Below are positions 1 through 62,578 of a DNA stretch of 62,578 bases, one piece after another. Where the stretch lies: positions 1 through 62,578 of the forward strand of contig JAPLKK010000035.1 of the NCBI GenBank assembly GCA_026388115.1, in the 5' to 3' direction. The translations under genes and the position numbers were made by a program. Position 1 is the first letter of the stretch. The number at the start of each line of letters is the position of its first letter. The notes beneath the pieces were generated by a model, which did no database searches, was not told the origin of the DNA, and saw only the letters and a program-made list of their open reading frames with translations. Source of the stretch: Elusimicrobiota bacterium. Its GTDB lineage: Bacteria > Elusimicrobiota > Elusimicrobia > UBA1565 > JACRDR01.

Positions 1-1
1 G

Positions 2-277
2 ATCTTGAGGTCCGGCGACCGGCTGCTCACGCGGCTGTGGCTGCCGATCCCCTGCGCCTATGTCGTCTATGATTTCGAGCGCACTCCGTCCGTGAACGCG
101 ATCTTCCCCTACTTGGCGAAGATGGGCGTCGAATCGATCGGACGCTACGGCGGCTGGAAATACTCCTTCATGGAGGAGACCATCCTCGACGGCAAGCGCT
201 GCGCCGAGCGGTTGCTGGGCCGGGCGCAAGAGGCGGTTCTCCGGGTCCATGAGCGCGAGCTTCAGCCGCTGAAATAA
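2..277 (+). CDS. C-terminal fragment of FAD-dependent oxidoreductase (protoporphyrinogen oxidase/amine oxidase-like), 5' end outside window
   Basis: Open from window edge; C-terminal motif 'YVVYD...GRYGGWKYSFMEETILDG' typical of this family. Confidence 0.6.
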   Translation: MLRSGDRLLTRLWLPIPCAYVVYDFERTPSVNAIFPYLAKMGVESIGRYGGWKYSFMEETILDGKRCAERLLGRAQEAVLRVHERELQPLK

Positions 278-321
278 CCCCGCCGCTCGCTCGCGCCGCG
301 AGTCCTTCCAGCGGCTACAAC

Positions 322-354
322 GTCCTTCCTAGGACCCAGTCCTCCCTAGGCCCA
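322..354 (+). repeat. Imperfect 17-bp direct repeat upstream of secreted protein gene
   Basis: GTCCTTCCTAGGACCCA (322-338) followed directly by GTCCTCCCTAGGCCCA (339-354); partial third copy GTCCTTCC at 302-309. Confidence 0.6.
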
Positions 355-460
355 TTTCGGCGTATCCGGGGTCCCGCTCGGCCCGAGGAGTTGGCCGGGC
401 GTCCTGGTACCCTTTGCGTCTAGGGAGCCTCGGGCCGCTTTCGGGGCTCCCGGAGGCCGC

Positions 461-1357
461 ATGGTGAAGACCGGGGTCGTGTTCGCGTTGTTGGCCGCCC
501 TTTGCGGGACGGCGTCCGCGCAGGTCGTGAGCGATGAGGGATTCGCCGCCCAGCTGCAGGGCATCCGCGTCCAGACGGTCCGCGCCGGCGAGCGTTTCGC
601 CGCCGCGGCGGCGGCGGCCGACCAACAGGCCGCGCCGGCGCGTCTGATCGAATCGGTGCTCGTCTCCATGAATGACCAGCCGGGCACGGCCGAGCAGCTC
701 GTGGCTTGGTTGCGCGGGCATAAGGCCGTGGTCCAGTTCAGCGCCCGCGTGCAGGACGCCAGCGCGCATGACTGGCTGGGCGACTTCACGGCTGAGCCGA
801 AAACACCGGCCGTGTACCTCAGCCCGAAGGCGAGGGAGCCCGTCTCGCACCGCTACCTCGCCGTCCTCATCGCGCGAGAGGCCGCAGAGCTGATGCTCAA
901 GGACTTTCCGGAGTCCGCCGAAAAGCGGTACGTCGTCTCCAGCCGAATGGGAGAGACCTTCTTCGAGCTGGGCGGCACCCGCCTGACGATGTCGAATATC
1001 GACGGGCATGCGGACCCTAAAGTCGAGACGAGCATCCGGCTCTGGGTCGAGAACGACCCTTCCGGCGGCGTGAGCGTGCTGCACGGCTCCGGGAACAAGA
1101 CCCTCAAGGAGCTGCAGGACACGCTGTCGTCCGAGTACGAGCGCCTGGTGAGGCTCGAGCAAGCCATCGACCAGATGCTCAGCGTGCCGAACGACCCTAA
1201 CGCCACCTCGCTTCGGGCGGAGCTGGAGCAGACGCAGGCTAAGGCTTCCGAGACGTTGGCGAAGCTCAATGCCGTCAAGGCCGCGCAGGACCAGTTCAAG
1301 AAGTTCTCGGACGACGAGAAGACCTGGTTCTGGGAACACCACGGCTCTCTGCAGTAG
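461..1357 (+). CDS. Secreted hypothetical protein with C-terminal coiled coil
   Basis: GGAGG SD before ATG; signal peptide MVKTGVVFALLAALCGTASA; natural amino-acid composition unlike the antisense ORFs. Confidence 0.75.
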   Translation: MVKTGVVFALLAALCGTASAQVVSDEGFAAQLQGIRVQTVRAGERFAAAAAAADQQAAPARLIESVLVSMNDQPGTAEQLVAWLRGHKAVVQFSARVQDASAHDWLGDFTAEPKTPAVYLSPKAREPVSHRYLAVLIAREAAELMLKDFPESAEKRYVVSSRMGETFFELGGTRLTMSNIDGHADPKVETSIRLWVENDPSGGVSVLHGSGNKTLKELQDTLSSEYERLVRLEQAIDQMLSVPNDPNATSLRAELEQTQAKASETLAKLNAVKAAQDQFKKFSDDEKTWFWEHHGSLQ

Positions 1358-1437
1358 AGCCGAGCATAGCGCCGGCGCGGTTGATTTTCGGCATGCTATG
1401 ATATCGGTGCGCCGGCTCCGCGCGAGCGCGGCGAACC

Positions 1438-2478
1438 ATGGCTGACAACGAGCATCTGGTGGACGGAAAGTATGCCATCGGGGACCTGGTGGATCTCTGC
1501 CGGCTCCAGGACGTCTTCGAGAAGTTCACGCTGGCGACCGGGTACACCATCGGGTTCCTGGATCATCCGGGTTTGAACATCCTTGCGGCGACGGGCTGGC
1601 GGGACATCTGTACGGAGTTCCACCGAGCCTGTCCCGCGTCGGCGGAGGTGTGCCGGAAGAGCAACGAGCATCTCCTCGAGGACCTGAACCAGCCGGGCGA
1701 GGTCGTCGTCGAGGAGTGCGAGCACGGGCTCGTGGACTGCGCGACCCCGATCATCATCAAGGGCAAACACGTCGCCAGCCTCGCCACCGGGCAGCTGCTG
1801 CTGCGCCCTCCCGACGACGAGCGCTTCAAGGGCCAGGCCCGCCGTTTCGGCTACGACAAGGAGAAATACCTCCGGGCTTTGTCGGAGGTCCCGGTGGTTT
1901 CCGCCGAGAAGCTGAAGGCCGTCACCGCTTTTCTCGGTGCGCTCGCGGGGATGATCTCTGAGCAGGGCTACGCGAGCCTGGCGGCGATGGCACGGGCAAA
2001 GGAGAGCCTGGATCGGGAGAGCGCCGAGCGGCGGAAGGCTGAGCAGCGGGCCGAACAGCTCAACAACGAGCTGCTCGTCTACTCGGCCCAGCTCGCCGAA
2101 TCCCGCGATTTCTTGTCGAGCATCATCGATTCCGTCGCGGACCCCATCTTCGTCAAGGACCGCCTCCACCGTTGGGTCCTGCTCAACAAGGCGTACTGCG
2201 AATTCATGGGATACACCCGCGAGGAGCTGATCGGCAAGAGCGATACCGATTTCTTCCCGAAGGAGGAGGCCGAGGTCTTCTGGGCGAAGGACGAGGAGGT
2301 CTTCAAGAGCGGCAAGACCAACGTCAACGAGGAGAAATTCACCGATTCCAAGGGGCGCCTCCACGTGATCGTGACCAAGAAGGAGCTGTATCGCGACGCG
2401 GAGGGCAAGGAATTCATCGTGGGCGTCATCCGCGACGTCACCGGCAGCAAGAGGGTTGAGGCAGGGCGCGTCAGCTAG
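1438..2478 (+). CDS. PocR sensory domain + coiled coil + PAS domain protein with no output domain
   Basis: PocR motifs 'DICTEFHR..C.KSN', 'CEHGLVDCATPIII.G.HVASLATGQ'; PAS 'DPIFVKDRLHRWVLLNKAYCEFMG...IRDVT'. Confidence 0.85.
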   Translation: MADNEHLVDGKYAIGDLVDLCRLQDVFEKFTLATGYTIGFLDHPGLNILAATGWRDICTEFHRACPASAEVCRKSNEHLLEDLNQPGEVVVEECEHGLVDCATPIIIKGKHVASLATGQLLLRPPDDERFKGQARRFGYDKEKYLRALSEVPVVSAEKLKAVTAFLGALAGMISEQGYASLAAMARAKESLDRESAERRKAEQRAEQLNNELLVYSAQLAESRDFLSSIIDSVADPIFVKDRLHRWVLLNKAYCEFMGYTREELIGKSDTDFFPKEEAEVFWAKDEEVFKSGKTNVNEEKFTDSKGRLHVIVTKKELYRDAEGKEFIVGVIRDVTGSKRVEAGRVS

Positions 2479-4075
2479 ACAGGCTCGAGCCGACGATCTT
2501 GACCGGAATCTCCGTCCCCGGGGCGGCCGGGATCATCAGCACGTCGTCCCCATCGAGGCGGAGCGCCGAGACCCCTTCGGGAACCTCGAAATCGACGTAA
2601 TGCGGGACCTCCCAATTCATCACGCGGGGCTCGGCCGCGGAACGCGCGGGGATGGTGAAGAAGACGCCATGGAGGTCGGGGTAGATGTCCTTGATGAAAG
2701 CCCCGCGCCCGCCGGTGAACTCGACGTAGGGCGTCGGCCCGGCCCGGAGCAGGCCGGTGCGGACGATCATCTTGAGTGTCTCCTCGTCTTTGATCCAGTG
2801 GCGGAAAAGGCGGCCGTTGGTGTCCAGGCGCTCGACGCGGGCCGGAACGCCGGAATATTCGGTGATGGTCTTGGTGTCGGTGTTCGCCAGGACGTTCGTC
2901 GCCTTCACGCCGGACGACTTCTTTTTCAATAGCGTCGCGACGGCCTTGGCGGTGGAGCGTTGGGCCGACTCCAGCAGCTGCGTGAGGCGGCTCTTTTCGC
3001 CGACCTTGCCGTAGTCGACGATCTGGACGGGCACGACGAGGTCCGGTCCCGGCCCGCCGCGAGCGTCCAGGCCCTGGACCATGTCCCGGTAGGCGCCGGG
3101 GTCCGCGCCTCCCAGCCACTTGCGGTACATGTCGGCGACCCATCTTTGGGTGCGGGCGGGAAGCGGCACTAGGAAGATGCTGCCCTTGTCGATCTCCAGC
3201 ACGGGCAGTTTCGCCGAGACCTTCACGTCCACGTAGTGGTCGAACTCCTTGCTCGGCACGCCGACCTGCTGGCCGTCCACTCCCGGTTTGGTGAGGAACA
3301 GTCCCGTCAGGTCCTTGAAGACCTTCTTGTGGACCCCGCGGACGAGGTCCACGTACGGGAGGAAGCCGTTCCATAGCCCCCCCGACTTGAGGATCCCCGC
3401 GAGCCCCTCGGCCGTCGTGTAATGCCGGAAGACGATCGCCTCGTGCTCCACCGCCTTCACGCGTTCAGGGACGCCGGCGACATCGACCATATCCGGATGG
3501 GACTCGGTATGGCCGGGGTTCAGGAGCTTCTCGGTCAAGGGGGCGGCTTTCAGCGACTCGATCCTGGCAAGGTTCGTGTCCGCCAGCTCCGCGACCGCGT
3601 CCACGCCGCCCGCTTCCGTCTTGCCGGAGGCTTGGTCGAGGACGAGTCCGACCAGCCGCGTGAGCTTTTCCTCCGGCATCGCACGGAGCTGCTGGGGGGT
3701 GAAATCCTTCAGCGTCGCGTTGACTGCTTCGAGCGTCCTGGCGGCCGGCTCGGGGGAGGCGGGCGCGGCGACTGCCGCCTCGGCGAGTCCCGCCATGGCG
3801 GGCCGGGCTCGCTCGACCAGGACGGCGGCGCGGCCGAGGTCGCGTGCGGCGGGGACGGGGTTCAGGGTCCCGATGACCGGGGCGGGCAGGGCTGTCGGGG
3901 ATTGCGGGCCGCTCAGGGCCGGCGCCGGAGCGGCGAGGCCGGGTAGAGCCCCGAGGACCGCGCCAAGGCGCGCTAGCGGCGTCGCCGCCGCGGTCCCGGC
4001 TTGCGGGGCGGCCTCGACTTGCGCGCAGCAAGGGGTGGCCGCGCCGAGGATCAAGCACAGTACCAGCCGCTTCAT
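2471..4075 (-). CDS. Secreted protein with Ala/Pro-rich leader and two tandem ADP-ribosyltransferase-like domains (putative)
   Basis: Signal peptide; internal duplication 'GVPERV..FRHYTT..G.L..G..PYV..DLTGLFLTKP..HYVD..PVQIV' / 'GVPARV..FRHWIK..GLL..G..PYV..DLHGVFFTIP..HYVD..PVKIV'. Confidence 0.8.
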   Translation of the reverse strand: MKRLVLCLILGAATPCCAQVEAAPQAGTAAATPLARLGAVLGALPGLAAPAPALSGPQSPTALPAPVIGTLNPVPAARDLGRAAVLVERARPAMAGLAEAAVAAPASPEPAARTLEAVNATLKDFTPQQLRAMPEEKLTRLVGLVLDQASGKTEAGGVDAVAELADTNLARIESLKAAPLTEKLLNPGHTESHPDMVDVAGVPERVKAVEHEAIVFRHYTTAEGLAGILKSGGLWNGFLPYVDLVRGVHKKVFKDLTGLFLTKPGVDGQQVGVPSKEFDHYVDVKVSAKLPVLEIDKGSIFLVPLPARTQRWVADMYRKWLGGADPGAYRDMVQGLDARGGPGPDLVVPVQIVDYGKVGEKSRLTQLLESAQRSTAKAVATLLKKKSSGVKATNVLANTDTKTITEYSGVPARVERLDTNGRLFRHWIKDEETLKMIVRTGLLRAGPTPYVEFTGGRGAFIKDIYPDLHGVFFTIPARSAAEPRVMNWEVPHYVDFEVPEGVSALRLDGDDVLMIPAAPGTEIPVKIVGSSLSS

Positions 4076-4189
4076 GGCATCAGTATGGCTCCACGGCGGC
4101 TCAAACGGCAGGGGCGACGGTCCTAAGGCGGGGAGGGCCCAATGGCGGTGCCGACGGCGGCTCGCTGGGACCGGAAGGGGGGGCGCCTT

Positions 4190-4230
4190 GCTGACAAAAA
4201 ACTGTCCGAACCGGACAGTTTTTTGTCAGC
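4190..4230. promoter_or_regulatory. Perfect 19-bp inverted repeat with 3-nt loop (operator or hairpin)
   Basis: GCTGACAAAAAACTGTCCG-AAC-CGGACAGTTTTTTGTCAGC; AT-rich in a GC-rich genome; function not established. Confidence 0.7.
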
Positions 4231-4395
4231 CGCGTCAGATTCTGTCAGGAATGCCACATGCGCTGTGGCTAGACTTGATGCATGCGACATTCCGCGATTC
4301 GTCAGCGCGATATCAGCATGGCCCGAGGCGCTCGCGGACCACGCGACCGGCCCTGCCTTGCCGGCCTGGCAATCGTCGCCGCGGGATAGCGCGGT

Positions 4396-5007
4396 TTAGG
4401 GCTTCGTCGCGGAAGCCTTCGGGGCGGCGGCGGGCTTTGCCGCGGCTTCGATCTCGATCTCGATCTGGACCTCGTCGCCCAGCATCAAGCCGCCCTTGTC
4501 GAGGGCCTTGTTCCAGTTGATGCCGAAGTCCTTGCGGTCGATCTTGCCGGAGGCCGTGGCGCCGAGGTGGAGCTCGCCTTTAGGCCCGGGCCCGAGTCCG
4601 TTGAGCTCCACGTCGAGCTCGACGGGCTTGGTCACGCAGTGCATGGTCAGTTCGCCTAGGAGCTTCCCCTTGCCGTCCTTGTCCTGCGTCGCCTTCTTGC
4701 TCGCGAACTCCATCTTCGGGCACTTCTCCACGTCGAAGAAATCGCCGGAGCGCAGATGCTTGTCGCGCATGGAGTTCGCCGTGTCGATGCTCGCCGGGTC
4801 GATGGAAGCGTTCACCTTAGAGGTGGCAGGCTTGCCTTCCTCGTAATCGATGGTGCCCGAGAACTTGTCGAAGTGCCCCCGCACCTTCCCGACCAGATGC
4901 CGGATGCGGAAGCCTACGCTCGAGTGGGCCGGGTCGATCTCGAACGTCTCCGCCGCCGCGGGGGCGGCGAACGCGGCGCAAAGCAACAGGGGGATCAGTC
5001 TTTTCAT
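4396..5007 (-). CDS. yceI: YceI family periplasmic polyisoprenoid-binding protein
   Basis: 'IDPAHSSVGFRIRHL', 'SIDT.NSMRDKHLRSGDFFDVEK.P', 'IDRKDFGI.WN'; signal peptide; AGGAG SD. Confidence 0.95.
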   Translation of the reverse strand: MKRLIPLLLCAAFAAPAAAETFEIDPAHSSVGFRIRHLVGKVRGHFDKFSGTIDYEEGKPATSKVNASIDPASIDTANSMRDKHLRSGDFFDVEKCPKMEFASKKATQDKDGKGKLLGELTMHCVTKPVELDVELNGLGPGPKGELHLGATASGKIDRKDFGINWNKALDKGGLMLGDEVQIEIEIEAAAKPAAAPKASATKP

Positions 5008-5019
5008 CGGTCTCTCCTT

Positions 5020-5866
5020 TCAGCGCAAGCGCAAGCCCGCCGCCTTCATCGCCGCCGCGAGCTTGGGGCGGTTGGCCGCCGCGAGCGGCGTGAGCGGCAG
5101 GCGCAGTTCGGGCGAGCATAGGTCGAGCAGACCCGCCGCCGCCTTCACCGGGATGGGGTTGGTCTCGATGAACAGCGCCTTGATGAGCGGGAAGAGTTTC
5201 CGATGGAGCCTCTCCGCCTCGGCCGGGCGGCCCTTGAGCATCGCCGCGCACATGCGCGCCGTCTCGCGGGGGACGATGTTGGCCACCACGCTGATGACCC
5301 CTTTCGCGCCCACGGACATCATGGGGACCGTGAGCGAGTCGTCGCCGGACAAGACGGAGAAGCCGCGCTTGGCGCCGCCGACGATCTCGGAGACCTGGTC
5401 GAGCGAGCCCGACGCCTCCTTCACCGGAAGGACGTTCACCGCGGTGCGTCCCGGGATGTTGTACAGGATGACCGGCACGCGGACCGCCCGCGCCAGCTCG
5501 CGGAAATGCAGGAACAGGCCTTCTTGCGTCGGCTTGTTGTAATACGGCGCCAGCGCCAGCAGCGCGTCGGCGCCGAGCGCCGCCGCGGCCCGCGCCGTCT
5601 CGACCGCCTTCCAGGTCGCGTTGGTCCCCACGCCGGCGATGACGGGCACGCGGCCGCGCGCGACCTCCTTGGCCGCCACGATCACTCGCTTGTATTCGGC
5701 GGGCGTGAGCGTGGCCGCCTCTCCCGTCGAGCCGCAGGCGACGAGGCCGGCGGAACCGCCGCGGATGAGGCCGTCGGCGAGCCGGCGCAGCGCCTCCTCG
5801 TCGAGCACGCCGCGCGCCGCGTCTGAACGGCGTGATCATCGCGGGATAGCTTCCTTGAAACGTCAT
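5020..5866 (-). pseudogene. dapA: 4-hydroxy-tetrahydrodipicolinate synthase with frameshift and internal deletion (pseudogene or assembly error)
   Basis: N-terminus MTFQGSYPAMITPF (ATG 5866) is out of frame with the body (GSTGE, YYNKPTQEG, YNIPGRT, KEASG, TNPIPVK) because of a 7-bp tandem duplication at 5808-5821; segment between 'VNVLP' and 'VKEASG' is missing. Confidence 0.85.
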
Positions 5867-6633
5867 AGTCGCACCTCTCCGGTGAAGACGATCCGCGCCG
5901 GGCCCTCGAGCCACAGCGCTCCGCGCTCGCGGCGGACCGTCAGCGTCCCGCCGCGCGTCAAAAGGCCCAGCGGCAGGTGGGCCAGCCCTAAAGTCTCGAG
6001 CACCACGGCCGCGGCCAGGGCGCCGGTGCCGCAGGCGAGGGTCTCGCCCTCGACGCCGCGCTCGAAGGTACGCAGCGCGAAGACGCCTTCGCCGCGCCGC
6101 TCGATGAAATCGACGTTCGCTCCGGCGCGGCCCCAGGCGCGGTGGCGCCTGAGCGGCGGCGCGAAGCGCTCGACGGGAAAGCGCGAAAGGCCTTGGACGG
6201 CCACGACGGCGTGCGGCACGCCGGTGTCGATCGCGTGGACGATCCAGCGGCGGCCGGCGGCCGAAAGCTCGAGTCCGAGCCTCAGGCCGCGGGCCCGCGG
6301 CATGCGGACGCGGACGCGTCCTTCGCCCTCGACGACCGCCTCGAGGAGGCCGGCGTCGGTCTCGGGCCGAAGGCGGCGGCCCCCGCCGGTCCGGCTCAGC
6401 CACCACGCGGCGCAGCGCGTCCCGTTGCCGCAGAAGGCGCGCGAGCCGTCGGCGTTCAAATAATGCAGGCGATGGGCGCCGCCGGGGCGGCCGCGGCGCA
6501 GGAATAAGACGCCGTCGGCGCCGACGCCCTCGCGGCGGTCGCACAGGCGCCGCGCGACAGCGGGCGCGGCCCGGCCGCCGCTCTCCACCAGCACGAAGTC
6601 GTTCCCGGCGCCGCTGAGCTTCGCGAACCTCAT
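5863..6633 (-). CDS. dapF: Diaminopimelate epimerase
   Basis: 'KLSGAGNDF', 'GVGADG', 'CGNGTRC', 'TGVPH', 'GANVDF', 'ERGVEGETLACGTG'; ATGA overlap with dapA start. Confidence 0.95.
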   Translation of the reverse strand: MRFAKLSGAGNDFVLVESGGRAAPAVARRLCDRREGVGADGVLFLRRGRPGGAHRLHYLNADGSRAFCGNGTRCAAWWLSRTGGGRRLRPETDAGLLEAVVEGEGRVRVRMPRARGLRLGLELSAAGRRWIVHAIDTGVPHAVVAVQGLSRFPVERFAPPLRRHRAWGRAGANVDFIERRGEGVFALRTFERGVEGETLACGTGALAAAVVLETLGLAHLPLGLLTRGGTLTVRRERGALWLEGPARIVFTGEVRL

Positions 6634-7562
6634 CGCAGCTGCCCGAGCATCGCCTCGGCGGCGGCGGCGACGAACGGCGAGGAGCTCTGGCGCGCGGCGC
6701 GCTCGAGGTCCTTGCGCGCCGCGTCCTTGCGGCCGCGCCGCAGGGCGACCGAGGCCCGGAGCCAGAAAGCGAGGGGCTCGGCGGGCTCCAGCCGCAGCGC
6801 GACGGCGGCGTCGCCGTTGGCGGCGTCGAGGTTTCCGGACTCCAGGCGCCATAAGCCGCGCTGCAGCGCAAGCACCGTGCGCGGCCCGCCCTCCTCCTCG
6901 GCGCGCGCCAGCGCCGCGAATGCGTCGGGGGCGCGCCCGAGCCTCCACAACAGCCGCGCTTGCAGGAGCCAGGATAACGGCTCCGGGGAAAGGGCCAGCG
7001 AGCGGTCGACCGCCTCCAGCGCCTGATCCGGCTTGCGCGACTGGGCCAGCACCTCCGCGTAATCGCGCCACAGGCCCGCCTGGTCGCCGAGCGTCTTGAG
7101 CGTGGCTTCGTAATGGACGGCGGCGCGGTCGAGGAAGCCGAGCTTCGAATCGGTCTCCGCCAGCCCCAGGTGCGCCGCGGCGTTGTTGGGGTGGATGGCG
7201 AGGATGCGCTCGTACACCGGCCGGGCCTGGTCGTCGAGCCCCGCGTGATGCAGGAGGTTGCCGAGGTCGGTGAGCAGGTTGAGGTCTTTCGGGAACAGCT
7301 CGACGCCTGTCTGGTAGGTGCGCAGCGCGGCGTCGGGCTTGCCGAGGCGCTCCTGGCTCTGCCCCAACACTTCATAGGCGAGCCGCGCGTCGCGGTCGCC
7401 GAGCCGCTGGAGCTGCTCGTCGCTCAGGCGCGCGGCCGCCTCGCGGAAGCGGCCGGCGGCGTACAGCCTCTGCGCATCGCCCAGCACGGGCGAGCTGCCG
7501 GTCCGCAGCGCCGCGCACCCCGCGACCAGCAGCGCGAAGGCGGTTGCCAGGAGGCGCGTCAT
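6630..7562 (-). CDS. TPR-repeat lipoprotein
   Basis: Lipobox-like 'LLVAGC'; repeated TPR helices; ATGA overlaps at both ends. Confidence 0.85.
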   Translation of the reverse strand: MTRLLATAFALLVAGCAALRTGSSPVLGDAQRLYAAGRFREAAARLSDEQLQRLGDRDARLAYEVLGQSQERLGKPDAALRTYQTGVELFPKDLNLLTDLGNLLHHAGLDDQARPVYERILAIHPNNAAAHLGLAETDSKLGFLDRAAVHYEATLKTLGDQAGLWRDYAEVLAQSRKPDQALEAVDRSLALSPEPLSWLLQARLLWRLGRAPDAFAALARAEEEGGPRTVLALQRGLWRLESGNLDAANGDAAVALRLEPAEPLAFWLRASVALRRGRKDAARKDLERAARQSSSPFVAAAAEAMLGQLR

Positions 7563-8503
7563 CGGCCGGGACCTCCGGCGCGGTTCTTGAGGCGGGGCAG
7601 CGAGAAGAGGATGTACTTCTCCTCGATCTCATGGATGTGCCGGCGCGCCGTCGTCAAGCCTCTGTCCATGGCGTCGCCGATGCGCGCGATGTCGTAGAAC
7701 TGGATGTCGCCGACCGCAGGCTCGACGAGGGCGTCCGCATGCTTGCGCTGCTCGCGCGAGAGCAGGGCCCCCCGGATGTCGATGACCTGCTCGAGCGTGC
7801 TCAAGACGTTGGTCGGAGCGAAATGCGTGAAGTCGCCTTCGGTGACGCTCGCCAGCACCCAATCCGCGCCGAGGTAGCGCGCCACGTCGACCGGGATATA
7901 GTCGACCACGCCGCCGTCGACCAGGTACCGGTGCCGGTACAGGACCGGCTCGAAGAGGCCGGGCATGGTCATGCTCGCGCGCACGGCCGGCGCGACCGGG
8001 CCCGAACGGAAGACGATCTTCTCGCCGGTCTTCAGGTCCATCGCCACGCAGCCGAAAGGCTTGGAAAGGCGGTCGAAGGTCGTGTCGCCCACGTGCTCAC
8101 GGATCAGCGCTTCCATGTTGCCCGTGGACATGAGCTTCTCGGACAAGACGAGGCGCCATAGGTTGAAGCGGCTGTAGTCCGAGCCGCCCTGCAGGCGCAG
8201 GGTGTCGCGGATGCCCCACAAGCGCGGCAGCGGGACGCCGGCGGCATAGAAGGCGCCGAGCACGGCCCCCGCCGAGGTTCCGGCCACCACGTCCACCGGG
8301 AACTCCTCGTCCTCGAGCGCCTGGAGCACGCCTACGTGCGCCAAGCCCCGCAAGGCGCCGGCCGCGGGCCGCTGTCCCTTCGGCAGGGAGGTGACCTCGC
8401 GCCAGAGGTGGTCGCGCAAGAGAGCGTCCGACGAGGTGTCCGGCAGGGCGCGCGCCGGGGCGCAAAGGATGAGGAGCGCCGCGAAAGACAGCGCGAGGCT
8501 CAC
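7559..8503 (-). CDS. Patatin-like phospholipase (NTE/RssA type) with signal peptide
   Basis: 'GALRGLAHVGV', nucleophile GTSAG, 'LVDGG'; GTG start overlapping the TolC stop; beta-strand before the Gly-rich loop looks absent. Confidence 0.85.
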   Translation of the reverse strand: MSLALSFAALLILCAPARALPDTSSDALLRDHLWREVTSLPKGQRPAAGALRGLAHVGVLQALEDEEFPVDVVAGTSAGAVLGAFYAAGVPLPRLWGIRDTLRLQGGSDYSRFNLWRLVLSEKLMSTGNMEALIREHVGDTTFDRLSKPFGCVAMDLKTGEKIVFRSGPVAPAVRASMTMPGLFEPVLYRHRYLVDGGVVDYIPVDVARYLGADWVLASVTEGDFTHFAPTNVLSTLEQVIDIRGALLSREQRKHADALVEPAVGDIQFYDIARIGDAMDRGLTTARRHIHEIEEKYILFSLPRLKNRAGGPGR

Positions 8504-9768
8504 CGCCCGAAGGGCCGGCCGACGGCGCGCTCGAGGCGCGAGCGCGCGAGGATGTGCTCTTGGACGCTGGTGAGCCAGCGCTCCTCGGCGCCCAACACGG
8601 CCACCTGGGAGCGCAGCGCGGCGAGGCTCGGGGCCGGCGCGCCGATCTCGGCCGCCTCGGTCAGCGACTTGAGCTTGGCGTACTCCTCCTCTCGGGCGGG
8701 CCATTCCTTCTGCCAATATTGCAAATCTGAAAAGGCTTGGCTGACCTCGAGCCGCACCTGGTCGTGGATCTCGGCGCGCTTGATGTCTCCCTGGCGCTGC
8801 TCGGCGCGCTTTTGCCGCAGCTCCGTCCAGAAATCGTAGCTGAAGGGGATCTTCAGGCCGATGGTCATGTCCCAGTTGTTCTGCCGGAGCGGGAACTCCT
8901 GGCCCGTCAACTCGTAGTCGGCGCCGATCGCGAGCGTCGGGTTGCGGCGGCCCAAGGCGAGGTTGACCGCGATGGCGTCGATCTGAGCGCGGTACGTCTC
9001 GGCCCGCAGTTCCGGCCGGAGCTCGGTGGCCCAGACGATGGCCTGGTCGAGGTTGATGTCCACGGGCTTCGTCTCGAGCCCGCCGGTCAGGCGCACCGGC
9101 GTGTCGAACTCCAGGTTCAGCCCCTTGAGGAACTCGAGCCGCGCGGCCTCCACCTGGTGGAGGGCGGCGCCGCGGCGCGAGCGCAGGTCGGCGGCCAGGG
9201 CCTCGGCCTCGACGCGCTCCCAGCCCGAGAGGGGGCGCGCAAGCAGGCGCTGGGCGGCCTCGGCGCGGCGCGAGACGGCGGCTTCGATCTCCTGGGAAAG
9301 CAAGAGGCGGTAGAAGGCGCGCTGGGCGCTGAGGGCGACGTCGAGCTTGACCGCGTCGTACTGCGTCTGCTTCTGCTTGAGATTGGTCTCGGCGAGCCGC
9401 AGCAGGTTCGCCGTGCGGCCGCCCTCATAGACCGGCTGGCGCAGGTAGGCGCGGCCCGAGTAGATGCCGGTGCGGTCCGAGGGGAACAACAGGACCGAGC
9501 GGTACTCCGGAGCCAGCGCGAACGGGTAGCGGGCGTCGTAGCGGCTGGCCGAGGCTTGGAGCCCGATCTCCGGGAGGAACTGGAAGGTCGCCTCGGAGAC
9601 GCGCTGCTGGGCGATGATGATGTCCTGTTCCGCCGAGAGGAGCTGGGGGCTGTTCAGCAGCGCGACGCGCTGCGCCTCCTCGGTCGTGAAGCTCCGGCTG
9701 ACAGGGCTGTCCTGCGCGAGGGCGGGGACCGCCGCGAGAAGCCACGCGAACAGCACGGTGCCTGACAT
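8500..9768 (-). CDS. TolC family outer membrane efflux protein
   Basis: Signal peptide; 'ALLNSPQL', 'LPEIGLQAS', 'LRQPVYEGG', 'RPEL', 'AR..LERAVG' pattern. Confidence 0.85.
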   Translation of the reverse strand: MSGTVLFAWLLAAVPALAQDSPVSRSFTTEEAQRVALLNSPQLLSAEQDIIIAQQRVSEATFQFLPEIGLQASASRYDARYPFALAPEYRSVLLFPSDRTGIYSGRAYLRQPVYEGGRTANLLRLAETNLKQKQTQYDAVKLDVALSAQRAFYRLLLSQEIEAAVSRRAEAAQRLLARPLSGWERVEAEALAADLRSRRGAALHQVEAARLEFLKGLNLEFDTPVRLTGGLETKPVDINLDQAIVWATELRPELRAETYRAQIDAIAVNLALGRRNPTLAIGADYELTGQEFPLRQNNWDMTIGLKIPFSYDFWTELRQKRAEQRQGDIKRAEIHDQVRLEVSQAFSDLQYWQKEWPAREEEYAKLKSLTEAAEIGAPAPSLAALRSQVAVLGAEERWLTSVQEHILARSRLERAVGRPFGR

Positions 9769-9825
9769 CAACCGATGGAACTTGTTGCTCGCCGATAAGT
9801 TCGATAAGTTGACGTCAGGCACGGT

Positions 9826-10386
9826 TTAGACCTTGAACCCCGTCGTCAGGTGCGCGAGCTCGGCGTGCAGGGCCTTCAGCTCCTCGCGCGCCCCGCCTGC
9901 GTCTCCGTCCGGAAGGCGCTTGACCGCCTCGTCGAGCCGCGAGCCCAGGCGCGCGATCAGCGCCCGGTCCTTCTGCACCTGGCTCTGCAGGCTCGCGACC
10001 ATCGCGTTGAACTCCTCCTGCAGCTCCAGGAGGTCGTCGCCGGTGCGCAAGGACACCCGGTGCGTGAGGTCCAAGCCCGCCACCGCCTGCGCCGATTTCT
10101 CGAAGCGGTAGATCGGGCCGGCGAAGCGATGGGAGACGAACAGGGATACCAGGAAGATGATCCCCAAATACAGCGCCATCTTCAGCAAGATCATGTTGTT
10201 GACCTGGCTGATGGTCCCCGCCAAGGACGGGTTCTCCTGGAGGATCAGGTGCGTCATCGTGTAATAGATGTCGCCTCCGACCATCAGCGCCGCCAGCACC
10301 ACGCTCCCGAAGATGATCGCGACGTATTTCAGCTGGAGCGTCCGCTTGACGAGGACGGTCCGGCGCTGGAACTTCTGCTCGGCCAT
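9826..10386 (-). CDS. Small membrane protein with HAMP domain (MCP-like N-terminal module)
   Basis: Two TM segments; 'SHRFAGPIYRFE...LRTGDDLLELQEEFN' HAMP motif. Confidence 0.8.
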   Translation of the reverse strand: MAEQKFQRRTVLVKRTLQLKYVAIIFGSVVLAALMVGGDIYYTMTHLILQENPSLAGTISQVNNMILLKMALYLGIIFLVSLFVSHRFAGPIYRFEKSAQAVAGLDLTHRVSLRTGDDLLELQEEFNAMVASLQSQVQKDRALIARLGSRLDEAVKRLPDGDAGGAREELKALHAELAHLTTGFKV

Positions 10387-11453
10387 TAGCGTGCCCCCGC
10401 CGGCTGGGCGGCCGCGGCCGTCGTCGCGCCGGTGAGCGTGTCGAGGAGCTTGAGCCAGTCCTTGTCCACGGTCTTCAGCGTCCCGACCGCCTCGGCCAGC
10501 GATACCGCGACGATCTGGTCGCCTTTCTGCGCGACCATGTGGCCGAACTTGCCCTCGTGCACGAGCTGCGCCGCCTTGACCCCGACGCGCGTGCCGAGCA
10601 TCCGGTCGAACAGCGTCGGCGGACCGCCGCGCTGGATGTGGCCGATGACGGCCGAGCGCGTCTCGATGCCGGTCTCTTTCTGGATCACCTCGGTGAGGCG
10701 CTCGGCCACGCCGCGCGCCTTGAGGATCATGTGGCCGAACTCGTCGAGCTTCTCCTCCTGCTTGTCTCCGGGCAGCTCGATCGCCTCGCTGGCCACGACC
10801 AGCGCGACGTTCTTGCGCGCATGGGCCGCTTTGAGCTTGGCCGTCATGTCCTTGACGTCCACGGGCCGCTCCGGCAGGCACACGTAGTCGGCGCCGGCGG
10901 CGATGCCGGTGAACAGCGCCACCCAGCCCGCGTGGCGGCCCATCACCTCGAGCACCATTACGCGCCGGTGGCTGCGGCCGGTGTCGCGCAGTCGCTCGGC
11001 CGCGTCCACGGCGATCGTCGCCGCGGTGTCGAAGCCGAAGGTATAGTCGGTGGCGGAGAGGTCGTTGTCCATCGTCTTCGGCACGCCGACGACGTTGGCC
11101 CCGAAGTCCTTGTACAGCTTGTTGGCCACGCCGAGGGTGTCCTCGCCGCCCATCGCGATCAGCGCGTCGATCTTGTGCTTCTTGAAGGTCTCCATCACCC
11201 GCTGCTGGCCGTTCTCCTTCTTGTACGGGTTGGTGCGCGAGGTGCCGAGGATCGTGCCGCCCTTGCCGACGATCTCCTCGACGTCGGCGGCGGACAAGGG
11301 CCGGTAGGTGCCCTCGATCATGCCCTTCCACCCTTCGAGCATGCCGATGCACTCATAGCCCAGCGAAGCGGCCTGGAGGACCGCTCCGCGGATGGCGGGG
11401 TTGAGTCCCGGGCAATCCCCGCCGCCGGTGAGCAACGCGATGCGCTTGGCCAT
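10386..11453 (-). CDS. pfkA: 6-phosphofructokinase, group III, probably PPi-using
   Basis: 'LTGGGDCPGLN', 'GGTILGTSR', 'GGEDT', 'PKTMDND', 'EVMGR.AGW', 'GHIQRGG.P'. Confidence 0.95.
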   Translation of the reverse strand: MAKRIALLTGGGDCPGLNPAIRGAVLQAASLGYECIGMLEGWKGMIEGTYRPLSAADVEEIVGKGGTILGTSRTNPYKKENGQQRVMETFKKHKIDALIAMGGEDTLGVANKLYKDFGANVVGVPKTMDNDLSATDYTFGFDTAATIAVDAAERLRDTGRSHRRVMVLEVMGRHAGWVALFTGIAAGADYVCLPERPVDVKDMTAKLKAAHARKNVALVVASEAIELPGDKQEEKLDEFGHMILKARGVAERLTEVIQKETGIETRSAVIGHIQRGGPPTLFDRMLGTRVGVKAAQLVHEGKFGHMVAQKGDQIVAVSLAEAVGTLKTVDKDWLKLLDTLTGATTAAAAQPAGAR

Positions 11454-11764
11454 CAATAGTCTCCTTGGGCGGCCCTGCCCGACCCTGAGCCTGTCGAAAG
11501 GGCAAGGGGGCCGCTCATGTACCACGTCGGGTCGACCGCGCCCGCCAGCTCCGAGGTCTTGATGCCGTAGCGGTCGAGCCAACTGTGGGCGTGCTGGTCT
11601 ACGATCTTGTTGAGCGTCTTCATGCGCTCGACGGCGGTCGTCTGCAGGAACTTGAACCGGCTGCTGACGTCGGTGATCTGCCGCAGGCCCATCAGCTTGC
11701 CCGGGCTCATCTTCGCGAAATGCTCTTTCAGCGCCGCCGCTTTGTCCGTCACCGCTTGTGCCAT
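11453..11764 (-). CDS. Small hypothetical protein (103 aa)
   Basis: AGGAG SD before ATG 11764; fills gap in a same-strand operon; C-terminus runs through a REP-like sequence at 11483-11503. Confidence 0.55.
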   Translation of the reverse strand: MAQAVTDKAAALKEHFAKMSPGKLMGLRQITDVSSRFKFLQTTAVERMKTLNKIVDQHAHSWLDRYGIKTSELAGAVDPTWYMSGPLALSTGSGSGRAAQGDY

Positions 11765-11799
11765 TTTCTGTCTCCTGGAGTCTGACGTCCCTCCAGTCG

Positions 11800-12582
11800 T
11801 CAGAAGTTTCCGGTGTACTTGAAGTTCACGATCCGCTCGGACCCGCGCGCGACGCCGTTGGTGAACGCCCCGCCCTGGCCGATGCTGCGTACCGCGAAAT
11901 CGAGATGGAAGTTCGGGTTGATGTAGGTGCGGAAACCCAGGTTGACCCGGCTGTCGAGGAAGTTGCTGAGGTTGTCCCACTCGGCCATGAGCAGGACCTT
12001 GTCCTTGATGTTGTAATCGGCGCCCAGGAAGCCGAAGATCGCGTTCGAGTTGAAATCCGACATGTTCATGCCGGCGTGGGCGTGGAGGCCCGGGACGACG
12101 ATCTCCTGCGAGGCCGCCAGATACGCCCCGCGCTGGCGCTGGTTCCACTTCAGCTCCGGCCGGTTGTAGGCGTATCCTTGGCCGTCGAAGCCGAGCGCGA
12201 GGGCCGGCAGCCGACGCTCGCCGTCGTAGAGGCGGAACCTCACCTGGAGGTCGGGCCGCGTCACCTGGACGGGCGTCGCCGTCCCGACCAGCCGGTCCAC
12301 GTTCATGGACGCGCCGATGTTGAGGCGCTGGAAGACGCCGAAGGAGATCCATTCCATGACGCCGCCCGAGGAAAAGAACCGCGTCCGGCTCGAATAGCCG
12401 CCGTAGTCGAGGATCGCCGCGGTCGGCACGTCGATGAGCTCGGTGTCGGGCGCGATCAGCGTCCTCTCCACCTTCTCGGAGTCGGCGCCCGCCTCCGCGC
12501 CCCTCGCGCTCTTGACCGCCGGCCATGCCGGAGCCGAGAGCAGCAGGACGGCCAGCGCGGCCGCGATCGGCTGTTTTCTCAT
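11800..12582 (-). CDS. YjbH-like outer membrane beta-barrel protein
   Basis: Signal peptide; 'LIDVPTAAIL', 'LPALALG.DGQG', alternating beta-strand pattern, terminal Phe. Confidence 0.7.
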   Translation of the reverse strand: MRKQPIAAALAVLLLSAPAWPAVKSARGAEAGADSEKVERTLIAPDTELIDVPTAAILDYGGYSSRTRFFSSGGVMEWISFGVFQRLNIGASMNVDRLVGTATPVQVTRPDLQVRFRLYDGERRLPALALGFDGQGYAYNRPELKWNQRQRGAYLAASQEIVVPGLHAHAGMNMSDFNSNAIFGFLGADYNIKDKVLLMAEWDNLSNFLDSRVNLGFRTYINPNFHLDFAVRSIGQGGAFTNGVARGSERIVNFKYTGNF

Positions 12583-13697
12583 GGCGTCTTGGGCGGCGAC
12601 GGCGGCGCGGGGGTCTTCTTCTTGACGCGCCGCTTCTGGGCCGGCTTGGTCTTCGCCTTGCCGGTGTTCACCGTCGCCTGCGTCACCGTGGTCTTGCCCG
12701 TGTCCACCGTCGCCTGCGTCGCCCCGGCCTTCGCCGTGTCCACGGCCGATACCGTCGGGGCGCTCTCGCGCACGCCGAGGCGCGCTTTGAGCTGGGCGCG
12801 CGCCAGGTCGATCATCTGCTTGGTGGCCGGGTCCTTCTCGGATCCGAAGGCCTCGTCCAACGCCTTCAGGCCCCCCTGCTGGTCGCCGATAGCCCCCACG
12901 ACCTGCGCGCCTTGCTGGCGCAGGCGCGCCTCGGGGTTCTTGAGCAGGTCGATGCCGACTGGGAGGCCCGAGTTGTCGCCGAAGCGGCCCAAGGCGAGCG
13001 CGGCCTGCACGCGCACCTGGACGTCCGGGTCGGCCAGCTTCGTCTTGATCGCGTCCGCGGCCGAGCGGTCGCCGATGGCGGCCAGCGCCCGGATGGCCTG
13101 TTGGCGCACGGCGGCGTCGGAGTCGCCCGCTGCCGCGACGAGCGCGCCGAGGCTCTGGCGGGAGCCGATCCGCTCGAGCGCGGCGACCGCCGCCTGCCGG
13201 GTGGCGACGTCGGGCGCGCTCAGCATCTCGACGAGCTTCGGCACCGCCTTCTCCGCGCGCAGGTTCCCGGCGGTCCGGGCCGCGGCGAAGCGGACGGATA
13301 GGTCTGGATCCGAAAGGGCTTTCACGAGCGCGTCCTCGGTCGAGGGATCGCCAAGATACGTCAAGGATATCGCCGCCTGGGTGCGCACTCTGGCGTCCGG
13401 GTCCTTGGTCAGGCGCTCGGCGATCTTGGGGCCGCCCGCGCGCAGCAACCCGAGCGTGTCGATGACGGCCGAGCGGACGGGAGCGTCCGGGTCCGACAAG
13501 GCGTCGAGCAGCCCCGGCACGGCCTTGGGGTCGCGCAGGCGCGCAAGCTCTCCGGCGGCCTGCCGGCGGAGGTTCGGGTCCTTGTCCTTCAGCTTGACGA
13601 TCGCCGCGTCCAGGGGGTCCGGTTGCTGCGCGCGCGCGACCCCGGAGGACGCGAAAAGGACGGCAGCGCCGACGAAAACGCAGAATAATCGCCGCAT
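12579..13697 (-). CDS. HEAT (PBS lyase) repeat protein, secreted, Lys-rich tail
   Basis: Repeated 'L.D.D..VR..AA.ALG' units; signal peptide. Confidence 0.9.
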   Translation of the reverse strand: MRRLFCVFVGAAVLFASSGVARAQQPDPLDAAIVKLKDKDPNLRRQAAGELARLRDPKAVPGLLDALSDPDAPVRSAVIDTLGLLRAGGPKIAERLTKDPDARVRTQAAISLTYLGDPSTEDALVKALSDPDLSVRFAAARTAGNLRAEKAVPKLVEMLSAPDVATRQAAVAALERIGSRQSLGALVAAAGDSDAAVRQQAIRALAAIGDRSAADAIKTKLADPDVQVRVQAALALGRFGDNSGLPVGIDLLKNPEARLRQQGAQVVGAIGDQQGGLKALDEAFGSEKDPATKQMIDLARAQLKARLGVRESAPTVSAVDTAKAGATQATVDTGKTTVTQATVNTGKAKTKPAQKRRVKKKTPAPPSPPKTP

Positions 13698-13755
13698 GAG
13701 CAGCGCAGATTTTAGCTTTATATTAAGGAAAGCTTCAACGTAGCGCCACGAGCTG

Positions 13756-13796
13756 CTCCCTCCCCTCTTGTGAGGGAGGGCTGGGGTGGGGGGGAA
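13756..13796. repeat. REP-like element, type B copy 1
   Basis: CTCCCTCCCCTCTTGTGAGGGAGGGCTGGGGTGGGGGGGAA; near-identical copy at 55738-55777. Confidence 0.75.
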
Positions 13797-13799
13797 GCC

Positions 13800-14177
13800 T
13801 TACGCCTTCGCCAACGTCTCTTCAAGGAGCTTGTGCAGCTGCTCGATGTCGAAAGGCTTCTGGATGACGCTGAGCGCCCCGCTCATGAGGGCGACGCCCT
13901 TTTCCTTCACGGTGTCACGGCTGGTCATGATGATGACCTTGGGCGCCTTGGAGCCCAGCTTGGTGCCGATCTCATAGGCCACGTGATAGCCGTCGATGTA
14001 GGGCATCATCACGTCAAGCAGGCAGACGTCGATCGGCTCGGTGGTCGCCATGCGCAGAGCCTCCTTCCCGTTGACCGCGACGAGAACCTCGTAGTTCTGG
14101 TAGCCGAGGTCCATGCGCAGCAGCTCGACGAGATCCGGATCGTCGTCGGCGACTAGGACCCGCTTTCGATCTGCCAT
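13800..14177 (-). CDS. Single-domain response regulator receiver
   Basis: 'VLVADDD', phospho-acceptor 'LLDVMMP.IDG', 'MTS', 'QKPF'. Confidence 0.95.
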   Translation of the reverse strand: MADRKRVLVADDDPDLVELLRMDLGYQNYEVLVAVNGKEALRMATTEPIDVCLLDVMMPYIDGYHVAYEIGTKLGSKAPKVIIMTSRDTVKEKGVALMSGALSVIQKPFDIEQLHKLLEETLAKA

Positions 14178-17100
14178 GTCTTCTCTCCCAGGACCTTCTC
14201 AAGATCGTCGAACAGGGATTCCTCCAGTCTCACGGAGGCGTCCGTTTCCACCAGCGCCGTGCCGTGGGCCGGGGTGTCTAGTTGCAACGTTACGGGACAG
14301 CGGCCCGGGTGCTTGGCCAGGACCCGCCGCAGGTCCTCGAGCACGGGCTTCTCGAGCGCCGCGGTCGAGAAAGGGATCGTGAGCCGCTTGGCCAGGCGCG
14401 CCACCGCGTGCTCGATCGGCAGGATCTCGTCGGCGATCAGCTCGACCGACTGCTTCTCCGCGTCCGCGCGCGCGTCGCCGCGCGAGTTGACGCGGCCGGC
14501 GACCGTCACGATGGCGTTGAGTTCCAGGAGCTTGCCGAGCCCTTCGGCGTATTTTCGGGGGAACACCAGCACCGTGATCTCGCCCGTCAGGTCCTCGAGG
14601 ACCGCGCGGGCGTACTGCTCGCCCTTTTCCTTGGTGAGGAGCTTTTTGATCTGGACCAGCATCCCCGCGAGCCGCACCTGGCCCGTCACCTCGGGCCCGA
14701 GCTTGTCGACGGTATGGGTCGCGACGAGGCCGAGCCGGTCCTCGTAGCGCACGAGAGGATGGCCCGACAGATAGAAGCCGAGCACTTCCTTTTCCGCCTT
14801 GAGAACGTCGTGCTCATGGAGCGCCGCCGCCTCGGCGCGGCCGTTGGCGGGCGGCGGGGCGACCTCGTCGGCGCCGAACAGCATCCCCTGGCCCCGGCCG
14901 ACGTCTTCTTTGAGCTTGGCTTGGCGCGCCATCGTCTCTTCCAGCAGGGAGAAGAGCGTCGCGCGTCCGACGCCGACGGGCTTGCCCGGCATGAACGCGT
15001 CCATGGCCCCCGCCTGAATCAGGGACTCGAACACCTTCTTGTTCGCCGCCTTCATGTCCACCCGCCGGCAGAAATCCTCGAGCGAGGTGAACGGCCCGTC
15101 CTTTCGGGCGAGGGCGATGGACTCGGCGGCGCCCGTGCCCACGTTCTTGATGGCGACCAGGCCGAAGCGGATGGCGGGGCCTTCCATCGAGAAGAGCACC
15201 TCGGACTTCTGCACGTCCGGCGCCAGGACCTCGAGGCCCATCGCCTTGGCCTCGTTGAGGTAGGTGACGAGCTTGTTCTCCTTGCCCTCGACCATAGCGC
15301 TGTGGCCGATCTCGGAGGTGAGCAGCGCCGTCATGAACTCCAGCGGATAGTTGGCCTTCATCCACGCCGTCTGATAGGCGAGGAGGCCGTAGGCCGCGCT
15401 GTGCGATTTATTGAATCCATACCCCCCGAACTCGCACATCTGATCGTAGATCTTGTTGGAGACTTTATCGGCGATCTCGTTCTTCTTGGAGCCCTTCACG
15501 AAGTCGCCGCGCTGCTTCTCCAGCTCCGCGGGGATCTTCTTTCCCATCGCCTTGCGCAGGGTGTCGGCCTGCCCGGCGGTGAAGCCGGCCAGAGACTTGG
15601 AGATCTCCATCACCTGCTCTTGATACACCATGCAGCCGTAGGTGTCCTGCATGATCGGCTTGAGCAGGGCATGATCGTAGACGACCTTCTTCTCGCCATG
15701 CTTGCGCGCGACGAAGTCGTCGACCATGCCGCTCTTCATCGGGCCGGGGCGGTACAGCGCCACGAGGGCGACGATGTCCGAGAATACGGTGGGCTTCAGC
15801 TTGCGCACCAGGTCGCGGATCCCTTCGGAGTCCAGCTGGAACACGCCGAGGGTCTTGCCCGACTGGAGCAGCTGGAACGTTTTTCCGTCGGCCACCGGGA
15901 CCGCCGCGAGGAACTCCTGGTACGGCTTGGCGATGTCGGGGTGGCGGGCGTTGATGTTCTCGATGGCGTGCTGCATGATGGAGAGGGTCCGCAGGCCCAA
16001 GAAGTCCATCTTCAGCAGGCCCAGCTTCGGCAGAACCTCGCCGTCGTACTGCGTCGTGACCACCTCGTTGCTCCCCCTGGACAGGGGCGAGTAGGTGACG
16101 ACAGGGTCCTTGGTGATGACGATGCCGGCCGCGTGCACGCTCGTGTTGCGCTTGAGCCCCTCGAGCTTCTGGGCGAGCGTCAAGAGCTGCTTGACCTCCG
16201 GCGCCTTCGAGGCCTCCTGAAGCTCGGGCGAGCTGGCCAGCGTCTCCGGGATGGTCTGGCCGAACGGGATCATCTTGGCCAGCTTGTCCACCTCGGCGAG
16301 CGGGGTGTTGAGCACTCGGCCCACGTCGCGGATGGCGGCGCGCGCCGCCATGGAGGTGAAGGTGATGATGCGCGCGACGTTCGCGTCGCCGTATTTTTGG
16401 CGCACGTACTCGATCACCGTCTCGCGGCCCTCGTCGGAGAAGTCGATGTCCAGGTCCGGCATGGACTTGCGGTCGGGATTCAGGAACCGCTCGAACAAGA
16501 GGGAGTGCTCGATGGGGTCCAGCAGCGTGATGTCGAGCGCGTAGGAGACGATCGAGCCGGCGCCCGAGCCGCGCCCGGGGCCCACCGGCACGCCGATCTT
16601 CTTGGCGTGGTTGATGAAGTCCCAGACGATGAGGAAGTAGCCCGAGAACCCCATCTTCTTGATGACGCCGAGCTCGTACTGCAGGCGAGCGCGGTGAGCG
16701 TCGGTATTGCGGTTCTTGCGCGCCAAGCCCTCGCGGCAAAGGTGCTCTAGGTAGCTGTCCTGCGTGAACCCTTCGGGCACCGCGTAGTGGGGCAGGAGGA
16801 GCTGGTCGGTCCGGATCTCGACGTGGCACATGTCGGCGATCTTCAGCGTGTTCGCGAGAGACTCGGGAGCGAAGGAGAAGATCTTCGCCATCTCGTCGGC
16901 GGTCTTGAAATAGAACTCGTGGCTCTCGAACTTCAGCCGGTTGGTGTCGGCGATCTTCCGCCCGGTGGCGATGCAGAGCCTGGCGTCCTGCGCGTCGTTA
17001 TCGGATTTTTTCGCGTAATGGTTGTCGTTGGTCGCCACCAGCGGCAGCTTCGTCCGCTCGTGTATCTCGAGGATGGCCTTGAGCACCTGACGCTGTTTCT

Positions 17101-17671
17101 CGAGGCCGTGGTCCATGATCTCGAGGAAGAAGCAGCCCGGATCCAGGATCTCCTGGTATTGCCCGACCATCTCGAGCGCCTTTTTCAAGTCGCCGGCGGT
17201 GATGGTCTGGCAGATCTCGCTCTTCAGGCAGCCCGAGAGGACGATCAGGCCCTTCGAGTGCTTGGCGAGCAGCTCCCGGTCGATGCGCGCGTCGTAGTAG
17301 AAGCCCTCGAGGAAGCCCGCCGTCGAGAGCGCCAGCAGGTTCTGGTAGCCCTCGTTGTTGCGCGCGAACACGGTGAGGTGGCAGTTGTCCTTCTGGGAGC
17401 CTCCCCGGTCTTTGCGCGAGCCCTTGGCCATGTACAGCTCGGAGCCGATGATCGGCTTGATGCCGACCTCGTTGCACCGCGTGTAGAACTCGATGGCGCC
17501 GTAGAGGTTTCCGTGGTCGCTGAGCCCCATCCCGCGCGCTTTCTCGTGAGCCAGGCTCTTGAGCAGCTCCGACGGACCCTTGCCCTCCATGTCGGAGAAG
17601 CGCGTGATCCCGTCGAGCAGCGAGTACTCGGAGTGGTTATGGAGATGGACGAACTCGGGGCGGGAGGACAT
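14153..17671 (-). CDS. dnaE: DNA polymerase III alpha subunit
   Basis: PHP 'HLHNHSEYSLLDG', 'GRGSGAGS', 'MPDLDIDF', 'KMDFLGL', 'FGGYGFNKSHS', OB fold; no intein. Confidence 0.98.
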   Translation of the reverse strand: MSSRPEFVHLHNHSEYSLLDGITRFSDMEGKGPSELLKSLAHEKARGMGLSDHGNLYGAIEFYTRCNEVGIKPIIGSELYMAKGSRKDRGGSQKDNCHLTVFARNNEGYQNLLALSTAGFLEGFYYDARIDRELLAKHSKGLIVLSGCLKSEICQTITAGDLKKALEMVGQYQEILDPGCFFLEIMDHGLEKQRQVLKAILEIHERTKLPLVATNDNHYAKKSDNDAQDARLCIATGRKIADTNRLKFESHEFYFKTADEMAKIFSFAPESLANTLKIADMCHVEIRTDQLLLPHYAVPEGFTQDSYLEHLCREGLARKNRNTDAHRARLQYELGVIKKMGFSGYFLIVWDFINHAKKIGVPVGPGRGSGAGSIVSYALDITLLDPIEHSLLFERFLNPDRKSMPDLDIDFSDEGRETVIEYVRQKYGDANVARIITFTSMAARAAIRDVGRVLNTPLAEVDKLAKMIPFGQTIPETLASSPELQEASKAPEVKQLLTLAQKLEGLKRNTSVHAAGIVITKDPVVTYSPLSRGSNEVVTTQYDGEVLPKLGLLKMDFLGLRTLSIMQHAIENINARHPDIAKPYQEFLAAVPVADGKTFQLLQSGKTLGVFQLDSEGIRDLVRKLKPTVFSDIVALVALYRPGPMKSGMVDDFVARKHGEKKVVYDHALLKPIMQDTYGCMVYQEQVMEISKSLAGFTAGQADTLRKAMGKKIPAELEKQRGDFVKGSKKNEIADKVSNKIYDQMCEFGGYGFNKSHSAAYGLLAYQTAWMKANYPLEFMTALLTSEIGHSAMVEGKENKLVTYLNEAKAMGLEVLAPDVQKSEVLFSMEGPAIRFGLVAIKNVGTGAAESIALARKDGPFTSLEDFCRRVDMKAANKKVFESLIQAGAMDAFMPGKPVGVGRATLFSLLEETMARQAKLKEDVGRGQGMLFGADEVAPPPANGRAEAAALHEHDVLKAEKEVLGFYLSGHPLVRYEDRLGLVATHTVDKLGPEVTGQVRLAGMLVQIKKLLTKEKGEQYARAVLEDLTGEITVLVFPRKYAEGLGKLLELNAIVTVAGRVNSRGDARADAEKQSVELIADEILPIEHAVARLAKRLTIPFSTAALEKPVLEDLRRVLAKHPGRCPVTLQLDTPAHGTALVETDASVRLEESLFDDLEKVLGEKTWQIESGS

Positions 17672-17757
17672 GAACCGGGTGAGGTCCGATTATACCAGAC
17701 ATCGCCCGGCCATGACAGAAGCAACCACCGCCGGTCTGCGGGCGAAGGCTCGGGCCG

Positions 17758-17958
17758 TTAGTTTCCGCTTTGCGCGGGCTTGCGGCCGGAGACCTGCACG
17801 CGTAGGATGCGCTTGTTGCCTCGGGGCACTTGGAGGCTCCAGGCCCCGCCGACGAACACCGGGATGATCGTCGCGTTGCCTTGAGACATCCGCTTACCCC
17901 AGGCCTTGAGCAATGACGGAGCGGGCGAGGTCGTGGTCGTGTCGTTGTTTTCGTTCAT
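17758..17958 (-). CDS. Putative small protein (66 aa)
   Basis: TACAAT at 17976-17971 and GGTGA SD-like sequence before ATG; co-oriented with neighbours; no recognisable family. Confidence 0.45.
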   Translation of the reverse strand: MNENNDTTTTSPAPSLLKAWGKRMSQGNATIIPVFVGGAWSLQVPRGNKRILRVQVSGRKPAQSGN

Positions 17959-18083
17959 ACAGTCACCGCCATTGTAGCGCGAGCCCGTTCGGCGGGCCTG
18001 AGTCTTTTAGGACTCTGCGGTTGGTCTTTGTGCCCAGATTCAGGTAGGTCTCAAGGCAAAGCCGGGGCGCTGGACCCGTCCCG

Positions 18084-19211
18084 TCAAGGCCGCCGGATGT
18101 GCATGGGCTGGGGGATCGAGATCTGGCGCATGCAATCCAACGCGAAGACGTCGGTCATGCCGGCGACGTAGTCGGTGACGATGGTCCGGCCGTTGTAGCC
18201 CTCTTTCTCGTAAATGGGCCTCAATTGTTCGACATAGCGGCCGAAATTCCGATCGACGTCGAGATCCATCGCCGCATAGGCCGCGAAATTGGTCCCGTGC
18301 TCTTTGAAGAGCTCGATGAAGTAGCCGTAGAGCGTCTCGATGATCGTCTTGATGTGGCGATGGTACTTGACCAGCCTCGGGTGGTAATAGATGCGCTCGT
18401 AGTTGAACGCTCCAAGCTCCGCGACCAGGGCGTGCCTTTCCGCGGAGAACCCCACGGCTTGCGAGGCCTTCGAGGTCTTGACTACGTCGGCGATCAGCGC
18501 GTCGATGATCTCGGCGTTGGTGCGCCCCAGGGAGGCGGCCACCTTCGGCGGGATGTCGTCGCGGGTGATGAGGCCCGCCATGATGGCGTCCTCGATGTCG
18601 CGCCCGAGATAGGCGATCCGGTCCGATAGGCGCAGGATGCAGCCCTCGTAGGTGGACGGCATGCAGACGCGGTCGCGGATGTTCTCGAGGTCGTTGGGGA
18701 CTTTCGACGGGACGAGGCCCTTCTCCTCGAAATCCTCGCCGTTGTGGCAGATGATCCCGTCTTTGACCGCATAGGTCAGGTTGAGGCCTTGGCCGTGGTT
18801 GGCCAGATGCTCCACGACACGGTAGCTGTTGATCTCATGGACGAACGACTTGGCGGTCCCGAGCGTAAGCGCCAGCGCCTTTTCGCCCTCGTGGCCGAAC
18901 GGGGCGTGTCCCAAGTCGTGGCCCAAGCCGATCGCGTAGGCGAGTTCGGTGTCGAGCTGCCAGTCCTCGCCCGAGAGGTTGAGCCCGCGGCAGATGGTGG
19001 CCGCGATCGTGGCCACGTGGAGGACGTGCTCGATGCGGGTGCAGACGTGGTCGTTGTCGGGGGCGTAGAAGACCTGCGTCTTGTGCTTGAGCCGGCGGAA
19101 CGGATACGAGTGGATGATCTTGGTCTGGTCCCGGAAGTACTCGGCCCGGATGTCGGGCGGCGTCGGCTTGGTGCGGCGCAGATAGACGTCTTGAGGCAGC
19201 GGGTTTCGCAT
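18084..19211 (-). CDS. dgt: Deoxyguanosinetriphosphate triphosphohydrolase-like HD-domain protein
   Basis: 'YFRD..KIIHS.PFRRLKHKTQVF', 'TRIEH', 'GHDLGHAPFGH.GE', 'DRIAY...DIED', 'DYVAGMTD.FA'; TACAAT upstream. Confidence 0.9.
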   Translation of the reverse strand: MRNPLPQDVYLRRTKPTPPDIRAEYFRDQTKIIHSYPFRRLKHKTQVFYAPDNDHVCTRIEHVLHVATIAATICRGLNLSGEDWQLDTELAYAIGLGHDLGHAPFGHEGEKALALTLGTAKSFVHEINSYRVVEHLANHGQGLNLTYAVKDGIICHNGEDFEEKGLVPSKVPNDLENIRDRVCMPSTYEGCILRLSDRIAYLGRDIEDAIMAGLITRDDIPPKVAASLGRTNAEIIDALIADVVKTSKASQAVGFSAERHALVAELGAFNYERIYYHPRLVKYHRHIKTIIETLYGYFIELFKEHGTNFAAYAAMDLDVDRNFGRYVEQLRPIYEKEGYNGRTIVTDYVAGMTDVFALDCMRQISIPQPMHIRRP

Positions 19212-19255
19212 CCTGAGGCGTATTGTACAAAGCTGGCCGCTGCCCGCGGTTGTTC

Positions 19256-21787
19256 CTATCTCGCCTGCGGCAGCCGGGTGAGGCCGATCACGCAGTCCGA
19301 GTCGGAGGGGTCCAGTTCGACGCAGCGGGTCCACTCCGCTCTCGCCTTCTCGAGCTCGCCCTTCTGATAGAAGATGATTCCGGCGTTCCAATGGGCGTTT
19401 GCTTGAGCGTTAGCTTCCCGCGATACCGGACGGCTCGGCCCCGGCCTGGGCCGGGCCGGCGGCGGCTTGGCCGGAGGGACGGCGGGACGCGGCTTTGCGT
19501 ACTTGCCGAGAAAGAGGGGGTCGAGCACATTCTTCAGGAGCTCGCCTTTCCGGGTGATCGACAGGAGCGCGGGGTTGGCTCCGTCCATGAAGAGGTCGCC
19601 GGGGAGGTCGAGGCGGACGATCGATGGGCGCTCCTCGGCTTCACCCTGCCAGATTTCGAGCGTCGTGCCGGTGTGGGCCAACAGGTACCGCCCGTCCGCT
19701 GAGAAGGCCAGCGCCCTTGGGACCCCGCTCGAAGCGAGCACCGCGGTCTCCCTGATCTCGTTCGTCCCGATGTGATGGAGATGCACCTTCTCGTTGCTCG
19801 CTCCCACGGCCACGCTTTCTCCCGTCGGGGAAAAGGCAAGCGAAACGGCGTCTTTAGCCAGCGGCACGGAGCGCATCGAGGACAGGTTCCACAAACGGGT
19901 CGGGCCGTCAGGGCCGGCGGAGGCCAAGGACCGCCCATCCCGCGAGAATGCAAGATGGGTCACGGGGCCGGGGTGGCCGGCCAGGCCGGCCCGTTCCCAC
20001 CTTTTGGCCACGTCCCAAATCCGGACGGAAAAGTCCAAGCCGCCCGAGGCCAATGTGCCGTCGCTGGCGATGTCTAGAGAAACGACGGAACGGGTGTGCC
20101 CCGATAGGACCGCTTTTTTCCTGTTCGTCGCCGTGTCCCAGATGAGGACTTCCTTGGACCCCCATGGGGCGAGGGCTAGGTATTTCCCATCCGGGGAGAC
20201 CTGCAGCGCGGCGTAGCGGGCGCCGGGCACGCCCAGCTTCGCGCGGCGCTTGCCGGAGGTCAGGTCCCAGACGTCCACCAACCCCGGCTTGCCCGACAAG
20301 GCGAGATACCGGCCTGTCTGCGAGAAGGAGAAGGAGAAATCCTTGCTCGCGGCGAAGATGCGGGCGCCCTTCGACAGCGGGCCGCGCCCAGGCAGAGCAA
20401 AAGGGATCTCGTAGACGAGGTCCATGCAGCCGGTGAAGGAAGGGTCCAGCCGGTGGCATTCGGTGAGCTCTTCCCTCGCCCGCTGATAATCTCCGCGGTT
20501 GAAGAGCGCCGATCCGGCGAGCCAGTGCTCCTGGGCGCGGCCGATCGCGTCCGGGGAGGCGGTCGGCGCCACGTACCGGTCCTGCAGGAGCGCTTTACAG
20601 GTCGAGGGCTCGAGCTGCTCGCAGTAGTCCAGCTCTCGTTTCCCCTTAGCGGGATCGTGTTTCATCAACCAGTCATATCCGCCGGCGCGGTAATAGTTGC
20701 GCGCCTGCACCCTCCTCTCGAGCTCAAGGGTGCCGCCGCGAAACGGGACCTTCAGCAGCTCGCCTCGCGGCGCCCGGAGCAGGACCGCCGGGTCGGCTCC
20801 ATCGGTGAAGAGCCGCTCGACCCGGAGGGCGCCGAACGTCGGAGGGGGGATCACCACCGGAGGGACTTTCAGGCTCAGCCACATGCTGACCGTCGAGCTC
20901 GAAGAGACGGAAATCAAGGAGCGGCCGTCCGCGGAGAATCCCAGCTGCATCACCGTCTCGCTGGACGTCGCGACGGCATCCTCGCGGATCGTCCGGAGGC
21001 CGCCGGCCAGGCCGCGATAGGCGCGCACGCGGCCGTCGCGCTCGCCGTAAGCGAGCGAATCCCCGTCGGGCGAAAAGGCCAGCGCCGTGATCGGGTCGGC
21101 TTTCGGCGAGAGGACCGCGGAGGTCCGCGACCCGACGTCCCACACGCGGACGGGGCGGCGGGGGCTCGCGCAAGCCAAGAGCCTCCCATCGGGCGAGAAG
21201 GTCACCTTGACGACGGGGCCTCCGTGTCCTTCGAGCCGCGCCAATTCCTTGCCCGCGGCGACGTCCCATAGGCGCACGGAGCCGTCCATGCCTCCTGAAG
21301 CGAGGACGCCGTCTTTCGAGAGGTCCATGGCCAGCACGGGCGCCTCGGACCGCAGCACCGCTTTCTCGGCTCCGGTCGCCAGGTCGATCAGATGGATGTC
21401 GCCCGACACGCCCCAACGCAGACCGAAGCGCTGATAGGCCCGCAGCGTGAAGAAGATGAGGAATCGCCGCCAATCGGGCGGGGTCGGGAAGGTGACAGCC
21501 AGCAGGTCTCCCTCCGGAAAGACGTACGCGGTGTAGGCCAAAAGATCGAACCGGCCGCGCCGCTCGCCTCGAGCGACATCCCAGACCTGGATATGCCCGT
21601 CTCTGTCCGCCGCCGCCAGATAGCGGCCGTCACGCGAGAAGAAGAACTCTCCTTTTCCGGCGGTGATGGTGGTCTGGGCCGACAAGGGGACGAGCAAGTG
21701 TTCGGACGGCGGCGGAGCCTCTTCGGCGCGCGCTCCTGTCGACGCGAGCGCAACGAGCAGGCTGCCCGCAGCCACTGCCGTGATCAT
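19256..21787 (-). CDS. Secreted WD40-repeat protein, two tandem propeller+TPR modules
   Basis: Many 'FSPDG/FSRDG...WD' repeats; duplicated 'LF.DGA.PA.L...GELLK' and 'HW.AG..F...G....A..E...C..LDP....C' motifs. Confidence 0.9.
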   Translation of the reverse strand: MITAVAAGSLLVALASTGARAEEAPPPSEHLLVPLSAQTTITAGKGEFFFSRDGRYLAAADRDGHIQVWDVARGERRGRFDLLAYTAYVFPEGDLLAVTFPTPPDWRRFLIFFTLRAYQRFGLRWGVSGDIHLIDLATGAEKAVLRSEAPVLAMDLSKDGVLASGGMDGSVRLWDVAAGKELARLEGHGGPVVKVTFSPDGRLLACASPRRPVRVWDVGSRTSAVLSPKADPITALAFSPDGDSLAYGERDGRVRAYRGLAGGLRTIREDAVATSSETVMQLGFSADGRSLISVSSSSTVSMWLSLKVPPVVIPPPTFGALRVERLFTDGADPAVLLRAPRGELLKVPFRGGTLELERRVQARNYYRAGGYDWLMKHDPAKGKRELDYCEQLEPSTCKALLQDRYVAPTASPDAIGRAQEHWLAGSALFNRGDYQRAREELTECHRLDPSFTGCMDLVYEIPFALPGRGPLSKGARIFAASKDFSFSFSQTGRYLALSGKPGLVDVWDLTSGKRRAKLGVPGARYAALQVSPDGKYLALAPWGSKEVLIWDTATNRKKAVLSGHTRSVVSLDIASDGTLASGGLDFSVRIWDVAKRWERAGLAGHPGPVTHLAFSRDGRSLASAGPDGPTRLWNLSSMRSVPLAKDAVSLAFSPTGESVAVGASNEKVHLHHIGTNEIRETAVLASSGVPRALAFSADGRYLLAHTGTTLEIWQGEAEERPSIVRLDLPGDLFMDGANPALLSITRKGELLKNVLDPLFLGKYAKPRPAVPPAKPPPARPRPGPSRPVSREANAQANAHWNAGIIFYQKGELEKARAEWTRCVELDPSDSDCVIGLTRLPQAR

Positions 21788-21916
21788 AAGGCGATTGATG
21801 TTCGCATTCTAGCATGCGGGCCCGCTGCGCCTATCGAGCGATTCCGGCGGCGGACGGCGGACAGATATCGCTATACTACGTTACGCCGTACCGACTCCAG
21901 AACCGAGGGGTGTCCC

Positions 21917-22765
21917 ATGTGCCAGTTTTGCCACGAGCACGGCGAGGGCAAGAAGTGGTACCTGCAGGCGAAGAACTATTCCGACGACCTGCTCAGCGAC
22001 GCGCGGCGGCGCAAGTTCATCGCTGAGTTCGCGAGCAGCGGCGTCGAGAGCCTGTCCAAGGAGTTCGGCGGCCTGAAGAAGCTCGCCAAGCTCCCCGGCC
22101 TCATCCGGGGGGTGCTGGCGCGCCTCGTCACCTGGAAGATGAAGAAGGTGCACTTCGGGCAGGTGGTGCCGATCGAGGAGATCGAGCAGATCTTCGGGTT
22201 CGTGAACTCCATCGTCCGTGTGGCCTGCATCTGCCGGCGCGTCTCTCTGGGGAAGGAGAAGCGGTACTGCTACGGGATCAGCCTCGAGCCGGACGGCGGC
22301 GAGTTCGGGCGCATCTTCTCTAGCGTGGACCATAGCTACGCCGACGGCCCGCACTCTCCGGGCCTGGAGCGCTTGACCCGGGAGCAGGCCCTGGAGGCCT
22401 TCCGCCAGCACGAGAAAGAGGGCCTCTGCCACACGGTCTGGACCTTCCACACGCCTTTCATCGCCGGCATCTGCAACTGCGACCGCAGCGACTGCCTGGC
22501 CATGCGCAGCACCGTGACCAACGCGGTGCCGGTGATGTTCCGGGCCGAGTGGCTCGCGCGCGTGGACCCGGAGAAGTGCACGGGCTGCCGGCAGTGCATG
22601 CGGCTGTGCCAGTTCGGCGCGCTGACCTTCAGCGCCGGCTCTTCCAAGGTCGCGGTCGACGAGCGGCGCTGCTACGGCTGCGGCATCTGCCGCTCCGCCT
22701 GCGCCCCCGGCGCCATCCGCCTGGAGGACCGCCGCTCCGACGCGGTGGCCTCAGGGCTGTGGTAG
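21917..22765 (+). CDS. 4Fe-4S dicluster domain protein
   Basis: C-terminal CxxCxxCxxxC x2; extra Cys clusters (CQFCHEH, CICR, CNC..DC); GAGG SD. Confidence 0.9.
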   Translation: MCQFCHEHGEGKKWYLQAKNYSDDLLSDARRRKFIAEFASSGVESLSKEFGGLKKLAKLPGLIRGVLARLVTWKMKKVHFGQVVPIEEIEQIFGFVNSIVRVACICRRVSLGKEKRYCYGISLEPDGGEFGRIFSSVDHSYADGPHSPGLERLTREQALEAFRQHEKEGLCHTVWTFHTPFIAGICNCDRSDCLAMRSTVTNAVPVMFRAEWLARVDPEKCTGCRQCMRLCQFGALTFSAGSSKVAVDERRCYGCGICRSACAPGAIRLEDRRSDAVASGLW

Positions 22766-22802
22766 GAGCGCGCCGCGCCGGGCTGGGTCGGACAGGCTTA
22801 AA

Positions 22803-22848
22803 GACTTGCCCTCACCCCTGCCCTCTCCCGCGAAGCGGGAGAGGGAGA
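22803..22848. repeat. REP-like palindromic element, type A, intergenic between convergent genes
   Basis: GCCCTCACCCCTG + hairpin CCCTCTCCCGC-GAA-GCGGGAGAGGG; copies at 31504-31546 and 60165-60207. Confidence 0.85.
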
Positions 22849-22850
22849 GC

Positions 22851-23915
22851 TCAGACGCGCCGCGGAAGCTCGAAGTAGAACGTCGTGCCCTTGCCGGTCT
22901 CGGAGTCGAAGGCGATGCGGCCGCCGTGCTTCTCGATGATGGTCTTCGAGATGGCGAGGCCGAGGCCCGAGCCGCCCCGCCGGTGCCCTTCGGCCTGGGC
23001 GAACTTGCCGAAGATCTTGTGGCGGAACTCCTCGGGGATGCCGCTGCCTTGGTCCACGACCGAGACGCGCACCGCGCCCTCTTTCTGCTCGGAGCGCACG
23101 GTGACGGCCCCGCCGGGCTTGGAGAACTTCATGGCGTTCGAGACGAGGTTGGTCAGCACCTGCGCGAGACGGTCCTCGTCGCCGCTCACGCGCGCGCCGC
23201 GGGCGGCGTGCTCCTCGCGGATCTCGATGCCGGAGCGCAGTCCGAGGGGGCGGATCAGCTCGACGACGTGCGCGATGAAGGCGGCGACGTCCACCTCCTT
23301 CTGGGCGAAGGCGGCCCCGGCCTCGATCTTGGCGAGGTCGAGGTACGCGTTGATGAGGTCGAGCATCCGGTCGCTGTTGCGCAGGCCCAGCTCCACGATC
23401 TGAGCGGGGCGGCCCTTCGGGTCGGCGGGCGACATCTCCTCTTGCAGCAGCTGCAACGAGGTCCGTATCGCCATCAGCGGGTTGCGCAGCTCGTGGCTGG
23501 CCATTGAGATCAGCTCGTCTTTCATGCGCTCGACCTGCTTGCGCGCGGTGATGTCCCGGAAGATGGCGCGGACGTACCAGGGCTTGCCGTCCTTGAAGCG
23601 GCAGGAGAGCGACCCTTCGACCTCGTACTGCTGGCCCGTCTTGGAGACCATCGTGCGCTCGACGTGAAGCAGCTCCTCGCCGGCCATCATGCGCGCGTTC
23701 GTCTTCTGGATGTCCTCTTTATGGTGCGGATGGATCATCTGGTAGGAGTTGACCGCACCGATCTCCTCCTTGGAATAGCCCAGCTTTTCGCGCCAGGCGC
23801 GGTTGACGTAGAGGATGCGGCCTTCGAGCGTGGCCAGACAGACGAGGTCGTCGATGCTCTCGAGCAGGTCCCGGAGGCCGGTCCCGCTGGTGACGATGGT
23901 GTCGAGTTCATCCAT
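22851..23915 (-). CDS. PAS domain sensor histidine kinase
   Basis: PAS; H box 'SHELRNPL'; 'NLVSNAMKF'; 'DQGSGIP'; 'GSGLGLAI'; 'GKGTTF'. Confidence 0.95.
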   Translation of the reverse strand: MDELDTIVTSGTGLRDLLESIDDLVCLATLEGRILYVNRAWREKLGYSKEEIGAVNSYQMIHPHHKEDIQKTNARMMAGEELLHVERTMVSKTGQQYEVEGSLSCRFKDGKPWYVRAIFRDITARKQVERMKDELISMASHELRNPLMAIRTSLQLLQEEMSPADPKGRPAQIVELGLRNSDRMLDLINAYLDLAKIEAGAAFAQKEVDVAAFIAHVVELIRPLGLRSGIEIREEHAARGARVSGDEDRLAQVLTNLVSNAMKFSKPGGAVTVRSEQKEGAVRVSVVDQGSGIPEEFRHKIFGKFAQAEGHRRGGSGLGLAISKTIIEKHGGRIAFDSETGKGTTFYFELPRRV

Positions 23916-23985
23916 GTCAAAAAACCTACAAAAATTGGAGCTAGTTGTTGCTGGATACTTAAGGGGATATAATCGGACTTGCGCC

Positions 23986-24522
23986 ATGGCCGATTTTACC
24001 GAGAAATGCGTCCGCCGGCGGGAGATCTATCGCGGCTCCGTCAATTTCCGCGTCGATCGCGTCCGGCTGCCCAACGGCCGCACGGCGATCCGCGAGTTCA
24101 CGGACCACCCCGGCGCCGTGGCGGTGGTACCGCTGTTGCCCGGCGGGCGGGTCGTGCTCGTGCGGCAGTTCCGCTATCCGGTGGGTGTGGTCACCTACGA
24201 AATACCCGCGGGCAAGCTCCACCGCGGCGAGGACCGGCTCCTTTGCGTGCGGCGCGAGCTGAAAGAAGAGACCGGGTTCACCGCCCGCTCGGTCAAGCCG
24301 CTGCTCCAGTTCTGGCCCACCCCGGCGTTCGCCAACGAGCTGATCCACATCTACCTGGCGCGCGGGCTCAAGCCCGGCGCGATGAACCCGGACGAAGACG
24401 AGTTCGTCGCGCCGGCGGTCCTGCCGCTCGCGCGCGCCTTGGGCTGGGTCTATTCCGGACGCATCCGCGACTCGAAGACGGTGATCGCGCTGTTGACCTG
24501 CAAGGCGCGCGGGATCAAGTGA
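23986..24522 (+). CDS. nudF: NUDIX hydrolase, ADP-ribose pyrophosphatase type
   Basis: 'HPGAVAV', 'QFRYP', Nudix box 'PAGKL...RRELKEETG', 'D.KT'. Confidence 0.9.
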   Translation: MADFTEKCVRRREIYRGSVNFRVDRVRLPNGRTAIREFTDHPGAVAVVPLLPGGRVVLVRQFRYPVGVVTYEIPAGKLHRGEDRLLCVRRELKEETGFTARSVKPLLQFWPTPAFANELIHIYLARGLKPGAMNPDEDEFVAPAVLPLARALGWVYSGRIRDSKTVIALLTCKARGIK

Positions 24523-24525
24523 CCG

Positions 24526-26601
24526 ATGCGGCCCGAGGAGATCGCCGAGTGGATCCCGTTCCTTAAGCGCAGTATCCTCTTTCGCGACCTGGTAGCCGAG
24601 GACCTGGAGAAGCTCGCGCTGAGGCTCCAGCCCCTGTCTCTTCCCAAGGGCGCGACCCTCTACTCGCGCGGCGAGCCGGGCAACTCCTTCTACCTTATCG
24701 CTTCCGGGCAGGTGCGGCTGCTGGCCGAGCGCGGCGGCCGCGAGGTGGTGACGGCCTTCCTCGGGCGCGGCGACTCGCTGGGGGAGATCTCGCTGTTGAC
24801 CGGCGAGCCGCGCTCCGTCACGGTGCGCCTCGACACCTCTTCCGAGTTCCTCGTCCTATCCAAGAAGGATTTCGAGGAGGTGGTGCGCGAGACGCCCTCG
24901 ATCCTGGTCCAGCTTTCGCGCATGATCGCCCAGCGCATGCTCACCTCCCAGGGCGGCGGCGCCCAGCCGGTGGAGGGGGAGGCCGCCGACCGCCAGGAGC
25001 TGGTGATGATCGTCAACGCGCTCGAGGCCCCGGCGCGCACCCTGCTCACGATGCATCTGGCGCTCGCGGTGGTCGAGCAGACGCGGCGGCGCGTGCTGCT
25101 GGTGGACATGTCGCCCGAGACCGGCGCGGTGGCCAAGGCGATGGGGCTCAAGCCCGTGCTCACCAGCGAGGCGATGCTGCGCGAGCAGGATCTGCGGGAC
25201 CCGGCCGTCTTGCGCAACCTGGTGAGCGAACATCCCTCGGGCCTGGAGGTGATGAGCCTCCCCTCCGTCATCCTCGGCGGCAGGCTGTATCGCGGCATCT
25301 TCCTGCTGATGAACCTGCTGCGCGAGAGCCACGACTTCGTGCTGGTCGCCGCGGGCCGCGAGCTGGGCGACGTGGAGAAGTCCATCCTCGAGGAAGCGGA
25401 TCAGTGGGTCCTGTTGGGCTCGGCCGCGACGGCCGGGGCTTTCCGCGCGCTGGAGCTGGAGATGGGCCGCATCGCTCCTCAACAGCGGCGCATGGTGAAG
25501 GTCTGGGTCGGCTCGCCGGAGACCGCCACCGCCCCCGTGCTCCATCGCGAGGGCGCGGTGACGATCCCGTGGTCGGACGAGCTCGCGGCCGAGTACGGCC
25601 GCGGCGTCTCGCCGTACCAGGCGCTGGAAAAGCACCCCAAGACGCGCCGCGGCATCGACCGCCTCGCCCGCCGCATCGCGCGGCTCTCCGTCGGCTTGGC
25701 CATGGGGACCGGCGCGGCGCTCGGCTACTCGCTCATCGGCATCCTGAAGGGGCTGAAGAAGGCCGGCATCGACGTGGACATGCTGGCGGGGACGTCGATG
25801 GGCTCGCTCATCGCCGGCTTTCAGGCTTTGGGGATGGAGCCGGAGGAGACCGCCGCCATCGCCATGCAGGTGGACAAGGCGTGGGTGTACGAGAACCTTT
25901 TCTGGGACCTCACCGTTCCCCGCTCCGGCCTCTTCGCCGGCACGACGCTCCATCGCTTCATCCGCTCCTATTTCGGCGCGCGGCAGTTCCATGAGCTCGA
26001 GCTTCCTTTCGCCTGCGTCGCGACCGACATCGAGACCGGCGAGGAGGTGGTGCTGCGCGAGGGCCGCGTGGCCGACGCGATCCGCGCCTCGTGCGGCATC
26101 CCGCTGCTCTTCGCGCCGTTCCACCACGAGGGGCGCTTCCTCGTCGACGGCGGCCTCGTCGACCCCGTCCCGACGCAGGTGCTCAGCCAGATGGGAGCCG
26201 ACGTCCTCATCTCGATCAACCTGACCATGCCGGCGGGGCAGCGCAAGAGCTCCGTGCGCGAGCGGCATGAGGCGGTGTTCTCGCGGATCGCGGACCTGAG
26301 CAAGCTCAAGGAGCTGACCCTGCCCGAAGCTCTGAAGGCGCCCTCGATGATCGAGATCTTGTTCCAGATGATCTACACGATGGAATACGAGATCGCTCAG
26401 TCGCGGGTGAACCTGGCGCACGTGGTCATCCACCCCGACCTGAGCGGCTTCCACTGGACCGAGATGCACCGCGGCAAGGACTTGATCGAGATGGGCGAGC
26501 GGGTCGCCGAGGAGTCGGTGCCCAAGATCAAGGCGATCCTGCCCTTCTTCGCCGATCACTGCAAGCTTCCCGCGCGCAAGTCGTCCTGGAAGTCCTACTA
26601 G
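24526..26601 (+). CDS. cNMP-binding + degenerate ParA/CpaE-like + patatin phospholipase fusion
   Basis: cNMP 'GEISLLTGEPRSVTV'; middle 'VLLVDM','HPSGLEV','HDFVLV'; patatin GTSMG and DGG. Confidence 0.85.
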   Translation: MRPEEIAEWIPFLKRSILFRDLVAEDLEKLALRLQPLSLPKGATLYSRGEPGNSFYLIASGQVRLLAERGGREVVTAFLGRGDSLGEISLLTGEPRSVTVRLDTSSEFLVLSKKDFEEVVRETPSILVQLSRMIAQRMLTSQGGGAQPVEGEAADRQELVMIVNALEAPARTLLTMHLALAVVEQTRRRVLLVDMSPETGAVAKAMGLKPVLTSEAMLREQDLRDPAVLRNLVSEHPSGLEVMSLPSVILGGRLYRGIFLLMNLLRESHDFVLVAAGRELGDVEKSILEEADQWVLLGSAATAGAFRALELEMGRIAPQQRRMVKVWVGSPETATAPVLHREGAVTIPWSDELAAEYGRGVSPYQALEKHPKTRRGIDRLARRIARLSVGLAMGTGAALGYSLIGILKGLKKAGIDVDMLAGTSMGSLIAGFQALGMEPEETAAIAMQVDKAWVYENLFWDLTVPRSGLFAGTTLHRFIRSYFGARQFHELELPFACVATDIETGEEVVLREGRVADAIRASCGIPLLFAPFHHEGRFLVDGGLVDPVPTQVLSQMGADVLISINLTMPAGQRKSSVRERHEAVFSRIADLSKLKELTLPEALKAPSMIEILFQMIYTMEYEIAQSRVNLAHVVIHPDLSGFHWTEMHRGKDLIEMGERVAEESVPKIKAILPFFADHCKLPARKSSWKSY

Positions 26602-26673
26602 GGGCCGGCCGGCGACCAAAGTCTCACCGACGCCCGCTTGCGGATCATCAGGGTCCTCTTTATACTGAAGGGC

Positions 26674-27531
26674 GTGAAAACGGGATGGGCGCTCTTGCTG
26701 CTCCTGCTCGCGTCGCCGGCGGCGGCCGCCGCGCCCGCGCCCTCGATTTCGGACGAGCGGCTGGTCTCGCGCCTGCTGGAGCGGGCCGCGCAGGCGGCGC
26801 GAGCGAAGGACCGCAAGGGTTTCGCCGCTTGCCTGACGGCGGAAAGCCGCGCCTTGTTCGATAAGCTGTTCCCGGGCGGCAGCTTCGAGCCGGTGGACAT
26901 CGGCGGGCGTTTGGATCTTCGCCTCCTCTCGCTGCGCAGGCACGCCGGGCGCCCTTGGGCCATGGCCGTGGTGCCCGCGAAGGAGGGCGGCGGCGAGGAC
27001 GCGATCTTCCTGAGGGGGGAGGGCGGCCGCTGGCTCGTCGACGACCAGCACGGGCTCCTCCTCTGGGATACGGTCCAGGCCATCATGCGCTCCAAGAACG
27101 GGGAGCGGCGGCGCCGGCAAGAGGTGCAGGCGCCCACCCTGCTTGCCAAGCAGGCCAAGAAGGCCGCCCTGCCGGAGGGCTGGGCGGTCGAGGACCCATC
27201 GGGCGAGGACGATTGGATCCATCTGCCGGCGGTGCGGGAGGCGTTCATCCAGAAGCTGCACGGTCCGCGGGAGAAGAACATCCGCGCCAAGTTCATCCTC
27301 TTCTCCAGCTCCGAGGACGCCGAGTGGGAGTTGTGGCGCCGCCGCATGGAGCTGACGCTGAAGTCCGACCTTCCTGACAAGCAGCCGAGCGTCGGCGAGG
27401 CCGCGGTGCTGGGAAGGCACTCGAGCAGTTCCTACGAGCTTTTCTCGCGCAAGGGGCGGTCCCTGCTCATCCTCTACGGCGACTCGGAGGACGTGGTCGC
27501 CATCGGCGAGCGCCTCGTCGCGCAGCTATAG
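26674..27531 (+). CDS. Secreted hypothetical protein
   Basis: GTG start 7 nt after TATACT; signal peptide MKTGWALLLLLLASPAAAA. Confidence 0.7.
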   Translation: MKTGWALLLLLLASPAAAAAPAPSISDERLVSRLLERAAQAARAKDRKGFAACLTAESRALFDKLFPGGSFEPVDIGGRLDLRLLSLRRHAGRPWAMAVVPAKEGGGEDAIFLRGEGGRWLVDDQHGLLLWDTVQAIMRSKNGERRRRQEVQAPTLLAKQAKKAALPEGWAVEDPSGEDDWIHLPAVREAFIQKLHGPREKNIRAKFILFSSSEDAEWELWRRRMELTLKSDLPDKQPSVGEAAVLGRHSSSSYELFSRKGRSLLILYGDSEDVVAIGERLVAQL

Positions 27532-28755
27532 CTACGGGATGAGCTTCCCCGGCGTCAGCGGTGACAGCACTCCGGGGTTCAGCGCTCCGCGCGGCCGCTC
27601 AACGGGCGCTTCGGGCTCGAAGGGCAGGGGCCAAGTCGCCGGCCCGATGTTGAACTGCACGGTCAGCCCCACGCTGTGCGCGCCGCGGCCCGGGCTGCGC
27701 ACCGCCGTCACTCCGTAGCCGTAGAGCAGGCCGAGCCGCCAGTTACGTTTGGCCCCGTCGAGCTGTCCCCACGCCCCTAAGCCGGAGTTGAGCGACCCGT
27801 TCTGCTCGAAGCCGGGGAGATAATCCACGACCGCCGCGACGCCCCATACGCCGAACCCGACGCGCCGCGCCCGGTCGAGAGGCGTGAGCCAGCGGGCCTC
27901 GAAATGCTCGAAGCTGCGGGCGGCGATCTCGTCTTGGATATAGCCGGGGATCGCCAGCGGGAACTCCGAGGTGAAGGGGAGCTGGCCGCCCAGCTTCCAG
28001 GCGTTGAGCCGGTCGGTGTCGGCGCTGGTGCCGAGGGTCAGGCCCGCGTAGAGGTAGCGGCCCGTAGCCGGGAAGGTGTAGGAGAAATTGGCGCGCGTCC
28101 AGAAGAGCTGCGACCTCTGGCGCAGCGTGCGATCGCCGTCGAAGCCGTACTGCTGGCCGCGGTTGCGGAACTGCCCCTCGTACCACGCCGAGAGCTCGAG
28201 CCCGCTCGCCCCCAGTTCCGGCTCGCGGCCTCCGAAGCGGATGCCGAGGCGCAGCGAGTTCTGCTGGAAGTCGAGCGGAGCCTGGAAATTCGGGTCGGTG
28301 GTGGAGCGGGACTGGAAAGCCTGCAGTGTGGTCAGCGGGCGGACGACCAGACAGAGCGGTATCCGTTGGAGCGGATTCAACACGTGATAGACCGAGAAGC
28401 CGAACGAGAAGCCGTCTCCGTTGAAGGACTCACCGCGCACGTAGGTCCCGTGCCGTATCTCGTTGTGGCCGTAGGCGAAGCCGCCGCCCGCGAGGTCGAT
28501 GCCGAGGTCCGTGCTGGGCGCGATGCGGCGCAGGCCCAACTCGCTGTCCATGTACACGGGAGCGACGACCAGCCGCAGGGTCAAGTCCTCCATGTACAGA
28601 TGGGGGCGATTGAGGTAGTAGAAGCCGTAGCCGATGGCGGGGCCGCCTTCGAGCGGCTTGTCGGCGCCGAGCTGGATGAGCTGGCGCTTTTCCGGGTCGA
28701 GCTGAGCCGTCGCGGGGGAGGCGGCCAGCGCGAGCAGCAGAAAGGCGCGGAGCAT
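27532..28755 (-). CDS. Putative outer membrane beta-barrel protein (ShlB/BamA-like barrel only)
   Basis: Signal peptide; alternating aromatic/Gly strands over the whole length. Confidence 0.65.
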   Translation of the reverse strand: MLRAFLLLALAASPATAQLDPEKRQLIQLGADKPLEGGPAIGYGFYYLNRPHLYMEDLTLRLVVAPVYMDSELGLRRIAPSTDLGIDLAGGGFAYGHNEIRHGTYVRGESFNGDGFSFGFSVYHVLNPLQRIPLCLVVRPLTTLQAFQSRSTTDPNFQAPLDFQQNSLRLGIRFGGREPELGASGLELSAWYEGQFRNRGQQYGFDGDRTLRQRSQLFWTRANFSYTFPATGRYLYAGLTLGTSADTDRLNAWKLGGQLPFTSEFPLAIPGYIQDEIAARSFEHFEARWLTPLDRARRVGFGVWGVAAVVDYLPGFEQNGSLNSGLGAWGQLDGAKRNWRLGLLYGYGVTAVRSPGRGAHSVGLTVQFNIGPATWPLPFEPEAPVERPRGALNPGVLSPLTPGKLIP

Positions 28756-28764
28756 CCATGCATT

Positions 28765-29511
28765 CTAGTATCGCTGCCAGCGCGGGTCCAGTAGGGCGAG
28801 GGTGCTGTTCTCCGTGTCGCCTTTGAACTGTATCCTCGTGACGGCGATGCCGTTAGGTCCCAAGGCGTTGGCGCGTCGGAGATACTCGTTCAAGAGCCGC
28901 GCCAGCACCGGCCGCGCCCGCTCCTTGATCTGCTCGATGACGGCGGGGCTCGAGCCCTCGGCCCAGACCGAGCCGTAGAGCCCGCGCTCGATGCCGTCCT
29001 CCAGCGCGTATCCCGACCGTGATTTGAGCCGGGCCCAGCCCACCTCGGTGGTCACGCGCTTGCCCCCGACCATCAGCTCGACCGCCTCGACGGACGGGTC
29101 GGGGAAGAGCGCGACCAGCTCGCGCCCGGCGGCGTGAAGCCGGAAATCCACCGGTCTGGGGCCGGACAGGTCGAGCGCGTAATGGATGCGCGCCGGCACC
29201 GTCATCGACACTCGCGTCGTCCCGAGGTCCACGCCGAAGAGGCTTTTCTCGCTCTCGGCGACCGCGCTCTTGTTGATCTCAAGGACCGCGACGACCAAGC
29301 GCAGGCGCTCCTTGGCTCCCGGAATGCCGCTGATGAAATCCGCGGCCCGCACGGCCGGCGGGGTCCACAAGAGGCTGCCGCGAGCGAGCCGGCTTACGAC
29401 GAAAGCGGTCAAGCCGGCCAGCGCCGCGAGCACGAGGGCCTTCGCCCACCGCGCTCCAGGCGAAGGGCGATGTTCGATCCATCGGATGCGTTCCGTTTCG
29501 AGGGTCCTCAT
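28765..29511 (-). CDS. DUF4230-like membrane-anchored protein
   Basis: N-terminal TM; 'GTTRVSMTVPARIHYALDL', 'P.PSVEAV', 'A...L..LL' pattern; GGAGG SD. Confidence 0.65.
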   Translation of the reverse strand: MRTLETERIRWIEHRPSPGARWAKALVLAALAGLTAFVVSRLARGSLLWTPPAVRAADFISGIPGAKERLRLVVAVLEINKSAVAESEKSLFGVDLGTTRVSMTVPARIHYALDLSGPRPVDFRLHAAGRELVALFPDPSVEAVELMVGGKRVTTEVGWARLKSRSGYALEDGIERGLYGSVWAEGSSPAVIEQIKERARPVLARLLNEYLRRANALGPNGIAVTRIQFKGDTENSTLALLDPRWQRY

Positions 29512-29677
29512 GGCGCACCTCCGTGTCTGTCTCTAATACGTCGGAAGGAGGCTGGATATTTCAGGCCGTTCCACGGAATTCACCCATTTGTCCCAATCGG
29601 GGTGATTCGGAAAAATTCGGTTGCTCGAGGGCGGCGGGGCTGTTAGAGTCGGGGCGAGGGAAGGGAAAGCTAGGCTG

Positions 29678-30196
29678 CTAGGGCTGTTGGGGTTCCCCGC
29701 AATCCAAGAAAGCTTCTCCCGACAACGTCCCGGACCCGTCAAGGATATACAGGTCCCCTGCCCTCGGACCCCGGAGGCCGATCTCTCCCGTCACCGTGAT
29801 GGAGCCCGCGGGCTTGCCGTCGCATGTCAGAGCTAAAGGCAGCGACAAGCGCCGGGTCTGGGAGATATAGGGTTGGCCGTAATGGTAGATGGCCTGCATG
29901 AACGAAAACGACCTTCCGCCCAGGACCCTGCCGTTGTCTCCGCTGACCTTGGCGGATCCATTGAACGTGACGTTGACGAAGACGCTGCCCTCGTCCGTCA
30001 CCATTCCCGTTCCATGCAGCCGGACCGGACCGGAGACCACGATGCGGCGCTGCGCCGCGAAAGGCTTCACCCTGAAATGCAGCGCTTTGGAGAAATCCGC
30101 GGCGACGGCGGAGCGGAAAGCCTCCGGCGTCTGCGCCGCGCAGGGAGCCGTGGCTCCGAGGGCCAGCGCGATGAGGAGCGACGAGAGGTGTCTCAT
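29678..30196 (-). CDS. Secreted hypothetical protein (beta-rich)
   Basis: Signal peptide MRHLSSLLIALALGATAPCAA. Confidence 0.7.
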   Translation of the reverse strand: MRHLSSLLIALALGATAPCAAQTPEAFRSAVAADFSKALHFRVKPFAAQRRIVVSGPVRLHGTGMVTDEGSVFVNVTFNGSAKVSGDNGRVLGGRSFSFMQAIYHYGQPYISQTRRLSLPLALTCDGKPAGSITVTGEIGLRGPRAGDLYILDGSGTLSGEAFLDCGEPQQP

Positions 30197-30214
30197 GAGG
30201 GAGTCGCCAGGCGG

Positions 30215-30844
30215 CTATTGCACCTGCTGCAGCAGCCGCTGCGCTTCGGACTGCGCCTGCCGGGAGGAATCCTCGGCGGCCGAGCTCTCCCGCTCGACGT
30301 CCCAGGCTTCCATGGAGAATCCGGCGCGGCGGATGTCCCAGCTCGCCCAATTCGCCTCGTTGCGGATCCACCCGGCCTCGGAGTTCAGCCTCTGGGCAGA
30401 GCCGACGAGGGCCCGGGCGGGCTGGACGAGGTCGGGGTCCTTCTGCTGGACCGAGCGCGCGATGCGCTGGATGTCGCGAGCCAGGTCGCCGACGACGCGG
30501 CTGAAGTCCCGCAGTTCCCACACGAGCCTCTGGATGTCGTTGCGCAGGAAGGGGTCGTTGTTCGGCTGGCCGGGGCCGCTCTGCGCGTGCTGCGCGCGTC
30601 GGCGGACGTCGGAGATGTCGCTGCGCAGGCGCCAAGCGTCCGAGGCGATGGAGTCCGCGTCGCGGGAAGCGCGGCCAATCTCCTGGGCCAGCTGCGCGTC
30701 CTTCGCCTGGACCTGCTCTGCCCGCGCTTTCAGGATGCCGTCGCGCGCGCCTGCGAGGGCGGCTTCAAAAGACGGGAGCGACTGGGCGCGGCCGGTGGCG
30801 GCCACGAAGACGAGGGCGGATGTCAGGAATAGAGAGTGACGCAT
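30215..30844 (-). CDS. Secreted helical/coiled-coil hypothetical protein
   Basis: GGAG SD; signal peptide MRHSLFLTSALVFVAATGRA; heptad pattern. Confidence 0.75.
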   Translation of the reverse strand: MRHSLFLTSALVFVAATGRAQSLPSFEAALAGARDGILKARAEQVQAKDAQLAQEIGRASRDADSIASDAWRLRSDISDVRRRAQHAQSGPGQPNNDPFLRNDIQRLVWELRDFSRVVGDLARDIQRIARSVQQKDPDLVQPARALVGSAQRLNSEAGWIRNEANWASWDIRRAGFSMEAWDVERESSAAEDSSRQAQSEAQRLLQQVQ

Positions 30845-30923
30845 CGGATCTCCGGTAAGGCTATCCATGAGAACATACCCTAAATCGCTGAGCCGGCCAG
30901 TCCCGTAAGCCCCGGCCGAAGCC

Positions 30924-31050
30924 GGGCCCTAAGACCCAGCTTGTCGTCAGCTCTTCCCGCCCGAAGTCCTCAGGCTCGCATTTGTTGGACGAGGATGGTC
31001 TCGGTAGGGAGTTAGGTCGAAGGGACCGGGAACTGTCGGCCCTAGGGCCC
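30924..31050. promoter_or_regulatory. Two copies of candidate palindromic motif GGGYCYTARGRCCC in a divergent promoter region
   Basis: GGGCCCTAAGACCC (30924-30937), CGGCCCTAGGGCCC (31037-31050); related copies at 4118, 50862 and half-sites at 330-354. Confidence 0.5.
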
Positions 31051-31132
31051 AAGACGGGATAGGCATTAAGAGGCCGGGATCCGCCCCCTTTCGGCTCAAT
31101 CGGCCGGGCGGCTATCGTGCTACCCTCGGGGC

Positions 31133-32557
31133 ATGAACTTGCGGAAGTTCTCAGCCCTTTTCGTCAGCCTCGCGATCACGACGTTCTCCGGCGGTACGCC
31201 CCTTTGGGCGCAAACCGTGCAAGCGGTGCGCGTGGCGCCTGTCGGAGCGCCTTCCGGAGCGGCCGCGGCCGCCGCGAACGTCGGGCCCTCCCTCTCGCTC
31301 TCCCCGGTCGCGAGCGTGAGCGTCGGCCTGAGCGCCATCGGGACGCCTCAGATCGTCCCGATCCACGGCTCGATCGGCACGCTGGGTCTCCTTCCTGCAA
31401 CGCAGATTCAGTCTCGCGCGGCCGCCGTCGGCAGCGAAGCCGCCCGGACCGCCGAAGCCGCCGCGACGATCGTTCCGGTCTCTCCTGCACAGCGGCTGAG
31501 TCTTTCTCCCTCTCCCGCGAAGCGGGAGAGGGCAGGGGTGAGGGCAGATAGCCGTTCCCTCGCGTCTTTCGTCACCGCCGCCGCCCTTTCCGCGAAAGTC
31601 TCGACGCCCAAGGCCGGCGCCTCGGTCAACGGCGAGCTTTCCGCCTTCTACGACGGCAGCGCGGTCCTTCGCGGAAACGTCGAAGCGGTCGGCACCGGCC
31701 AAGCCTCGCGGCTGACGCCGCAGAAGCTGTCCCGCGCCTCTTTGCGCTCCGAAGAGCGGACCGCCGCCGAGACGCCGCCCGCGCCGCGTTCGAGCTTCAG
31801 CCGCACGTTCAAGGTGGGCGCCGTCGGCGCCGCGCTGATGCTGTTCGTCAGCGAGGTCATCCCCGAAGCCGCCGCCGCTTTCTTTAAATACGCGCCGCAC
31901 CCCAACTATCAGGCGCCGGGCATGGAGGTCCAATCCGTCTTCGGGGCTATCGCGCTGATGACCGTGCTCTCGATCCTGGCTCCCATCAGCGAGGAGGCGA
32001 TCTTCCGCGGCGGGCTCATGCGCTGGCTTCGGGCGAAGACCGGCAGGTTCGCGGGAGAGATCGGCAGCTTCTGGATCCCCGCGCTGGTGAGCTCCGTCGT
32101 CTTCACGCTCCTGCATGAGACGGCCGACCCTGTGCTCATCGCCGCGCGCGTGCTCGGAGCCCTGGTGCTGGCCCGCGTCTACTACAAAGAGGGCGTCCTG
32201 GCCTCGATGGTGACGCACGGCGTCTTCAACGGCATCCTCGGCCTCGCGCTCATCGCCGGAGCCTTCCATCTGCCCATGGCGGGAGCCATCGGCCTTGGCG
32301 CGAGCGCGGTGAGCACCTTGATCTGGGCGGTGCGGAGCTTGTGGAAAGAGCGCGCCGCGCGCGCCTCCGGCGCGGTCGTCCCCGTCGGCATGACTCCCGC
32401 CATCGCGCGAACGCTCGCGACCGTCCTCTTCGTCGGCACCGCGCTGGTCGCCATGTGGGGAGGGCTCTCGCTGGCCGTGGGCGGCGGCATCATTTGGATC
32501 CCCGCCGCCTTTGGGCTGCGCTACTGGGCGCGCAAGCGCGAAGAAGCCGCCGGCTGA
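31133..32557 (+). CDS. CPBP (Abi/CAAX) family intramembrane metalloprotease with long Ala/Ser/Pro-rich N-terminal extension
   Basis: 'APISEEAIFRG', 'FTLLHE', 'TH..FN' motifs; multiple TM helices. Confidence 0.9.
   Translation: MNLRKFSALFVSLAITTFSGGTPLWAQTVQAVRVAPVGAPSGAAAAAANVGPSLSLSPVASVSVGLSAIGTPQIVPIHGSIGTLGLLPATQIQSRAAAVGSEAARTAEAAATIVPVSPAQRLSLSPSPAKRERAGVRADSRSLASFVTAAALSAKVSTPKAGASVNGELSAFYDGSAVLRGNVEAVGTGQASRLTPQKLSRASLRSEERTAAETPPAPRSSFSRTFKVGAVGAALMLFVSEVIPEAAAAFFKYAPHPNYQAPGMEVQSVFGAIALMTVLSILAPISEEAIFRGGLMRWLRAKTGRFAGEIGSFWIPALVSSVVFTLLHETADPVLIAARVLGALVLARVYYKEGVLASMVTHGVFNGILGLALIAGAFHLPMAGAIGLGASAVSTLIWAVRSLWKERAARASGAVVPVGMTPAIARTLATVLFVGTALVAMWGGLSLAVGGGIIWIPAAFGLRYWARKREEAAG
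31504..31546. repeat. REP-like element type A inside CDS
   Basis: 42/43 nt identical to the reverse complement of 60165-60207; translated as SPSPAKRERAGVRA. Confidence 0.9.
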
Positions 32558-32635
32558 ACCGGGCTAGGCACGGGGGCCCCCATAGGCCGGTGCTGCGCAC
32601 CGGCCCAATCCCCGTGCACAGCCGCAAGGAGCCGG

Positions 32636-33214
32636 CTAGTACTTTCGAAGCAGCCCGACGACTTTGCCGATCACCTGGAACCCGGCGGCGATCGGCGGGT
32701 AATCCGGGTGGGCCGACTCCAGCTGCCAGCCGCTGGCACGGCGCTTCAGGCGCTTGACCAACCCGTCATTTTCGACGAGCGCCACGACCAGTTCCCCGTC
32801 GCGGGCCTCGGCTTGGCGCCGCACCTGCACGAGGTCGCCCTCCATGATCCCGGCCCCGGTCATGCTCTCGCCGCGCACGCGCAAGAGGTACTGCGCGCCG
32901 TGCGCCACGTCCTTGCCGACGGCGAGCACGCCCTCGACGTCCTCCTCGGCGATGACGGAGCTTCCGGCCCCGACGCGGCCGACGATCGGCAGGCGATACG
33001 GCGACTCGACGGGAAGCGCCGCGCGGCTCGAGCGCTCCTGGCGCGTGAGGAGGCCGAGGCTCTCCAGCGCCTGCAGGTGATAGCTGACCGACCCGGTGGA
33101 CGAGATGCCGCAATGAGCGCCGATCTCCCGAAGGGTGGGAGGGAAGCCGCGGTCCTCCACCGACCCTGCGATGTAATCGAGTATGCGGCGCTGAAGAGCG
33201 GTGGGCTCGGGCAT
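32636..33214 (-). CDS. lexA: SOS repressor LexA
   Basis: 'GFPPTLREI', cleavage site 'VGAG', Ser 'GESM', Lys 'LVKR'. Confidence 0.97.
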   Translation of the reverse strand: MPEPTALQRRILDYIAGSVEDRGFPPTLREIGAHCGISSTGSVSYHLQALESLGLLTRQERSSRAALPVESPYRLPIVGRVGAGSSVIAEEDVEGVLAVGKDVAHGAQYLLRVRGESMTGAGIMEGDLVQVRRQAEARDGELVVALVENDGLVKRLKRRASGWQLESAHPDYPPIAAGFQVIGKVVGLLRKY

Positions 33215-33227
33215 GCGCCATATTCTA

Positions 33228-33243
33228 CTGAACGCAAGTTCAG
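33228..33243. promoter_or_regulatory. Putative LexA operator (GAAC-N4-GTTC type)
   Basis: CTGAAC-GCAA-GTTCAG directly upstream of the lexA -10 hexamer TAGAAT (33227-33222). Confidence 0.75.
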
Positions 33244-34325
33244 TCAGTCAAGTGGAGGACGCGCGAATACTCGCGGCGGTATATCCCCGCCAGCGAGAGC
33301 GCCAAGGCGACCAGCACCGGGCCGATCAGCAGGCCCGCGAAGCCGTAGAGCCGCATGCCGCCCAGGATGGCCAGCAGGAGCAGCCATAGCGGCAGCTTGG
33401 CGCGCAAGCTGATCACGAACGGTTTCAGCACCTGCTCGGCGCCGCTGACGACGATCAGGCTCCATAGCCCGACCCCCCAGGCCTGCGTGGTTGCTCCCGC
33501 GAGCGCGAGGCAGACCGTGATCGGGCCCAGGATGACGCCGACGCCGATGACGGGGATGGGCGCCGCCAGGGCGGTGAGCGCGGCGAGGAGCACCGGGAAA
33601 GGGACGTGGAAAAGCGCGAGGCCGATGCCGGCCAGGAAGCCCTGCAGGGCCGCGACCCCGAGGACCGCGCGCATCACCCCGATCACCGTGTCCTCCACGC
33701 GGGCGCGGAGCGTCTCTTTGTCCTGGGGCGGCAGCGGCACGAGATGGAACAGGGCCCGGATGCCGGCCGGCCCGTCGCGGAGGAAGAAGAACAGCGAGAT
33801 GCCCAGGACGGCGAGATCGACGAGCAAGAGGAGCAGGTTGCGCACGACGGCGGCGGCGACGCCGGTCAGGTGCGTGCCGAGCGCCTCGAGGTCGCCCAGC
33901 AGGATCTGCGCCGGATCGATCTTCCATGCCGACAGCCACGGGTTGGCCGCCTCGAGCCAGGAGTCCAGGCGCCCGCGCGAGCCGGCTCCAAGGCTGTCCC
34001 ACCACTGCCGCGCGGTCGGGGCGACGAGCGGGGCTTCGTGGAACAGCACCCACGCGAGGCCGCAGAGGGGAAGCACGACGATGAGGAGCGTCCCCGCCGC
34101 GGTCGCCGCGGCGACCGCGGAAGGCCGCTGGGGCCAGCGCCGCAGGACCCGCCTGTGCACCGGATAGATGCCCATCGCCAGGATGCCCGCCGCCATAAGC
34201 GGCAGATAGAACGCCGCCAGCATGCGCCCGGTGCTGTAGAGCAGGAAGAAGAGCACCCCGAAGAAGAACCACCTCAGCGGCCGCTGGCGGTAGTACAGGA
34301 GGTTTGCGCGCAATTGCTCGCGCAT
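33240..34325 (-). CDS. AI-2E (PerM) family transporter
   Basis: Multi-TM; 'FFLRDG', 'IPVIG', 'LAILGGMRLYGFAGLLIGP'. Confidence 0.9.
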   Translation of the reverse strand: MREQLRANLLYYRQRPLRWFFFGVLFFLLYSTGRMLAAFYLPLMAAGILAMGIYPVHRRVLRRWPQRPSAVAAATAAGTLLIVVLPLCGLAWVLFHEAPLVAPTARQWWDSLGAGSRGRLDSWLEAANPWLSAWKIDPAQILLGDLEALGTHLTGVAAAVVRNLLLLLVDLAVLGISLFFFLRDGPAGIRALFHLVPLPPQDKETLRARVEDTVIGVMRAVLGVAALQGFLAGIGLALFHVPFPVLLAALTALAAPIPVIGVGVILGPITVCLALAGATTQAWGVGLWSLIVVSGAEQVLKPFVISLRAKLPLWLLLLAILGGMRLYGFAGLLIGPVLVALALSLAGIYRREYSRVLHLTD

Positions 34326-34408
34326 ACACGCAAAATAGCATTTGTTAGGGGTCGCCCTTGCGCGCGGTCACGGCAGGCGGTATAGTTCTCGCGCACGCGG
34401 GAGGGAAC

Positions 34409-35215
34409 GTGGAAGAGGCGATCGAGAGTCCGAGAGAGCCGCGAGCGCTGCCCCGGCTTCTGGCCGACAGTTTCGAGTCCTTCATCGGCACCTTGCCGGT
34501 GAGCGCGGTGGTGTGGACGGTGTCGCTGGTCCCGTCCTTCGTCGCGATGTTCATGCTCACCGGGATGCTCGGCGGGCCGCCGGACCGGGAGCATCTGCGC
34601 GCGGCCGTCATGGCCGGCAACTACGCGCCGACCGTCTTGCTGCTGGGCGCGGGGCTGTTCCAGGCCGCGCTCAACGTGCTGGCCCTCGGCGCCGTCGTGC
34701 TGGCCATCGACGCCTTCCAGCGGCGGACGCCTTTGAGCTTGGGCGACGCGCTCGGCGCCTCGGCCGGCGTGTGGTTCTCGCTCGTCTGGACGCAGCTGTT
34801 GGCGGGCTTCTGGGTCCTGCTCGGGTTGATCTGCCTCATCGTGCCCGGAATCTTGATGGCCCTGCGCTACGCCCTGGTCCACGTGTCCGTCATCCTCGAA
34901 GGAAGAACGGGCAACGCGGCGTTGGCGCGATCCAAGGAGCTGATGCTCCGGCACATGGGCCGCATCCTCGGCTCGCTGCTCGTCGTGGTGGTGGTCGCGG
35001 TCATCATGACGGGCTTCGCCTACCTCGTGATGAAGGTCGCCACGTTCCCGCTGCCGGCGACTCCGCAGGCCGACGTGGTCCGGCAGTATCTGCTGAGCCT
35101 GCCGGGCAAGATCATCGGGACATGGCCGATCGCGGCGACGGTGCTGCTGTTCAGGGACGTGGCCGCCGAGCATTCCGCGCCGGCGCCCGAGCCCGGCGCT
35201 CCCGCCGCTATTTAG
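34409..35215 (+). CDS. Integral membrane protein (GDPD membrane-anchor-like)
   Basis: GGAGG SD + GTG; 'LIVPGI..A.RY','ALARSKEL.....GRI' pattern. Confidence 0.7.
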   Translation: MEEAIESPREPRALPRLLADSFESFIGTLPVSAVVWTVSLVPSFVAMFMLTGMLGGPPDREHLRAAVMAGNYAPTVLLLGAGLFQAALNVLALGAVVLAIDAFQRRTPLSLGDALGASAGVWFSLVWTQLLAGFWVLLGLICLIVPGILMALRYALVHVSVILEGRTGNAALARSKELMLRHMGRILGSLLVVVVVAVIMTGFAYLVMKVATFPLPATPQADVVRQYLLSLPGKIIGTWPIAATVLLFRDVAAEHSAPAPEPGAPAAI

Positions 35216-35654
35216 CCGGCGTAATCTCGACGGTGCCGGCGTTCTCCTCCGCGGGCTGGTCCGATGATGCCTCGGAGGATTCCGAACTCCCCGGTTCCGG
35301 GGTGATGTGCTTCGCAGGCGCGGTATTGATCGCGTTGAACCAGTCGAAGGCCTTCAAATAGAGCCAGAAGGCGACTGCGACGACCGCCGCCGTGCGGATG
35401 AGAAAGCTTTTCGACACCTTCCAGACGACGATAAGGCCAATCAGCGGCGCGGCCAGCTTCAGGGCTCGAGGAAGCTGCTCCGGCTGCCCCAGCGGCGCCC
35501 CGGAGGGCGCCCCGGAGGACGCGGCGGAAGGCGCCGCCTCCTGGGAAGCGACGGCCTTGGCGCGCGAGCGGAACTGGGCCGGGACTTGGCTCCAATCGGC
35601 GACCGCATGGGCCGTCCCGGCCTCGTCGGTATAGACGTAGAGGGTGCGGGCCAT
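35208..35654 (-). CDS. Hypothetical membrane protein with DUF4124-like N-terminus
   Basis: 'LYVYTDEAG..H.....VP' then two TM segments. Confidence 0.6.
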   Translation of the reverse strand: MARTLYVYTDEAGTAHAVADWSQVPAQFRSRAKAVASQEAAPSAASSGAPSGAPLGQPEQLPRALKLAAPLIGLIVVWKVSKSFLIRTAAVVAVAFWLYLKAFDWFNAINTAPAKHITPEPGSSESSEASSDQPAEENAGTVEITPAK

Positions 35655-35794
35655 CAGGCTTGCCGGCGCAGGCGGTCGTTGCGGTCCACGCCGACAGCTT
35701 AGTTTAAGCGGACGGTTCGTTCAACCGCAAGGGCATCGGACGAAGGAGGTAAGGAAAGCCTCCACGGGCGGGAAAGCGGTACAATGGGCCGGCA

Positions 35795-36415
35795 ATGCTG
35801 CCGCAGCATTGGTTCGATCGCTTGGAGCGCCGCCTGCACTGGCTCGCCGTCCCGGGGCTGGCTTCCTTCCTTGTCGGCATGAACGCGATCGTCTGGGTGA
35901 TGACGCTGCTCCGCCCCGCCTTTCCCCGCCTCTTGGTGCTCGCCCCGTTGGCGGTGAGGCACGGCCAGTGGTGGCGCGTGCTCACCTTCCTCTTCGTGCC
36001 CCCGAGCACCGGCCCCATTTGGACGATCTTCTGGCTCATCCTCCTCTATACCTTCGCGGCGGCCTTGGAGAACGAATGGGGGGATTTCCGCTTCAACCTC
36101 TATTACGGCATCGGCGTCATCGCGACCGCGGCCGCATCGCTCGTCTCCGGCTGCTCGTTGTCCAATATGACGCTCAACACATCGCTCTTCCTCGCCTTCG
36201 CCGCCCTCTATCCCGATTTCGAGATCCTCGTCTTCTTCGTCCTGCCGATGAAAGTGCGCTGGCTCGCTTGGCTGACGGCGGCCGGCCTGGCCTGGAGTTT
36301 CCTGTGGTCGGGCTGGCCCGCTCGCTGGGAGGTCGCGGCAGGCATAGCGAACTACCTGCTTTTTTTCGGCGGCGACCATTGGCGCTCCCTGCGCTCGAGG
36401 CTGCGTGCCCGATAA
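35795..36415 (+). CDS. Rhomboid-like integral membrane protein
   Basis: 'GQWWR..TFLF.PP', 'G..LE..WG.FRFNLY', 'FA.LYPD......FV.P.K..WLA'; TACAAT upstream. Confidence 0.75.
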   Translation: MLPQHWFDRLERRLHWLAVPGLASFLVGMNAIVWVMTLLRPAFPRLLVLAPLAVRHGQWWRVLTFLFVPPSTGPIWTIFWLILLYTFAAALENEWGDFRFNLYYGIGVIATAAASLVSGCSLSNMTLNTSLFLAFAALYPDFEILVFFVLPMKVRWLAWLTAAGLAWSFLWSGWPARWEVAAGIANYLLFFGGDHWRSLRSRLRAR

Positions 36416-36740
36416 GGTCGTGTACTCTTCGGACCCGCGGTTTTGCGCCGCCTGCGGGCGTTCGCCTTGCGTCTGCGCCGACCGCACCAAGCGCCCCAAG
36501 CAGCCGGAGCCCGTGCGCGTCTCCTTCGCGCGCAACGCGAAAGGCAGCGGGGTGACGCGCATCGAACGGCTCATCATGCATCCGCGCCTCAAGGAGGAGC
36601 TGCTCTCGAAGCTCAAGCGCCGCTTGGGCTGCGGCGGGACCGTGTCCGATGGGACCCTCGAGCTGCAGGGCGACCACCGCGATTTCGTCGAAGGCGAGCT
36701 GGAGAAAGAAGGCTACCGCGTCCGCCGCGTCGGCGGCTAG
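36405..36740 (+). CDS. yciH: Translation initiation factor SUI1/YciH family protein
   Basis: 'KG.GVT.I', 'LKRRLGCGGTV', 'ELQGDHR'. Confidence 0.9.
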   Translation: MPDKVVYSSDPRFCAACGRSPCVCADRTKRPKQPEPVRVSFARNAKGSGVTRIERLIMHPRLKEELLSKLKRRLGCGGTVSDGTLELQGDHRDFVEGELEKEGYRVRRVGG

Positions 36741-36793
36741 CTCTTCCAGGGAACCTTTTCCCTTCCTCATTCGTACTTGTAGGAGGGGGTTCC

Positions 36794-36913
36794 ATGCCGA
36801 CAATCGAAAGGCGGCGGCCGCGCTTCGTGCGACGCTGCGTCTGCAGGCCGGGCGGCGAGCGCCCGGCGCTCTTGGTTATCAGAGGTGGAAGCGAAGCACA
36901 CGCCCAGGCATGA
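36794..36913 (+). CDS. Putative small protein (39 aa)
   Basis: AGGAGG SD before ATG; MPTIERRRPRFVRRCVCRPGGERPALLVIRGGSEAHAQA. Confidence 0.4.
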   Translation: MPTIERRRPRFVRRCVCRPGGERPALLVIRGGSEAHAQA

Positions 36914-36953
36914 ACCTTCGCTTGCGAAAGTTCATGCCTGGCACCTTCCGCTT

Positions 36954-39683
36954 CTACACCGCGACCGGCTCGCCTTCCCGCTCGGCCAGGAGCTGGCAGA
37001 GCACGTAAGGCAGGATGCCGCCGTAGCGGTAGTACTCGATCTCGACCGGCGTGTCGATGCGGACCAGCGCCTTGAACGCGATGGTCTTGCCGTTCTCGCC
37101 GCGCGCCGTCACCGAGACTTCCTTGCGCGGGGCGAGGTCGCGCGCGACGCCTTCGACCGCGAAGATCTCCGTGCCCGTCAGGCCCAAGGACGCGGCGTTC
37201 TCGCCCGCCGTGAACTGCAGGGGCAGCACGCCCATGCCGACGAGATTGGATCGGTGGATGCGCTCGTAGGATTCGGCGATGACCGCCTTGACGCCCAGCA
37301 GGTTCGGCCCCTTGGCCGCCCAATCGCGCGAGGAGCCCGAGCCGTACTCCTTTCCGGCCAGGATGATCAGCGGCGTGCCCTCCTTCTGGTACAGCGCCGA
37401 GGCCTCGAAGATGCTCATCGGCGTCCTGTCCGGCAGGTGCACGGTCACGCCGCCTTCGGTGCCGCCCGCCAGGGCGTTGCGCAGGCGGATGTTGGCGAAC
37501 GTGCCGCGCACCATCAGCTCGTGGTTGCCGCGCCGGGCGCCGTAGGAGTTGAAGTCCTTCTGCCCCACGCCGCGCGAGAGCAGGTACTGCCCCGCGGGCG
37601 AGTCCTTCGGGATCGAGCCCGCCGGCGAGATGTGGTCGGTCGTGACGGAGTCTCCGAGCACGGCCAGCACGCGCGCGCCCCGGATGTCGGCAAGGACGCC
37701 GCCCTCGCGCTTGAGCCCCTCGAAGTACGGCGGGTGCTTGATATAGCTCGAATCGGGATCCCAGGCGAAGCGCTCTCCCTCCGGCGCCTCGAGCCCGCGC
37801 CAGCGCTCGTCGCCGTCGTAGACGTTGGCGTACTGGCGCAGGAACAGCTCGCGCGTGACGTGCTTGCGCAGGGCTTGCTGCACCTCCGCCTCGCTCGGCC
37901 ACAGGTCGGCCAGATACATCGGGCGGCCGTCCTTGCCGGTCCCGAGCGGCTCCTGCGTCAGATCGATGTCCATGCGGCCGGCGAGAGCGTAGGCGACGAC
38001 CAAGGGCGGCGAGGCGAGATAATTCGCCTTCACTTGCGGGTGGATGCGGCCTTCGAAGTTCCTATTGCCAGAAAGCACGGCCGCTGTGATGAGCCGGCTT
38101 TGGGAGCTGGCTTCGGCAATGGGCTCCGCCAGGGGTCCGCTGGTGCCGATGCAGGTCGTGCACCCGTAGCCCACGAGATGGAAGCGGAGTTTCTCCAGAT
38201 ACGGCATGAGGCCCGAGTCTTTCAGGTAGTCGGTCACGACTTTCGAGCCCGGCGCGAGCGACGTCTTTACCCACGGCTTGACGGAAAGGCCGCGCTCGAC
38301 GGCCTTCTTCGCCAGGAGACCCGCCGCGATGAGGAGAGCCGGGTTCGAGGTATTGGTGCACGAGGTGATCGCGGCGATGACGACCGAATCGTGCGCCAGC
38401 TCGAAGGTTCGCCCGTCCATCGTCACCGGGACTCTCGTTCCCGCCGGCGCCGGGAGCTGGCCCTCCTTATCCTTCTTGTCGAGGAAGGCCGGAAGCTCTT
38501 TGTTCCACGCCGCCTTCGACTTGGCCAGCGGCACGCGGTCCTGCGGCCGGCGCGGGCCGGCGAGAGAAGGCTCGACCGAGCCGAGGTCGAAGTCGACGAC
38601 GTCGCTGAACGCGGGCTCGGGCGCGCCGTCGGCGTGGAAGAGCCCCTGGCCCTTGCAGTACGCCTCGACGAGGGCCAGCTGTTCGGCCGAGCGCCCGCTG
38701 AGCTTCAAGTACTCGATCGTCTGCGCGTCCACCGGGAAATAGGCGACCGTCGCTCCGTACTCGGGGCACATGTTCGCGATCGTGGCGCGGTCGGCCAAGG
38801 AGAGCTGGGCCAGCCCCGGGCCGAAGAACTCCACGAACTTGCCGACGACGCCCTTCTTGCGCAAGAGCTCGGTCACGGTGAGCACCGCGTCGGTGGCCGT
38901 GACGCCTGCGGCGAGCTTGCCTTTGAGCCGGAAGCCGACGACCGCCGGGATCAGCATGGACATGGGCTGGCCGAGCATGACCGCCTCGGCCTCGATGCCT
39001 CCGACGCCCCAGCCCATGACGCCGAGCCCGTTGATCATCGTCGTGTGCGAGTCGGTGCCCACGAGCGTGTCCGGGAACACGACCGTCGAGCCGTTCTCGG
39101 CGCGGGCGCTCACGACGCCGGCGAGATACTCGAGGTTCACCTGGTGCACGATGCCCGTCTCCGGCGGCACCACGCTGAAGTTCCGGAAAGCCTTCTGCCC
39201 CCATTTCAGGAACACGTAGCGCTGCCGGTTGCGCTCGAACTCCGCCGTCGCGTTGTAGGCGAAGGCGTCCGCCGAGCCGTACTTGTCCACCTGGACGGAA
39301 TGGTCGATGACGAGATCGACGGGCACCAGCGGATTGATCTTGCGCGGGTCTCCGCCGAGCTTGCGCATCGCGTCGCGCATCGCCGCCAGGTCCACGACCG
39401 CGGGTACGCCGGTGAAGTCCTGCATGAGCACGCGGCCGGGCATGAAGAAGACCTCGCGCGAGCCCGCGCCTTGCCCCGAGGCCAAGGCCTTGATGTCGTC
39501 GGCCTTCACGAAGCGGCCGTCTTCGTGACGCAGCATGTTCTCGAGGAAGATCTTCAGCGTCAGCGGCAGCCGGGCGATCGCGAACTGCTTTTCCAGCGCG
39601 CTGAGGCGGTAGATCTCGTAGTTCTTCCCGTTCAGCGACAGGGAGGAGCGGGTGCCGAAGCTGTCGAGCGAGCGCGTGCGCAT
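36954..39683 (-). CDS. acnA: Aconitate hydratase A
   Basis: 'RVLMQDFTGVP', 'GTDSHT', 'AITSCTNTSNP', 'GCTTCIG', 'SGNRNFEGR', 'TDHISPAG', 'YGSGSSRDWAAKG'. Confidence 0.98.
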   Translation of the reverse strand: MRTRSLDSFGTRSSLSLNGKNYEIYRLSALEKQFAIARLPLTLKIFLENMLRHEDGRFVKADDIKALASGQGAGSREVFFMPGRVLMQDFTGVPAVVDLAAMRDAMRKLGGDPRKINPLVPVDLVIDHSVQVDKYGSADAFAYNATAEFERNRQRYVFLKWGQKAFRNFSVVPPETGIVHQVNLEYLAGVVSARAENGSTVVFPDTLVGTDSHTTMINGLGVMGWGVGGIEAEAVMLGQPMSMLIPAVVGFRLKGKLAAGVTATDAVLTVTELLRKKGVVGKFVEFFGPGLAQLSLADRATIANMCPEYGATVAYFPVDAQTIEYLKLSGRSAEQLALVEAYCKGQGLFHADGAPEPAFSDVVDFDLGSVEPSLAGPRRPQDRVPLAKSKAAWNKELPAFLDKKDKEGQLPAPAGTRVPVTMDGRTFELAHDSVVIAAITSCTNTSNPALLIAAGLLAKKAVERGLSVKPWVKTSLAPGSKVVTDYLKDSGLMPYLEKLRFHLVGYGCTTCIGTSGPLAEPIAEASSQSRLITAAVLSGNRNFEGRIHPQVKANYLASPPLVVAYALAGRMDIDLTQEPLGTGKDGRPMYLADLWPSEAEVQQALRKHVTRELFLRQYANVYDGDERWRGLEAPEGERFAWDPDSSYIKHPPYFEGLKREGGVLADIRGARVLAVLGDSVTTDHISPAGSIPKDSPAGQYLLSRGVGQKDFNSYGARRGNHELMVRGTFANIRLRNALAGGTEGGVTVHLPDRTPMSIFEASALYQKEGTPLIILAGKEYGSGSSRDWAAKGPNLLGVKAVIAESYERIHRSNLVGMGVLPLQFTAGENAASLGLTGTEIFAVEGVARDLAPRKEVSVTARGENGKTIAFKALVRIDTPVEIEYYRYGGILPYVLCQLLAEREGEPVAV

Positions 39684-39691
39684 TGAGCCTC

Positions 39692-39720
39692 CAATAGGGG
39701 GTTCGGGAACCCTCCTATTG
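39692..39720. promoter_or_regulatory. Dyad overlapping acnA -10 element and SD
   Basis: Minus strand CAATAGG-A-GGGTTC-CC-GAACCC-CCTATTG; overlaps TACAAT (39722-39717) and abuts GGAGG. Confidence 0.6.
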
Positions 39721-39806
39721 TACCGATTTTGAGCCGCCGGCAGGCGGCGCCAGGAAAATGGCGCGATTGTATGGGGCGGGGGAAAGGGATAGAATTTCGA
39801 CGAAGA

Positions 39807-40370
39807 GTGAATGCGATCCGATGGGCGCCGTTCTTGATCCTCAGCGCCGGATTTCTGGCGTTTTCGGGCTGCGCGGTGCTGGCGCGGCGCGTGGGACTAC
39901 GTTACACCCCTTCGAAGAACGTGACCTCTCATCCGCGCCAGACGCCGCTGCAGATCGAGCCGTTCGCGGACCGGCGGCCGCGCAAGGCGGACTTCGGCCG
40001 CGCCTCCTCGGAGGTGCCGGGGCTGAAGCTGCCCATCCGTCCCTCCTCGGACGCCGCGGGCTGGGCGACCGCTGCGATGGGCTCGGAGCTGGCGGCGGCG
40101 GGCTATAGCACCCGCGCGAAGTCGGATGTCAAGGTCGGCGGCGTGCTTAAGGACGTCAGCTGCGGCTCCGGCGCGCGCACGGTCTGCGCGGTCAAGATCG
40201 AGGCTTGGGTCGTCATGAAGGATGGGTGGCAGCTCCTGCGCCAGGATTACAGCGGCGAGGGCTTGCTTCCGCCGATGTTCGGGGAGGATCCATACGAGCT
40301 GTCGCTCGAGGAAGCGATGCGCGAGGCGTTGGACAGCTTCCGCAAAGACGTGGAGAGGTTGGTGCCATGA
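39807..40370 (+). CDS. YajG-like lipoprotein
   Basis: Lipobox 'LAFSGC'; 'IEPFADRRP'; 'AL..A..' terminal helix. Confidence 0.65.
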   Translation: MNAIRWAPFLILSAGFLAFSGCAVLARRVGLRYTPSKNVTSHPRQTPLQIEPFADRRPRKADFGRASSEVPGLKLPIRPSSDAAGWATAAMGSELAAAGYSTRAKSDVKVGGVLKDVSCGSGARTVCAVKIEAWVVMKDGWQLLRQDYSGEGLLPPMFGEDPYELSLEEAMREALDSFRKDVERLVP

Positions 40371-40765
40371 GACGAATTGTCCTTGCTTTCGCGCTGGTCC
40401 TGGCGGGCCTGGCTCGCGCCGCCGCGCCGGCGCCCGAGACGCTCGATGGCACCGAGTGGAAGGTCCGCAACAAGAGCTTCAAGGCGAAGATCGTCTTCTG
40501 GCATTTCGACCACATCTCCTTCCGCGACGGCCTCTTCGAGTCGCGCGATTGGAAGGCGAAGGGTTTTGCTCCGGCATCCTTCGTGGCCGCCAAGCCCAGC
40601 GAGAGCGTGACGTGGACCGCGAGCCTTGCGAGCCCCGACCAAGGCAAGCTCGTCTGGGAGGGCCGCCGCGAGGGGGCGCGGATGGAAGGGACCTGGACTT
40701 GGCGCCGGCCGAACGGCAAGAGCAAGACCATGCCGTGGAGCGCCAAGCAGGTGTTCCACCGCTGA
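40367..40765 (+). CDS. Secreted hypothetical beta-barrel-like protein
   Basis: Signal peptide; ATGA overlap with upstream gene. Confidence 0.7.
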   Translation: MRRIVLAFALVLAGLARAAAPAPETLDGTEWKVRNKSFKAKIVFWHFDHISFRDGLFESRDWKAKGFAPASFVAAKPSESVTWTASLASPDQGKLVWEGRREGARMEGTWTWRRPNGKSKTMPWSAKQVFHR

Positions 40766-40870
40766 CATCGGCGGCGCTCCGGGGGTCCCCTATTAGGGGG
40801 CGGGGAATACGGAATCTCGTCGAGGAATCGTCACCCAACGGCCGGCCGGTAATTTTGTAGACTTGGCCCA

Positions 40871-43015
40871 ATGAACCCTGCGGACTGGCATCTTCCCGAC
40901 CGCCTCGCCCGGCTCGGAGACTTGGCTTACAACCTTTGGTGGAGCTGGCATCCCGAGGCCCGGGCGCTGTTCAAGGGCGTGGACCGCACCCGCTGGAAGA
41001 CCGGCAACCACAACCCGGTCCGCCTCATCAAGGAGACCCTGCCCGAGCGGTGGCAGCAGCTGGCCAAAGACGCCGCCTTCCTGCGGCACTACGACGCCGT
41101 CATCTCGGCTTTCGACGCCTACCTGTCGGACCAGCACACCTGGTACCGCACCGCGTACCCGGAAAAGCGCGAGCCGATCGCCTACTTCTCGGCGGAGTTC
41201 GGCGTCCATAACTCCCTGCCGATCTATTCCGGCGGCCTCGGCATCCTGGCGGGCGACCATTGCAAGGCGGCCTCGGACCTGGGCCTGCCGCTGATCGGCG
41301 TCGGCTTCATGTACCCGCAAGGGTACGTGCACCAGAAGGTCGGCATCGAGGGCTGGCAGCAGAACATCTACGACCACATCGACTGGAAGGTCGCCCCGGT
41401 CGAGCCCGTCTTGCGGCCCAACGGCGAGCGGATGGTCCTCAACGTCTCCTTGGGCTCCTGGTCCCTCTATCTGTCCGTGTTCCAGGTCATCTGCGGCCGC
41501 ATCAAGCTGTACTTGATGGACACCAACGTCGAGGGGAACACTCCCGCCGACCGCGAGGTGTCGGGCCGTCTCTACGGAGGCGATCAGACCACCCGCCTTC
41601 GCCAGGAGATCGTGCTGGGGATGGGCGGCGTGCGGGTCCTGCGCGAGCTGGGCATCGAGCCTGCGGTCATGCACATCAACGAGGGCCACGCCGCCTTCGC
41701 CTTCCTGGAGCGCCTGCGCGAGCTCGTGGCCGGCGGCCAGTCTTTCTCGGCCGCGCTCGAGGCCCTGCAGACCCAGGCCGTGTTCACGACCCACACGCCC
41801 GTGCCGGCCGGACACGACGTCTTCCCGGAGTCGCTCATCCTCGATTATTTTAGGGATTACTGGAAGCAGCTGGGCATCGCGGAGGACGAGTTCCTGGAGC
41901 TCGGGCGCTTCGGCGAACGTGAAGGCTGGAATATGACCGCGCTCGCCATGCGGCTGGCCGGCAGGCGCAACGGCGTGAGCCAGCGCCACGGCGAAGTGTC
42001 GCGGGCGATGTGGAATTCCCTTTGGCCGGACAGGCGCGAGGAGCAGGTGCCGGTCGCCCATGTGACCAACGGCGTCCACTTGGCGACCTGGGTCAACCAG
42101 AGCATGTCGAACCTCCTCAACCGCTACCTGGGGCCGCAGTGGCTGGCCAAGCAGGACGACCCGCGCCTTTGGGCGAAGATCGACGATATCCCCGACAACG
42201 AGCTTTGGGCCGTTCACCAGTACTGCAGGCGGGAGCTGATCAATCTGGTGCGCCAGAAGGTGCGCCGGCGCTGGATGGAAGACCGCGTGGACCCGAGCCA
42301 GGTGCTCGCGGGCGGCGCGTTGCTGGACCCCGAGGCGCTGACCATCGGCTTCGCCCGGCGGTTCGCGAGCTACAAGCGCGCCGGCCTCATCTTTTCCGAC
42401 ATCGAGCGCCTGCGCAAGCTGCTGCTCGACCCCTGGCGGCCGGTGCAGATCCTCTTCGCGGGCAAGTCCCATCCGGCCGACGACGTGGGCAAGGCGCTCA
42501 TCCAGCAGGTGTACCACCTCGCCAAGGACCCCTCGCTCGGCGGCCACATCGCCTTCATCGAGGATTACGACATGCACGTCGCCCGCTACTTCGTGCAAGG
42601 CTGCGATCTGTGGCTCAACAACCCCCTGCCGCCTTTGGAGGCGTGCGGGACCAGCGGCCAAAAGGCCGCCGTCAACGGCGTGCCGAACCTCAGCATCCTC
42701 GACGGCTGGTGGGTCGAGGGCTATAGCCACCATAACGGCTGGGCGATCTCCGAAGGGGCCCAGCTCGCCTCCGACCACCGCGACGCGGAGGACGCCGAGA
42801 GCCTGTACACCCTTCTCGAAGAGAAGATCGTGCCGCTCTTCTACGAGCACGACCTGCACGACGCCCCGCAGGGCTGGCTCGAGGTGATGCGGGAGTCCAT
42901 CAAGACCGTGGCCCCGGTCTTCTGCGCGAACCGGATGGTGAAGGACTACACGCGCGAGATGTACCTGCCCGGCGTCGCGAAGGAGCCCGAGCGGATGGCG
43001 GGCGCCCGCCGCTGA
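40871..43015 (+). CDS. glgP: Alpha-glucan (glycogen/maltodextrin) phosphorylase
   Basis: 'AYFSAEFG', 'YSGGLG.LAGD..K', 'H.NEGH', 'FARRFASYKR', 'EACGTSGQK'. Confidence 0.97.
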   Translation: MNPADWHLPDRLARLGDLAYNLWWSWHPEARALFKGVDRTRWKTGNHNPVRLIKETLPERWQQLAKDAAFLRHYDAVISAFDAYLSDQHTWYRTAYPEKREPIAYFSAEFGVHNSLPIYSGGLGILAGDHCKAASDLGLPLIGVGFMYPQGYVHQKVGIEGWQQNIYDHIDWKVAPVEPVLRPNGERMVLNVSLGSWSLYLSVFQVICGRIKLYLMDTNVEGNTPADREVSGRLYGGDQTTRLRQEIVLGMGGVRVLRELGIEPAVMHINEGHAAFAFLERLRELVAGGQSFSAALEALQTQAVFTTHTPVPAGHDVFPESLILDYFRDYWKQLGIAEDEFLELGRFGEREGWNMTALAMRLAGRRNGVSQRHGEVSRAMWNSLWPDRREEQVPVAHVTNGVHLATWVNQSMSNLLNRYLGPQWLAKQDDPRLWAKIDDIPDNELWAVHQYCRRELINLVRQKVRRRWMEDRVDPSQVLAGGALLDPEALTIGFARRFASYKRAGLIFSDIERLRKLLLDPWRPVQILFAGKSHPADDVGKALIQQVYHLAKDPSLGGHIAFIEDYDMHVARYFVQGCDLWLNNPLPPLEACGTSGQKAAVNGVPNLSILDGWWVEGYSHHNGWAISEGAQLASDHRDAEDAESLYTLLEEKIVPLFYEHDLHDAPQGWLEVMRESIKTVAPVFCANRMVKDYTREMYLPGVAKEPERMAGARR

Positions 43016-43017
43016 CC

Positions 43018-43635
43018 GTGGTGTCCCTCGCGGCGCTTCTCTTCGCGGTGCAGGTCCAGGCCAAGCCGCGACCCGTGCCGGGCCTCTTGGATCGGGTCCA
43101 GGTCGTGCAGATCGAGGGCTCGGAGCTGCGGGCCTATGGGCGGCCCGTCGAACCGGGTTATTTCGTCGCCCCGGGGACGCGCCTGGAGATCTCCGCCGGG
43201 GGGCGCGCCGTCCTCGACTTCTCGGGGCAGGGCATCGTCGAGCTGCGCGGGCCCGCCACCGTCGAGGTCGTGTCCCGCCCCCGGCCGGGCATCAGCGTCG
43301 TCCGCGGCCGCATCCTGGCCGTGCTGGAAGGGCTCAAGAGCCCCTTTTCGGTCAAGGCGCGGATCTTCTCGATCATCGTCACCCGGGGCGCGGACCTTTA
43401 CGTGGACCTCATGGGACGAGACGACATGTATCTGTGCGCCTGCCGGGGGACCGTGCAGGTGACCGATGAGCAGCCGAGCGGCTACCGCAAGATCCTCACC
43501 GCCGAGGACCACCGGGGGCTCGGCTACAGGCTCACCACCCTTGACGGCCGCGTCAGTGCGATCGAGTCGGATCATGAGCTGGAAGGCCACTCGGATTCGG
43601 ACCTCGACGCCTTGCGCTCGCTCGCCGCGAAATAG
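43018..43635 (+). CDS. FecR-like beta-strand domain secreted protein
   Basis: 'G..L....GG.A.L.F..Q..V.L', 'VRGRI', 'TRG.D..V', 'C.GTV.V'. Confidence 0.6.
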   Translation: MVSLAALLFAVQVQAKPRPVPGLLDRVQVVQIEGSELRAYGRPVEPGYFVAPGTRLEISAGGRAVLDFSGQGIVELRGPATVEVVSRPRPGISVVRGRILAVLEGLKSPFSVKARIFSIIVTRGADLYVDLMGRDDMYLCACRGTVQVTDEQPSGYRKILTAEDHRGLGYRLTTLDGRVSAIESDHELEGHSDSDLDALRSLAAK

Positions 43636-43641
43636 ACCGGG

Positions 43642-44115
43642 ATGACGACGAAGCACTGGTCGGACCCGCGCGGCTTCGGCTTGGAGCTCCCCGGCAGCTG
43701 GGGCACGGGCGCGGAGGTCCATCGGCCCGAGAGCATCGGCCAGGGGGCCGCGCTGGTCGCGGCCGCGCCCGAAGGCGACCTGCTCTTCGAGCTGTACTCT
43801 CTCAAGCCCAACCCGCTCAAGCTGTACGCCGACCTGTATCAGGAGAACGCGCGCCGCTACCACCTCGAGGTGCGCGTCATGGGCACCGGCGTCTACGAGC
43901 TCGACAGCGGCCACCGCTGCCTGCGCCTGACGTTGACGGACATCGAGCGGATGGTCGAAGGCTCGCGCTCGGAGTTCACGACCGACTATTACCTCATCGA
44001 TTTCGGCGAGCGCGTCTTGAGCCTGAACTTCAAGGTGATCACCTCTCGCTACGCCGAGCGCGAACCGCTCTTCGCGGCCGTCGTGGACAGCCTGCGCGTC
44101 GAAGAGCTCGCGTGA
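43642..44115 (+). CDS. Hypothetical protein
   Basis: Co-oriented in operon; natural composition. Confidence 0.65.
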   Translation: MTTKHWSDPRGFGLELPGSWGTGAEVHRPESIGQGAALVAAAPEGDLLFELYSLKPNPLKLYADLYQENARRYHLEVRVMGTGVYELDSGHRCLRLTLTDIERMVEGSRSEFTTDYYLIDFGERVLSLNFKVITSRYAEREPLFAAVVDSLRVEELA

Positions 44116-44978
44116 AGCGGGCCCGCGTCCTCGCCGCCTGTGTCGCCGCCGCCTTCCTCGGCCTCAACGTCGCCGCTTATCGGCAAGCCCGCTCGATGAT
44201 CCGCGCGAACCACAAGCCGAATCGGCAGTCTCCGACGGATTTTGGGATGACGTTCGAGACGGTCGCCTTCCCTGGCGCCCGCGGCGTCCCGGTGGAGGCG
44301 TGGCTGGCGCGCGCGCCGAAGTCGTCGGGGCTCGTCATCCTGTTCCATGGCTACCACGACTCGAAAGGTTCCGTGCTCCCCGCGGCTCGCGAGTTCGCGC
44401 GGTTCGGCTACGATACCCTGCTCGTCGATTTCAACGGCTCCGGAGGCTCTGCCGGCGACGAGACGACCGTGGGGTATGTCGAGGCGGAGGTCGTGGTCGA
44501 GGCGGTCCGCTGGTCGCGCGAACGCTTCCCCGGTGTCCGGCCGATCCTTTTCGGCGCCTCGATGGGGGCCGTCGCCATTCTGAGGGCGGTGGACGCGCTG
44601 GATGTCGAGGCCCGGGCGGTCATCCTGGAAGCGCCGTTCGACCGGATGCTCTGCGCCGTGCGGCACCGGCTGAACCGCCGATGGCTGCCGGCCGACCCGT
44701 TGGCCGAGTTCCTGCTCTTCTGGGGCGGCGTCCAGACGCATTTCAACGGTTTCCGCCATAACCCGGTCGAGTACGCGCGCGGCGTCCGCTGCCCGGCCCT
44801 GCTCCTCTTCGGCGACAAGGACCCCAACATCAGCCTTGCCGAGACCGAGGAGATCTACGGCAATCTCCCCGCGGCCAAGTCCCTGCACGTGTTCCACGGG
44901 GCGGCGCACCAGCTGCTCGCCACGGCGCGGCCCACCGAGTGGCGCCAGGCCGTCCGGGCCTTCCTGAAGAGTCTCTAA
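44112..44978 (+). CDS. Alpha/beta hydrolase
   Basis: 'LFHGY', nucleophile 'GASMG', 'FGDKD', terminal 'AAH'. Confidence 0.9.
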   Translation: MKRARVLAACVAAAFLGLNVAAYRQARSMIRANHKPNRQSPTDFGMTFETVAFPGARGVPVEAWLARAPKSSGLVILFHGYHDSKGSVLPAAREFARFGYDTLLVDFNGSGGSAGDETTVGYVEAEVVVEAVRWSRERFPGVRPILFGASMGAVAILRAVDALDVEARAVILEAPFDRMLCAVRHRLNRRWLPADPLAEFLLFWGGVQTHFNGFRHNPVEYARGVRCPALLLFGDKDPNISLAETEEIYGNLPAAKSLHVFHGAAHQLLATARPTEWRQAVRAFLKSL

Positions 44979-44995
44979 CCCGGGCGATACGAGCG

Positions 44996-45022
44996 TTCAA
45001 GGTCGCAAATTGCGACCTTGAA
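44996..45022. promoter_or_regulatory. 27-bp perfect palindrome upstream of ORF6N gene
   Basis: TTCAAGGTCGCAA-A-TTGCGACCTTGAA; near-identical copy inside the gene at 45301-45325. Confidence 0.75.
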
Positions 45023-45090
45023 AAGGAAGAACATCGAACGCTCTGAAGGCGCCTCTTTCGGGGAACTTTCGATGTCGCTCATTCGTATAT

Positions 45091-45618
45091 ATGGGCATGG
45101 CTTTCGCGACGCCCGCCTTGCCCTTGGAGCGGCGAATCTGGATCATCCGCGGTCGGCGCGTCATGCTCGATGCGGACCTTGCAGAGGTCTACGGCGTTCC
45201 AACGAAACGCCTCAACGAACAGGTGCGGCGCAATCCAGGCCGGTTCCCGACGGGTTTCATGTTTCGGTTGACGCGTGCCGAGGCCCGGGTGATATCGCGT
45301 TTAAGGTCGCAATCTGCGACCTTAAGATGGGGCCAGAACATCAAGTATCTCCCGCTCGCGTTCACCGAGCATGGAGCGGTGATGCTGGCGAGCGTACTGA
45401 ACTCCTCTGTCGCTGTCGGCGCAATCATTGAGGTCGTTAGGGCGTTTGTCCGACTACGGGAGATGATCGCCAAGCGTGCCGGCCTGGGACGGAGGCTTAC
45501 CGCTCTTGAGCGCAAAGTCAGCGGCAACTCCCAGGACATCACACGCATATTCAACGTTCTCCAGGGCCTCATCGAGCCGTCCGCGCCTGTTCCGAAGCGG
45601 ATCGGCTTCTCCCCATGA
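45091..45618 (+). CDS. ORF6N (KilA-N-related) domain protein
   Basis: 'IRGRRVMLDADLA..YGV.TKRLNEQVRRN..RFP..FMF.LT..E', 'LP.AFTEHG..ML.SVLNS', 'IGF' tail. Confidence 0.92.
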   Translation: MGMAFATPALPLERRIWIIRGRRVMLDADLAEVYGVPTKRLNEQVRRNPGRFPTGFMFRLTRAEARVISRLRSQSATLRWGQNIKYLPLAFTEHGAVMLASVLNSSVAVGAIIEVVRAFVRLREMIAKRAGLGRRLTALERKVSGNSQDITRIFNVLQGLIEPSAPVPKRIGFSP

Positions 45619-47717
45619 GCGCGGAAGCGAGGGAGCGGTCGGCGCTGATCGTGGCGGAGCGCTTGTTGTGGCGCGCGCGCAGGCCGCCTTTGGCGCGTGA
45701 GGCCGAAAAGGCGGTCCGTCGCAGATTGGGGCCCGGCGGTCCGGCGAAGGTGCTGGCTTTCGAGCGCTGGCTCATAGAGCAGGCGCGCGCGGAGGGGGCC
45801 GGTTTGGCTGCCTTGGCGGGCGCCGAGCCGCTGGGAGACGGCGGCGGCGAAGACGCGGAGGCGGCCGCGCTCGCGGCGGCGGACTTGTCGCGGTGGCTCG
45901 CGGACCTGGCTGTGCTGTACGGAGTTTCAACCGAGCCGTCTTGCTGGCGGCCTCGGCTCGCGCTGTCGAGTCCGCAGGCCAAGCCGCCTTCGGACGCCTG
46001 GCGCTTGGGCCCGACGGCGCGGCCGGTGGAGGCGCCTTCCGAGCTGCTACAGCTATTCCTTCAGCGCCTGTTCGGGCTCGAGGACTTCAGGCCCGGCCAA
46101 GCGGAGGCCCTGGAGCGGGTGCTCACGGGTCACGACACCCTGCTCGTGCTCGCGACCGGCGCGGGCAAGTCGCTGGTGTTCCAACTCGCCGGGCTCCTGC
46201 TTCCGGGGACCTGCCTCGTCATCGAGCCGACGATCTCCTTGATCGAGGACCAGCGCGGGCGGCTGGCGCGCCTGGGCGTCACGTCGGCGATCGCGCTGAC
46301 GAGCGAGCCGCGCTCCTTGGAGCGGCGCAGGCGCGACTACGCCGACCTGGCGGCGGGGCGCGCCCATTTCTGCTTTGCCGCGCCCGAGCGTCTTCAGACG
46401 GATTCCTTTCGAGCGGTCTTGCGTCGGGTCGCCGCTGGAGGCGGCCTGAGCCTTGTCGTGGTCGACGAGGCGCATTGCGTGAGCGAGTGGGGGCATGATT
46501 TCCGTCCGAGCTACCTGACGGCGGCGGCGAGCGCCCGCCGCATCGCCGCCGCCGTCGCCCAGGCGCCGGCGCTCTTGGCCGTGACGGCGACCGTGAGCGA
46601 GGACGCCCTTCCCGAGACGCGCCAGGCGCTCGGGCTGGCGCCGGAAGCCCTCGTCGCGCCTCACGGCCTGCGCGTTGCGCGGCCCGAGCTTTCGCTGCGC
46701 GTGCGCGCCTGCGCCGATGCGGACAAGCCGCGAGAGCTGGCGCGCATCATCCGCCGCGGACCGCTGCTGCGTCCCCGCAAGCGCGCGAGCGCCTGCGGCA
46801 TCGTCTTTTGCCCGCACGTGGACGGCCCGTTCGGGGCCCGCACGGTGGCCTCCGAGCTCCGGGCGCGCGGCTGGCCCGCCGAGATCTATCACGGCCGGCC
46901 GCCGCGCGGCCTGGATGCGGACACCTGGGCCGGATGCCGCCGCGAGACGGCGGAGCGGTTCTTGCGCAACAGGTCCACTCTGCTTGCGGCGACCAAGGCT
47001 TTCGGCATCGGCATCGACAAGCCCAATATCCGCTGGACGGTCCATTACGGTCTTCCGGCCGGGCTCGAAGCCTTCGAGCAGGAGTCGGGCCGCGCCGGCC
47101 GCGACGGCCGGCCGGCCGACTGCTGGGTCCTGTGCTCGGTGCGCGACGCCAAGCGTGCCCGGCGGTGGCTCTCGGGTCGCTCGCCCTGCGAAGCGCTGCA
47201 GGGCGAGCTGGAGCGCCTGACCCGCGCGCGGCAAGATGACGTCTCGCGCGCGTTGTCCATGCACCTGGGCGCCTTCCCGGGGGTCGACCGCGAGCTCGAC
47301 GACGCCCTGCAGGTGCTGGCCCGGCTCGGCGACTGGCGCCAGGCCGGCGTCCGGGTCGTCCGCATGCCCTTCCAAAGCCGGCCGCTCGTGGAGAAGGCAT
47401 TGTACCGTTGGTCCTGCCTCGGCGTCGTTTTCGACTACACGGTCCTATGGAGGGAGCAGGCCTTCCTCGTCCGCATGGCGGGGACCGACAAAGCCGGTCT
47501 CGCCCGGCGCCTGGGCGGCTACCTCGAGGGCCTGGGGGCTCATGCGCCCGGGCAGCTCGAGCTCTTCGAGCCTGGGGCGGCGCTACGCGCGCTGCTGGAG
47601 GGCGTGTACTCGGTGATCGAGCGCCGGCGCAGGGCGTCTTTGGCGCGGATGCTGGAGCTGTGCTACTCGAGCGAGGTGTCGTGGCCGGTGACGGCCTTCG
47701 CGACCTGCTCGAAGTAG
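45615..47717 (+). CDS. RecQ-family ATP-dependent DNA helicase, atypical C-terminus
   Basis: 'TGAGKSL', 'DEAHCVSEWGHDFRPSY', 'ATKAFG.GIDKP', 'QESGRAGRDG'. Confidence 0.9.
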   Translation: MSAEARERSALIVAERLLWRARRPPLAREAEKAVRRRLGPGGPAKVLAFERWLIEQARAEGAGLAALAGAEPLGDGGGEDAEAAALAAADLSRWLADLAVLYGVSTEPSCWRPRLALSSPQAKPPSDAWRLGPTARPVEAPSELLQLFLQRLFGLEDFRPGQAEALERVLTGHDTLLVLATGAGKSLVFQLAGLLLPGTCLVIEPTISLIEDQRGRLARLGVTSAIALTSEPRSLERRRRDYADLAAGRAHFCFAAPERLQTDSFRAVLRRVAAGGGLSLVVVDEAHCVSEWGHDFRPSYLTAAASARRIAAAVAQAPALLAVTATVSEDALPETRQALGLAPEALVAPHGLRVARPELSLRVRACADADKPRELARIIRRGPLLRPRKRASACGIVFCPHVDGPFGARTVASELRARGWPAEIYHGRPPRGLDADTWAGCRRETAERFLRNRSTLLAATKAFGIGIDKPNIRWTVHYGLPAGLEAFEQESGRAGRDGRPADCWVLCSVRDAKRARRWLSGRSPCEALQGELERLTRARQDDVSRALSMHLGAFPGVDRELDDALQVLARLGDWRQAGVRVVRMPFQSRPLVEKALYRWSCLGVVFDYTVLWREQAFLVRMAGTDKAGLARRLGGYLEGLGAHAPGQLELFEPGAALRALLEGVYSVIERRRRASLARMLELCYSSEVSWPVTAFATCSK

Positions 47718-50700
47718 GTGTGCATCGCCGCCGTCGGCGGCTTCGCAGGCTTCAGCGGCTCCCAGCCCCAATCGAAGATCATGTCGAAGAACGCCTGGTA
47801 GGCCGCGATCATCGGGTCGTCGACGAAGAAGCTCGCGTTGTCGAAGTTGTTGTTCTCGGCGTTGGGCGTGTAGTTGTACGAGCCGGTCTCCAGCAGGCGC
47901 CCGTCGACGATCATCATCTTGTTGTGCATCTTCTCGAACATCGGGCTGCCGTCTATGTTGGGGCCGGGAACGATGCGCACGTCGAAGCCGTGGTAGGCGA
48001 AGAACTCGTCGAGCTTCATGAGCTTGGACTGGCCTTCGTCGAGGGCGAGCCGGACCTTGATCCCGCGCTCCTTGGCGGCCAACAGCGCGTCCGCGATCGG
48101 CTGGGAGTAGAAGCTGAACATCGCGACGTCGATCGAGAGCTTGGCGGCCTCGATGGCGCGCACCAGGTTCTCCTCGACCATCCCCGCCGGCGATACGGCC
48201 GAGCGGGGGAACTTCTGCCCGTTGAACTCGAGCGCTTGGTCTTCATCCACCGGGGCGTTCCCCGGCTTATGGTTCTTCCAGTCGTAGTTCTTGGCTTTCT
48301 CCACCGGCACCGCCGCGTCCCACAGGTACTGGTGGTACTTCTGGTAGAAGGCGACGCGCTTGGCGTCGTCGGAGAAGAAGATGTTCTCGAAGTGGTAGTT
48401 CTCGGCGGTCACGGACCAGTTGAAGGAGCCGGCCTCGAGGATCTTTCCGTCGAAGACCGCGAACTTGTTGTGCATGACGCCGGTCGAGTGCAGGCCCTTG
48501 ACCGTGCGGACGTCGAAGCCGTCGTCGATGAGCGCCTGGATCTGCTCGCTGCGCTGGCGCGCCGCGCCGGTGTGGTCGAGGCCCGAGGGGAAGACGTGGG
48601 TGAAATCGATGACGATCGAGACCTTCACGCCGCGGCGCTTGGCGTCCTTGAGCGCGTCGAGAAGCTGCGGCTCGGTGAACTCGTAGAGGGCGATCTGGAT
48701 GGTCTGGCGCGCGGCGTGGATCGCCGAGGCGATGATGCCGGCCACCGGGTGCTGGGGCTTGACCGCGTATGCCGGCAGGGTCTCGCCGTTGAAGGGGATC
48801 TTGCGCGCCTCGGGCAGCGGCCCCCATTGCGGCGGGGCCGGCGGAGGCTCGGGAGCCACCTGCAGCTCTTTGATGAGTTCCTCGTCGTCCGGCAGCTTCG
48901 GCTCTTTCGCCGGGTCCGCGACGAAGCCGCCGGAGCGGTTCTTCCAGAGATCGTCGAAGAAGGCCTGGTATGCCTTGGCGTCCGTCTTGTCGGTGGTGAA
49001 GCTGCCGTTCTCGAAGTTGAACTGGACCGCGTTCTTCGTGAAGTTCATGGAGCCGGTCTCGACGAGCTTGCCGTCGAGCACCATGAACTTGTTGTGGTCC
49101 TTCTCCGCCCATTCCGGACCGTTCGGGTCGGGCCCGCCGAGGACGCGCACCTTCACGCCGTTGTAGGCCAGCCAGTCGCGGTAGGGTTTCACCGCGTCGG
49201 AGTCGTTCTGGCTCTGATCCAGGATGACGCGGACCCTCACGCCGCGCTCCTTGGCGCGCAGGAGCGCCTTGGCGATCTTGGTCGAGCGCAGGGTGAACAT
49301 CGTCAGGTCGAGCGTCTCTTGCGCCGCGTCGATCGCCTTGACGATCCAGTCCTCGGAGGCGGGGTTCGGGTTGAAGAAGTAGGTCGGGAGCACGACGGCG
49401 TTGAAGCGCACCGAGGGCCGGTCGTCCTGCGGCGGGACCGGCATCTGCGTCGGCCACTCGTTGGCGCGGGCCTTGGCGAAGGGCACGCTCGCCTGGCGCA
49501 GGTAATCCCAGTATTTCTGGAAGCCCTCGACGTGCTTGGCGTCGTCGGTGAACTTGGCGTTCTCGAAATGGTGGTCTTCCGCGGTCCAGGAATAGTTATA
49601 GGACCCGAACTCGGCCACCTTGCCGTCGAACACCATGAACTTGTTGTGCTGGATGCCGTAGCGGTACATCCCGCGCAAGATCGTCACGTCGAAGCCGCCG
49701 TCCAGCAGCGACTGGATCTCCGTCGAGCGGTGCGGCTTGTATTTGGAATCGTCGCGGGGATTGGGGAAGACGTTGGTGTAGTCGAGGACGATCTTGATCT
49801 CCACGCCGCGGTCGCGCGCCCGGCGCAGCGCCTTGACGATCTCGCGGTCCTTCATCTCATAGGCTGCTATAAGGAGAGACTTCTTCGTCGCGTCGATGGC
49901 CTGGACGATGAGTGGGGAGACCGGCCGGTCCGGCCGCATCGCGACCGAGGGCAGGACGGCGTCGTTGAGGCGGACGTCGCGCGCGGGGTACTGCGGGTCG
50001 GGGGTTTCCTCGCCGTCGTTCGCTCCCGGCTTCGGCTTGGCCTTCTTGTGCCCCGGCTTGGTGCCGATGCCGCCCGGAGTGCGCGCAAAGCTGGCGATCG
50101 TGTTCGGAAGATCGACGGAAAGGGGGTCGAAGCCCTCGCCTTCCAGGCCCGGCATGGCGTCGACGCCGATGCCGCCGGGGTTCTTGATCCGCATCGCGCC
50201 CAAAGAGAGCGGGTTGCCGTCCTCGGCGTCGACGCCCAGCTTGGCGTCGAAATGGTGCTCGGCCTGCGCCCGCGTGTCGTCGGCGCTTGCGAGCGGGTCC
50301 GGCGCGCGGAAGGGGGCCGCCAAGCGGCCGATGCCGGGCAGCGCCGCGGCGGCCTGGCGCACGCCCGCCAGGGCTTGGGCCACCAGCGCCAGCGGGGAAT
50401 TCGCGACGCGGGCGGCTTCGGAACGTTGGGCGGCGCCGGCGGCGAGCGCGGCGGGGGCAGCGGCCGGCTCTGCGGCTGCGGCGACGCGAGAGTTTGTGGC
50501 GGCGGAGCCCGCGATGGAGGCGGGCAAAGCCAGGTTCTGCGCCGCTCCGACAAGGTTGACCGCCTGTACGCTCGGGGAGACCGGAGCCAGCGTCGCGGGG
50601 TTGAGAGGGAGTGCCGTCGCCGCGCCGGGCGCCGCGATCGGAGCCGCGCCCACGGCCGAGACTCCGGCCGCCGGTCCGGCGGTCACCGACTGCGAGACGG

Positions 50701-50779
50701 TCTGCGCGCAGAGAGGGCCGGGCAGGACGATGCACCAGCAAAGCAGTGCGGATAGCCGACGCGCGAGCGGGCTGTCCAT
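47663..50779 (-). CDS. Secreted phospholipase D superfamily (Nuc-like) protein with four HKD domains
   Basis: HNKFMVFD, HNKFMVLD, HNKFAVFD, HNKMMIVD, each followed by GS.N and a (H/N)F(E/D)N motif; signal peptide. Confidence 0.92.
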   Translation of the reverse strand: MDSPLARRLSALLCWCIVLPGPLCAQTVSQSVTAGPAAGVSAVGAAPIAAPGAATALPLNPATLAPVSPSVQAVNLVGAAQNLALPASIAGSAATNSRVAAAAEPAAAPAALAAGAAQRSEAARVANSPLALVAQALAGVRQAAAALPGIGRLAAPFRAPDPLASADDTRAQAEHHFDAKLGVDAEDGNPLSLGAMRIKNPGGIGVDAMPGLEGEGFDPLSVDLPNTIASFARTPGGIGTKPGHKKAKPKPGANDGEETPDPQYPARDVRLNDAVLPSVAMRPDRPVSPLIVQAIDATKKSLLIAAYEMKDREIVKALRRARDRGVEIKIVLDYTNVFPNPRDDSKYKPHRSTEIQSLLDGGFDVTILRGMYRYGIQHNKFMVFDGKVAEFGSYNYSWTAEDHHFENAKFTDDAKHVEGFQKYWDYLRQASVPFAKARANEWPTQMPVPPQDDRPSVRFNAVVLPTYFFNPNPASEDWIVKAIDAAQETLDLTMFTLRSTKIAKALLRAKERGVRVRVILDQSQNDSDAVKPYRDWLAYNGVKVRVLGGPDPNGPEWAEKDHNKFMVLDGKLVETGSMNFTKNAVQFNFENGSFTTDKTDAKAYQAFFDDLWKNRSGGFVADPAKEPKLPDDEELIKELQVAPEPPPAPPQWGPLPEARKIPFNGETLPAYAVKPQHPVAGIIASAIHAARQTIQIALYEFTEPQLLDALKDAKRRGVKVSIVIDFTHVFPSGLDHTGAARQRSEQIQALIDDGFDVRTVKGLHSTGVMHNKFAVFDGKILEAGSFNWSVTAENYHFENIFFSDDAKRVAFYQKYHQYLWDAAVPVEKAKNYDWKNHKPGNAPVDEDQALEFNGQKFPRSAVSPAGMVEENLVRAIEAAKLSIDVAMFSFYSQPIADALLAAKERGIKVRLALDEGQSKLMKLDEFFAYHGFDVRIVPGPNIDGSPMFEKMHNKMMIVDGRLLETGSYNYTPNAENNNFDNASFFVDDPMIAAYQAFFDMIFDWGWEPLKPAKPPTAAMHTYFEQVAKAVTGHDTSLE

Positions 50780-51101
50780 GCTGGCAGTTTAGCTCCGGCC
50801 CCGCGGGCGCTATAGCGGCTTTAGGCCCAAGGAAGGTCAGGCAGGGGACCTAGCTGCTCCTGGGCCTTAGGGCTTTGTTCGCGGGCGAGGCTTTTCTAAA
50901 TAAGGCCGATGGGAGCCGTCGTGCTGCGCGAGATCTTCTCGTGCTCCGCCCTTGCCGGGCCCTTGGCCTTCAACAGACACTAATAGATGACACGCAATAA
51001 CATTCAGCCGATTTAATCTGGACTCGATGCGTGATGCGTTTGTTTCTCCGTACGCGCGCGTACGAGCGCATCGCGTTTTCTCGACGAGAAGATGACGGTG
51101 T

Positions 51102-51130
51102 TTGACAAGGGGGGGTGCCTGCTGTATAAT
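51102..51130 (+). promoter_or_regulatory. Consensus sigma70 promoter of nrdJ
   Basis: TTGACA (51102-51107), 17-nt spacer, TATAAT (51125-51130). Confidence 0.85.
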
Positions 51131-51185
51131 CCGCGCCTCTTCGATTTTTGCGTTTTATCGATTTCTTTTCGCCGAGGTGACGTAG

Positions 51186-53990
51186 ATGGGCCGCCGAGCC
51201 GCCGTTCTGGACCGCCGTTTGCCGTCTTCCGCCATAGGTCTTCGGGTCCCCCGCCGCTTCACCACCAGCCGCCACGGCGCCCTGGACGCCGTCGAATGGG
51301 AGAAGCGTCCCTCGGTCATCGCGGGAGCGGACGGCGTCGACGTCTTCCGCATGGACGAGGTCGAGGTGCCGCGCTTCTGGTCCCAGCTTTCCACCGACAT
51401 CGCGGCCTCGAAGTATCTGCGCAAGACCGGCGTGCCCGCCGGCGGCGCGGAGACCAGCGTCCGCCAGCTTTTCGAGCGCGTGTCCGTCACCATCGCCGAC
51501 GCGGGCGAGAACCTGGGCTACTTCGCCTCCAAGGCCGACGCCCAGGCTTTCGAGGCGGAGCTCGAGTACATGCTCGTGCACCAGATCGGGGCGTTCAACT
51601 CGCCGGTCTTCTTCAACGTCGGGCTCTTCCACCGCTACGGCATCACCGGCACGGGCGGCAACTGGTATTGGGACCCCAAGCGCGAGCAGATCGTCCAGTC
51701 CTCCGACGCCTACTCGCATCCCCAGGCCTCGGCCTGCTTCATCCAATCGCTCGACGACCATCTGACCTCCATCTTCGAGCTCGCCAAGAACGAGGCCCGC
51801 ATCTTTAAGTACGGCTCCGGCTCGGGGACGAACTTCTCGAAGATCCGCTCCCGGCATGAGCGCATCTCCGGCGGCGGCACCGCCTCCGGCCTGATGTTCT
51901 TCCTCGAGGTGCTCGACAAGGGCGCGGGCGCGATCAAGTCGGGCGGCGTGGCGCGGCGCGCCGCGAAGATGGTCGTGCTCGATATGGACCATCCCGAGAT
52001 CGAGGATTTCATCCAGTGGAAGAGCCGCGAGGAGAAGAAGGTCGCGGTCCTCATCGCGGCGGGCTACCCGTCGGATTTCAACGGCGAGGCCTACCGCACC
52101 GTCAGCGGCCAGAACTCGAACAACTCGGTCCGCGTCTCGGACGCCTTCATGCAGGCCGCCTTGACCGGCGGGAAATGGTGGACGCGCGAGCGCACCAGCG
52201 GCAAGCCGGTCAAGGAGTACGACGCGCGCCAGCTCTTGAACGCCGTCAGCCATGCCGCATGGTCCTGCGCGGACCCCGGCGTCCAGTTCGACGACACGAT
52301 CAACGCCTCGCACACCTGCTTGTCCACCGACCGCGTCCGGGCGAGCAACCCTTGCAGCGAGTTCATGTTCCTCGACGACTCGGCCTGCAACCTCGCCTCG
52401 CTCAACCTCGTGAAGTTCATGCAGGCCGACGGCGGCTTCGACGTCGAGGGCTTCCGCCACGCCGCGCGCATCTTCTTCATGGCCCAGGAGATCCTCGTCG
52501 AGTTCGGCTCCTATCCGACCCAGCGCATCGCGCAGAACTCGCACGACTATCGGCCGCTCGGCCTCGGCTACGCGAACCTCGGCACGATGCTCATGATGAG
52601 CGGGCTTCCCTATGACTCGGAGCAGGCCCGCGCGGTCTGCGGCGCGGTCACTGCGATCCTCACCGGGCAAGCCTATAAGGTGAGCGCGGAGCTGGCGCGG
52701 GTGAAGGGCCCGTTCCCGGGACTCGCGAAGAACCGGGACGCGATGCTGGGCGTCATGGCCAAGCATCGGGCGGCGGTGGACAAGATCGACGCCAAGCTGT
52801 GCCCGCCGGCGTTGTTGGAGGCCGCGCGCCGGGACTGGGACTCGGCGATCGAGCAGGGCGGCGTCAACGGATACCGCAACGCCCAGGCGACCGTGCTCGC
52901 GCCGACCGGCACCATCGGCCTCTTGATGGGCTGCGACACTACCGGCATCGAGCCGGAGTTCGCGCTCGTCAAGGTCAAGAAGCTCGCCGGCGGCGGCACG
53001 CTGCGCATCGCCAACGAGTCCGTCGGCGCGGCGCTGACGCGCCTCGGCTACGGGGCCGCGCAGGTGGACGCCGTCCTCAAGCACGTCTCGCGAACGGGCG
53101 CCATCGACGGCGCGCCGGGGCTCAAGACGGAGCATCTGCCGGTGTTCGACTGCGCCAACCCCTCCATGGCCGGCGGCCGCTTCATCGAGCCGATGGGCCA
53201 CGTGCGGATGATGGCCGCCGCCCAGCCGTTCATCTCCGGGGCCATCTCGAAGACGGTGAACCTGCCGCACCAAACGACCGTCCAGGACATCGAGCGCATC
53301 TACGTCGAGTCGTGGAAGCTGGGCTTGAAGGCCGTCTCGGTGTACCGCGACGGGTGCAAGCTCTCTCAGCCGTTGAGCGCGGCCGGCGCCAAGAAGGCGG
53401 CGGCCCCGGCCGTCCCTGCCGGGCCGAAGCGCTCCGAGCGCCAGCACCTGCCGCAGCGGCGCTCGGGATTCACGCAGGAGCTCAAGCTCGGCGGCCAGAA
53501 GTTCTACTTGCGCACCGGGGAGTACGCGGACGGCCGCCTGGGGGAGGTCTTCCTCGACGGCGGAAAGCCGGGGTCGCCCTTGAGGAGCATGCTGTGCGCT
53601 TGGGCCACCACGCTTTCGCTGGCGCTGCAGTACGGAGCGCCGCTCGAGGAGATGCTCGACCGGATCACCTTCATCCGTTTCGAGCCATCGGGGCCGGTCC
53701 AGCATCCTCACGTCAAGCAGGCGAGCTCGATCTTGGACCTGACGGCCCGCATCCTGGCTATCGAGTATCTCGGCCGCAACGACCTCGCGCACGTCAAGCC
53801 CAGCAAGCGCGGCAAGGGCAGGGCCAAGGCCCAGCCGGCGCCCGTGCTCGTCTACGGCAACGTCATCGACGATGAGCTGGGCAAGCTCATGGGCGACGCG
53901 CCCCTGTGCGACACCTGCGGCCACCTCACCGTCCGCAACGGCACTTGCTACAAGTGCATCAACTGCGGCAACTCGATGGGCTGTTCCTGA
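51186..53990 (+). CDS. nrdJ: Vitamin B12-dependent (class II) ribonucleotide reductase with C-terminal TSCPD-like and Zn-ribbon region
   Basis: 'AFNSP', 'SACFI', 'NPCSE...CNLAS', 'RPLGLGYANLG', 'APTGTIG', 'ISKTVN', 'YRDG.K..QPL', terminal C..C...C..C. Confidence 0.96.
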   Translation: MGRRAAVLDRRLPSSAIGLRVPRRFTTSRHGALDAVEWEKRPSVIAGADGVDVFRMDEVEVPRFWSQLSTDIAASKYLRKTGVPAGGAETSVRQLFERVSVTIADAGENLGYFASKADAQAFEAELEYMLVHQIGAFNSPVFFNVGLFHRYGITGTGGNWYWDPKREQIVQSSDAYSHPQASACFIQSLDDHLTSIFELAKNEARIFKYGSGSGTNFSKIRSRHERISGGGTASGLMFFLEVLDKGAGAIKSGGVARRAAKMVVLDMDHPEIEDFIQWKSREEKKVAVLIAAGYPSDFNGEAYRTVSGQNSNNSVRVSDAFMQAALTGGKWWTRERTSGKPVKEYDARQLLNAVSHAAWSCADPGVQFDDTINASHTCLSTDRVRASNPCSEFMFLDDSACNLASLNLVKFMQADGGFDVEGFRHAARIFFMAQEILVEFGSYPTQRIAQNSHDYRPLGLGYANLGTMLMMSGLPYDSEQARAVCGAVTAILTGQAYKVSAELARVKGPFPGLAKNRDAMLGVMAKHRAAVDKIDAKLCPPALLEAARRDWDSAIEQGGVNGYRNAQATVLAPTGTIGLLMGCDTTGIEPEFALVKVKKLAGGGTLRIANESVGAALTRLGYGAAQVDAVLKHVSRTGAIDGAPGLKTEHLPVFDCANPSMAGGRFIEPMGHVRMMAAAQPFISGAISKTVNLPHQTTVQDIERIYVESWKLGLKAVSVYRDGCKLSQPLSAAGAKKAAAPAVPAGPKRSERQHLPQRRSGFTQELKLGGQKFYLRTGEYADGRLGEVFLDGGKPGSPLRSMLCAWATTLSLALQYGAPLEEMLDRITFIRFEPSGPVQHPHVKQASSILDLTARILAIEYLGRNDLAHVKPSKRGKGRAKAQPAPVLVYGNVIDDELGKLMGDAPLCDTCGHLTVRNGTCYKCINCGNSMGCS

Positions 53991-54009
53991 TGGGTCTCCC
54001 TCTCCCGCT

Positions 54010-54513
54010 TTAACGCTGGGCCGCAGGGTGCGCTTTCGCTTTCTTCGCGCTTGCTTTTGGGACCACGGTGGGCGCCACGCCGGCGGCGGCGGCCTTTGCC
54101 CCCTTCGCGGGCACCGCTGCCGCGGGGCAGGTCCGCTCGAATCCATCCATCCGATCCTGCTCGACTTTCAGGAACTGCGCGTACTCCTGCTTGCGCGTCG
54201 CAAGGTATTTTTCGATCTCGGGGGCGCAGCCCTGTCCGCCCAGCCCCTGCAGATGCTTGACCTCCCACTCATACATCGCCCGCTGGTGCATGTAGAACTC
54301 GCCGGCATCCGCCTTCTCCTCGGCGAAGATGCCGCGGATGCTCTCCGCGGTGCAACTGCGGCCGGACGGGTGGCGGTAGGCGGGGATGCCCGGCCTGGCC
54401 GGAGGGACGGGCACGGCGCAGACCACTCTTGCCCCTTGCGCGGGCTCCTGCGCCGCCACGGCGAGTCCGAACAGCGAAAGAGCGACGACCCATAAAGCGA
54501 CTTGATGCCGCAT
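54010..54513 (-). CDS. Secreted hypothetical protein with four Cys
   Basis: GGAGG SD; signal peptide MRHQVALWVVALSLFGLAVAA. Confidence 0.65.
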   Translation of the reverse strand: MRHQVALWVVALSLFGLAVAAQEPAQGARVVCAVPVPPARPGIPAYRHPSGRSCTAESIRGIFAEEKADAGEFYMHQRAMYEWEVKHLQGLGGQGCAPEIEKYLATRKQEYAQFLKVEQDRMDGFERTCPAAAVPAKGAKAAAAGVAPTVVPKASAKKAKAHPAAQR

Positions 54514-54689
54514 GAGGTCCTCCCGGCGCGCCTGCGCCCCGTCTGCCTAGTATTGGCCCGCGGAGGGCCCGGCGCAAGGCGGCAAGACGGCGGTGATACA
54601 ATGAAACGGGAGCCTCGCCTATCGCTACGGGACCCATCGGCTGGGCGGCGGGTCCATGGGGGCGGCTTGGAGTTTGGTAGGATACCGCA

Positions 54690-55313
54690 ATGCATCCGAA
54701 AGGCGCGATCCTCTGTCTTTTCCTTGCGGCCGCGGCCATGTTCTTCGGCGCATGCAGGGGACAGGAGTACTGGCAGTACAGGCTCAACGCTACCCTCCTG
54801 CATCAGCGCTCCGAGTCGGTCCGCCGCTGCGACGATTGCATCAAGTCGGTTCCCATGGAGTTCGGCTCGACCTTCCCGGTCCCGGTGCGCGACGGCAAGG
54901 CGGAGCGTTTTGAAGTCCTGTATTTTCCGGCGAATTTCTCGCCGTCCAGGTGCGTCATGGCCGCGCCGCTCTACGCGGGCCGGTTCGTTCTCGACGCCCC
55001 GACCGCGGACCGTTGCGTCAGCCTTGGCGTCAAGGGTCCGATCGAATCGCTCGGCGACTGCATGCCGCACGGCCTTTCGATGACGCAGGTGAGCCGCGCC
55101 GAGGCGAGGCTGTTCGAGACGTTGGAGCGGCTCGCGCCTCTTTACTTCAAGGGCGGGCCGCCGCAGCCGGGCGAGCGCAAGCTGGCCGACGAGTACATCG
55201 CGGCCCTGCAGGCGCTCCAGACGCCGGCCATCATGCCGTACTACTACCGGCAGAACCCGGACTTCTGGGAATGGCTGCGCAAGGACGGCGGCAGGTCCAT
55301 CCCGAAGCCTTGA
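54690..55313 (+). CDS. Hypothetical lipoprotein
   Basis: Hydrophobic N-terminus ending 'FFGAC'; TGATG overlap with next gene. Confidence 0.65.
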   Translation: MHPKGAILCLFLAAAAMFFGACRGQEYWQYRLNATLLHQRSESVRRCDDCIKSVPMEFGSTFPVPVRDGKAERFEVLYFPANFSPSRCVMAAPLYAGRFVLDAPTADRCVSLGVKGPIESLGDCMPHGLSMTQVSRAEARLFETLERLAPLYFKGGPPQPGERKLADEYIAALQALQTPAIMPYYYRQNPDFWEWLRKDGGRSIPKP

Positions 55314-55732
55314 TGGACGTACAGACCGAACGCCTGACCTTCTCGACCAAAGGCCCGGGCGATCTGGTGGACATCACCGCCGAACTCCACCGCCTGCTGG
55401 AAAAGAGCAAGCTCCACAGCGGCAGCATGACGGTCTTCGGAGTGGGCTCGACGTTGGGCATCACCACCTTCGAGTACGAGCCGGGCCTCATCAAGGACAT
55501 GAGGGAGCTCTATGAGCGGCTCGTTCCCTCGGACCAGAGCTACGCCCACGATGAGACGTGGGGGGACGCCAACGGCTTCAGCCACCTGCGCGCCGCGCTG
55601 CAAGGGCAGTCGCTGACGGTGCCTTTCGACGGCGGACGCCTTCTGTTGGGCGCCTGGCAGCAGGTGGTCGTCGCCGAGTTCGACCACCGGCCTCGCCAGC
55701 GTGAGATCGTAGTGCAGTTGATGGGCAAGTAG
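55313..55732 (+). CDS. yjbQ: YjbQ/UPF0047 family protein
   Basis: 'DIT', 'GST.GITT.EYEPGL..D', 'H..TWGD.NG.SH', 'LG.WQQ....EFD..R.R'. Confidence 0.92.
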   Translation: MDVQTERLTFSTKGPGDLVDITAELHRLLEKSKLHSGSMTVFGVGSTLGITTFEYEPGLIKDMRELYERLVPSDQSYAHDETWGDANGFSHLRAALQGQSLTVPFDGGRLLLGAWQQVVVAEFDHRPRQREIVVQLMGK

Positions 55733-55737
55733 CCCGT

Positions 55738-62578: not shown

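Follow-up and report, generated by a model that had tools for sequence, protein, structure and literature searches.

Activators of the class II and class I type bind as dimers at a site that lies just upstream of the -35 region and overlaps it, and at another site one step farther out; their promoters have a poor -35 element. CRP and FNR sites are located at -41.5 and -61.5, and the LuxR and TraR boxes at about -42.5 and -65. NarL recognizes two inverted 7-bp half-sites separated by a 2-bp gap (a 7-2-7 layout), with the heptamer TACYYMT. LiaR/VraR, CpxR, and sigma-E are cases in which one regulator controls many envelope or exported proteins; they answer envelope damage and mainly control repair functions and chaperones. 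Among the closest described systems is that of DevR (DosR) from Mycobacterium tuberculosis, whose Dev boxes are palindromic elements of 18-20 bp with a G-rich half-site (PMC3177182, PMC13486717). The DevR half-site reads GGGACT, tandem boxes are needed, and the boxes are found at -42.5 and -63.5 (PMC3177182). The consensus of GerE is RWWTRGGYN2YY (PMC2695774).

A full-text literature search found no paper describing any regulatory motif in Elusimicrobia. In this study, we followed up a palindrome in a 62,578-nt stretch of DNA (contig C61:1-62578, analysed as a whole and referred to as the window) that belongs to a 4.15-Mb, 67% GC Elusimicrobiota genome of 286 contigs. The original prediction described an intergenic palindromic 14-mer upstream of secreted-protein genes and proposed that it is the operator of a dimeric regulator controlling a set of exported enzymes. 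This proposal is supported by the palindrome itself, by its location in promoters, and by the secreted hydrolases among its targets. The predicted regulon comprises about 80 promoters instead of the handful envisaged. The genome-wide evidence supports a palindrome that defines a predicted regulon of approximately 80 promoters, mostly of exported proteins and including many hydrolases. It also supports the assignment of the motif to a putative new regulon of a known type, with a DevR-like promoter grammar and an unusual 24-bp ladder.

The gene set used here consists of crude calls made from codon usage (3,299 genes, 87% coding), which leave an intergenic remainder of 525 kb. Within this remainder, GGGYCYTARGRCCC occurs in 3 copies without mismatches, 11 copies with one mismatch, and 18 copies with two, while Markov simulations of order 1, 3, and 5 predict approximately 0.05, 1, and 10 copies, respectively. 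At up to one mismatch, there are 14 intergenic copies against about 1 expected, and the word GG.CCTAGG.CC was seen 13 times in intergenic DNA against an expectation of 0.6. Iterative refinement of a position weight matrix (PWM) genome-wide converted this word into a 16-bp two-fold symmetric palindrome, TRGGnCC-WW-GGnCCYA, in the 7-2-7 layout. With its flanks, the PWM consensus is c-T-R-G-G-n-C-C-W-W-G-G-n-C-C-Y-A-g. The CC-WW-GG centre is its best-conserved part, the GGnCC units within it are 7 bp apart, and the motif is found in both orientations. A listing of all GGnC[CT]-WW-[AG]GnCC words showed that the intergenic copies bear the T and A ends. Thus, the palindrome seen originally was real, and its extent has to be corrected: the 14-mer is the inner 14 bases of a 16-bp site, which has T and A ends and whose centre is WW and not strictly TA, as judged from the PWM.

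At a threshold of at least 14 bits, the PWM finds 89 intergenic sites against 2.3 in simulated DNA and 7 coding sites in 3.6 Mb. At 13 bits or more, these numbers are 107, 4.6, and 15, respectively, and low-scoring matches are inflated because training and scanning used the same intergenic DNA, a circularity from which the exact-word counts are free. At 14 bits or more, intergenic DNA carries 0.17 sites per kb and coding DNA 0.002. Motif frequency is therefore far above background, and the hits are not spread over coding DNA. The exact 16-mer TRGGNCCWWGGNCCYA occurs 15 times in the genome and its reversed control word not at all; counting the pattern across whole genomes at one mismatch was too noisy, and the exact 16-mer was more informative. 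The flanks of all 294 intergenic TAGGNCC words hold no information content, and therefore the signal resides in the paired units and not in the single word.

The 107 sites scoring at least 13 bits are spread over 83 intergenic regions and lie almost exclusively on the promoter side of genes, as had been proposed: 58 are between tandem genes, 41 between divergent genes, 7 at contig edges, and only 1 between convergent genes. The spacing of neighbouring sites peaks sharply at 24 bp, or about 2.3 helical turns, with 19 pairs at 24 bp, 5 at 23 bp, and approximately 10 at 46-50 bp. The distance from site centre to start codon is equally well defined, as 15 sites fall at 41-47 nt, 22 at 64-70 nt, and 9 at 88-94 nt, where a uniform distribution would place 4.5 in each interval. 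The sites thus form ladders of up to three or four rungs, centred about 43, 67, 91, and sometimes 115 nt upstream of the start codon. Among the sites at about -67, 59% are accompanied by another copy, as a rule a weaker one, that is exactly 24 bp nearer the gene, compared with 0-14% at other offsets. Alignment of 24 such promoters gave TAGGCCcTTgGGCCCAg-N8-cTGG.CCcTt.GgCcCT, followed by about 25 unconserved bases and cTAt. Sites tend to occupy neither the -10 box nor the start region: very few centres are less than 40 nt from the ATG.

The motif promoters have a sigma-70-type -10 box (TAnnCT), the end of which is 6-9 nt upstream of the start codon, and their mRNAs are probably leaderless. If so, transcription would start at the ATG, distances measured to either would be the same, and the boxes would be centred at about -43 and -67; these coordinates and the leaderless status rest on the -10-like hexamers and the crude gene calls. 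The -10 box of the motif promoters (TA..CT) is weaker than that of other leaderless-type promoters (tg.TAtAAT), which is weak evidence with n = 16, and in the same 16 promoters the match to a -35 element is no better than background. In the promoters of this organism in general, a good -35 match is present in 23%, against 9% at control offsets.

The features of the window are collected in Table 1. All words quoted in the original prediction are indeed present, namely GGGCCCTAAGACCC at 30924-30937, CGGCCCTAGGGCCC at 31037-31050, GGGCCTTAGGGCTT at 50862, CGGTCCTAAGGCGG at 4118, TTAGGCCCA at 50821, and TAGGACCCA/TAGGCCCA at 330-353, and they are of unequal value. The first three are parts of full operator-like sites. 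Upstream of the CPBP protease gene, the full site is centred at 31043.5, 89.5 nt from the ATG at 31133, which corresponds to the third rung of a ladder, and the weak site next to it would be a fourth rung at about -112. The TACCCT hexamer so close to this ATG implies a leaderless mRNA for the protease gene. On the other side of the same intergenic region, the site centred at 30930.5 is 62.5 nt from the ATG at 30868 and 86.5 nt from the ATG at 30844, where the signal peptide MRHSLFLTSALVFVAATGRAQS of the small secreted protein begins, and is slightly off the ladder. Upstream of the gene for the protein with PLD-like domains, the full site is centred at 50868.5, again 89.5 nt from the ATG (50779), and a TAAACT -10-like box lies 6 nt before this ATG. 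The words at 50821 and 4118 belong to a half-site and a weak site, respectively, yet both of these are centred 42.5 nt from their ATGs (50779 and 4075), the canonical proximal position. The proposed tandem half-sites at 330-353 found no support when scored as full sites, and near the GH57 gene (around 55785) the weak word is present but reaches less than 5 bits as a full site. The two strongest sites of the window are at the third rung (-89.5) or at the non-canonical -61/-62, and together they are no textbook -43/-67 pair. The window contains no Rfam match and no tRNA.

Table 1. Operator-like sites, promoter elements, and target genes in the window (positions in nt from its first base; scores from the PWM)
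Feature	Position	Strand	Score	Remark
Right-half-like words TAGGACCCA and TAGGCCCA	330..353		<1 bit	scored as full sites
534-aa protein, target gene	2471..4075	-		no Pfam match
Weak proximal site containing CGGTCCTAAGG	4110..4125		8.1 bits	
Small secreted protein, target gene	30215..30868	-		no Pfam match
TAGGGT -10-like box	30877-30882			of the minus-strand small secreted protein gene
Full operator-like site CGGGCCCTAAGACCCA	30923..30938		15.4 bits	20-bp span 30921-30940
Weak site TAGGTCGAAGGGACCG	31013..31028		7.8 bits	23 bp further upstream than 31036..31051
Full operator-like site TCGGCCCTAGGGCCCA	31036..31051		17.6 bits	20-bp span 31034-31053
TACCCT -10-like hexamer	31121..31126	+		6 nt before ATG 31133
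Signal-peptide-bearing Rce1/CPBP-type intramembrane protease, target gene	31133..32557	+		
Secreted protein with four PLD-like domains, target gene	47663..50779	-		
Weak proximal half-site containing TTTAGGCCCA	50814..50829		4.1 bits	
Full operator-like site TGGGCCTTAGGGCTTT	50861..50876		16.4 bits	20-bp span 50859-50878

The proposed link to secreted proteins holds across the genome. There are 83 genes that start no more than 150 nt downstream of a site, and 71 of them encode a signal-peptide-like hydrophobic N-terminus, compared with 43% of genes genome-wide (p = 5e-16). By a stricter rule for signal peptides, the proportions are 51% and 23% (p = 3e-8). Several of the 12 exceptions without a signal-like segment are start-codon miscalls or partner genes in divergent regions. 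We considered that the link to secretion might be a by-product of leaderless promoters and rejected this, as signal segments are less frequent in leaderless-type genes that lack the motif (52% by the loose rule and 29% by the strict one).

Pfam searches of a sample of the targets identified an S8 subtilase, which belongs to a four-member group of paralogues among the targets, as well as a GH25 muramidase and a papain-family (C1) protease, each with one paralogue in the target set. An SLT lytic transglycosylase, an NlpC/P60 endopeptidase, an endonuclease I, and a dual-specificity phosphatase were also identified, and many of the sampled targets had no family match. Most targets (69 of the 83) have no paralogue within the set, and the sequences flanking the sites are unique, apart from one small cluster (contigs C116, C177, and C192) with a common flank of 63-80 nt. 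Therefore, duplication of a promoter or spread of a mobile repeat can be excluded.

The genome has no close relative, and the best match of its CPBP protease within the same family is only 38% identical. An exact-protein look-up for near-identical strains returned no match, and NrdJ was of no use for taxonomy, its best hits being spread across many phyla with identities of up to 63%. In addition to the 15 copies here, the exact 16-mer occurs 0-16 times per genome in the same order, 0-4 times in other families of the class, and not at all in approximately 110 genomes from other classes of the phylum, and the reversed control word is close to zero in all groups. In three genomes from two other families of the order, 20 sites lie 63-68 nt (sometimes 42 or 91-94 nt) before signal-peptide genes, behind -10-like boxes. 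In small genomes of 42-60% GC from more distant families, another 20 sites form the same 24-bp tandems before signal-peptide genes. A Shine-Dalgarno leader is often present in these small genomes and the distance from site to ATG is correspondingly longer, which fits sites that are anchored to the transcription start rather than the start codon. A GC-rich word is thus kept at the same promoter positions even in genomes of 43% GC from other families. One complete genome (G096, a single contig of 1,643,562 bp), which we take to be probably that of the cultured Elusimicrobium minutum Pei191, has two loci, at about 553,600-553,700 and 946,400-946,490, with boxes exactly 24 bp apart before signal-peptide genes. 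Judging from candidate -10 boxes, its proximal box would lie about 43-45 nt upstream of the transcription start, the second locus being less certain. These comparisons show a conserved arrangement of predicted promoter elements across families of the class Elusimicrobia.

In several respects, these promoters resemble those controlled by DevR. The operator is a palindrome of similar length with a G-rich half-site (TRGGnCC here, GGGACT for DevR), and one site in the genome studied here reads TAGGACTAAAGTCCTA. At least two tandem boxes are the rule, a stronger primary box being paired with a weaker secondary one, and the proximal box would be at about -42.5, abutting the -35 region, if transcription starts at the start codon here. 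The size of the regulon, tens of promoters, and the protein family of the candidate regulator also agree. However, the spacing is 24 bp (2.3 turns) here and 21 bp, in phase, for DevR, and the ladders can reach -91 and -115. The targets are secreted hydrolases instead of dormancy genes, the phylum is different, and the DNA-binding domain of the candidate regulator is nearer those of VraR and LiaR. In addition, DevR itself binds its boxes, whereas binding is predicted here.

The comparison may be extended to the other systems. The motif shares the 7-2-7 layout of NarL sites, but the NarL heptamer differs from its half-site. Like class II and class I activator sites, the boxes would be dimer sites just upstream of and overlapping a poor -35 region, followed by one more site a step farther out. 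As for LiaR/VraR, CpxR, and sigma-E, one regulator would serve many envelope or exported proteins, but the targets are degradative enzymes and many uncharacterised secreted proteins, and their operator sequences bear no relation to the motif. The TRGGY core of the half-site matches that of the GerE consensus exactly (PMC2695774), which we regard as a resemblance only. Neither a regulon of this content nor a fixed 24-bp ladder has been described for proteins of the NarL/GerE type.

We consider it likely that a dimeric DNA-binding transcription factor, most probably an activator, uses the palindrome as its operator; it is the position of the sites that makes activation, rather than repression, the most likely mode of action. 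Modelled on DevR/DosR and other NarL/LuxR-type activators, a two-step loading can be envisaged, in which the stronger distal box at about -67 would recruit one dimer, and the weaker box at about -43 would then be filled by another with the help of the first. The second dimer, abutting the -35 region, would contact RNA polymerase, and an extracellular signal would in this way switch on the set of secreted enzymes together, via a NarL/LuxR regulator and its kinases.

As to the identity of the binding protein, we tentatively put forward, in what is nearly a balanced judgement, a NarL/LuxR-family response regulator encoded outside the window at C271:44602-45327 (C271_241). Its gene lies downstream of those for a dCache-HAMP histidine kinase and a REC-HisKA-HATPase hybrid kinase, and the pairing with a REC-histidine-kinase gene is also seen in a small genome. 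There are six REC+GerE response regulators in the genome and only two in the motif-bearing small genomes; one of these two is approximately 70% identical to C271_241, and the other is 38% identical to its best match here. Orthologues of C271_241 that are 65-94% identical were found in nearly all genomes of families f1-f5 and f8, while elsewhere in the phylum there is either none or one with no more than 51% identity. The orthologue in G096, the genome that is probably that of E. minutum, is encoded at 1,292,625-1,293,299. No excess of the motif is seen in families of the class without the orthologue (28 matches against 40 for the control word), whereas those that have it show 122 matches against 77. 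Two genomes (G084 and G179) are counter-examples, in which the regulator is present at 70-75% identity and the motif is not matched at up to one mismatch. No site was found in the 6 kb around the C271 regulator operon, which gives no sign of autoregulation. The closest relatives of solved structure are VraR and LiaR, followed by NarL and DevR, and known VraR/LiaR sites look different from TRGGnCC-WW-GGnCCYA. The assignment is circumstantial, since any class-restricted protein would have the same clade-level distribution.

Several other candidates were considered and rejected. The OmpR-type regulator C123_2198 has a 17.5-bit site 49 nt upstream, but no full-length orthologue is present in the motif-bearing small genomes (f4). 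In addition, GGnCC units 7 bp apart do not correspond to OmpR/PhoB boxes, which are direct repeats with a period of about 11 bp. CRP/FNR sites are 5-N6-5 or 5-N4-5 palindromes with an unconserved centre, whereas the centre is the most conserved part of our motif, and no CRP-type domain scores above the family cut-off in three motif-bearing small genomes (G080, G105, and G164). The architecture of LysR-type promoters comprises a T-N11-A dyad near -65 and a degenerate site near -35. The dyad found here is T-N14-A, the ladders exceed two sites, and the LysR DNA-binding domain is absent from the same three genomes. A sigma-54 promoter was also rejected, as the motif is symmetric and lacks the GG-N10-GC / TTGC signature.

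The evidence has to be weighed against other explanations of the same sites. The motif might have no regulatory role and be due to base composition by accident, form a hairpin or terminator, or belong to a dispersed repeat of the REP/MITE type, given that words containing TA tend to be more frequent between genes when a genome is GC-rich and that one small cluster of sites has a common flank. This explanation is already refuted by positional, functional, and phylogenetic evidence. The motif is 14-fold to 40-fold over Markov expectation, the central bases of its GGnCC units are not complementary, so that no hairpin can form, and convergent regions are avoided. Moreover, the other flanks are unique, the window is without Rfam matches, and genomes from other families have retained the word at the corresponding promoter positions in spite of a GC content of 43%. 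It is also highly improbable that an alternative (ECF-like) sigma factor devoted to envelope or secreted proteins recognizes the motif directly as its -35-type element. The fixed distance to the start codon, the missing canonical -35 box, and the envelope-related target set would suit such a factor, but a 16-mer with two-fold symmetry, present in either orientation and repeated in tandem at 24 bp, would not, and its promoter-proximal edge is about 23 bp from the -10 box, too distant for a -35 element. The -10 box itself (TAnnnT) is sigma-70-like.

The remaining explanations accept the operator and differ in the protein that binds it. A repressor or silencer, which would keep the secreted-enzyme genes off until a signal arrives, for example by blocking the upstream contacts of polymerase or by spreading along the 24-bp ladder, appears unlikely. 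Ladders of up to three or four sites are compatible with cooperative spreading, and the -35 element is weak in this organism generally. However, the sites keep clear of the start region and the -10 box, and the proximal box adjoins the -35 position and leaves the -10 uncovered. The weaker -10 box of the motif promoters is, moreover, typical of activator dependence. Somewhat doubtful, but with a real chance of being correct, is the binding of the operator by a protein of another family (ribbon-helix-helix, MraZ/AbrB-like, Xre, or MerR) and not by a NarL-type response regulator. Our comparison of regulators covered four families. GGnCC is itself a 5-bp palindrome, repeated here at 7 bp in the manner of ribbon-helix-helix boxes; the repressors omega and MetJ of this family use tandem boxes of the heptad or 8-bp type. 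The mraZ gene has a 17-bit site 200 nt upstream, and the two genomes that have the response regulator and no motif also fit a different protein. Nevertheless, MraZ is widespread in bacteria whereas the motif is confined to one class, and the response regulator is unusually conserved, at approximately 70% identity between genomes of 43% and 67% GC. Furthermore, the 7-2-7 palindrome, the tandem boxes, and the proximal box at about -42.5 are hallmarks of NarL/LuxR activators (PMC3177182), and the half-site TRGGY is the core of the GerE consensus (PMC2695774).

Returning to the NarL-type activator, its most far-reaching form is a conserved phosphorelay, from the extracellular dCache sensor kinase through the REC-kinase hybrid to the NarL-type regulator, that would switch the whole degradative secretome of the class on and off together via leaderless, -35-less promoters with out-of-phase 24-bp ladders. 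We regard this scheme, taken as a whole, as rather unlikely. The secretome under its control would include subtilases, papain-like proteases, lysozymes, peptidoglycan hydrolases, a nuclease, a phospholipase D, and dozens of uncharacterised exported proteins. If it were true, the ladders would imply a new mode of oligomeric assembly on DNA, and the regulon would represent an inducible programme of attack or scavenging in a phylum of barely known ecology.

The regulon is sharply specified, with approximately 80 promoters and a precise promoter grammar that is kept across families ranging from 43% to 67% GC, and the analysis supplies one concrete candidate for the regulator together with a signalling pathway. 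Motif and position together may serve as a computational marker for sets of exported effectors in metagenome-assembled genomes of the class. The tandem boxes in the genome that is probably that of the cultured E. minutum bring the question within reach of ordinary experiments. Dozens of 'hypothetical' secreted proteins are predicted to join lytic enzymes in one co-regulated set, and this set offers a handle on what Elusimicrobia do to their surroundings.

In the intergenic DNA of the whole host genome, the most strongly enriched 8-mers are GGGAGAGG and CCTCTCCC, which occur about 210 times against 32 expected. The words that rank second are richer in AT (TCAACTTAT, GTCTGACAC and GTACGAATG; about 40 occurrences against 4 expected), and they resemble dispersed repeats, of one family or several. 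The enriched intergenic words also include GCTAGAAT and GCTATACT. Across the same genome, ordinary promoters of the leaderless type carry an extended -10 box, tg.TAtAAT, and their -35 element is generally weak, with a good match in 23% of promoters compared with 9% at control offsets.

Three regions of the host genome that contain sites, on contigs C116, C177 and C192, have in common a flank of 63-80 nt that is about 90% identical. Together they make up a small repeated promoter cassette, or a mobile piece, that carries the putative operator. Another site, of 17 bits, lies 200 nt upstream of mraZ, which is a non-canonical position. The one-mismatch match on contig C50 to the 14-mer that forms the inner part of the motif was rejected as a coding false positive, as it falls inside a cold-shock protein gene that the gene caller had missed.

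Features of the host genome (G000), including the window, and of two relatives (G164 and G181)
Feature	Location	Remark
Weak site GCCGGGCCCTTGGCCTTCAA	window 50954-50973	6.1 bits; divergent PLD/nrdJ region, nrdJ side
nrdJ	window 51186-53990	class II ribonucleotide reductase
Site upstream of mraZ	G000 C39:10942	
Rejected 14-mer match	G000 C50:6602	
Sites with common flank	G000 C116:772-796	
Sites with common flank	G000 C177:10364	
Sites with common flank	G000 C192:16459-16483	
Small membrane protein	G000 C60:9292-9582	
Locus L114	G164:C5:16780-17795	
Locus L118	G181:C8:15426-16441	

The best relatives of NrdJ, at no more than 63% identity, are scattered over Elusimicrobiales, Woesearchaeota, Nitrospiria, Planctomycetia and Bdellovibrionota, and this distribution suggests that nrdJ has undergone horizontal transfer.

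Very many of the predicted signal peptides of the targets, genome-wide, close with A-x-A followed by Gln (..AQ..), as in the window genes at 31133 (a CPBP protease) and 30844 (a small secreted protein). These ends recall the ‘Q-rule’ described for Bacteroidetes, that is, an N-terminal pyroglutamate. Many small targets also have an F-[DE] motif at most about 10 residues further on (IDFDQ, PDFEA, PSFEAAL).

Among the relatives, L114 and L118 represent an orthologous locus of two small genomes, in which two strong sites 70 bp apart are flanked by a membrane protein and by a conserved, non-secreted 93-aa protein (MKQILNWCK...) of unknown function. In both the host genome and the relative G011 (locus L100), the targets of the motif include a small membrane protein (MDFVRFMFCLGVGLIG... 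/ MRFVLCLGFGLFG...), a candidate for the conserved core of the regulon.
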